Shown piece after piece: positions 1 to 37,520 of a DNA stretch of 37,520 bases. The stretch comes from Candidatus Micrarchaeia archaeon (GTDB lineage Archaea; Micrarchaeota; Micrarchaeia; Micrarchaeales; CABMGC01). A program made the position numbers and the translations under genes. The stretch is taken from NCBI GenBank assembly GCA_049976845.1, contig JBMFHL010000005.1:1-37520 (forward strand), given 5' to 3'. How positions within the stretch are numbered: position 1 is the stretch's first letter; each line of letters starts with the position of its first letter. The notes beneath the pieces are model-generated. The model was given only the letters and a program-made list of their open reading frames with translations. It was not told the DNA's origin and did no database searches.

Positions 1-1
1 T

Positions 2-643
2 GTGATATCGGATGCGCATTACCCCATATGCAAGCTAAGCCTGATAAGAAAAATAATATCAAAGGAGAAGCCCGACAATGTAGTTTTGCTTGGGGATAAC
101 ATAGAATTAAGCATGTTTAAGGAACACCTCCTCGCATATAAACATTTTTTCAGAGACTTTAACAGAATTTTCCCGATTAAAAAGAGCATAATAATGCTGG
201 GCGATAATGATTGCCCGTTTGCAGATAGAAAGGAGATAACGAAATTGGTAGAAAGCTATTCTCCGATGAATGGCTCAGGCGGAAAACTGTTCTTTTTCAA
301 AATAGGTGCAATTAATTTTTTTCACGGCAACCTGGAGAAGAGCGCGGCAGTAGAAAAAATAGGTTACCATTTTGTGCTGAATGCCAACAAAATTAGCTAT
401 AAAATAGCTCCAAAGATACTTTCTGCACTTATAAGATTTCACTTTAACATAGCAAAAGAAGAGTATCTTTTTATGGGGCATCTGCATTTTCTTGGCGTTA
501 TAAAAAACAACGTGTTTTGTGGTACCCTTAATAAGGAATTTACGCCTTTCCCTGACTCCTTGGGCTATGTTACACTTGTCCATGAAAATTTTATTCCTGT
601 AAAAAGCAGCATTAAGCTTGTGCATGTTGATAAAAAGGCATAA
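2..643 (+). CDS. Calcineurin-like metallophosphoesterase (probably 5'-truncated by the window edge)
   Basis: Motifs SDAH, LLGDN, GDND (variant of GNHD), FFHG and MGHLH occur in the canonical order. Confidence 0.75.
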   Translation: MISDAHYPICKLSLIRKIISKEKPDNVVLLGDNIELSMFKEHLLAYKHFFRDFNRIFPIKKSIIMLGDNDCPFADRKEITKLVESYSPMNGSGGKLFFFKIGAINFFHGNLEKSAAVEKIGYHFVLNANKISYKIAPKILSALIRFHFNIAKEEYLFMGHLHFLGVIKNNVFCGTLNKEFTPFPDSLGYVTLVHENFIPVKSSIKLVHVDKKA

Positions 644-690
644 ACACTTATTCAAAAATAAATAAAAATATTCACTAAGAAGCGATATAA

Positions 691-1734
691 ATGGAATATC
701 ATCTTAAGTGTAGTAATTGCGGGAACATTTACGATGACAGCTATAATGCTCAAGTATGCGAGAAATGTGGTGGCATACTTGAAGTAGTTTATGAAGGAAG
801 GATTCAAAAGATTGAAAATCTGCGCTCCTTTTGGGATCTAGAACCGGTGCTGCCTGGTGGCAGATACAAGCATTTAGAGGTAGGGTTTACCAAACTAATA
901 CCAGCACGCGAGAAAGGGCTGCATCTGAAGCTTGAGGTAGAAAACCCCACGCACTCTTTTAAAGACAGGGGTTCAGTTATCGAAGTCGCAAAAGCAAAAG
1001 AATACGGATATGACGAACTAGTCTGTGCATCAACTGGAAACATGGCATACTCTCTAGCATATTACGCAAAAGTCTATGGCATAAAAGCAAAAATATTTGT
1101 CAGTAAGAATGTAACAAAGGACAAAATGGAGTATATACGGAAGACGCACGATGCTGAAGTCGTGAAGATAAATGGCGATTTTAATGAAGCACAGCGCCAT
1201 GCAGAAAAGTATGCAAAAAGGCGAAACGTATTCCTAGCAGGAGATTACTGCTACAGGAAAGAGGGGCAGAAGACAATAGCTTATGAACTGGCACAATTTA
1301 AACCAGACTGCATAATTGTGCCGGTTGGCAATGCCACACTACTGAGTGGCACGATTAAAGCAGTAGAAGAGATGCGTGAATGTAGGATGATAGATAAAGA
1401 TCCTACAATCATAGGCGTGGAAGCTGAAAAGTGCAAGCCTTTATACGACGCATTTGCAATAGGTAAATTGTCATATACTGTTCCAAAGACAGCCGCCGAT
1501 GCAATAGCTGTCGGATATCCAACTTTTGGGCCGCAGGTCCTAGCAATGGCAAAAAAATCTAAAATAAATATGATGGTGGTTTCAGACAAAGAAATGGCAG
1601 TTGAGCAGCGCCGCTTATATGAGGATTATGGGCTTGTTGCAGAACTAGCAGGGGTTTCAGGCATAGCCGCATACAGAAAGCTTAAGCTAAAATACAAAAA
1701 CATAATAGCAATAATAAGCGGTGGCAACATCTAA
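691..1734 (+). CDS. thrC: Threonine synthase-like PLP-dependent enzyme (fold type II) with N-terminal Zn ribbon
   Basis: CxxC...CxxC N-terminus, KLEVENPTHSFKDRG (PLP Lys), ASTGN, EGQKT, VPVGNA and C-terminal ISGGN. Confidence 0.75.
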   Translation: MEYHLKCSNCGNIYDDSYNAQVCEKCGGILEVVYEGRIQKIENLRSFWDLEPVLPGGRYKHLEVGFTKLIPAREKGLHLKLEVENPTHSFKDRGSVIEVAKAKEYGYDELVCASTGNMAYSLAYYAKVYGIKAKIFVSKNVTKDKMEYIRKTHDAEVVKINGDFNEAQRHAEKYAKRRNVFLAGDYCYRKEGQKTIAYELAQFKPDCIIVPVGNATLLSGTIKAVEEMRECRMIDKDPTIIGVEAEKCKPLYDAFAIGKLSYTVPKTAADAIAVGYPTFGPQVLAMAKKSKINMMVVSDKEMAVEQRRLYEDYGLVAELAGVSGIAAYRKLKLKYKNIIAIISGGNI

Positions 1735-1802
1735 GATTAATTTATAATCAGATAGTTTGGGCAAAAATTAAGCATAAATCTCAAATCGGATTAAGAATAA
1801 AA

Positions 1803-3272
1803 TCAGAAGATGTATAAGGCGAAACCTCTGATAAGCTTTTTGATAGTTCTGTTCCAGCTGCTGCTGTTCTTTTTCACATCTTTGACAAAAGGCCTATATT
1901 TTGCTTTTTCTTCTGCATTAAGTTTTCCTTCTTTCACAACCTCTGTCTTTTTACCATCGACTATTTGTGTCTCAGTCTTGCTTATTATCTCCTTCCTAAC
2001 CATAGCATACCATTCATCCAATGTGCCTCCGTGCAGCTTTATCATTCTTAGGAAATCCTTCATTTTTATTGGCCTTCTCTTCCCCGTCCTGTCCTCTTCT
2101 GCTGCAGGTATAAGTGCAGCTTTATCACAGATTTCATTTATATCTGCCTGCGAGAACCCTGTTGTAGCTCTAGCAAGCCTTCCAAAGTTTATAAATTTCG
2201 CCAATGGCATCTTCCTTGTGTTATAGATAAACCCTTGTTTCCTTGTCTTGTAATCTGGTGGCGGTATATAGATGGATTCTCCGAACCTGCCACTCCTTTT
2301 GAGTGCCGGGTCCATGTCCCAAGGCTGGTTTGTCGCACCTATCACGAAAATGCCTTCTGGGTTTTTTTCAACGCCATCCATCTCCTGAAGAAACTGGTTG
2401 ACAGCCATGCGCATATAGCTCTGCGATTCTCCTCCGCCTTCCCTCTTTGCCCCAAGCGCGTCAACTTCGTCGAAGAAAATTATGCAAGGGGTGTTTTTCC
2501 TAGCCTGCTCAAAGATTGCATGCATATTCTTCTCTGTGTTACCTGCATACATATCCACTATCTCGTTTATCCTTGCAATTATGACATGCGAATTCGTCTC
2601 GCCCGCAATAGCATTTACAAAATATGTCTTTCCACAGCCTGGTGGCCCATAGAAGAGCACCCCAAGACCAAGCTTCTTTCCATAAGCCCTAAGCAGATCT
2701 GGCTTCTTTATTGCAAGTATTATATTCTCGTAGATAAGCTTCTTCTGCTTCTCCATGCCAACTACGTCCTTGAACGTCATCACTGACTTGTGCCATTTTG
2801 TCTGCTTTATCTGTCCTTCCTCTATTACAGTCTTCTCATTGCTTTTCTTCTCTTCCTTTCCTATGCCAAGCACATCAGCGCTCATCTTCTTCTTTAGCTG
2901 CTCCAGCCTAGCTTTCGCCTGCTCGTAATTTGGATTTTTAGCAAGTGACTTTTCATACCACTCCTTAGCCCCCTCATAATCATGCTGATACTCGCTTATT
3001 ATGCCCATCACATATGGGGCATCAAAGCTGTCCGGTTCATTTTTCATGACCAAATCAACGTCTCTCTCTGCTTCATCATACCTGTTTAATATAGCATAGC
3101 TGAGTGCCCTGTTAAAATAAGCGCTAGAGTAGTTATTGTCAATCTTTATTGCCTGCGTATAGAGCTCTATTGCTTCCTCAAATTTATTTGATTCAAACAT
3201 CTCACCTGCCTTCTGGTAAAGCTCCTTTGCAAGCGGATTTACATTCTCGTCTTTTTTCTGCTCTTCAGCCAT
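1803..3272 (-). CDS. TPR-repeat AAA+ ATPase (single classical AAA module)
   Basis: About three N-terminal TPRs (e.g. AIELYTQAIKIDNNYSSAYFNRA), Walker A GPPGCGKT, Walker B IIFFDE, SRH GATNQPWDMDPALKRSGRF. Confidence 0.9.
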   Translation of the reverse strand: MAEEQKKDENVNPLAKELYQKAGEMFESNKFEEAIELYTQAIKIDNNYSSAYFNRALSYAILNRYDEAERDVDLVMKNEPDSFDAPYVMGIISEYQHDYEGAKEWYEKSLAKNPNYEQAKARLEQLKKKMSADVLGIGKEEKKSNEKTVIEEGQIKQTKWHKSVMTFKDVVGMEKQKKLIYENIILAIKKPDLLRAYGKKLGLGVLFYGPPGCGKTYFVNAIAGETNSHVIIARINEIVDMYAGNTEKNMHAIFEQARKNTPCIIFFDEVDALGAKREGGGESQSYMRMAVNQFLQEMDGVEKNPEGIFVIGATNQPWDMDPALKRSGRFGESIYIPPPDYKTRKQGFIYNTRKMPLAKFINFGRLARATTGFSQADINEICDKAALIPAAEEDRTGKRRPIKMKDFLRMIKLHGGTLDEWYAMVRKEIISKTETQIVDGKKTEVVKEGKLNAEEKAKYRPFVKDVKKNSSSWNRTIKKLIRGFALYIF

Positions 3273-3277
3273 CTAAA

Positions 3278-3760
3278 TCACAGCTTTTTCTGCTTCTCTT
3301 CTTCTTTGCCTCCTTTATATATTTTACTTTCATCCTTTTTAATTTTATCTAATAATCTATTCAGATCCCTATCAACAGCAGACACATACTTGTTCTCCCT
3401 TGCCACGTTCCTAAAAGTGCATTTTTTGAATCTCTTTGCAATGCTCTTTACTTCCCTGTTCAAAGGCCTCAGCGCTTCGTTCTTGACCTTGTACAGGCCG
3501 TTTATCTGCTTTACAGCAACCTCACTATCTGAAATAACCTCTACTTCATTCTCAAATCCGTAATCCTCTGATACCTTTTTAAGGGCATTCAGTATTGCAT
3601 TGTATTCAGCAAAGTTGTTTGTCTTTACTCCATTGTAAAATACCTTCTTAAGCACAAGCCTATAATCCTTATCAAATACATAGTAGCCAGAAGCGCTCTC
3701 TCCAGGGTTCCCCCTTGATGCTCCATCAGTATAAATATAGAACTCCAAGCTAATCACCAA
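3278..3760 (-). CDS. rnhA: Ribonuclease HI
   Basis: YTDGASRGNPG, TNNFAEY, SDS and RENK...VD motifs of archaeal/Gram-positive-type RNase HI. Confidence 0.9.
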   Translation of the reverse strand: MVISLEFYIYTDGASRGNPGESASGYYVFDKDYRLVLKKVFYNGVKTNNFAEYNAILNALKKVSEDYGFENEVEVISDSEVAVKQINGLYKVKNEALRPLNREVKSIAKRFKKCTFRNVARENKYVSAVDRDLNRLLDKIKKDESKIYKGGKEEEKQKKL

Positions 3761-3813
3761 GTTCTTTTCTACATGCTATAAAAATTCTTCTAATAAATAT
3801 AATAATAGATACA

Positions 3814-4296
3814 ATGGATTTAAAGGCCCAAAGCGCAATGGAATACCTAATGACATATGGCTGGGCAATACTAGTCATGGGTATAATTCTCTCAGCGCTG
3901 TTTGTACTAGGCGTCTTTAATCCAGGAACTTTCGCAGGGCAAGAGTGCCTTCTGGAAGCAGGGTTCTCTTGCTTGAACATATATTTATCTCCAAATGGCC
4001 TGCTTGACATTAATCTGATGCAGGCTACCCAATCTCCAATTAAAGTAACGGCCATAGGCTGTTCTGAGAACGCAAGCGTTGCAAAAATGCAGGCTCCAAA
4101 TCCTCCTACCAATTCTGTCTTTTTATCAATTGGTGCAAACTACACCTTCCCTGTCCAGTGCTATAACCAGAACAATACCCCTATAAGCCTCAATCCGGGT
4201 TCCATCTTTAGCGGTTACATAATAATAAATTATACCTCTATTACGACTGGCTTCCCAAGCACGCTAACGGGTAGAATTATAACAAGGGCGTCATAG
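3814..4296 (+). CDS. Class III signal peptide (type IV pilin-like) protein
   Basis: KAQ/SAMEYLMTYGWAILV followed by a hydrophobic helix; Cys pairs and N-glycosylation sequons. Confidence 0.8.
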   Translation: MDLKAQSAMEYLMTYGWAILVMGIILSALFVLGVFNPGTFAGQECLLEAGFSCLNIYLSPNGLLDINLMQATQSPIKVTAIGCSENASVAKMQAPNPPTNSVFLSIGANYTFPVQCYNQNNTPISLNPGSIFSGYIIINYTSITTGFPSTLTGRIITRAS

Positions 4297-4305
4297 TAAA
4301 TATAG

Positions 4306-5058
4306 CTATGACCTTGAAGCCAAGCTCCTTAATTCCTTAACCCTTCCAAAATCCAGCGTCTCTGCGCTACCTATGCAAAGTGCATTCATCTCATCAATGT
4401 CTAACATGTCCATTAGTACTGGTGCCATTCCCCCTACACTCTCTGCATTTACCCCAATTCCCTCTGCGAAGTAATTCATAGCCGGTAGTATAATTATTTT
4501 CCTGCCATCTTTCACGCTCCCATAAAGGAAACACTTGAGCTTCTCCCTTATGCCAAGCTTGTTGTACAATACTATTGCCGGATGTATATGCCCCATGACA
4601 AGCAATTTGCCGCTTTTGCTCTTCGGGAGCTCTTCACCGTGGAAAAATAAGTAATCTCCTATCAGTGCTTCTTGCTGGTAAACCTTTATATCAAATGGGG
4701 CTTTGAGTCTATCGACAAAATTGTCATGATTACCTTTCACAAGCACAATCTCTTTTACCTTTTTTTCCCTCAAGAAACCCACAAAATCATGCAATTCATT
4801 GAACTCTTCTGTATGGACTTCTGAAAATTCGTTTTTTATGTCACCATCTATTATAACCCTATTTGGTTTTTTTTCGTATATCGCCTTGCTAAGCATTTCC
4901 TCTATATTCTTCAAATTTACCTTTGGCAGAAAAATGCCATTCTTTGACATAACCCCCTCGTAGCCGAGATGTAAATCAGAGCACACAAGAGCAGAAAGCT
5001 CCTTTATATACAGTATGGGCATGCCATCTAAAATTTCCACGCCGTCTGATATCATCAT
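4306..5058 (-). CDS. Lhr-associated metallophosphoesterase/nuclease
   Basis: SDLHLGYE, DGDIK, KGNHD, HG and GHIHPA motifs; 4-bp overlap with the lhr stop codon. Confidence 0.88.
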   Translation of the reverse strand: MMISDGVEILDGMPILYIKELSALVCSDLHLGYEGVMSKNGIFLPKVNLKNIEEMLSKAIYEKKPNRVIIDGDIKNEFSEVHTEEFNELHDFVGFLREKKVKEIVLVKGNHDNFVDRLKAPFDIKVYQQEALIGDYLFFHGEELPKSKSGKLLVMGHIHPAIVLYNKLGIREKLKCFLYGSVKDGRKIIILPAMNYFAEGIGVNAESVGGMAPVLMDMLDIDEMNALCIGSAETLDFGRVKELRSLASRS

Positions 5059-7712
5059 ACTTTCCCTTTTTTAATTTCCTCCCCTATCCTCTGGAGCACT
5101 AGCTTATGCAGTTCCCTTAGGTGCTTGCGTCTGTCTTTCATCATTACTATGTCTGCCTCACCAAAAGTTATCATCATGTGTGCAAAAGGTGATGGCAAAG
5201 ATGTTTCTATAATCTTATATTTTATACTCTTTTTGCTTATACCTCTCAAAATTTCGATTGCCTTGGGCAAATCCATGACATCCTCTAATATCTCCCTGTA
5301 CGTTTCTTTTATTATAGGGAATTCAGGATTTATTTCCTCTGCAGCATTAAGCAGTGATTGGGAATTGAATTGCTGCCTTCCAACGCTTATCTTCTGCCCT
5401 TTGTAGTTCCTAAGCACCATAAAGCTCCTTGCTGCACAGTGCCTGAACCTCCTCTTCATCATCTCTGTTCTCCTTATATTTGATTTGAGCAGATTGGCAA
5501 TATCTATATTGGTAAGCTTGTCTATAATACTGCTTACCTCTTTTTCCTCTATATCAAACGAAGTAAGCAACGCAAACCCATTGTCATTCACCATTACTCC
5601 TATATCCTCTTCATACTCATCTCCCATAACTATTGCAATTGCCCTTGAAATCGCATCATTAACGCGCCTTCCAAAAAGCGAGTGGAATATTATATAATTC
5701 CTTCCCTCTTTAAGATCCCTGCTAATCTCCACAAGTATAAGCTTATCATTCGGAATGTGCTTTGCATATAGCAATTGTTCAACGAAATAACGGTAGATAG
5801 AATGCTTTGCATTTGCGTCAGCCGGAAGCATATCCAGAATCTTCTTTACCTCTCCGCTTTCAGCAATCTTGCCTTTTCTAAGCCCTTCAAATACCCTCTT
5901 GTCTGCTTTTATACTCTTCTTTAGCGCAGAGCCCATCTCCCTCCTGAATCTGCCTATCTCGTTTGCAAGCTCGAAAGTGAGCGGCAACTGCTCAGAGAAC
6001 CAAGGGGGTATAGTAGGATATCTGCTGTCTGCTCTTGAAACAAAGCATCTCATGCCCCTTGCAGATTCAAATCTGTAAAGCCTGCCGCCAAGTACAAAAA
6101 TATCTCCATGTTTGAGCCTTGAAAGGAATTCTTCTTCTATGCTGCCTATCCACCTGCTGCCTTCGTAAACATCAATTCCAACTTCATCAGGTATTGTGCC
6201 TATATTCAAATAATATATGAGCTTTGTGAATCTTCCTCTCTTTCCAAAGCTCCCTTCTTTCTCTTCGTACCATATTTTGCCATATACATGCCTGCTCTCA
6301 AAGCCTACATAGCTTCCTGACAAATATTCCAATAATGAGATAAAATCATTTTTCTGGAGGTTGTGGTAAGCATATGAGTTTCTTATAACTTTCAGAGCTT
6401 CCTCCACCTTCCACCTCTTGTTCAATGACATACCCACAATGTGTTGTGCCAGTACATCAAGTGCATTCTTTGGCACTAAAAATCTGTCCAGGACCTTCTC
6501 CTTTGCGCATTTAAGCATAACTGAGCATTCTACTAAGTCATCCCTGTTAACCACTACTATCTCTCCTCTTGCAACGTCATTGAATTTATGTCCACTCCTA
6601 CCTATCCTTTGTATTGCCCTTGTTATGCTCTTCGGCGAGCCAAGCTGTACAACATTGTCTATGTAGCCAATGTCTATGCCCAATTCCAAGCTCGTTGATG
6701 ATACAGCGCACTTAAGCTTGCCCTTCTTTAGCATGTCTTCAACGCCAAGCCTCATCTCCCTAGACAATGAGCCGTGGTGCGCGGCTATCTCATCTTCGCT
6801 GTATTTGAATTTTTTCATGAGGTTATATACAACCCTTTCAGTGCCGCTCCTTGTATTGGTAAAAATGAGCGTTGTTTTATTCTTCTTTATTATATTATCT
6901 AGCAAGTTATATATCGATCTCTCTATATTCTCATCGCCTGCAGCAATTATGTCGCTTACAGGGCTCATTGCAACGAAGTCCAGTTTCTTATCCCATGTAG
7001 CATCCACTATTACGCAGTCCCTCTCTTCACTACCGTTGTAGCCTACTAGGAAATGTGCAGCTTCCTCAAGGGGGTATAGCGTTGCCCCAAGCCCTATCCT
7101 GACAAAATCATGCCCACAAAATTCTGCTAACCTCTCTATAGAAAGCGACAAGTGAACGCCTCTCTTGTTGTTAGCAAGCTCGTGCAGCTCATCTATGACA
7201 ACATACTTAACGTCTTTGAGGCTCTCAGAGAATTTCTGCGAATTTAGCAGTATTGCCAAGCTTTCTGGCGTAGTAACCAGTATGTTTGGAGGATGCTTAA
7301 GCTGCCTCTGTCTCTCCGATTGTGGAGTATCGCCAGTCCTTATACCTATAGTGACCCTCTTCGGATTTGCATTGCCTTCATAAATCTCCTGCAGCGGCAC
7401 GCTGAGGTTTTTGTATACATCGTTGTTCAGTGCCCTGAGCGGCGATACATATATACAATAAACCTTCTCATCCAGCTTTCCAGAGTCTGCAAGATCCATA
7501 AGATCGCTTATTATAGCCATGAAAGCTGAAAAAGTCTTGCCGCTACCTGTTGGCGCGGTTATAAGAAGATTCTTTTTCTCCTTTATAAGTTTGAACGAAT
7601 AATATTGTGGGGGTGTAAGCTCAGGGTAGTTCTTCTTGAACCAATCCCGCACGCTAGGGCTGAGGCTATTCAGGCTCTCTAACCTACTGAACGGTTTTGA
7701 ATACATTATCAT
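5055..7712 (-). CDS. lhr: Lhr (core-type) SF2 ATP-dependent helicase
   Basis: APTGSGKT, YVSPLRALNND, TTPESL, DELH, AHHGSLS, SLELGIDIG, QRIGRSGH. Start moved to ATG 7712 (GGTGG SD-like upstream) from the ORF-track 7883. Confidence 0.93.
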   Translation of the reverse strand: MIMYSKPFSRLESLNSLSPSVRDWFKKNYPELTPPQYYSFKLIKEKKNLLITAPTGSGKTFSAFMAIISDLMDLADSGKLDEKVYCIYVSPLRALNNDVYKNLSVPLQEIYEGNANPKRVTIGIRTGDTPQSERQRQLKHPPNILVTTPESLAILLNSQKFSESLKDVKYVVIDELHELANNKRGVHLSLSIERLAEFCGHDFVRIGLGATLYPLEEAAHFLVGYNGSEERDCVIVDATWDKKLDFVAMSPVSDIIAAGDENIERSIYNLLDNIIKKNKTTLIFTNTRSGTERVVYNLMKKFKYSEDEIAAHHGSLSREMRLGVEDMLKKGKLKCAVSSTSLELGIDIGYIDNVVQLGSPKSITRAIQRIGRSGHKFNDVARGEIVVVNRDDLVECSVMLKCAKEKVLDRFLVPKNALDVLAQHIVGMSLNKRWKVEEALKVIRNSYAYHNLQKNDFISLLEYLSGSYVGFESRHVYGKIWYEEKEGSFGKRGRFTKLIYYLNIGTIPDEVGIDVYEGSRWIGSIEEEFLSRLKHGDIFVLGGRLYRFESARGMRCFVSRADSRYPTIPPWFSEQLPLTFELANEIGRFRREMGSALKKSIKADKRVFEGLRKGKIAESGEVKKILDMLPADANAKHSIYRYFVEQLLYAKHIPNDKLILVEISRDLKEGRNYIIFHSLFGRRVNDAISRAIAIVMGDEYEEDIGVMVNDNGFALLTSFDIEEKEVSSIIDKLTNIDIANLLKSNIRRTEMMKRRFRHCAARSFMVLRNYKGQKISVGRQQFNSQSLLNAAEEINPEFPIIKETYREILEDVMDLPKAIEILRGISKKSIKYKIIETSLPSPFAHMMITFGEADIVMMKDRRKHLRELHKLVLQRIGEEIKKGKV

Positions 7713-7803
7713 CAAAAACCACCAAGCAGAAGCAAAAAGACGCAACTTATATAAATTGCATCCATCAAATATATATTCACGTTGGTTTGGATGGTGCAAG
7801 TTC

Positions 7804-8106
7804 ATGGACAAGAAAAGTCTTAAGAAGAGGATAGAGCAGTTCAAAAGGACGCAGAGCATAAACAAGATAGTGCAGAAGGGCACTATAGAAGATCAGGCAC
7901 TTATGGATAGCGCTGGCGATGATAGGCCAGCCGAAGAAATGCACGCCTTGGAATTAATAACGCAGGAAGAAGGCCCTATTCCAGAGTCGCTTCCAGTTGG
8001 GCACGCCATGAAGATGTCTGCAAAAAAGAGAAAGGCTCAAGGCAAAATATCCCACATAATAAAGAAGCTGAGAAGTTCATCGAAGAAAGTGCACAGAAAG
8101 AGATAA
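7804..8106 (+). CDS. Hypothetical protein, about 100 aa, with basic ends and an acidic middle
   Basis: ATG at 7804 with GGTG upstream; fills the gap between the divergent lhr and the S66 peptidase gene. Confidence 0.55.
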   Translation: MDKKSLKKRIEQFKRTQSINKIVQKGTIEDQALMDSAGDDRPAEEMHALELITQEEGPIPESLPVGHAMKMSAKKRKAQGKISHIIKKLRSSSKKVHRKR

Positions 8107-8130
8107 ATAACGTTACCGCTTATTATAATC

Positions 8131-9063
8131 ATGTACTCTTTGATAAAGCCACCGGCACTTAAAAGTGGAGACAATATTAGGATAATAGCGCCAGCATGGG
8201 CTCCGGACATAAAAAACCTTTCAAGAGGAATAGACATACTCAAAAAGATTGGCTATAACGTTTCCTTGGGCAAGAATATAAAGCGGCTTTCTCAAGTTTC
8301 TTATTTATCTGCGCCTGACAAAGAAAGGGCAAGCGAAGTAATGGAAGCGTTCAAAGACGACAGTGTAGACGCTATATTTTGTGGCGCTGGCGGCTATGGA
8401 TCAATGAGGGTCTTGCCATATCTAGATTTTGAAGTTATAAAAGAGCACCCAAAAATATTTTTGGGCTACAGTGATATAACAGCATTGCATCTTGCAATAA
8501 ACAATTTTTCACATCTAGTAACATTCCATGGCCCAATGCCCGGGCCAGATATAGACGAAATGAGAAAGGCAAGCTACAAGGATTTTATCGAAGTGTTAAA
8601 AGGCAAGAGCACAGACATAAAACCGCCCTACGAGAGAATAATACAATACATAATACCAGGTGCAGCAAGTGGCATAAGCATGGGGACCAACTTCTCGCTA
8701 ATAGCATCGCTTGTAGGTACCAAATATTTCAAGGATGCAGAGGGAAAGATTCTATTCCTAGAAGACGTAAGTACCACTGTGTGGGATATTGACAGGTATT
8801 TTTCGACAATGAGGCTTGCAGGATTATTGAATAATTTCGGAGGATTTATATTCGGGGATTTCACAGACATACCAAAAACAGAAGACGCAATGCCAGTTAT
8901 AGAAGAGATAATAAAGTATCACACGGAAGCCTTAGGCAAGCCCTCTCTTTACGGCATGCCATTCGGGCATGGGGACGAGCAAATGCTCATACCTTTAAAT
9001 GCAAAGATACGAATGAATACAGAAGCCCCTTACCTGGAGCTTATCGACAATGTAGTCGAATAA
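8131..9063 (+). CDS. S66 family peptidase (LD-carboxypeptidase/MccF-like)
   Basis: PPALKSGDNIRIIAPA, GGYG, GYSDIT (Ser), FHGP, LFLEDV (Glu) and FGHG (His). Confidence 0.92.
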   Translation: MYSLIKPPALKSGDNIRIIAPAWAPDIKNLSRGIDILKKIGYNVSLGKNIKRLSQVSYLSAPDKERASEVMEAFKDDSVDAIFCGAGGYGSMRVLPYLDFEVIKEHPKIFLGYSDITALHLAINNFSHLVTFHGPMPGPDIDEMRKASYKDFIEVLKGKSTDIKPPYERIIQYIIPGAASGISMGTNFSLIASLVGTKYFKDAEGKILFLEDVSTTVWDIDRYFSTMRLAGLLNNFGGFIFGDFTDIPKTEDAMPVIEEIIKYHTEALGKPSLYGMPFGHGDEQMLIPLNAKIRMNTEAPYLELIDNVVE

Positions 9064-9084
9064 AAAAATGCAGCAGAATAGGGT

Positions 9085-10305
9085 TTATATAAGATCCTCA
9101 GATTCATAGTCATTTTTGTCGTTTTTTCCATTCTCCGGCGATTTGCCAACAGAGAGCTTTACGCCGTTAGGGTCGCGCGTTATTGTTATGTCAAGATTGT
9201 TGCTCCCAAGCATCTTCCTTAGCTCGTCATATGTGTATGAGCCGATATCTTTCCCTGTATTCTTTCCCTTTAGTATCTCGGCTCTCTTCTCCATTAGCGT
9301 GTCTTTCGAGGTTTCAGAGTACGATATCGAAAGCCTTGGCTTTTCGGCGTAATAAATATCTTCTATGCCTAGCTCTATTGGCTTGTAGCCTTCGCTTTGG
9401 TATATAAATGGAAGCACAGCATCAAACTCTTCTTGTATGCTATTAACAACCTTGTTTATTGCGTTTGGTGCCCCTGCAATAACAAAATCATCGCTGTCAA
9501 GAAAACCAACAAAGGCATTGCCACCAAATTCCTTCACCTTGTCCTGCAACAGCTGTGAAACAAGCCTAAGTATAGTAACACCTGAGTTCGTTCCAAAAGC
9601 CATTGCAAAATCTGCCAAGCCCTCTACTCTCAACCTTCCTATCTCGTAATCGCTCTGAAGTGCTTGCTCCACAGCCCCGGATATTTTGTCCTCGTTCGGA
9701 AGGTCTATGAGTGGATCGAAGCGCCTCCCTTTCTTTTTCAGGAATATAGTCACAAGGCTTCTAAGCTCTTCTGGATCAAATGGCTTTTTAATATAATAAT
9801 CTGCGCCGTACTTTATGCCTTTGAATCTGTTCGAGGTGGCATCCATGGCACTAACTATAATGACAATAGTATCTTTTAGCTTAGGATCCTTCTTTACTGT
9901 TTGGCATATCTCTAAGCCATCGGCTCCTGGCAACATTAGGTCAAGTATTATCAAATCTGGCTTGTCCTTGCTTATTGCCGCGAGCGCATCATTGCCATCA
10001 TAGACATTAGTTATGTCAAACCCTTTCCCTACAGACAGCGTCATTAGCTTATTTATATTCTTATCATCCTCCACAATCAGTATCTTCCTGAATCTCTGTT
10101 CTTCCTGGAGGATATAATAGGTAAGCACCCCGCCGCTCTTCCTTGAAGCTATTGCATTCATTACTTCCAGGTCATGTAATCCTTTATTCAAAATCTCCTC
10201 TGTGATATTCTTTGATTTTGCAACTTCGAATAAGTCATTGTATGTTACCTGCTGCCTCTCATTAATTATTGAAAGAAGCTCAGATTTAAAATCATCTGAA
10301 TCCAT
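9085..10305 (-). CDS. Response regulator: putative wHTH, REC and degenerate GGDEF-like domains
   Basis: REC motifs ILIVEDD, PDLIILDLMLPGADG, IIVSA, YIKKPF, followed by DPLIDLPN...FVGFLDSDDFVI. Confidence 0.85.
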   Translation of the reverse strand: MDSDDFKSELLSIINERQQVTYNDLFEVAKSKNITEEILNKGLHDLEVMNAIASRKSGGVLTYYILQEEQRFRKILIVEDDKNINKLMTLSVGKGFDITNVYDGNDALAAISKDKPDLIILDLMLPGADGLEICQTVKKDPKLKDTIVIIVSAMDATSNRFKGIKYGADYYIKKPFDPEELRSLVTIFLKKKGRRFDPLIDLPNEDKISGAVEQALQSDYEIGRLRVEGLADFAMAFGTNSGVTILRLVSQLLQDKVKEFGGNAFVGFLDSDDFVIAGAPNAINKVVNSIQEEFDAVLPFIYQSEGYKPIELGIEDIYYAEKPRLSISYSETSKDTLMEKRAEILKGKNTGKDIGSYTYDELRKMLGSNNLDITITRDPNGVKLSVGKSPENGKNDKNDYESEDLI

Positions 10306-10415
10306 GCGATCGCCAGTAGTATATGCGGAGAAAAGGATATTATTCTTTTGCTTGCTGAAAACGCCTCAAATGTATAAAATAAGAAATAAATTTAAATCTA
10401 CTTCTCATAATTAGA

Positions 10416-11432
10416 TTGATGCATATGAACCCGCAATACAAGCATGGAGTTAAGAAAAGTCGCTATAGCTTACCCTTGATAATATCAGGTATAGTAATTA
10501 TTATTCTTATAATTGCAGCCGCAGTTGTCATGTCTGAAAGCAACGTCCATTACATATCCTCAGCAACAAAGCTCTCAATTCTGCAGAATAGTAGCGTATA
10601 TTATAAGCTGCCTTCAAGCCCAAGCACATACCTATTGTATCTGAAAAATTCGACAAACTCGGGCGCATTGTTCTATATAACGAGTGTTCCATTACTGAGC
10701 AGTCCTGTAATATTTCTTTCGCTGGGTTCCAATTCGTCAGCCAATTTCAGCAGCATGGGCACAAGCATAGCAGACATGCACATCTCCCTGCTCTCAAGCA
10801 ACCAAGAAGGTGCAGTGGTAGAAATCACCCCAATACCTCAGAGCCTTGGGCTAAAACCAAACGGCCAGATAAAAATAATACCAGAGGCATCATTCACAGA
10901 GAAGATGCTCTATAAAGGAAGCGTTGCCATAGTCTCTACGACCACTACTTCTTCAACTACCACTATTACTACTACCACAATAAATCAATCTGCAGTTATA
11001 CCTGTGCAGCAAATAATGACGCTTATGAACTCCACAACCTATGGTGCTTTGGAGAATAACCTGAACATACTCTATGTAAAAGACAAGGCGTGCAATGCAA
11101 GCGTATACAATGCAACATTCTTAAGATACGAGAATATGCAGCCAACAGGTCTAAACTCTTTCTACAATGTTAGTCCTGCAGTTCCAAGGTATATCAACAC
11201 CACAATATCAAAGCTGAGCAAAAATGATTATATTGTGACATACACTGGGGTCACGCCTGTGAAAAAGTACACATCGCCATTGCTTATTGTAAGACTCAAC
11301 ATATCTTCTGCATCTCCGCTAATCAACGCAACTTTTGAGGGGCCGTTTGCAGGGATGAACTATACGCAGGCAGTAGCAATATATTCATTCCAAGACAGCA
11401 TAAATAATTTCTGCGGAGCGTACATGCCTTAG
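10416..11432 (+). CDS. Membrane-anchored/secreted surface glycoprotein
   Basis: N-terminal hydrophobic helix after basic residues, Thr-rich linker, about 13 N-x-S/T sequons and two Cys. Confidence 0.75.
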   Translation: MMHMNPQYKHGVKKSRYSLPLIISGIVIIILIIAAAVVMSESNVHYISSATKLSILQNSSVYYKLPSSPSTYLLYLKNSTNSGALFYITSVPLLSSPVIFLSLGSNSSANFSSMGTSIADMHISLLSSNQEGAVVEITPIPQSLGLKPNGQIKIIPEASFTEKMLYKGSVAIVSTTTTSSTTTITTTTINQSAVIPVQQIMTLMNSTTYGALENNLNILYVKDKACNASVYNATFLRYENMQPTGLNSFYNVSPAVPRYINTTISKLSKNDYIVTYTGVTPVKKYTSPLLIVRLNISSASPLINATFEGPFAGMNYTQAVAIYSFQDSINNFCGAYMP

Positions 11433-13648
11433 CTCTCTTTTTTCTTTTTCCTAAGGTCTATCGGTATTGTGAACCAGAAAGTACTGCCCTTCCCCATCTC
11501 AGAATTTACACCCATCTTACCTTTGTGCAACGCTACAATTTCCTTAGCTATTGATAATCCTAATCCTGTGCCTGCTCCCTCCTGCTTAGTAAGCCCTTTC
11601 TTTGGGACTTGGTAAAATTTTCTGAAGAGCTTTCTCTGGTCCTCTTTGCTTATGCCTATACCCGTGTCCTTTACCTCTATCTTCACGCTCTTGCCCTTTC
11701 TGTAGGCCTTTATTGATATACTACCATGCTCTGTGAATTTTATGGCATTGCCTATCAGGTTTACGAATACCTGTATGAGCCTATTGGGATCCGCAATGAT
11801 TTCAGGCACGTTATAATCAACATCCCATGCGAACATGAGGCCTTTGCCATTTGCAACTTCTTCAAGCGCCTGTATGCTCGGATTCTCCTTGAGCTTGAGC
11901 AAGTTAACTTGTTGCAGGTCCAGCTTTATCTTTCCCGACGACAGCTTTGCGACATCGAGTATTTGCTGTATTAACTGCATGAGCCTTTCCCCCTCGTCCA
12001 ATATAATCTTTATATAGCCCTTCTGCTCCTCATTAAGTTCTCCGAATTCACCTTTCTGCAGTAAAGTTGCAAAACCTTTTATATTCGTTATCGGCGTTTT
12101 CAGCTCATGCGATATGTTATATATGAACTGCGTCTTTAAGTCGCTCTCGCTTTTCAAGCTGTCTATAGTGCGCTCCTCGCTCGCCACCATGCTCTCTAAT
12201 TCCTCAATGTGCCTTTTTGTAGCAAGCTCCCTGCCTATTATAACATAGCCGTTGAATATGCCCTTTTCAGAAACAAGCCTGCCAATGCTCTGTTCGCAAG
12301 GTATAGCTTCACCCTGCTTGTTTATCATGTTTGTAAACACATTTTTTGCCACGCCTTCCTGCCTTGCTATATTTATTGCCTTCTTAAAGCTGTCCTTGCT
12401 CTCATCAGAATACATAAGTAATATGTCAGTGCCAGACAATTCATCTATTTTGTAGCCAAGCACAGTTTCTGCACTCTTGTTCATACTTGTGAGATAGCCA
12501 AACTCGTTTACTGTTATTATCATGTCCCCAGACACCTGTATAAGCTCGTTTAGGCTTCTTTCGACGTTTTTTGCATACTTCTCTATCTTATTGTCTGTCA
12601 CTATGCACAAAAATCCACTATCGCGCTTGAATAATGAAAGCATTACGTCAGCACGAATCTCATTGCCAAGGTCCAATGCGAATGCACCAGCAAAATCAGA
12701 TTTTTTCATCGCATCTGCAAGCCTTTCTTTGTCATTAACTATATCAACCAATTTTCTCCCAAGTATCTCTTTTCCCTGTGGCAATATTTTGTCTATATTC
12801 TCGCTTACCCATTTGACATTAGTCTCGTTGTCAATTAAAAATGCACACTCATAATTGCTGTATTTCAAAACAGCAGCCTGATCTTCAAGCTTTTTCTCCT
12901 TTGTCACATCATAAAACAAAACATGCAAAAGCTTGTCGCTTGCTCTCCCTGATGTTGTTATGAAAAACCTGTCCTCAAGCTTTGCGGCCTTTACCTCCGT
13001 AGTTAAACCTTTGTCTAAGCTTGCAAGCATATTGGCATCAATGTTAAAGAAGTCCCTAATGTTCTTTCCAATAACCTCCCTTGACCCCTTCGAGAAGAGG
13101 TTTAACAAACTCTTGTTCGCTTTTACGATGGTGCCATTCAGCTCTACAAGCGCCTGGGGCATTATGCTGTTGAATGCAGCGTCAAAATACCTTGCAAGAC
13201 CCCTGCTCTTTTCCCTTTCAGACATGCTCACAAGCTGGTATCCCAATATAGAAAGCCCAACTGCAACTGCGTTTGTAAGCTCGGCGGTAAACTTTTCCTC
13301 GTATTTTGAGAGCATTACTGCAACAGCTATAGCTTTTGCATCGGCTCCAATAGGAAAGACTGCGAAGCTCTTGTAACCATTGTTGTAGTAGTTTATTAGC
13401 TCTGGGAATGCAGAGTAGCTGCTGAGCCTGTTGTCTATATATTGCTTGCCTGTATTTATTGCAAATTCTTCCGAAGGCTCAATGCCGCTCCTGTCCTGCG
13501 GTATCTCCTTTATTTTTACATCGTCCAATCCAAAAATCTCCTTTAGTTCATTTGTATACCTAAGCTCAAGCTCAGCTGGGCTCAGGCCTTTTCTCCCAAG
13601 CTCCACCGTATCAAAAATAAACTTGGATATTGCAGCATTGTCGAGCAT
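11429..13648 (-). CDS. Cytoplasmic sensor histidine kinase (GAF-like, PAS repeats, HisKA, HATPase)
   Basis: H-box ISHELKTPIT, N-box NLIGNAIKFT, DTGIGI, GTGLGLSI, GKGSTF; PAS-like MNKSAETVLGY; no TM helix seen. Confidence 0.93.
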   Translation of the reverse strand: MLDNAAISKFIFDTVELGRKGLSPAELELRYTNELKEIFGLDDVKIKEIPQDRSGIEPSEEFAINTGKQYIDNRLSSYSAFPELINYYNNGYKSFAVFPIGADAKAIAVAVMLSKYEEKFTAELTNAVAVGLSILGYQLVSMSEREKSRGLARYFDAAFNSIMPQALVELNGTIVKANKSLLNLFSKGSREVIGKNIRDFFNIDANMLASLDKGLTTEVKAAKLEDRFFITTSGRASDKLLHVLFYDVTKEKKLEDQAAVLKYSNYECAFLIDNETNVKWVSENIDKILPQGKEILGRKLVDIVNDKERLADAMKKSDFAGAFALDLGNEIRADVMLSLFKRDSGFLCIVTDNKIEKYAKNVERSLNELIQVSGDMIITVNEFGYLTSMNKSAETVLGYKIDELSGTDILLMYSDESKDSFKKAINIARQEGVAKNVFTNMINKQGEAIPCEQSIGRLVSEKGIFNGYVIIGRELATKRHIEELESMVASEERTIDSLKSESDLKTQFIYNISHELKTPITNIKGFATLLQKGEFGELNEEQKGYIKIILDEGERLMQLIQQILDVAKLSSGKIKLDLQQVNLLKLKENPSIQALEEVANGKGLMFAWDVDYNVPEIIADPNRLIQVFVNLIGNAIKFTEHGSISIKAYRKGKSVKIEVKDTGIGISKEDQRKLFRKFYQVPKKGLTKQEGAGTGLGLSIAKEIVALHKGKMGVNSEMGKGSTFWFTIPIDLRKKKKES

Positions 13649-13724
13649 AGCAAAGCACCAGTTAAGCTAAAGCTATAAATTAGCAAATAAATATATAATA
13701 GCAAATGCTTTATAGCAACCCTAG

Positions 13725-14396
13725 GTGCTTGCAATGGACAAAGCAATAGAAATATTCAAAAACGTGTTCAGGATAAACCAAAGGCTCTTCACCAAGAACC
13801 TAGCTCTCGGTTCAAAGGTATATGGCGAAGATCTTGTTATGCTCAATGGCATCGAATACAGGTCATGGAACCCTTACAGGAGCAAGCTTGCAGCCGCAAT
13901 ACTCAACGGCCTCAAAACGCTAAGCATAGCGCCAGATTCAAGCATACTCTATCTTGGCGCCGCAACAGGAACTACATGCAGCCATGTCAGTGACATAGTT
14001 GGGGAAGGGGGCACAGTATATTGCGTAGAAATATCTGAAAGGAGTATGAGAGATCTAATCAAGGTATGCGAGAAAAGGCCAAACATGCTGCCGATACTGA
14101 GCGATGCAAGGAGCGTTAGCGCTTATTCAAATGAAGTTGGTACAGTAGATTCATTATATCAGGATGTGTCATCGCGAGATCAAGCAGAGATACTACTTTA
14201 CAATTCGGTGCTTTTGAAAAATGGGGGCTTCGCTTATGTGGCAATAAAATCGCAGAGCATAAGCACAGCATCTAATCCCGAAGAAGTATACAAGGATTTT
14301 TTGAAATTCGTATCAAGCAAGTTCAAGGTTCTTGAAAAAATAAAGCTGGAGCCATTTGACAAAAAACACCTCTTTGTGGTGCTCAAGAAAATCTGA
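13725..14396 (+). CDS. flpA: Fibrillarin-like rRNA/tRNA 2'-O-methyltransferase
   Basis: YRSWNPYRSKLAAAI, LYLGAATGTTCSHVSD, YQDV and LEPFDKKH. Confidence 0.95.
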   Translation: MLAMDKAIEIFKNVFRINQRLFTKNLALGSKVYGEDLVMLNGIEYRSWNPYRSKLAAAILNGLKTLSIAPDSSILYLGAATGTTCSHVSDIVGEGGTVYCVEISERSMRDLIKVCEKRPNMLPILSDARSVSAYSNEVGTVDSLYQDVSSRDQAEILLYNSVLLKNGGFAYVAIKSQSISTASNPEEVYKDFLKFVSSKFKVLEKIKLEPFDKKHLFVVLKKI

Positions 14397-14470
14397 AACA
14401 GAAAAGATATAAGAAGTTGGTGTAATGTGTATAATAATGGCTGTTGCAAACCAGGAACAGGCGCATTAAG

Positions 14471-15274
14471 ATGGATATAAAGAAATATACTCCGCTTATG
14501 GACCGTCAAATGCACACTTTTGCGTGTGAGTACTGCGGAAACGAATTCAATTCTTACAACAGCCAGGTGTCTGCATGCCCTTTCTGTGGCATTTACTCTG
14601 AAAAGTCAAGTGCAGAATTCTCAGAAGACGAGGCATTCAATTCCGCAAAGGCGCTTAACAGTGCAATAATCCAGGGCTCTGAGTATGATCTTGAAAAGTC
14701 TGCAAGCAAAATTCTATCATTGAAGAATATCCCACAGCAAATATACTCTCTTGCAATACTATATAAACGCTCATCAGAGCTTGAGCACTCTACGAAGAAC
14801 TACAATATACCTGGTTTCATGGAAGAGAATTCCGAACACGAGGAGAAGGCCATTGATCTGTTCTCAAAAGCTAAGGGCCTACTCTACGATGCAATATTTG
14901 CGTGCAATCGAGCGCTTGCTACAGCTGCAAATGCCGAGATCTATTACGTAAAATTCCTTGCGGAGATTGAACTGGAGAATATGCACGATGCAAAAGGCAC
15001 ATTGGAATTGCTTGCTAAAACGAGCCCGAGGAAGGAAATGCTGGACTATGCAAGCATGCTCTATGCAATAAAGATGAACCAAAAAGACACAATAGAGCAT
15101 ATAAACAGCGTAATAGGAAATGGAGATATAACAGGTTTTTATTATCTTGCAAAATACCTTGCCGCAAACGGCAAATTAGAAGAATCAAAGCATATATTAG
15201 AAAATCTGCTTAATAAGGAAAATATATTAGTCGCAAGGCTGCTGATTGATAAAATCAAAAAAGCACAGCCATAG
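14471..15274 (+). CDS. Zn-ribbon plus TPR-like helical-repeat hypothetical protein
   Basis: CEYC...CPFC followed by helical repeats (YYLAKYLAANGKLEES); start codon uncertain. Confidence 0.6.
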   Translation: MDIKKYTPLMDRQMHTFACEYCGNEFNSYNSQVSACPFCGIYSEKSSAEFSEDEAFNSAKALNSAIIQGSEYDLEKSASKILSLKNIPQQIYSLAILYKRSSELEHSTKNYNIPGFMEENSEHEEKAIDLFSKAKGLLYDAIFACNRALATAANAEIYYVKFLAEIELENMHDAKGTLELLAKTSPRKEMLDYASMLYAIKMNQKDTIEHINSVIGNGDITGFYYLAKYLAANGKLEESKHILENLLNKENILVARLLIDKIKKAQP

Positions 15275-15279
15275 CCTGT

Positions 15280-16725
15280 TTAGCCCTTTGCCACTCCCAA
15301 AGGCACGTTCCTTACCACTATCCTGGATATGCCTGCCCTCTCGACAACCCCTACTACCTTATCAACGTTTTTGTATGCACCTTCTGCTTCCTCGCTTATA
15401 AGCTTCCTAGTCTTAACTCTAACTTCTATGCCCCTAGCTGCAAGGCTGCTAAAGGTGTCGGAAGCAGATATCTCTCGTATCGCCTGGTGCCTTGACATAA
15501 CTCTCCCAGAGCCATGGCACGTTGAGCCGAACGTTTCCTTCATAGCTCCCTCGAGCCCTGCAAGTATATAGCTTGCAGTCCCCATGCTGCCAGGTATTAT
15601 AACTGGTTGTCCAACCTCCCTGTATTTCTTCGGAATCTCATTCCTGCCCTTTGAAAATGCCCTAGTGGCGCCTTTCCTATGCACATACACCTTTACCTTT
15701 TTGCCTTCATATTCATGCTCCTCCAACTTTGCTATATTGTGAGCCACATCATAAAGGAGCTCCATGCCAAGCGCATCAGCGCTTTTTCCAAACACCTCTT
15801 CAAAACTCTTTCTTATAGAATTGGTTATTATCTGCCTGTTTGTAAATGCATAGTTCACAGCGCATGCCATCGCTGCAAGATAATTTGAAGCCTCCTTGCT
15901 CCCTATCTCGGCATAGCTGAGCTCAGGATCTACTATCTTTATGTTGTGCTCCCTTTGGTAAATCTCAAGCTCCCTCAAATAGTCGCTGCAGATCTGGTGT
16001 CCAAAGCCCCTTGAGCCCGTATGCACCATTATAACAATCTGATCTTTCTCCAAGCCGTAAGCCCTTGCTACGCCTTCGTCAAAGACCTTGTCCACTTTCT
16101 GAACCTCCAGGAAATGGTTCCCGGCGCCAAGTGTGCCAAGCTGGTCTATGCCCCTGGACTTTGCCATGCTGCTTACTTTTGAGAAATCAGCACCAAGCAT
16201 GTGTCCATTTTCTTCAGTAGCATCTATATCCTCATTGAATCCAAAGCCCTTCTCAATTATGTAAGGAACGCCATCCACAGCTATTCTTGCAAGGTCCTCT
16301 TTCGAGAATGATAGTTTAAGCTTGCTGCCAACGCCACTAGGTACATTAATAAAAAGCCTGTCCATGAGCTGCTTGAGCTTTGGCCTAAGCTCCTTCTCTG
16401 TAAGGTTTGTCTTTACCAGCCTGACGCCACAATTTATGTCGTAGCCTACAGCACCCGGGGATATTATTCCATTGTTGGCATCAAACGCAGCTACTCCGCC
16501 AACAGGAAATCCATAGCCCTCGTGCATGTCAGGCATAAGAAGAACATTACCTATTATGCCAGGCAATGTTGTAGCATTTACTGCTTGCTGTAGGGTCCTA
16601 TCTTTTTTGGTTGCATCAAGCATAGAATCTGTCGTGTAAATGCTGATGCCTGTATTCATACCCTTGCTCTTATCCCTGGCTATCTCAAACTTTACTTCAC
16701 TTACCTTTTTTATTTCGAATTCCAT
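15280..16725 (-). CDS. rtcB: RNA-splicing ligase RtcB
   Basis: MPDMHEGYGFPVGG, GYDINCGVR, GTLGAGNHFLE, HTGSRG, HRKGAT, PGSMG, STCHGSGR, EEA..AYK and C-terminal KG. Confidence 0.97.
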   Translation of the reverse strand: MEFEIKKVSEVKFEIARDKSKGMNTGISIYTTDSMLDATKKDRTLQQAVNATTLPGIIGNVLLMPDMHEGYGFPVGGVAAFDANNGIISPGAVGYDINCGVRLVKTNLTEKELRPKLKQLMDRLFINVPSGVGSKLKLSFSKEDLARIAVDGVPYIIEKGFGFNEDIDATEENGHMLGADFSKVSSMAKSRGIDQLGTLGAGNHFLEVQKVDKVFDEGVARAYGLEKDQIVIMVHTGSRGFGHQICSDYLRELEIYQREHNIKIVDPELSYAEIGSKEASNYLAAMACAVNYAFTNRQIITNSIRKSFEEVFGKSADALGMELLYDVAHNIAKLEEHEYEGKKVKVYVHRKGATRAFSKGRNEIPKKYREVGQPVIIPGSMGTASYILAGLEGAMKETFGSTCHGSGRVMSRHQAIREISASDTFSSLAARGIEVRVKTRKLISEEAEGAYKNVDKVVGVVERAGISRIVVRNVPLGVAKG

Positions 16726-16921
16726 AATATACACTTAATTTAAAGTGCGTAAGCAGCATATAATAAACAAAACAACAGAAAACATTATAAACAAGGCAAA
16801 TATAATACCTCTGTATTTCAGAAGCAATGCATATGATAGATTTGCATTGATTAAATATAAATATCAGTTCATGTAATAATATAAATCGTTAATAATGTAA
16901 ATTGAAAGATTTTTATATAAG

Positions 16922-16936
16922 AAGTTTATAATTAAT
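16922..16936 (+). promoter_or_regulatory. Putative TATA-like element(s) for tRNA-Leu
   Basis: TTTATAATTAA just upstream of the tRNA, plus TTTTTATATAA at about 16910-16920. Confidence 0.4.
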
Positions 16937-16942
16937 AGCACT

Positions 16943-17039
16943 GCAGGGGTGGCGGAGCTTGGTCAAACGCGGTAGACTCAAGATCTACTGGCTTAGGCCT
17001 ACAGGAGTTCAATCGCAGGAACAAATCTCCTCCCCTGCA
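16943..17039 (+). tRNA. tRNA-Leu(CAA) with a 12-nt intron at T-loop position 58/59 (17013-17024); CCA not encoded
   Basis: Acceptor GCAGGGG/CCCCTGC-A, anticodon arm GTAGA-CTCAAGA-TCTAC, long variable arm. Removing TCGCAGGAACAA restores the T arm AGGAG-TTCAAAT-CTCCT. Confidence 0.93.
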
Positions 17040-17054
17040 TGATTGGTGATGAAA

Positions 17055-17777
17055 ATGGTAAAAAAACAGTCAATTTCTAAGGGTAAGGTAAAGCATGCAG
17101 CCAGAGGAAGCTTGATATCAAAGGCAAAGGCTGCAAAAATGAAAGATAGCGTAATGTTTGAACTGCCTCATTATCCACAGACAGAGGAGTTTACAAGTTC
17201 TGCGGCATGCGCCATGATGGTATTGAAGTACATAAATCCTGATTTTAAGTTCAGAAAGGAACACGAGTATAGCATATGGCAGGAAGCTGTTAACGGCAGC
17301 GTCTGGCACGGCTCACGCTACGGCATAGCATGTGCTTTAGTTAAAAGAGGCGCGCGCGCAGGCATAATAAGCAATATAAAAGATGAGGGTTATGAAAAGA
17401 AGCTGGCAGTATACGAAAATATAAATCTTGACACTCTTACTGCTTCATTCAATGAAGTAAGGGAAAAAGCGAAAAGCATGAATATAGAAGAGGAATATGC
17501 ACCAGTTAGCATACAGACAATAAAACGTGTGCTTTCAGCAAAACAGATACCAATAGTGCTTATAGATGGCAAAGTAATAAATCCATATTTAGAATCATCG
17601 CCGCACTGGGTTGTCGTAAAGGGTTATGATAAGGACGCATTCTATATAAATGATCCATATTCAGACAGCACAATAACCCTTGACGTAAATGCATTCAAGC
17701 AGGCTATAGGCTATGACGAGAACCACAGCATGATAATAATAGATTCGAAGTATTTTGACAAATCGGCGAAGCAGTAA
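17055..17777 (+). CDS. Peptidase C39-like (DUF3335-type) protein with Ser at the catalytic Cys position
   Basis: LPHYPQTEEFTSSAACAMM, IWQEA and PHWVVVKGYD...YINDP; basic N-terminal tail; GGTGA SD before ATG 17055. Confidence 0.75.
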   Translation: MVKKQSISKGKVKHAARGSLISKAKAAKMKDSVMFELPHYPQTEEFTSSAACAMMVLKYINPDFKFRKEHEYSIWQEAVNGSVWHGSRYGIACALVKRGARAGIISNIKDEGYEKKLAVYENINLDTLTASFNEVREKAKSMNIEEEYAPVSIQTIKRVLSAKQIPIVLIDGKVINPYLESSPHWVVVKGYDKDAFYINDPYSDSTITLDVNAFKQAIGYDENHSMIIIDSKYFDKSAKQ

Positions 17778-17869
17778 GCTGTACTCTTTGCTCTCTTTCC
17801 TTAACACCTCAAATCAAAGATAAATTAAGGATTGATAAGCTCTTTTTATATATTAAAGTATAAACCTGG

Positions 17870-17920
17870 GGGAGAAGGGGAAAAGAAAAAAGAAAGGGGA
17901 TATATAAAAATAAGAAAGAG
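17870..17920 (-). terminator. Pyrimidine/T-rich tract, probable archaeal terminator of the 17934-18338 gene
   Basis: The plus strand is almost pure purine (GGGGAGAAGGGGAAAAGAAAAAAGAAAGGGG), giving T/C tracts on the minus strand just after the stop codon. Confidence 0.4.
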
Positions 17921-17933
17921 GGCTAAGCCCTGC

Positions 17934-18338
17934 TTAGCCCCTTGCAATAAATTCCTTAGATAATGTTCTTGCTAATGAGCCTTTTATGGTACTCTTCGTC
18001 CTATTATAGCTGTCTTTGAGTTTTTCCCTTGTACTCGATGCTGTGCGCTCGTAGCACGATGTACATATGTATCTTCTCGAGACAAGACCCTCTTTTATAT
18101 ATGGATCCTGTTCTTGTACTCTTTGTGGCGGTACGATTCGTGCTTCACCAAAGCCGAACATCTTGCCGCACATCATGCAGCTGTTTTCGGCAATGTGCGC
18201 CAAATCTTTTCTTTCCGCCGTTTTGTTCTCGTATTCCCTTCCGTCCGCGATGCATCTTTTTCTCGCGATTGCCTCTGCAATCCTCTGGCTACAGCTGCCT
18301 TCCTCTATTCCTTCCCCAATTTTTTCCATTTTCCCCAC
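17934..18338 (-). CDS. Small Zn-binding hypothetical protein
   Basis: CMMCG...ICTSCY Cys pairs; fills the intergenic space between recognisable genes. Confidence 0.55.
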   Translation of the reverse strand: MGKMEKIGEGIEEGSCSQRIAEAIARKRCIADGREYENKTAERKDLAHIAENSCMMCGKMFGFGEARIVPPQRVQEQDPYIKEGLVSRRYICTSCYERTASSTREKLKDSYNRTKSTIKGSLARTLSKEFIARG

Positions 18339-18432
18339 TCTCAGAGCTCCCCTCAGCTCTTTCGATTCAATTATTATTCAAACATAACTCATATTTATTT
18401 CTTTCGCACAACTACTTATAACAAGTGAAAAA

Positions 18433-19305
18433 ATGCACTCTCTGCTTTCGATAGGAGGAAATGCGCTTGACGAGAGAATGGAAAATCTCAGAAAGGCAAT
18501 GCCAGCCATATATAAACTTTACGGTCAGGGCAGCGTTATAATAACACATGGCAATGGCCCGCAGGTCGGCGAACTAGCAAGTGTCGAGGACAAAGCCTTG
18601 GCGCTACTAACTGCGCAGACCGAGGCCGAGATAGGCATCGCCATCAAAAAAGAGCTATTAAATTACTTTTCTTCAAAGCATAGGCACGTTAAAGTAGAAA
18701 TAGTGTTGACTACTGTATTAGTAAATAAAAAAGACGGTGCATTCAGAAATCCTACAAAGCCAATAGGCTTATACTACAGCGAAGCAGAAATGCAAAGGCT
18801 GAGGAGAATGCATTGGTCTTTCAGAAAGTTTGAAAAAGGATACAGGCGTGTTGTTGCATCGCCAGCGCCATTGAAAATAATTAATATTAACACAATAAAA
18901 TTATTGGCAAAAGGTCATAGCATAATAATAGCAGCAGGAGGTGGAGGTATACCTGTATTATTTGAAAAGAATGCATACAGATTCGCAGAAGCGGTAATAG
19001 ACAAGGATTCTGCCTCTTATGTACTTGCAAATAACATGAGTATAAAGCGCATGTTCCTGCTCACGAACGTAGACGGTGCATACACAAATTTCAATTCTTC
19101 AAGCAGGAAGCTAATAGGTAAAGTTACTATAGGCGAGCTTGAGGAGTATACAAAAAAAAGGTATTTTGAACAAGGGACAATGCTACCTAAGGTAAATGCA
19201 TGCATCAACTTCATAAAAAATGGAGGAAGTGTTGCTGTGATAGGTAACCTGTCAAAGGCTCTTGAAGTGATAAATATGAAAGGCTGCACCATTATTAAAA
19301 AATAG
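18433..19305 (+). CDS. arcC: Carbamate kinase
   Basis: SIGGNAL, THGNGPQVG, NPTKPIG, YRRVVASP, GGGGIPV, EAVIDKD and GTMLPKV. Confidence 0.95.
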   Translation: MHSLLSIGGNALDERMENLRKAMPAIYKLYGQGSVIITHGNGPQVGELASVEDKALALLTAQTEAEIGIAIKKELLNYFSSKHRHVKVEIVLTTVLVNKKDGAFRNPTKPIGLYYSEAEMQRLRRMHWSFRKFEKGYRRVVASPAPLKIININTIKLLAKGHSIIIAAGGGGIPVLFEKNAYRFAEAVIDKDSASYVLANNMSIKRMFLLTNVDGAYTNFNSSSRKLIGKVTIGELEEYTKKRYFEQGTMLPKVNACINFIKNGGSVAVIGNLSKALEVINMKGCTIIKK

Positions 19306-19310
19306 CCGAA

Positions 19311-20396
19311 TCATAGCGTAAGCCCCTCTATAACTTTTATAATATCCCCTATTTTTGCATTGGTTTTTATGCCACTACTATCCACGTGGGTTTTGCTAAC
19401 TTTATAACCTTCTGCAGCAAGGGCATTTGCTACATTTGTAACGCTGACAGCTCCAAGTTTCAAATATTTTGTCAATTTTGGAACAGAGAAAAAGAATGGA
19501 AAGTCAATTTCATCGTGGATAATGCTGAGGAGCTTTCTCTCATCATTGTGGAGATCTTGCTTTAGCATTCTTTCAAGTATCTCCTCATTCTTCAGACTGC
19601 CTAGCCAAAGTGGCCCATAAACAAGCATGCTGTTACCGCAATAATCACACTTGTTCTCGATGCCCAATATGCCTTTCTTATACAAAACATTGTGACACTT
19701 ATTACAGTAAGACGCAAACCCGCACTTCTTTATCGATTCCACTGCTTTGGCTGCACCTCTCTTAAGTCTTACAAAAATGCGCATGTAATGCATATTTGCT
19801 ATTGCAAGCTCTACTTCTATTCCAAAATTAAATTGTGCAGCTTCTCTGGCAACGAAGCATGCTAATATCCTTAAGCCGGATTCATGGCATAGTTCATTGT
19901 GCATTGGCACAGAAAAATATAACTTCATGCAGGCGTTTGTATGTGCGCCGCAGAGCACAGCAGTATCAGTAGCTGTAATCATAATAACGCTGTTGTCCTT
20001 TGATACCTTAAGCAGATCATGAATGTGTGGTGCAGGAGAGCCAAAAGGATCCAAGTCAATGAAATCAAATGCGCCTTCATATGTATTTGCAAACTCCTGT
20101 ATACTTTTGTTGTATGCAGCTGCATTAGTCATATTATTTTTGTTAAGGTTTCTAACAATATTGTCATAAGCATTTTCATTTATCTCCACAAATGTCACAT
20201 TGCCAAAGCCCGCTTCCAGCGCGTATCTTATACCTCTTACGCCTGTTGCTGGAGTAGCATCTAGCATTAATGCAGTTTTGTTGCTATTTGCAACGTTAAG
20301 ATAAGCTATGGAGATATCCCTTAAACCTTTCATCTTCGGATTGTAGAATACTCCCTCCATAACCTCAATATGTGCTTTGCCTTCTTCAACTTCCAT
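19311..20396 (-). CDS. trm1: tRNA (guanine-26,N2)-dimethyltransferase
   Basis: VFYNP, ATGVRGIRY, IDLDPFGSP, TATDTAVLCG, CxxC Zn motifs and GPLWLG. Confidence 0.95.
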   Translation of the reverse strand: MEVEEGKAHIEVMEGVFYNPKMKGLRDISIAYLNVANSNKTALMLDATPATGVRGIRYALEAGFGNVTFVEINENAYDNIVRNLNKNNMTNAAAYNKSIQEFANTYEGAFDFIDLDPFGSPAPHIHDLLKVSKDNSVIMITATDTAVLCGAHTNACMKLYFSVPMHNELCHESGLRILACFVAREAAQFNFGIEVELAIANMHYMRIFVRLKRGAAKAVESIKKCGFASYCNKCHNVLYKKGILGIENKCDYCGNSMLVYGPLWLGSLKNEEILERMLKQDLHNDERKLLSIIHDEIDFPFFFSVPKLTKYLKLGAVSVTNVANALAAEGYKVSKTHVDSSGIKTNAKIGDIIKVIEGLTL

Positions 20397-20404
20397 GCAA
20401 TCAG

Positions 20405-20653
20405 CTATTCTATGACATGCCCAAGCTTTAGAAGCGCGTCAAGCAATCCATGGGCGTAGGAGATACTGGCAAATGCAGTGTAATAGTCTCTCTTTTCGAG
20501 CCAAGACGAGGCATCGCTTGCATACATCTTCGCTATCTCCATGATGCGGTCGAAGTCTTCCTTGGACAATTTGTCAAAATTAACTCTATTATATCTTATT
20601 GTAGAGATTTCAAATTTCTTTATGTCTTTTGAAATCCTCTCTTCAATTTCCAT
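20405..20653 (-). CDS. DUF357-family protein
   Basis: AKMYASDASSWLEKRDYYTAFASISYAHGLLDA matches the family pattern as recalled. Confidence 0.8.
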   Translation of the reverse strand: MEIEERISKDIKKFEISTIRYNRVNFDKLSKEDFDRIMEIAKMYASDASSWLEKRDYYTAFASISYAHGLLDALLKLGHVIE

Positions 20654-20705
20654 AGGAACACCGGTTAATCTATACTTTTAAAAGGATAATAAACCATACC
20701 TTACT

Positions 20706-21269
20706 ATGGCAGATCAAATAATAGTAATAACCGGCACTCCTGGAGTTGGGAAAACAACTTTTGCAAAGAAACTAAACAAGATAATGAACGCAAAGCTAGT
20801 TGAGGCAAACGAGGTAATAAGCAAATACAAGCTTTATACAGGAACTGACAAATACGGTACGAAAATAGTAAAGATGCGAAGCCTCGAGAAAAAGCTAAAC
20901 GAGATTGCGGCTAAAGAGAAAGGCCCATTGATACTAGAAGGCCACATATTGGCTGATATAAGGATAAAAGGTGCAATAGCAATAGTGCTGAGAGAGCATT
21001 TAACAGAGTTAAAAGAAAGGCTGAAGAAAAGGCATTATGCCAGTGAAAAGATAATGGATAATCTTGTAAGCGAGGCAACGGATTACTGCGGCATAGAAGC
21101 AAGCAGGAGGTACAAAAAAGTATTCGAATTCTATTCTCGTGACAAGAGCCTGGAAAAGAAAATACTAAATGCAATCAAGGGCAAAGCAGAGGGCGAATAC
21201 ATAGAGCTGCTCCCAGAGCTAAAGCAAATACTGAATCACAAAGAGATTTTTTCTAAAAGTGCAGCATAG
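20706..21269 (+). CDS. Adenylate kinase, AK6/Fap7-like
   Basis: IVITGTPGVGKTT, ILEGH and LKERLKKRHY...KIMDNL. Confidence 0.85.
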   Translation: MADQIIVITGTPGVGKTTFAKKLNKIMNAKLVEANEVISKYKLYTGTDKYGTKIVKMRSLEKKLNEIAAKEKGPLILEGHILADIRIKGAIAIVLREHLTELKERLKKRHYASEKIMDNLVSEATDYCGIEASRRYKKVFEFYSRDKSLEKKILNAIKGKAEGEYIELLPELKQILNHKEIFSKSAA

Positions 21270-22615
21270 GCTTCAGGCGCATACTTCCTAGGTATGTTAG
21301 AGAGTACCTTCGCTTTAGACATTTTTATCTCTTTTCCCAAATTCATTTCCTTAACTCTCACTATTGCCTTTAATGCATCAGAGGCATTCCTATACCTCTT
21401 TTTCTCTATTGCATAGAGCATGTCGTCTTTTATAATAAGACCAAGGGCCTTTGAGTGCTTCTCAATAAATTTTTCAGAATATTCTCCTTTGAAAGTGCTC
21501 GGGCCTTTCATCATTCTAGACGCTGATCTGTCGTCAGGCATGAAATAAAGCAAAAGCCCTTCGCCTTTTGAAATAAAAGAAGAATAGATATAAGTTTCAA
21601 ATCCCTCTTTAGCAGCTTCTGCCATTATAGCATTGCCAATCTTGTTAAGCTGAGGCCAAACAATATCCTCGCTCTCATCAGGAACCTTTACTACTATTAA
21701 ATACGGCCTTAAGCCGCTGTTCTTCTCAAACGCCTTTAAGAGCGACGGAGTTTTAAGGGAGGAAAATCCTTTACCATAGAAAAACCTAAGGCTTGGCTTC
21801 TTAAGCAGCTCCCTGGCTACTACTACAAACCTGGAGAGGGATTCGATTGAAACTCCAGCCGCAACATTCCTATTTGGATCCACAGGGTCTATTACGACGA
21901 ACTGCGCATTGAATTTCCTGAATATACTCTCATCCCTAACAATACTTTTATCCTTAGGGACTATGCACATAGGCAGTGAGAATTTGGTGGCGGCATCAAG
22001 CAGCTTTTCAAGCGAGCCGAAGGTATATACAAGCAGCTCACATAGGTAGCCTGAGAAGCCCTTTACCTTAACTTCTGCGCCGTATATGTGATGAGCCTTG
22101 AGTAGATATTTAAGCAATCTGACATCATCCCTCTGCCTGTCAGTGAAATTAGAATTTATGAAATCTGTGTGCAACGGGCTCCTATCAACGCTAGTCCCCA
22201 TCTCATTTATGTTGCTTATTTTGAAAGCAGGCACAAGGTCTACTTTTATGCCAAAATCATCTAAGTAAAGCCTCGCGTATGCATGCTCAGCATACTTAAT
22301 CTCAAGCCTCTCGTGCTTTTTCTTGCCAATAATCATTTTTGCATACTTTAAGCCAAGCTTGGATACCTCCTCATCGTCATATCTCTTGTTGAAAAGCATG
22401 AAAATATCTATATCAGAATCGCCAGATAGATTAGTGCTCCTTGCTATAGAACCTACAATCCTAAGCTCTACGTCTTTAGGTATTATCTTTTCTAGCCTCG
22501 ACATCACTTCGTTTGCATGGGCAATAGTGCTTTTCACTTCAAGATCATCAGGTTTTATCTCCTTCAATACCTGCCCAAAGATATTCCTAAGCTTCTTCTC
22601 CTTCTCTGCTTCCAT
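21236..22615 (-). CDS. cca: Archaeal class I CCA-adding enzyme
   Basis: VGSIARSTNLSGDSDIDIF, YAEHAY, VDRSPLH, YGAE..GFSGYLCELL and DPVDPNRNVAA; 34-bp convergent overlap with the kinase gene. Confidence 0.95.
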   Translation of the reverse strand: MEAEKEKKLRNIFGQVLKEIKPDDLEVKSTIAHANEVMSRLEKIIPKDVELRIVGSIARSTNLSGDSDIDIFMLFNKRYDDEEVSKLGLKYAKMIIGKKKHERLEIKYAEHAYARLYLDDFGIKVDLVPAFKISNINEMGTSVDRSPLHTDFINSNFTDRQRDDVRLLKYLLKAHHIYGAEVKVKGFSGYLCELLVYTFGSLEKLLDAATKFSLPMCIVPKDKSIVRDESIFRKFNAQFVVIDPVDPNRNVAAGVSIESLSRFVVVARELLKKPSLRFFYGKGFSSLKTPSLLKAFEKNSGLRPYLIVVKVPDESEDIVWPQLNKIGNAIMAEAAKEGFETYIYSSFISKGEGLLLYFMPDDRSASRMMKGPSTFKGEYSEKFIEKHSKALGLIIKDDMLYAIEKKRYRNASDALKAIVRVKEMNLGKEIKMSKAKVLSNIPRKYAPEAYAALLEKISL

Positions 22616-22661
22616 GATAACTAATAGCATTAAAAACCTTAAATTAATAACTTTATTGCAG

Positions 22662-22733
22662 GGGCTCGTGGCTCAGTAGCAGAGCGTCTCGTTCGCAACG
22701 AGAAGGTCGCGGGTGCGATTCCCGCCGAGTCCA
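22662..22733 (+). tRNA. tRNA-Ala(CGC); CCA not encoded
   Basis: Acceptor GGGCTCG/CGAGTCC with G3:U70, anticodon arm TCTCG-TTCGCAA-CGAGA, T arm GCGGG-TGCGATT-CCCGC. Confidence 0.93.
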
Positions 22734-22734
22734 C

Positions 22735-22765
22735 AAACTTCTTGGGAAGAAGTTTTATCAAGAAG
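22735..22765. repeat. Perfect 9-bp hairpin with an alternative pairing arm, directly after tRNA-Ala
   Basis: AAACTTCTT-GGG-AAGAAGTTT; CTTCTTG (22738-22744) is also complementary to CAAGAAG (22759-22765). Confidence 0.6.
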
Positions 22766-22918
22766 CAGAAACTGCATATTTATAAATAAAAATAAGCAGA
22801 TACCCTATTTGGAGAAAAGTTCAATGTAAAGACTGTATCGTTGGATATATCTCCAGTGCAAAATTCCCTGCTAATTTAACAATGCTAGTGGGAATTCCAC
22901 ACTATTTAATTTGGGATA

Positions 22919-24244
22919 TCACGGATAAGGTACCCTTCCATAAGCCCTAGGAAATGATATAGTATTTCTTATATTCTCTATGCCGAGTGCCCACCTCACA
23001 ATTCTATCTATGCCAGCACCAAGGCCCGAATGAGGCACGCATCCATAATCCCTTAATTCAATATACCATCTATACCTTTCTAGCTCCTCCGGCGTTTCCC
23101 TGCCCTTCTCTTTCATCCTGTCCAGGAGCTGCTGCTTGTCGCAGATCTTTTCAGCAACCCCTAATACTTCCCCAAAACCATTTGGCGCTATAAGGTCTTC
23201 AGTTCTTGTCTCTTTCTCGTTGCTGCTGTCCTTTTTGAAAGGGAACGACTCTGCGCTGCACGGTATGCCTTTTACAAATACTGGCTTTTTCATATCCTCT
23301 GAAAGTATTTTTTCTTCATCCGCACCCAGGCTAGCGCCCCATTCAATTTTGCTTCCTTTTGACTGGACCAAATCGATCGCCTCATCATATGTAATGCTCT
23401 TGTACGGAGGCTTAATGTCATTTATGTCAATTGCATTTTCAAACTCTTCAATTTCTTTGCTGCTTCTCTCCATCGCCGATTTTAGGGTCTCATAAAGAAC
23501 TTCCTCGGCAAATTTCTTCATGTCATCCAAATCTGCAAATGCGACCTCCGCCTTAAGGTGCCAATACTCTGCCAAATGCCTGTTTGTCCTGCTTTTTTCA
23601 GCCCTGAACGATGGCGTAATATTGTAAACTTTTTCAAAACCATGCACAGCAGCTTCTAATTGGAATGCAACACACTGCGATAAGAACATTTTCGTCCCGA
23701 AAAAATCAATAGGGAAAGCCATGCTGTCATCGTATAAGAGGGTCTGTGTTATAACAGGCGCATCTATGAAAACAAATCCTCTTTTATTGAACCATTCATG
23801 CATGGAATAGAGGAAATTGCTTTTGAATCTAAGCACTGACATCATTTTTTTGTTCCTTAAGTACAAGTGCCTTTTGCTTAAGTTGATATTTACATACTTT
23901 TTGTCAAATAAATCAAAGTTGCTCCTTGGGCTTGGCTCTATGCTAATAAGCGCCTCCCCTATTACTTCTACATCCTTAGCCTCTATCTCATGGGCTTTAT
24001 TTTTCCCTTCCTTCAAAACGCCCACAACCCTTATTGCCGATTCCGGCTTAAGCGCCTTTAACTTTTGGAATTTATCCTCTGCCACTATATTATCTTTCAC
24101 TACCACCTGAATAAAACCGGTAGAATCCTCCAAAAGCACAAAGATCGTGCCGCCAAGGTCCTGTTTCGATTTTATCCATCCGCTTATGTCTACACTATTA
24201 TTGACATCAAAGCCAAGAATATCTGAAATAAATATTTTTTTCAT
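22919..24244 (-). CDS. AsnRS-family class IIb aminoacyl-tRNA synthetase or paralog with a divergent amino-acid pocket
   Basis: OB-fold N-terminus (GWIKSKQDLGGTIF), motif 2 PSFRAEKSRTNRHLAEYW, motif 3 PHSGLGAGIDR, C-terminal FPR. Confidence 0.85.
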   Translation of the reverse strand: MKKIFISDILGFDVNNSVDISGWIKSKQDLGGTIFVLLEDSTGFIQVVVKDNIVAEDKFQKLKALKPESAIRVVGVLKEGKNKAHEIEAKDVEVIGEALISIEPSPRSNFDLFDKKYVNINLSKRHLYLRNKKMMSVLRFKSNFLYSMHEWFNKRGFVFIDAPVITQTLLYDDSMAFPIDFFGTKMFLSQCVAFQLEAAVHGFEKVYNITPSFRAEKSRTNRHLAEYWHLKAEVAFADLDDMKKFAEEVLYETLKSAMERSSKEIEEFENAIDINDIKPPYKSITYDEAIDLVQSKGSKIEWGASLGADEEKILSEDMKKPVFVKGIPCSAESFPFKKDSSNEKETRTEDLIAPNGFGEVLGVAEKICDKQQLLDRMKEKGRETPEELERYRWYIELRDYGCVPHSGLGAGIDRIVRWALGIENIRNTISFPRAYGRVPYP

Positions 24245-24379
24245 GATTTTTTTATGCCCTTCTAATTTATAAACCTTAAATTTGTTTACGTCTATTGCGC
24301 ATCTTGCTTGTCATTTTTAAAAAAATAAATGCCAAGCTATAAATACTTTTATAACAAAGTTATATTTGCAGGTGATTCA

Positions 24380-25021
24380 ATGAAAGATGAAAAAGATATC
24401 TCTAAAAGTATTGAACTAAAGCATTACGAGCTGCCTACGCTTCCATACAAATTAAATGCATTAGAACCACACATAAGCGAGCAGATTATGGATGTGCACT
24501 ACAATGGTCATCACAAAGCATATGTAAATGGTGCAAATGCTGTTCTAGATAAAATAGACAATATAACGAAGGGTTCAGTGCAAGGCTATGATATGTCTGG
24601 AATCGTAAGAAATCTTGTATTCAATGTAAATGGCCACAAACTCCACACAATGTTCTGGAATTCAATGGCGCCTGAGGGCAAAGGCGGCGGCAAGCCCGGG
24701 GGAGCACTCGCAGACCTAATAGATAAGCAGTTCGGGAGCTTTGAAATATTCAAGCAATTCTTCAACGATTCAATGAAATCCCTTACTGGAACTGGCTGGA
24801 CTGTTCTGCTGTTTGACAAAGAGATTAACAGGCTTGAAATCTCTACAATAGAAAACCATTTCATAAACCACATAGCAGAATTGCCTGTACTTCAGATAGT
24901 TGATGAGTTCGAGCATGCCTATTACCTGCAGTACAAAAACAACAGGAATGCCTATTTGGATGCGTGGTGGAATCTTGCCGATTGGGACAGCGCTGAGAAG
25001 AGGTTAAAGAGATTCATCTAA
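24380..25021 (+). CDS. sod: Fe/Mn superoxide dismutase
   Basis: [29 protein letters not shown] and [18 protein letters not shown] before ATG 24380. Confidence 0.96.
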
Positions 25022-25099
25022 ATTCCAGCATAATACCTTCTTAGCATGCAAAACTGCTTAGCATACGCCTTAAATACTTTTTAAGCACAAGCCATATAT

Positions 25100-26146
25100 A
25101 TGGAAAAGGAGGGCGTCTTGTACACGAGCCTTCCAAATGGAAGGGCAATATGCAATCTCTGCTACAGGAGATGCAATATACCTGAAAATGGCATCGGCTT
25201 CTGCGGAGTAAGGGAGAACATAAAAGGCAAAATATACTCCACAATTTACGGCAAAATCATTGCCCTAAACATAGATCCGATAGAGAAGAAGCCTCTCTTC
25301 CACTACAAGCCCGGGGCAAGGATGCTGAGCCTTGGCACTGTGGGCTGCAATTTCAACTGCCAGTACTGCCAAAACTGGGACATAAGCCATACCCACGAGC
25401 ATTTGGGGAGTAATATAACACCAGAGCAGCTCGTGGAGACTGCACTTGAGCACGGCGCCGACGGCATAACCTATACATACAATGAGCCCACAATATTCAT
25501 GGAATATGCAATAGATGTGGCGAAGCTGGCAAGGAAGCACAAGCTGTTCAACACCTTCGTTACAAATGGCTACATGACGCCAGAAGCTGCAGAATTGGCG
25601 TCAAAGTACATAGATGCCATGACAGTAGATTTCAAAGGAAACGCAAGCGAAGCTTTCGCAAGAAAGTATATTTCAATAGTATCAGAAAGTGGGATTTTCG
25701 ATACACTCAAGGTGCTCAAAGAAAAGAAGGTGTTTATAGAGATAACTGATCTTGTTGTGCCAAAAATAGGTGATTCCCTGGAAGATGCAGAGAAGCTTGT
25801 CAAATGGGTATATAATAATCTTGGCCCTGAAACGCCAATCCACTTCCTTAGGTTCCATCCGGATTTCAAAATGACAAATATAGAGGAAACACCGATAGAA
25901 ACGCTCGAGGCGCATTACAACCTTGCGAAGAAACTCGGCATGAAATATGTATATGTGGGCAACGCACCAGGGCATGAGTACGAGAATACATATTGTCCAA
26001 AGTGCCACGCCCTGCTCATAAAGAGATTCATATTTGACATACTCGAATATAATATAACCAGTGACCTGAGGTGCCCAAAGTGTGGGGAAAAGATAAATAT
26101 TGCTGTGAAACCTAATATAAGCGGCGTAAATGGTGCTACTGGATGA
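25100..26146 (+). CDS. amrS: AmmeMemoRadiSam system radical SAM enzyme
   Basis: CNLCYRRC...GFCGVR, DPIEKKPLFH, GCNFNCQYCQNWDIS, YTYNEP, RFHP and YVYVGN. Confidence 0.93.
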   Translation: MEKEGVLYTSLPNGRAICNLCYRRCNIPENGIGFCGVRENIKGKIYSTIYGKIIALNIDPIEKKPLFHYKPGARMLSLGTVGCNFNCQYCQNWDISHTHEHLGSNITPEQLVETALEHGADGITYTYNEPTIFMEYAIDVAKLARKHKLFNTFVTNGYMTPEAAELASKYIDAMTVDFKGNASEAFARKYISIVSESGIFDTLKVLKEKKVFIEITDLVVPKIGDSLEDAEKLVKWVYNNLGPETPIHFLRFHPDFKMTNIEETPIETLEAHYNLAKKLGMKYVYVGNAPGHEYENTYCPKCHALLIKRFIFDILEYNITSDLRCPKCGEKINIAVKPNISGVNGATG

Positions 26147-26765
26147 TTCTATGAAAGTTTACAAATTAAGCGAAGGTGAAAAGCTTGTCAAATCTGCAAG
26201 GAATGCAATAGAGCTATATTTAAGATCGCCTAAGTTTGACAGAAGCATAATAGAAAAATCTCTGGCAGAGTTCAACGACAATGTCGGCGTTTTCGTCACA
26301 ATAGAGCACTACCCTACAATGTCGCTAAGGGGCTGCATAGGCTTTCCAAGGGCTGTCGGTCCTATAAAAAAGACGCTCGTAGAGGCGGCGATAGCCGCAG
26401 CAACAGAAGACCCCAGGTTTATTCCTCTCTCTCACGTCGAATTGGATGACATAATAATAGAAGTGAGTATATTGACAGAGCCTGTGCTTATCGGCGGGAC
26501 TCCAAGCGAGATAAAGAGGCAGATTAAGATAGGCAAAGACGGGCTAATAATTGAATATGGATATGAGAGTGGGTTGCTCTTGCCAATAGTTGCAGTTGAG
26601 CAAAAGTGGAACGAGGAGGAATTCCTCAACAACGTGTGCATAAAGGCAGGCTTGCGTGAAGATACTTGGAAGCATGGCAATGCAACGCTTTACAAGTTTT
26701 CAACGCAGGTTTTTAGGGAGGAATCGCCAAACGGAAAGGTAATAGAAGTCAAACTTGAGCAATAA
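26130..26765 (+). CDS. AMMECR1-domain protein (AmmeMemoRadiSam protein A)
   Basis: GVFVTI...LRGCIG, AATEDPRF, EVSILT, GLLLP and CIKAGL. Confidence 0.93.
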   Translation: MVLLDDSMKVYKLSEGEKLVKSARNAIELYLRSPKFDRSIIEKSLAEFNDNVGVFVTIEHYPTMSLRGCIGFPRAVGPIKKTLVEAAIAAATEDPRFIPLSHVELDDIIIEVSILTEPVLIGGTPSEIKRQIKIGKDGLIIEYGYESGLLLPIVAVEQKWNEEEFLNNVCIKAGLREDTWKHGNATLYKFSTQVFREESPNGKVIEVKLEQ

Positions 26766-26785
26766 ACTTGAGGAGCATGAAGGGC

Positions 26786-27856
26786 ATGAGAATAATACTC
26801 CTGCTTGATATGGACTATTTCTATGCTGCATGCGAGGAGCTAAGGAATCCTGACATAAAAGACAAGCCTGTTGTTGTCGGAGCGGATCCTAAGAACGGCG
26901 CAGGCAGGGGTGTGGTGAGCACATGCAACTACATAGCAAGAAAATATGGAATAAGGAGCGGCATGCCAATCTCAACAGCATATAGGCTTAAAAAAGACGC
27001 AGTATATTTGCCTCTTGACGAAAAATACTATGAAGAAATATCTGCGAAAATAATTGCCGAGCTCAGGAATTTCGCAACAAAGCTAGAGCAGGTAAGCATA
27101 GACGAGGCGTTTCTTGACATATCAAATATTGTCAGTAACTATGACGATGCTATTATATATGCGCAAAAAATCAAGAGTGCGATAGCATCGAAGTTCATGC
27201 TGCCGTGCTCTATAGGCATAAGCACAAGCAAGCTCATCGCAAAGATGGCATGTGAGTCGGCAAAGCCTAACGGGATAAAGCTTGTAAAGGAAGAAGAATC
27301 AAAAGCATTCCTTGCCCCTCTTCCTATAAGCAAGCTCTATGGCGTAGGGATTAAAAGTGCCGAGAAGCTAAAGGCAATGGGCTTCAACACAATAGGAGAT
27401 CTCGCTAATGCAAGCAAGCAGCTGCTGATAAAAGAGTTTGGCTCATTTGGCTTGGAAATATACGAGCACGCAAATGGCATAGACAACGAGGAAGTGGTAG
27501 AGAGCTACGAGACAAAGTCAATAAGTAGGGAGCACACGTTCGAATATGATACGGATTCCTTGGACGAAATAGGCAAAGGTATCATTGGGCTTGCAGACGA
27601 GGTTATGGAAGAAGTGAAAAAGCAAGGGTTCTTCTTCAAAACGGTCACGCTCAAGCTGAGAAATGAGAGGTTTGAAGAGCACCTGCATAGCAAAAACCTC
27701 GGCTACTACACGCAAGATACAGACAGGCTGAAAAAAGCTGCAACGCAGCTGCTTGAAAGAAATGTTAGTGATGAAAAGATAAGGAAGATAGGGCTCAGGG
27801 TTTCAAGCCTTATAAAAAGCTCAGGCCAAAAGAAAATTTATGATTACCTAAATTAA
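26786..27856 (+). CDS. dinB: DNA polymerase IV (Y-family DinB/Dbh)
   Basis: LDMDYFYAACE, CNYIARKYGIRSGMP, SIDEAFLD, AKPNG and LYGVG; start may be 26768-26786. Confidence 0.95.
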   Translation: MRIILLLDMDYFYAACEELRNPDIKDKPVVVGADPKNGAGRGVVSTCNYIARKYGIRSGMPISTAYRLKKDAVYLPLDEKYYEEISAKIIAELRNFATKLEQVSIDEAFLDISNIVSNYDDAIIYAQKIKSAIASKFMLPCSIGISTSKLIAKMACESAKPNGIKLVKEEESKAFLAPLPISKLYGVGIKSAEKLKAMGFNTIGDLANASKQLLIKEFGSFGLEIYEHANGIDNEEVVESYETKSISREHTFEYDTDSLDEIGKGIIGLADEVMEEVKKQGFFFKTVTLKLRNERFEEHLHSKNLGYYTQDTDRLKKAATQLLERNVSDEKIRKIGLRVSSLIKSSGQKKIYDYLN

Positions 27857-27884
27857 TTTTTACTCTTATTCTAGGCTGCTCTGA

Positions 27885-28826
27885 CTACTGCTGATTTTTG
27901 CCGCCTTCATATTTCAATTTGCTTAAGTAATCCCTTACCATAAGCGCAGCCTTTACCCCGCTCGCAGCAGCCGTTGCCGCCTGTCTATAAACTCTGTCTG
28001 CAACGTCGCCAGCAACATAAATCCCTTCGATCTCTGTTTTTACTTCGTCTGTCGCGATTATATAGCCTTGCTCATCGAGCTTGAGCTGATCCTTGAATAC
28101 GTTTGTATTCGGCGAATAGCCTATAGCAACGAAAACACCGTCTATTGGCATTTCAGTAGTTTCGTTTGTAACTATATTCTTTAGCCTGACCCCAGTTACC
28201 TTTGCATCACCCTTTACCTCTTCCACAACGCTGTTCCAGACAAATTTTATCTTCTCATTGCTAAATGCCCTCTCCTGCATTATCTTGCTTGCCCTCAATG
28301 CGTCGCGCCTGTGCACGATTGTCACACTACTGGCAAATTTGGTGAGGAAGATTGCATCTTCTAATGCCGTATCGCCTCCTCCAACAACAATAACATTCTT
28401 GTTCTTGAAGAAAGGCGCATCGCATGTGGCGCAGCTGCTGACGCCCCTTCCTATAAACTTCTTCTCAGACTCGATGCCAAGCCATTTCGCAGAAGCGCCA
28501 GTTGCAACTATAATAGAATTGGCTTCATAAAGCTGCTCTCCGACCCATACCTTGAACGGCCTTGCAGAAAAATCAACCCTGCTCACATCTCCATCAACAA
28601 ATTTTGTTCCGAATTTTTCAGCCTGTTTCCTCATTAAATCTATTAGCTCTGAACCTTCAACGCCTTCAGGAAAGCCTGGGAAATTCTCAACAGTAGTAGT
28701 TAGAAGAAGCTGCCCTCCAGCATTTAATCCGCTTACTAATACAGGCTTGAAGTCTTCTCTTGCAGCGTATATTGCCGCGCTCAAGCCCGCAGGCCCTGAT
28801 CCAATTATTATTAAGTCTTCAACCAC
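27885..28826 (-). CDS. trxB: Thioredoxin reductase
   Basis: IIGSGPAGLSAA, GGQL, CATCD, GGGDTA, HRRD and AGDV; probable GTG start at 28826. Confidence 0.95.
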   Translation of the reverse strand: MVEDLIIIGSGPAGLSAAIYAAREDFKPVLVSGLNAGGQLLLTTTVENFPGFPEGVEGSELIDLMRKQAEKFGTKFVDGDVSRVDFSARPFKVWVGEQLYEANSIIVATGASAKWLGIESEKKFIGRGVSSCATCDAPFFKNKNVIVVGGGDTALEDAIFLTKFASSVTIVHRRDALRASKIMQERAFSNEKIKFVWNSVVEEVKGDAKVTGVRLKNIVTNETTEMPIDGVFVAIGYSPNTNVFKDQLKLDEQGYIIATDEVKTEIEGIYVAGDVADRVYRQAATAAASGVKAALMVRDYLSKLKYEGGKNQQ

Positions 28827-28895
28827 AGAAATCACTATAATATATTGTAGGTGAAGTATAAAAAGTTTAACAAGCAAAAGCAATTAGGCGACTTG

Positions 28896-29876
28896 ATGGA
28901 TCTGAATCTGGGAGGGCGCAGCATTGCATTAGATTCAAGCAGCAGAAATGCTAATACTTTTTTTGTCTCGCATGCACACAGTGACCATACAAGCGGCGTG
29001 CACAAAGGAAAAGAAATACTCGCAAGCGAGGAGACAATAGAGCTTCTCAAGGCTAGGAAAAGCATTGAGCTAAAAAGGCAGGCACCCCCAAACGGCTTCG
29101 AGCTTATAGACTCTGGGCACATCCTCGGCTCAAAGCAGCTTTACATAAATTCAGATGATTTGGGCTATTCCATAGTGTACACTGGCGATTACCAGCTGCA
29201 AAAGACATGCGTTGCCCAAGGGATAGAGATAAAGCACGCTGACATTGCATTAATAGATTCGACATATCCGTATCTAAAGGTTAGGTTTGATGAAAGGGAG
29301 GAAGTAGAAGAGGCAATAAGGGTGTTTGCAAACAGGAAGCTGGAGCAAGGTATAGTGCTTTTCGGCGCATATTCTCTTGGAAAGGCGCAGGAGATCATAA
29401 AGATACTCAATAAAGACAACATATTGCCGGTAGTCGACAAGAATATAAGTGCAATAAATACTGTGTATAAAAAATTTGGTATAGAATTGGAATACGCTTC
29501 AGTATATGAGGATGAAAACCTCTTCAAGGAGGTAACGAGGGGTAATTTTGCAGGCATAGTAAGCATGAATAATCTTAATGATCTTAAGATAGCACTAGCA
29601 GGCATGCACAATAAGAGAATCTTTACTGCAGTCGCAACAGGCTTTGCAAAAATTTCTAAATTTAATACAGATGTGCAGTTTCCGCTGAGCGACCACGCAG
29701 ACATATACCAGGCTGCAGAATACATAGAGAGGAGCGGCGCAAAGCACGTATACGCATATGGTTCTGGTGCAAGCGAGATGGTAAACAATTTAAATAAGAT
29801 GGGCTATGATGCAAAAGTTTTTGGAGAGATGAGGCTGCTTCAGGTGGAGGGGGAGTTAGCTTCAAAAAACAAATAG
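28896..29876 (+). CDS. Metallo-beta-lactamase/beta-CASP-type nuclease
   Basis: SHAHSDH, SGHILGS, YTGD, DSTY, YSLGKAQE and LSDHAD. Confidence 0.88.
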   Translation: MDLNLGGRSIALDSSSRNANTFFVSHAHSDHTSGVHKGKEILASEETIELLKARKSIELKRQAPPNGFELIDSGHILGSKQLYINSDDLGYSIVYTGDYQLQKTCVAQGIEIKHADIALIDSTYPYLKVRFDEREEVEEAIRVFANRKLEQGIVLFGAYSLGKAQEIIKILNKDNILPVVDKNISAINTVYKKFGIELEYASVYEDENLFKEVTRGNFAGIVSMNNLNDLKIALAGMHNKRIFTAVATGFAKISKFNTDVQFPLSDHADIYQAAEYIERSGAKHVYAYGSGASEMVNNLNKMGYDAKVFGEMRLLQVEGELASKNK

Positions 29877-29957
29877 CAGAGCGAAAGCGCAAATGCCTAA
29901 ATATTTGCCTATTCGTGGCGAACACGATTTTGTGAAATAGACGCAATGCCCTTTCCG

Positions 29958-31424
29958 CTATGATAGAAGCTTGTCCAATGCGGGATAGCCTTCCAGCATG
30001 TGCTGCTGCTCCAGCTGCTGGTATACCATGTACATTATGCCCACAGTAAGCAGTATGCCCATGCCCGTTCCTATTGCTCCAGTAAGCGTAGCCAACGCTG
30101 CAAGCAATGCAACAACAATGCTACCAAGCACTGTTATTGTGGGTATATACTTATTTAGCACGCTCTCCACAATCCTAGGATCTCTCCTGAATCCAGGTAT
30201 CTGCCAGCCCACATCCTGAAGCTGTTCTGCAACTTTCTTTGGGCTCTGGCCTGTCATCTCTACCCAGAACTTGCCGAAGATTATACACAATATTATGAGA
30301 ACTCCAGTGTAGACTATTATATGTATCCATTCAGGAACAAGCACGAAGCCTCCCCAAGGCAAAAACAGCTGCGTTGTGTGTGTAGCAAGATATGTGAAAT
30401 AGGTGGAGTAGCCTCCTATACCTCCATATTGTGCAGCATAAGGCATTGGAAAATTGGGTGATATTAGGTAAATAAGGCCGCCGTTGAGATCTAATGTTGT
30501 GCCAGCGCCGCTTGCGACAGGGCTATATAATGCAATGAATTTTGCGAGATTGGCAAAGCTTCCGCCTACGCCATAGAGGAACCGGAACCACACTGTCATG
30601 CTGAGCTCGAAAGATGTTGCAAGTATAACAGGAAGAACGCTCACGTAAAGGAATGGCAATGGCAATCTGCCACCTACGCCCCTGAACTGGCTGAATACTA
30701 AAGGCAATTCTACTTTCATGTCATATATGTAAACGCTTACCAGGAAGACTATCGCCGCAAAGAGCAAAGGCCCGAATGCCATTATTGCATTGGGTATTGC
30801 TGCCGCGCCTCCGCTTACTATAGCGTTCACCGCTTCAGGAAACAGTATGGATATTGTTCCAGCGATTATTGAATATGCAACGCCCCCGGCAATGAAAAGG
30901 TTTATGCCAGAGGTTAGACCATATTTTGTCATCATCTCGTCAAGGAAAACTACAGTTATGGCTCCTATTGCCAATTGCACAACAACAAGCCAGAAGAAGG
31001 ACATGTTGGTTATTGGCACGAAGCCCGTTGCGGAGAAAACATATGCTTCTACAACTGCGATTATTATGGCAGACATCTTCTGTATGCCCTGGAACCTGCC
31101 TTTTTGCTCGGGGTCATTTGTATCCAGTTTTATTATTCCTGATCCCATAAGCAACTGCAGAAGTATGCTTGCAAGCACTATAGGGCCTATGCCTACAGTT
31201 ATAAGGCTGCCTATACGCGCTGCAAAAACTATGCTTATAAGCTGGTAAAGCCCGCTCCTTATTGTAAGCAGGTTTACTCCGACAGCAGGTATGCTAAACA
31301 TAAGAAAATAGACAAGCATTATGAGCCCAGTCCACTTGAGCTTGTCCTTGAAGGTAAGTGGGCTTGACGGCTTCTTTATTGAAGGTATGAGCCTTAATAT
31401 TGGGTCTAGCTTTTCAAGTGCCAT
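29958..31424 (-). CDS. secY: Preprotein translocase subunit SecY
   Basis: KLKWT, GIGPIV, LDEMMTKYGLTSGINLFIAG, IPGFRRDPR and GMGILLTV. Confidence 0.96.
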   Translation of the reverse strand: MALEKLDPILRLIPSIKKPSSPLTFKDKLKWTGLIMLVYFLMFSIPAVGVNLLTIRSGLYQLISIVFAARIGSLITVGIGPIVLASILLQLLMGSGIIKLDTNDPEQKGRFQGIQKMSAIIIAVVEAYVFSATGFVPITNMSFFWLVVVQLAIGAITVVFLDEMMTKYGLTSGINLFIAGGVAYSIIAGTISILFPEAVNAIVSGGAAAIPNAIMAFGPLLFAAIVFLVSVYIYDMKVELPLVFSQFRGVGGRLPLPFLYVSVLPVILATSFELSMTVWFRFLYGVGGSFANLAKFIALYSPVASGAGTTLDLNGGLIYLISPNFPMPYAAQYGGIGGYSTYFTYLATHTTQLFLPWGGFVLVPEWIHIIVYTGVLIILCIIFGKFWVEMTGQSPKKVAEQLQDVGWQIPGFRRDPRIVESVLNKYIPTITVLGSIVVALLAALATLTGAIGTGMGILLTVGIMYMVYQQLEQQHMLEGYPALDKLLS

Positions 31425-31497
31425 AATATCAGCAAGCAGAGATTATAGAATTCTTGTATCTTTTATATTTATATTATATTCCTTTTTAGCTTTTCCC

Positions 31498-32661
31498 TTA
31501 TTGTGCTGGTGAAAGCACAACAGTATAAGTATGGTTCTTGTCAAGCTTCTGTGACATCTCAACGCCATGCTTCTTGTCGCTGCTTACTGCGCCTGCAAAC
31601 AGTGCAGAGGAAATATCAACAAAACCTCGCACAGAGTTTAGCTCGTCGAAATGCAGCTTGAGCGCTGGTTCCGCGCTTCCTTTGCTCCTCGAGTCGACCT
31701 TCAATCCAAGCTGCGCTGCCATCTTCTCAAAAACCTCCTTGCTGCTTCCATAATTCTCGCGTATTTTCAATCCGGCAAGGTAAAAAAGCTTTGAAATCTC
31801 TTTAGCTATAGGATCCTTAGTCAGAGGCAGCATTGAAAGCATTAAAAATTCTTCAGAAACCTTGGCGCCATTGCTGTTGTAAATGCTGTTTGCCAAATTG
31901 TCTACAATATTTTTCAAGTCATAGCTAGTATAATAATTGCCTATTCTGAAAGCCCCTTCGGGCTTGGCAATGAACTGGCAACGAGAGCCGTTCGGCATGC
32001 CGCTTTCAGTCTCAACTACATTAATCATCTTTTTAGAGGTGGCGCTAAGATAACCGGCAATAATGCCAGATTCGTATACATGCATGCCTTTGCCAATACT
32101 CTGCTTATCCCCTGGTATTGCAGTTATCATTATCTTGTCTTCAAACGGGTAGTAAAGGACATTATTAAGGCCCGCAAATTCCAGAGTCTCAAGAAGCTTG
32201 TTTACTGTTCCATCTGATTTTGCATACAATTCCCTGCCAAAGGAGAAGCCCGACTTATAAGCAAGATCACGCAGAGTAGGAGTTGCGCTATACAATATAT
32301 CGTGCATAAGCGGCGCATTCAAAATATTCACCTTGCGCTCGAAGACCCTGTCCTCAAGCAGCTCTTCTAGGCTGTGGTGCAAAAGCACATTTTGCTTCTT
32401 TAACCTTTTATCTGCGCCTCCAGCTTTTCTAGCGGCATGAGCCTCTATTGCCCTATATTGAGGCTTCCTTTTAGTGGCATGCTGAGAACTATTCCTATAA
32501 ATCTTCTTTGATTTAACATTCTCAAGCTTCCGAGTTTCAGGCAAATGCCTTCTCCTTTCAGAAGCTCTAGGGTGTTTTGCTGCGCTTTTTTTACTCCTCC
32601 TTCTTGCATCAGCACTCTTAGAATTACCAACAAACCTCTTCCTCTTCCTTATCGTCGCCAT
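31498..32661 (-). CDS. V4R-domain protein with a long Lys/Arg-rich N-terminus
   Basis: YKSGFSFGREL...HVYESGIIAGYLS...VVETES...RCQF; a second, weaker V4R-like repeat follows. Confidence 0.65.
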   Translation of the reverse strand: MATIRKRKRFVGNSKSADARRRSKKSAAKHPRASERRRHLPETRKLENVKSKKIYRNSSQHATKRKPQYRAIEAHAARKAGGADKRLKKQNVLLHHSLEELLEDRVFERKVNILNAPLMHDILYSATPTLRDLAYKSGFSFGRELYAKSDGTVNKLLETLEFAGLNNVLYYPFEDKIMITAIPGDKQSIGKGMHVYESGIIAGYLSATSKKMINVVETESGMPNGSRCQFIAKPEGAFRIGNYYTSYDLKNIVDNLANSIYNSNGAKVSEEFLMLSMLPLTKDPIAKEISKLFYLAGLKIRENYGSSKEVFEKMAAQLGLKVDSRSKGSAEPALKLHFDELNSVRGFVDISSALFAGAVSSDKKHGVEMSQKLDKNHTYTVVLSPAQ

Positions 32662-32737
32662 AGGCTCGCCTTAGGTCCTGGGTCCTCGAAACTAATTGGA
32701 TACAAAAATAGATAAATTTATCTTTGCAAGCTTAGCA

Positions 32738-33778
32738 TCAGCTTTCATTGACGCTGCCGGAGTTCTGCGATACTGAATAATAATTCTCGAATTTTACAGA
32801 ATTTCTGTAAAGCTGCTCGTATCTCTCTTTCGCGTCGCGCATGTTCATCTTCAGCACGTGCTCGCTCTTCTTGTTTATTATGTTCAACGGCGGTATCTTA
32901 AATGCATCTTTGTTGTCGAACATCAACCTCTCGTGCTGCTCCCTTGCTGCATCGTCATTCATTATCCTGAGCTCTATCTCGATGTTGCTTTTTGCAAGTT
33001 CCGCCTTGAGGTCATTGTAGTTATTTGAAAAGCCTTTGTCAAGCATCTCCTTCGAAGTAATTATCCTTACTGCAGTCAGGTTTCCTAGATAAGGGCTTAT
33101 GAGCCTATACAAGTTTGCCATCGATGTTGAATTGAAGTGCTTGTCAATTATGCGCAGGTTGCCGCTTAGCTTCGAGAAGAGCCTATCTTGCAATTCCAAA
33201 ACATTAGCGTATGGTGTAGAAGGGTCTATTTCTATGGCAAGCCTCCTTATCTGCCTGGCAATTTGTGGCCTGCGCAGCTCGTAAAACAGATATGAATCTA
33301 TTATAAAGCATGCGGCTATGCCTGAAACTGAAAGCACAGTATAAAACAGGACGTTGCTTATGCTGAAGCTTGTAGAAATTAGCAGATAAAGCAGCATAAA
33401 CAATGCTATTACAAATGCATGCATATACAGGTACCTTTTACTTTCCCTATTCTTTACGGACTGCCTCATTATGAGCATGAATGCAAGCCCCTCAGCCGTT
33501 ATGGCAAGCACGAAAAGCAGGTAACTCTCAAGTATGCTTGTGTATATGTGCGAAAGCTCGCTCACAGCAGGCTGCATTATTGCCGTGACATTCATCTTGT
33601 CTGCGGCGCTTTGTATATATGCGCCAACGCCAGTGCCATATGCTATGGAAAGTAGTTGTACGCTGAAGATTGCTGAAAGCATAAGCACAATGGAGAATAC
33701 ATTGAGCAGCACTAATGCTATAACATGCTTGTCTTCACGCTCCTTCATAGCTGCATTTTCAGCATTAGTCCCCTCCAT
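32738..33778 (-). CDS. Membrane protein (about 4 TM) with a C-terminal PLD-like fold domain
   Basis: N-terminal hydrophobic helices; C-terminal LRIIDKHF, VRIITS, IELRIM and QHERLMFD. Confidence 0.6.
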   Translation of the reverse strand: MEGTNAENAAMKEREDKHVIALVLLNVFSIVLMLSAIFSVQLLSIAYGTGVGAYIQSAADKMNVTAIMQPAVSELSHIYTSILESYLLFVLAITAEGLAFMLIMRQSVKNRESKRYLYMHAFVIALFMLLYLLISTSFSISNVLFYTVLSVSGIAACFIIDSYLFYELRRPQIARQIRRLAIEIDPSTPYANVLELQDRLFSKLSGNLRIIDKHFNSTSMANLYRLISPYLGNLTAVRIITSKEMLDKGFSNNYNDLKAELAKSNIEIELRIMNDDAAREQHERLMFDNKDAFKIPPLNIINKKSEHVLKMNMRDAKERYEQLYRNSVKFENYYSVSQNSGSVNES

Positions 33779-33822
33779 ATTAACAATTATAATGAGCATC
33801 AAGCTTTAAGTTTTATCTTTTT

Positions 33823-35154
33823 CTACTGTTTTTCTGAGCCTATTCCGCTCCTCTCCCTTGCCCTGTTTGCAATATCCTCTGCATTTCCTACAGCATCTGC
33901 CTTTTCGTCATGCAACTGCCTATTCTCAAATGCTTCAAGGTGCTCTGATATCAGCTTCTCGGCTTCGTCAGTCTTGCCTATGCAAACAAGCACATCCTCT
34001 CCTTCTTCTTTTGCCCCAATTACATCCCTTATGAATTCGATCTCCTCTTTGTTTGCGTAGCCTTTCACATCCTTGGTTGTGAATGCAATGCATCCATACC
34101 TATTTGCATCCTGTATGTCAAAGCCCTTACCTACCTTCACCGCAAGCGCACGCCCATTAGCGCCAATTGCATTTGCAATTTCATTGTTCCTGCTGTTTAT
34201 GAATGCGCCGCTTATGTCAAACAGCGCTGTATTCTTGTGCTTTGCCTCCTTGGTCCTGTATGAAGGCGCCTGCTTTGCATAGTGCTGCTGTATAACTAAT
34301 GCAAGTATTATGAAAGCAAAAGAGTATGCGTAGTAAATGTAGAATTTTGTTCCAATAAGCAGGTAGGAAAAGATTATTGTGAGCACAGGAGTGGCATACA
34401 TTGAGTTTGCAACGAGCAGCGGATTAAACATCTTTAGCGTGTAGAAGAACATCAACGCGCCGAGCGAATAGGTTATACCACCTAGGAAAAGGAACGATAT
34501 TATAGAATACGAATTCATAGCAGCAAACGGAATATGCATCAAAAGCATAATTGCGCCTATAAATATGAAAGAGCTTATATTGAATACAAAAACCTGGCCG
34601 AATATGTCACCATTCCTCCCCCTGATTATTATATTTGATAAAGCTGTTGCAAGTGTTGATACTATGGCAATTCCTATAAAATACAATCCAGTGGTATTGG
34701 TTATAATTGCATTGCCAGAGGAGGCAAGAAGATAAACCCCCGCGAATCCTGATGCAAGCGCAAGCAGCTGGCCCTTTGAAACCTTCATTCTGAGTGTAAA
34801 TGGCAGCATTAAAGCCATAAACAGCGGCCAGAGCTTGGATATCAATCCTATAATAATGGGATTTGAGCCATGCACTGCAATAGTGAGAAAAAGCATCGCA
34901 ACAGCATAGTTGAGGAGGCCTGCAATTACTATAATTGTGAGATTGCTCTTGTTGCTGGCAAGCCTGACAAGTCCATCGGCTCTTTTGGCAAGCAGCAATG
35001 CTGCAAAAGAAACAGCGCTGCTTGTAAGGAATACAAAAAAGAGGAGCTGCAATATGCCTATGTTTGCTGCGCCTATGCTTGAAACCACAGGCAGCAGCGA
35101 AAGCTCTATGACTGCGAGTATTATAAGAACATAGCCCTTGCTCTTGAATTTCAT
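33823..35154 (-). CDS. EamA/DMT-family transporter with a soluble C-terminal extension
   Basis: About 10 TM helices in two repeats (LWPLFMALM...LRMKV; TPVLTIIFSYLLIG), then about 150 hydrophilic residues. Confidence 0.8.
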   Translation of the reverse strand: MKFKSKGYVLIILAVIELSLLPVVSSIGAANIGILQLLFFVFLTSSAVSFAALLLAKRADGLVRLASNKSNLTIIVIAGLLNYAVAMLFLTIAVHGSNPIIIGLISKLWPLFMALMLPFTLRMKVSKGQLLALASGFAGVYLLASSGNAIITNTTGLYFIGIAIVSTLATALSNIIIRGRNGDIFGQVFVFNISSFIFIGAIMLLMHIPFAAMNSYSIISFLFLGGITYSLGALMFFYTLKMFNPLLVANSMYATPVLTIIFSYLLIGTKFYIYYAYSFAFIILALVIQQHYAKQAPSYRTKEAKHKNTALFDISGAFINSRNNEIANAIGANGRALAVKVGKGFDIQDANRYGCIAFTTKDVKGYANKEEIEFIRDVIGAKEEGEDVLVCIGKTDEAEKLISEHLEAFENRQLHDEKADAVGNAEDIANRARERSGIGSEKQ

Positions 35155-35288
35155 TCCTGCACCTTTAGCTTTTAGCTATTTGACTTATAATACAATTAAT
35201 AAAAAGGTAAGCTTTTTGCGAAATTAATTTGAAAAAAACTGTCAAAATGCGCAAATGTATATATAATTAGCATGTGCAATAGCAATGC

Positions 35289-36326
35289 ATGGAGCTATAC
35301 AATTATAGGGAGCGTGCAATAATGCGTGCATTGAGCGAGGACGCATCCGCATCGCTGAGCAGCCTCTCAAAAACGGCAAAGTGCTCTAGGGCAACAGTAA
35401 CGAGGATACTCAAAAGGCTCACCAAGGAATTCGGCATAAAATTCACCATTGAGCTAAATGACGATGCACTGGGATTTACGCAGAGGCACCTTATTGCGAT
35501 AAAGTTTGGCAAAGAGCCAAGCCGAAGCGAAATAGCAGATGCATTCAAAGATGACATATATTCCAGCAACATCTACCTGTGCAAAGGCGATTTCGACCTT
35601 CTGGTACAGGTTAGGTCAAACAACTCAATGGATTATATAGTGTGGGAAAGCCTTTTGCCAGGAAAGCTTGGCGATTTCAAGCCCAAAATATACCCAAGCG
35701 AGCTCATGCTGACAAACTTCGGCTACTTTCCAATAAGCCCGGAGCAGATAACAGCAATGGCAAGGAACCTGAATGCAAAGGACATTGGCATGCTGTCTCT
35801 CCTTGCGCAGAACAGCAGGATAAAGATGACAGCATTGGCAAAGAAGCTCGGCATAAACAGGACAACTGCAAATTACAGGCTGTTTTCTCTAAGAAAAGCC
35901 AACATTATAAAGAAATTTACAATATCAATAAACAAGCCGCCTAAAAACTACATAATAGCATACCTTGTAAACTATACCTTCAACAAAACCTCGCACATAA
36001 GATCGGTAAGAATGATGGAATACTACAAAAACTATGATGAGGAATTGCCAATAATGAACTCATTTTCCCTTCTCGCACCCATGAGCGGCAGCTACAGGTT
36101 CTTCGGCATGGGCGCTTTTGAGGACAGGAAAACAGCCATAAACTCTGCAATAAAAGCGCACATGCGCATTTTTGATAAAGAAGAAGTAAGCATAAAGCAC
36201 GCGCAAGTGGTTGCAGCAATAAAGGGCAGTTATCCTTTCAGGAACGTGGACATCAAAAAAGAGTATACCAGATTCCAGTGGAATACAGAGGGAAATAGTA
36301 TCAATATGACAAATTTTAACAAATAA
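35289..36326 (+). CDS. Tandem Lrp/AsnC-family transcriptional regulator
   Basis: Two HTHs (DASASLSSLSKTAKCSRATV; NSRIKMTALAKKLGINRTTA) and a RAM-like KGDFDLLV; divergent from the EamA gene. Confidence 0.85.
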   Translation: MELYNYRERAIMRALSEDASASLSSLSKTAKCSRATVTRILKRLTKEFGIKFTIELNDDALGFTQRHLIAIKFGKEPSRSEIADAFKDDIYSSNIYLCKGDFDLLVQVRSNNSMDYIVWESLLPGKLGDFKPKIYPSELMLTNFGYFPISPEQITAMARNLNAKDIGMLSLLAQNSRIKMTALAKKLGINRTTANYRLFSLRKANIIKKFTISINKPPKNYIIAYLVNYTFNKTSHIRSVRMMEYYKNYDEELPIMNSFSLLAPMSGSYRFFGMGAFEDRKTAINSAIKAHMRIFDKEEVSIKHAQVVAAIKGSYPFRNVDIKKEYTRFQWNTEGNSINMTNFNK

Positions 36327-36411
36327 ATCTGTCTTTTTAGAACCATTTAAATACCTAAATTGCAATATTATCCCTTGTTGATTTTGAAGGTTATAACACT
36401 ATAATGTTTAA

Positions 36412-36654
36412 ATGGGTTATATAATGAGCAATAATATATTCAGCATGGTGCGTAGCATGCTTAGTACTATTAATTATCCCCACTATGCTAATGATCCCCA
36501 TCATGTTATGCGCTACGCACCAATTAATATTAAATCCCAAAGCCGTGGTCCAGATTTAAATGCTGAAAAGTGCTATACATGCTGGTCCTGCGGAAGGGGA
36601 TTTTCAAATCCCGGCGATTTCCTCTGGCACATAAAAAGATGCGCAAAGGAATAA
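36412..36654 (+). CDS. Small C2H2/C2HC-type zinc-finger protein
   Basis: YTCWSCGRGFSNPGDFLWHIKRC. Confidence 0.6.
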   Translation: MGYIMSNNIFSMVRSMLSTINYPHYANDPHHVMRYAPINIKSQSRGPDLNAEKCYTCWSCGRGFSNPGDFLWHIKRCAKE

Positions 36655-36808
36655 TCTTATCCTAACTTTCCAGTGTCAAAATCTACATGCCTATACAGAT
36701 GCCACTGACAACAGTGCAGAATACCTCTTCCTCCATATTCTCAGAATTGTGCAAGCAAAAGAAATGTTTAATAATATTATTAGGAAAACTATTATCTAAC
36801 GTGGTTAG

Positions 36809-37520
36809 ATGGAATTCTACTATTACACGCTCGCGATAGGAATAATAGCACTGCTTTTCTCTCTGTTTGAAGCATACATTACGCTGAAGAAGCCGGAAGG
36901 CACAAAGAAGATGCAGGACATCTCCAATGCAATAAAAGCAGGCTCCAAAGCATATCTGAACAGGCAGCTCAAGACAATAGTGATTTTTGCAGTGGTGCTC
37001 GGCATACTATTCATTTTCCTGCCCAGCGGCGTTGAGATAGCAATTGCGTTTGTAGTAGGCGCAGTCGCATCTTACCTAACCGCATATCTCGGCATGAATG
37101 TGGCGGTAAGGGCAAATGTAAGGACCGCGAAGAGCGCTGAAAATGGCACTAGCGCAGCATTCTCCACTGCCATAATAGGCGGCTCTGTAACAGGATTCGC
37201 GGCTGTCGGCTTCGGCTTAATAGGCATAAGCCTTCTGCTAATGTACCTTACTGTTTCGAAGGTGGAGCTCCTCATAGGCTTTGGCTTCGGCGCTTCACTC
37301 ATATCGCTGTTCGCAAGGGTAGGTGGCGGCATATACACAAAAGCAGCTGATGTCGGCGCTGATCTTGTTGGCAAAACAGAGCTTAATTTGCCTGAAGATG
37401 ACCCAAGGAATCCTGCAGTGATAGCAGACAATGTTGGAGACAATGTAGGAGATTGTGCAGGTATGAGTGCCGATGTATTCGAAAGCTATGCCGTGACGCT
37501 TGTCGCCGCATTGCTCATAG
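36809..37520 (+). CDS. hppA: Membrane H+/Na+-translocating pyrophosphatase (3'-truncated; absent from the ORF track)
   Basis: Translated by hand from ATG 36809: MEFYYY...GTKKMQDISNAIKAGSKAYLNRQ...RVGGGIYTKAADVGADLVGK...PEDDPRNPAVIADNVGDNVGDCAGMSADVFESY. Confidence 0.95.
   Translation, partial: MEFYYYTLAIGIIALLFSLFEAYITLKKPEGTKKMQDISNAIKAGSKAYLNRQLKTIVIFAVVLGILFIFLPSGVEIAIAFVVGAVASYLTAYLGMNVAVRANVRTAKSAENGTSAAFSTAIIGGSVTGFAAVGFGLIGISLLLMYLTVSKVELLIGFGFGASLISLFARVGGGIYTKAADVGADLVGKTELNLPEDDPRNPAVIADNVGDNVGDCAGMSADVFESYAVTLVAALLI

Follow-up and report, generated by a model that had tools for sequence, protein, structure and literature searches.

The window, i.e., the whole stretch of 37,520 nt that was analyzed, carries a gene for a 441 aa protein of an AsnRS-like family, here termed family F (Table 1). 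The reading frame was found intact over its entire length, and motif 2 (FRAEKSRTNRHLAEY), GAGIDR and all other strings quoted in the original prediction were recovered at the expected places in the translation. The F gene is an insertion of approximately 1.5 kb between tRNA-Ala and sod. In the same-genus genome G274 the tRNA-Ala gene is followed directly by sod, without F. The left flanking gene, which we take to encode a CCA-adding enzyme, and the right flanking gene (sod), presumably encoding an Fe/Mn superoxide dismutase, are both kept in relatives. When the edges of the insertion were aligned with G274 at the DNA level, the sequences diverged immediately past the tRNA, and repeats were not found.

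Table 1. Features of the F gene and its flanks; positions are those of the window.
Feature	Position	Strand	Basis or remark
AsnRS-like family F member, 441 aa	22919..24244	-	ORF call and translation
OB-fold anticodon-binding domain, aa 18-95	23960..24193	-	Pfam PF01336, E 1.9e-14
Hinge insertion specific to family F, aa 100-112, ISIEPSPRSNFDL	23909..23947	-	
Class IIb catalytic core (D/K/N), aa 119-433	22946..23890	-	Pfam PF00152, E 2.5e-59
Flipping-loop segment TLLYDDSMAF with Y171	23714..23743	-	
LSQCVAFQLE segment with C191, A/G193, L196, E197	23654..23683	-	
Motif 2 FRAEKSRTNRHLAEY and HLKAE with K231	23537..23608	-	
AESFPFKKD (E332, P335, F/Y336)	23228..23254	-	K-A-F-Y-M in AsnRS
GFGEVLGVAEKICD with E359, A364, K366	23138..23179	-	
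Motif 3 HSGLGAGIDRIV	22997..23032	-	GAGIDR, Arg414 intact
tRNA-Ala(CGC)	22662..22734	+	ARAGORN
Left flank, 464-aa gene kept in relatives	21236..22630	-	60% identical orthologue, collinear in G274
Right flank, 230-aa gene kept in relatives	24329..25021	+	77% identical orthologue in G274

The protein has the architecture of an AsnRS, i.e., an N-terminal OB domain followed by a class IIb core with motifs 2 and 3. Its AF2 model had a pLDDT of 91.2, with a dip to 73 at the hinge insertion, and the best PDB match of the model was 1x54 (P. horikoshii AsnRS; TM 0.91). Of 40 canonical AsnRS, 97-100% have gaps in the hinge columns, as do most of the 86 AspRS compared. The catalytic-core residues R214, E216, R222, H223, D350, E359 (Mg-binding) and R414 are kept, and the fRAE...RH ATP contacts of motif 2 are intact. 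The AsnRS-like scaffold with intact ATP motifs, as originally proposed, is borne out by the Pfam domains and the HMMER alignment to 1x54 (E 8.4e-96).

Nevertheless, F scored below the cut-offs of both AsnRS models, TIGR00457 and NF003037, with 315.3 bits on the one that has a cut-off of 342.6 and 351.5 bits on the one that has a cut-off of 414. Family members elsewhere reached 230-319 bits on these models, compared to 428-637 bits for the canonical AsnRS of the same genomes. The archaeal-type AspRS models NF003483 (275 bits, cut-off 353) and TIGR00458 (238.9 bits, cut-off 368.4) did not recognize F either, and its pocket is unlike the QSPQ..K and Asp/Arg aspartate pocket of those enzymes. Archaeal asparagine synthetase A (NF005052) gave 156.4 bits with a cut-off of 368; the OB domain found by Pfam separates F from this OB-less paralogue, in agreement with the original prediction. 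Matches in the ESM Atlas were to generic "asparagine--tRNA ligase" clusters only. Public records label family F "asparagine--tRNA ligase" or "hypothetical".

The Ser and Gln of the QSxQ segment hold the amino acid in AspRS structures. When F was aligned residue by residue with 1x54, each of the pocket substitutions that had been listed was found to be real, including EVLGVAEK: VEGG is changed to LYDD, SQSAQLY to SQCVAFQ, HLELE to HLKAE, KAFYM to ESFPF, and GGSQRE to GVAEKI. Five canonical amino-acid contacts are thereby replaced, namely the loop Glu, the Ser and Gln of QSxQ, and the two amide readers (Glu and Arg). F consequently lacks both the amide-reading pair and the combination of flipping-loop Glu with QSxQ Ser/Gln by which an AsnRS is recognized. 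In human AsnRS the flipping-loop Glu (E279) is reported to contact the amino acid (PMC10831071). The side-chain amide of Asn is described as being read by Glu and Arg in AsnRS, and the carboxylate of Asp as being read through Lys and Arg salt bridges in AspRS (PMC7387524).

We compared 72 members of family F, which come from bacterial and archaeal sources and share 36-68% identity, with the 40 canonical AsnRS and the 86 AspRS. Y171, C191, K231, and K366 were conserved in 100% of the 72 members, where the 40 AsnRS have E, S, E/D, and R, and the same four residues were invariant in a 34-row alignment (A1). Position 171 is Tyr in 100% of F and Glu in 100% of AsnRS and AspRS. At position 231 the Lys of F corresponds to Glu in AsnRS at a frequency of 0.82, with Asp in the CPR type, and at position 366 to Arg at 1.00. 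Position 193 is Gly/Ala instead of the AsnRS Gln, and A364 takes the place of Ser. L196 and E197 of the AsnRS pocket are retained, and D172/D173 vary within the family. Since the same positions are conserved but different in the two families, the substitutions are far beyond chance, which agrees with the claim that the pocket changes are coordinated; they are kept family-wide.

The OB core residues W23, F35, D40, Q46, G75, and E86 are common to F, AsnRS, and AspRS. The altered OB segments pointed out originally (KQDLG and LED) are present in the protein but do not mark the family: residue 28 is R in 92% of members, the Q being peculiar to the present copy, and the Arg of "LRD" is variable across F. 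It is very improbable that the gene is decaying or redundant and that its substitutions are unconserved drift. The R28>Q change and a second possible route to Asn-tRNA in the genome (see below) would fit such decay, but the intact frame, the invariance of the substituted residues over 72 members at 36-68% identity and the model pLDDT of 91 speak against it.

In a neighbor-joining tree with 100 bootstrap replicates, a check suggested by the original prediction, family F was monophyletic in 100/100 replicates. It fell inside the clade of AsnRS and asparagine-synthetase-like (AS-AR) proteins in 99/100, grouped with AsnRS and apart from AspRS. Branching within this clade was not firm; AsnRS monophyly was found in 44, F with AsnRS in 28, and AsnRS with AS-AR in 42 of 100 replicates. 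The stem branch of F was long (0.30) compared to that of canonical AsnRS (0.09). These sequence comparisons are best explained if family F functions as a class IIb synthetase and forms a separate, conserved subfamily that branched off the AsnRS lineage and moves horizontally. Its product probably loads tRNA by a so far undescribed chemistry.

The Lys/Lys pocket of F points to an acidic substrate. Both amide readers have become Lys, and therefore aspartate should be favored over asparagine. Our tentative preference, held with less than even confidence, is that F charges tRNA-Asn with aspartate for GatCAB. F would bind tRNA-Asn via its AsnRS-type OB domain and activate aspartate, the beta-carboxylate being paired with K231 and K366, to yield Asp-tRNA-Asn, which the GatCAB of the present genome would amidate to Asn-tRNA-Asn. 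Aspartyl-adenylate mimics of the microcin-C type would bind F poorly, as the Glu/Ser/Gln triad for the alpha-amine is lost. The tRNA, the amino acid and the insensitivity to inhibitors are what we infer for F. Some observations go against the aspartate reading: F is a relative of AsnRS in the phylogeny, L196 and E197 of the AsnRS pocket are retained, and the present copy has Q28 in the OB domain where R28 is near-universal. In addition, L-aspartate in the usual binding mode would still require contacts to its alpha-amine, and no conserved substitute for the lost ones was identified in F, D172/D173 being variable.

The loss of the alpha-amine contacts Glu, Ser, and Gln to Tyr, Cys, and Gly/Ala would also suit another substrate or chemistry, such as use of the side-chain carboxylate of Asp or Glu (flipped binding as in AsnA), of a D-amino acid, an N-blocked one or a compound that is no amino acid, or a role in supplying a pathway of biosynthesis or of the cell envelope, with tRNA as carrier or only as cofactor. 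The distal pocket, with two Lys by Glu365, could fit the zwitterionic end of an alpha-amino acid. We consider this explanation somewhat less likely than the aspartate reading; F has the same conserved anticodon-binding core in its OB domain as AsnRS and AspRS, and Gln, Glu, and Arg, which F lost, are still present in the OB-less asparagine-synthetase relatives compared here. A search of 8000 candidates of 773-2205 aa for longer, fused forms of F that could point to another acceptor found none at the threshold of E <= 1e-60, which is weak evidence. Because the anticodon-binding core is retained, a non-tRNA acceptor is argued against, and a non-tRNA ligase like EpmA or AsnA was considered unlikely. 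Among the three alternatives that the original prediction left undecided, namely a new amino acid, a non-tRNA acceptor and resistance to inhibitors, the second thus lost ground, while the third gained some, unexpectedly, from gene neighborhoods in other genomes (see below).

The other explanation to be weighed is that F is a true AsnRS isozyme, which holds Asn by other contacts and spreads by being refractory to aminoacyl-adenylate mimics or nucleoside sulfamates. The nearest relatives of F in sequence and fold are indeed AsnRS, and the 99/100 bootstraps for the AsnRS/AS-AR clade agree with it. The two Lys in place of the amide readers, which should favor aspartate, do not, and we regard this explanation as nearly as likely as the aspartate reading. 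Class IIb AsnRS and AspRS are reported to be hit by natural and synthetic nucleoside sulfamates (PMC12262901, PMC10831071). Microcin-C-type compounds, however, are described as targeting AspRS, not AsnRS (PMC9239234), so that hydrolases directed at such compounds in the neighborhood of F would fail to explain a changed AsnRS pocket.

F was found to be rare and patchy in its distribution, with 115 confirmed genomes in all. None of 200 other CPR genomes sampled carried it, leaving the centre genome as the only carrier among 201, and likewise none of 150 other related archaeal genomes, the present genome being the only carrier among 151. With no further carrier in either sample, the idea that CPR or DPANN use F as their standard AsnRS was rejected.

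As to the routes to Asn-tRNA, the genome was found to have no separate canonical AsnRS, one of the genes that the original prediction had suggested looking for. Genes for another possible route are present on contig C3, where gatA and gatB share an operon with a bacterial-type aspS. The tRNA-Asn of the genome is located at C8:16483-16555 and its tRNA-Asp at C1:14038-14111. F is therefore not the sole possible route to Asn-tRNA. In G274 a canonical asnS adjoins gatCAB-aspS and F is absent, whereas the present assembly has F and lacks canonical AsnRS, so that in terms of gene inventory F fills the AsnRS slot of the relatives, as an AsnRS isozyme would. AsnRS is also missing in 7/25 genomes of the present archaeal family, and its loss here need therefore not be tied to F. 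A second tRNA-Asn was considered as a special substrate and rejected; it sits on an 887-bp contig of 22.8% GC and looks like contamination.

GatB was found in 73/80 genomes with family F (45/50 and 28/30 in the two sets), the present one included, which favors the aspartate reading. Seven of the 80 gave no GatB match, and six of these, five Clostridia and one Bacteroidales MAG, carry canonical AsnRS. These six genomes count against the making of Asp-tRNA-Asn, which would cause mistranslation there; the GatB-less subclade must therefore act otherwise. A true AsnRS would do no harm in them. Canonical AsnRS co-occurs with F in 21/80 genomes (14/50 and 7/30), reminiscent of resistant second synthetase copies and to that extent in favor of an AsnRS isozyme. 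Compared to about 22/200 in the CPR sample there is, on the other hand, no depletion of AsnRS in F genomes, which is at odds with such an isozyme.

Conserved neighbors were found in other genomes, as had been asked for. In 59/80 loci F has an AspRS-type gene of a variant archaeal type no more than 150 bp away, and all eight partners tested (8/8) scored 458-510 bits on NF003483. The partners have Lys at the position of the ND-type Pro, with K in 50/63 of the FRAN type and P in 9/15 of the FRAE type, although the loop alignment is uncertain. Within the same uncertainty of the loop, the HMMER alignment places this Lys in agreement with the T. kodakarensis enzyme, which is discriminating. This Pro/Lys rule for AspRS discrimination is said to go back to Feng et al.

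Genes for HIT, Amidohydro_2, S51 or S66 proteins are located near F in 54/80 loci. In the same 20 genomes they were found at 17/20 F loci compared to 1/20 control loci around bacterial aspS. The S66 neighbor matched MccF proteins best (E 1e-63 to 1e-46), with murein carboxypeptidases farther away (1e-18). MccF (S66), MccH (HIT), MccG (S51), and the MccE2 acetylase are reported to protect against the AspRS inhibitor microcin C by destroying or blocking the aspartyl-adenylate mimic, and acetylation of the amino group of the inhibitor to stop its binding to AspRS (PMC9239234; PMC7157772). In the loci elsewhere, homologues of MccF, MccH, and MccG, and weakly a GNAT (MccE2), adjoin F and its AspRS partner; they are neighbors and not relatives of F.

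Taken with the preferred aspartate reading, F, the variant AspRS with its discriminating-type loop and the homologues of detoxifying hydrolases elsewhere would make up an apparent bypass module for the supply of Asp- and Asn-tRNA. It is possible, although doubtful, that an AsnRS scaffold re-evolved into an Asp ligase dedicated to tRNA-Asn, and that together with a discriminating-type AspRS with an altered nucleotide site it constitutes a two-enzyme bypass of aspartyl-adenylate mimics that moves among CPR, DPANN, and others along with MccF/MccG/MccH-like enzymes. In the present genome F would have come alone beside tRNA-Ala, the canonical AsnRS of the relatives being gone. Neither hydrolase neighbors nor an AspRS partner are present in the window of 37,520 nt, which goes against the preferred reading.

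The Clostridia loci differ. In one type of cluster F is found with HisRS, a PurD-like ATP-grasp and two proteins of 473 aa and 298 aa, the latter resembling a class II core; in the other it is accompanied by a 620-820-aa protein without a Pfam family. These different surroundings would be in line with a chemistry other than Asp or Asn charging. A T-box scan of 10 loci gave a single one, in locus L079, 3.5 kb upstream of F and before an ACT/metallo-beta-lactamase gene. Its specifier, tried as a read-out of the amino acid, was read as AUC (Ile) and was uninformative. The 80 loci contain 38 tRNAs of many kinds, tRNA-Asn occurring just three times, i.e., no signal of tRNA enrichment near F.

Several known systems resemble F in part. 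It shares with canonical AsnRS (1x54) the OB domain and class IIb core, motifs 2 and 3, the Mg ligands, the length and 36% identity, and differs by the replaced pocket contacts, the hinge insertion, the long stem branch and the scores below cut-off. Archaeal asparagine synthetase A (3p8t) is in the same clade and has the class II core but no OB domain, and AS-AR proteins keep the Gln, Glu, and Arg of the pocket, unlike F. EpmA/PoxA, a LysRS paralogue that modifies EF-P, likewise has a retuned class IIb pocket, with a non-translational product; EpmA is without an OB domain, and F scored only 35 bits on its model (cut-off 264). The GluRS2 of Helicobacter is dedicated to tRNA-Gln and makes a mischarged substrate for an amidotransferase; it is a class I enzyme of GluRS descent. 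By analogy it would be the functional counterpart of F as a maker of Asp-tRNA-Asn, except that F would come from the amide-side enzyme, AsnRS, by a change of pocket. Inhibitor-resistant second synthetases, such as mupirocin-resistant IleRS2, may be comparable to F as patchy, horizontally spread extra copies, often beside a housekeeping one; for F a canonical AsnRS is there in 21/80 genomes, but not in the present one. To our knowledge the amino-acid-reading residues are preserved in such resistant enzymes, whereas F changes all of them.

Synthetase paralogues with retuned pockets have revealed EF-P modification, tRNA-dependent biosynthesis, and antibiotic self-resistance. The whole F clade is annotated as AsnRS or hypothetical, yet has none of the residues by which asparagine is known to be read, and metabolic reconstructions that count F as AsnRS may be wrong. 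Should F charge tRNA-Asn with Asp, it would be a new kind of dedicated mischarging enzyme in an indirect pathway; should it be a true AsnRS, it would represent a second structural solution to asparagine recognition. From the association of F with a variant AspRS and microcin-C-type detoxifying enzymes it would appear that the ultrasmall cells of CPR and DPANN meet and resist aminoacyl-nucleotide antibiotics. A PF00710 asparaginase match was found in 14/50 F genomes (counted in F genomes alone), with three clustered cases.

The protein encoded by the window's gene has an OB anticodon-binding domain and a class II D/K/N core (Pfam). AsnRS was its top NCBIfam family, yet it scored under both curated cut-offs (351.5 bits on NF003037, cut-off 414; 315.3 bits on TIGR00457, cut-off 342.6), and it fell lower still relative to cut-off for ND-AspRS (275/353 bits), archaeal asparagine synthetase A (156/368) and EpmA (35/264). 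The closest solved structure is the P. horikoshii AsnRS 1x54 (E 8.4e-96), on which an AlphaFold2 model computed from an alignment of 34 sequences reached a TM of 0.91 (mean pLDDT 91.2). Aligned to 1x54, the protein was found to carry every pocket substitution listed in the original prediction (flipping loop xEGG to LYDD, SQSAQLY to SQCVAFQ, HLExE to HLKAE, KAFYM to ESFPF and EIIGGSQR to EVLGVAEK), and the coordinates were checked. The changes reported for the OB domain are also present in this copy, but R28 to Gln is confined to it and the Arg of 'LRD' varies throughout the subfamily (hereafter F; residue numbers are those of the window copy).

The rewired segments were common to all of the 120 best homologues listed (40-68% identity), which came from DPANN archaea, Bathyarchaeia, Patescibacteria/CPR and a few other bacteria. 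Invariant in a 34-row alignment of F were Y171, Q190, C191, L196, E197, H229, K231, E233, D350, E359, G362, A364, E365, K366, and R414. Three sets were compared: 72 F members, 40 canonical AsnRS, and 86 archaeal-type AspRS. At conserved pocket positions F has replaced Glu with Y171, Ser with C191, Gln with G/A193, Glu/Asp with K231, Lys with E332, Tyr with P335, Met with Y336, Ser with A364, and Arg with K366, and a hinge insertion was specific to F. The OB core (W23, R28, F35, D40, Q46, G75, and E86) and the ATP/Mg residues were identical across the three groups. The alternative that the substitutions are unconserved drift, also considered originally, does not agree with the same segments recurring in the 120 homologues and with pocket residues conserved in the 72 members; to the extent that sequence evidence allows, drift can be excluded.

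Since the ATP/Mg motifs and the OB core are conserved, F should adenylate a carboxylate and bind a tRNA of the Asp/Asn/Lys anticodon type. The Ser and Gln of the AsnRS/AspRS pocket are amino-acid contacts and belong to the alpha-amine triad. According to a structural survey, AsnRS reads the Asn amide by hydrogen bonds from Glu and Arg, and AspRS reads the carboxylate through Lys and Arg salt bridges (PMC7387524). Human AsnRS contacts the Asn moiety with its flipping-loop Glu and the adenylate with the Glu of motif 2 (PMC10831071). Given these contacts and our residue comparison, F is without any known asparagine contact and has two lysines in its side-chain pocket. The Glu to Lys and Arg to Lys switches are those that would be expected for a change from carboxamide to carboxylate.

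Phylogeny was assessed by distance-based neighbour joining (108 sequences, 419 columns, Kimura distances, 100 replicates), with 30 F and 34 AspRS-type sequences both drawn at random. The rewired-pocket sequences formed a single clade (100/100 bootstraps) with recurrent neighbours in other genomes, a point that the original prediction proposed to check with a class IIb tree. F, AsnRS and the OB-less archaeal asparagine synthetase A (AS-AR) grouped together in 99/100 bootstraps; branching within this group was weakly supported (AsnRS monophyly 44, F with AsnRS 28, AsnRS with AS-AR 42, of 100). The F stem was long (0.30 compared to 0.09 for AsnRS).

F is rare. Scanning one genome per GTDB species for a sequence pattern gave 199 matching stretches, of which 115 encode a relative; 80 loci were retained for analysis. 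The carriers are mainly CPR, with some DPANN (Aenigm-, Parv-, Woese-, and Pacearchaeota) and a few Clostridia, Bacteroidales and others. Most of the genomes used here are MAGs, where absence means 'not found' and bins are possibly chimeric, and several small carrier genomes have names (for example 'Gammaproteobacteria') that seem to stem from binning. Among 201 genomes spread evenly over the phylum of one CPR carrier, the carrier alone had an F-level match (637 bits); matches of 325-380 bits were found in 21 genomes and of 254 bits in one, and all four proteins retrieved from these were canonical AsnRS. In the sample from the window's own phylum F was found in its genome (G000) alone, 1/151 (677 bits; runner-up 415). 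Of the 150 archaeal relatives, a tally that takes in the unpublished G279, 122 had matches of 337-415 bits, 26 had AspRS-level matches alone and two had none; all 23 proteins retrieved carried canonical AsnRS motifs. No description of the F subfamily was found in full-text literature on AsnRS paralogues (subscription journals lie outside this coverage), nor did that literature yield AsnRS together with the candidate phyla radiation.

Open reading frames at the 80 loci were called by a purpose-written script. At 59 loci F has an archaeal-type AspRS gene no more than 150 bp away, and at five others the distance is up to 1.5 kb; of the 16 loci left, several are cut off by a contig end or belong to code-25 genomes. 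This partner scored 458-510 bits on NF003483 (8/8 tested) and retains the aspartate pocket (SESGAELF, QSPQFYKQ, xDVE, and TTGAQREHR). Its nucleotide-site motifs are unusual (motif 2 FRAN for FRAE, RHDTEF, and motif 3 GLTR for GLER), and by these motifs the partner (loci L011-L089) is a distinct AspRS subtype. At one position of the anticodon-binding loop, which aligns with the T. kodakarensis enzyme as P-x-x-K-L-G, FRAN-type enzymes have Lys in 50/63, Pro in seven and other residues in six, while FRAE-type enzymes have Pro in 9/15. Feng et al. are said to have found this Pro to be required for tRNA-Asn recognition. The pairing of F with FRAN is not exclusive, since a CPR genome without F (L102) also has a FRAN-type enzyme. 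Two small conserved proteins without a Pfam family accompany the pair, one between F and the partner in four loci (L011, L012, L042, and L082), the other after the partner in five (L015 and four more), where a SAM methyltransferase gene generally comes next.

The position following F and its partner is occupied, often convergently, by HIT (28 loci), Amidohydro_2 (22), S51 peptidase (16) or S66 peptidase (11) genes. At least one of these families was found in 54/80 F loci. In 20 shared genomes they were found at 17/20 F loci compared to 1/20 bacterial aspS loci (aspS +/-6 kb). The S66 neighbour is nearest to MccF-type proteins (E 1e-63 to 1e-46) rather than murein carboxypeptidases (1e-18 or weaker); HIT matched generic HIT proteins, S51 gave weak matches only, and Amidohydro_2 had no relative among solved structures. 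A weak GNAT adjoins F in two loci. The window itself has none of these neighbours. Two papers state that the processed microcin C payload is an aspartyl-AMP mimic inhibiting AspRS, that MccF (S66), MccH (HIT) and MccG (S51) each destroy it, that MccE2 blocks its binding by acetylating its amino group, and that E. coli PepE gives no protection (PMC9239234; PMC7157772). We found no paper in our literature search connecting microcin C or MccF with Patescibacteria.

Co-occurrence was scored in all 80 F genomes, as batches of 50 and 30. GatB was found in 73/80 (45/50 and 28/30), canonical AsnRS above cut-off in 21/80 (14/50 and 7/30), and bacterial-type AspRS (E <= 1e-80) in 25 of the first 50. Canonical AsnRS is not depleted among F genomes. 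The seven genomes without GatB are a 0.6-Mb CPR genome, a Bacteroidales MAG and five Clostridia MAGs; the six non-CPR ones all have canonical AsnRS and no AspRS partner beside F. An F-independent route to Asn-tRNA is therefore present in all but one F genome. One Pacearchaeota locus (L083) has an asparaginase-like gene clustered with F, aspS, gatA, and gatB, and in a code-25 CPR genome (L038) F is followed in turn by an asparaginase-like gene, gatA, and gatB.

The assembly of G000 (731,176 bases, 52 contigs, 90% complete) contains one operon with gatA, gatB and bacterial-type aspS (597 aa, 660 bits on NF001750), an 89-aa ORF that is putative gatC by place, and, 3' of it, a 362-aa type I asparaginase-like gene; those of L083 and L038 are similar (~355 aa). 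Its matches among relatives are GatD-sized and 25-30% identical, with nothing closer, and it could be an amide-donor subunit. Canonical AsnRS was not found in this assembly, nor in 7/25 sampled genomes of the same archaeal family. With this operon, one credible tRNA-Asn gene and one GluRS-type gene, G000 thus has on paper a way to Asn-tRNA independent of F, a point that the original prediction proposed to check. In G274, a same-genus relative without F, canonical asnS occupies exactly the place of the asparaginase-like gene, so that gatCAB-aspS clustering cannot alone separate an AsnRS from a maker of Asp-tRNA-Asn. G274 is collinear with the window across at least 16 genes; there sod directly follows tRNA-Ala(CGC), and F, which lies between them in the window, is thus a ~1.5-kb insertion adjoining a tRNA gene.

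The discriminating-type partner, the frequency of GatB and the detoxifying-enzyme neighbours fit together, and for this reason we tentatively favor F making Asp-tRNA-Asn for GatCAB within an inhibitor-bypass module. F would charge tRNA-Asn with aspartate and supply the product to GatCAB. Aminoacyl-adenylate mimics depend on their amino group to inhibit (PMC9239234), and F, having lost the alpha-amine triad, would bind them less well. Almost as likely, and itself doubtful, is that F is a true AsnRS refractory to inhibitors, as the six carriers that lack GatB, the descent of F from AsnRS and the replacement of asnS in G000 would suggest. A different substrate or chemistry, to which the invariant Cys191 and the differing Clostridia clusters point, is only slightly less likely again.

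Coordinates of the features described (L, loci; C, contigs of G000)
Feature	Position	Strand	Size
F gene, window	22919..24244	minus	441 aa
OB domain, window F	aa 18-95		
F-specific hinge insertion	aa 100-112		
Class II core, window F	aa 119-433		
AspRS partner, example	L017:7373-8686		
Protein between F and partner	L012:7321-8121		~265 aa
Protein after partner	L015:8754-9131		~126 aa
gatA-gatB-aspS operon	C3:9641-15486 (L001/L007/L009)		
Archaeal-type 'AspRS', G000	C4:27050-28366 (L003:1480-2796)	minus	438 aa
LysRS C-terminal fragment	C44:1-540 (L005)		179 aa
tRNA-Glu(TTC) call (ARAGORN)	C8:14883-14973		91 nt
T-box leader	L079:2288-2526		

G000 also encodes HisRS, a complete class II LysRS (C8), and an archaeal-type 'AspRS' (472 bits on NF003483) with an altered pocket (LRQDPQLHRQ for QSPQxxKQ; EHRTCAAE in place of xxDxE). 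The same altered type occurs beside a canonical archaeal AspRS in an Aenigmarchaeum genome (G001, L150), and the G000 protein may be another retuned class IIb enzyme. The LysRS fragment at a contig edge may represent either a further gene copy or contamination. An 887-bp contig (C47) of 22.8% GC (genome 41%) with tRNA-Asn and tRNA-Ala genes looks like bin contamination, and the tRNA-Glu call, whose extra arm is long and whose acceptor stem pairs imperfectly, is possibly intron-bearing or false.

In two Clostridia loci (L079 and L081) HisRS, F, a PurD-like ATP-grasp (268 bits, under cut-off), a 473-aa protein and a 298-aa class II core-like protein are clustered, and in three others (L080, L086, and L087) F is followed by a 620-820-aa protein without a Pfam family. 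The L079 cluster, from a Lachnospiraceae MAG, has a T-box leader (105.9 bits; specifier read as AUC, Ile) upstream of an ACT plus metallo-beta-lactamase-fold gene, HisRS, and F.
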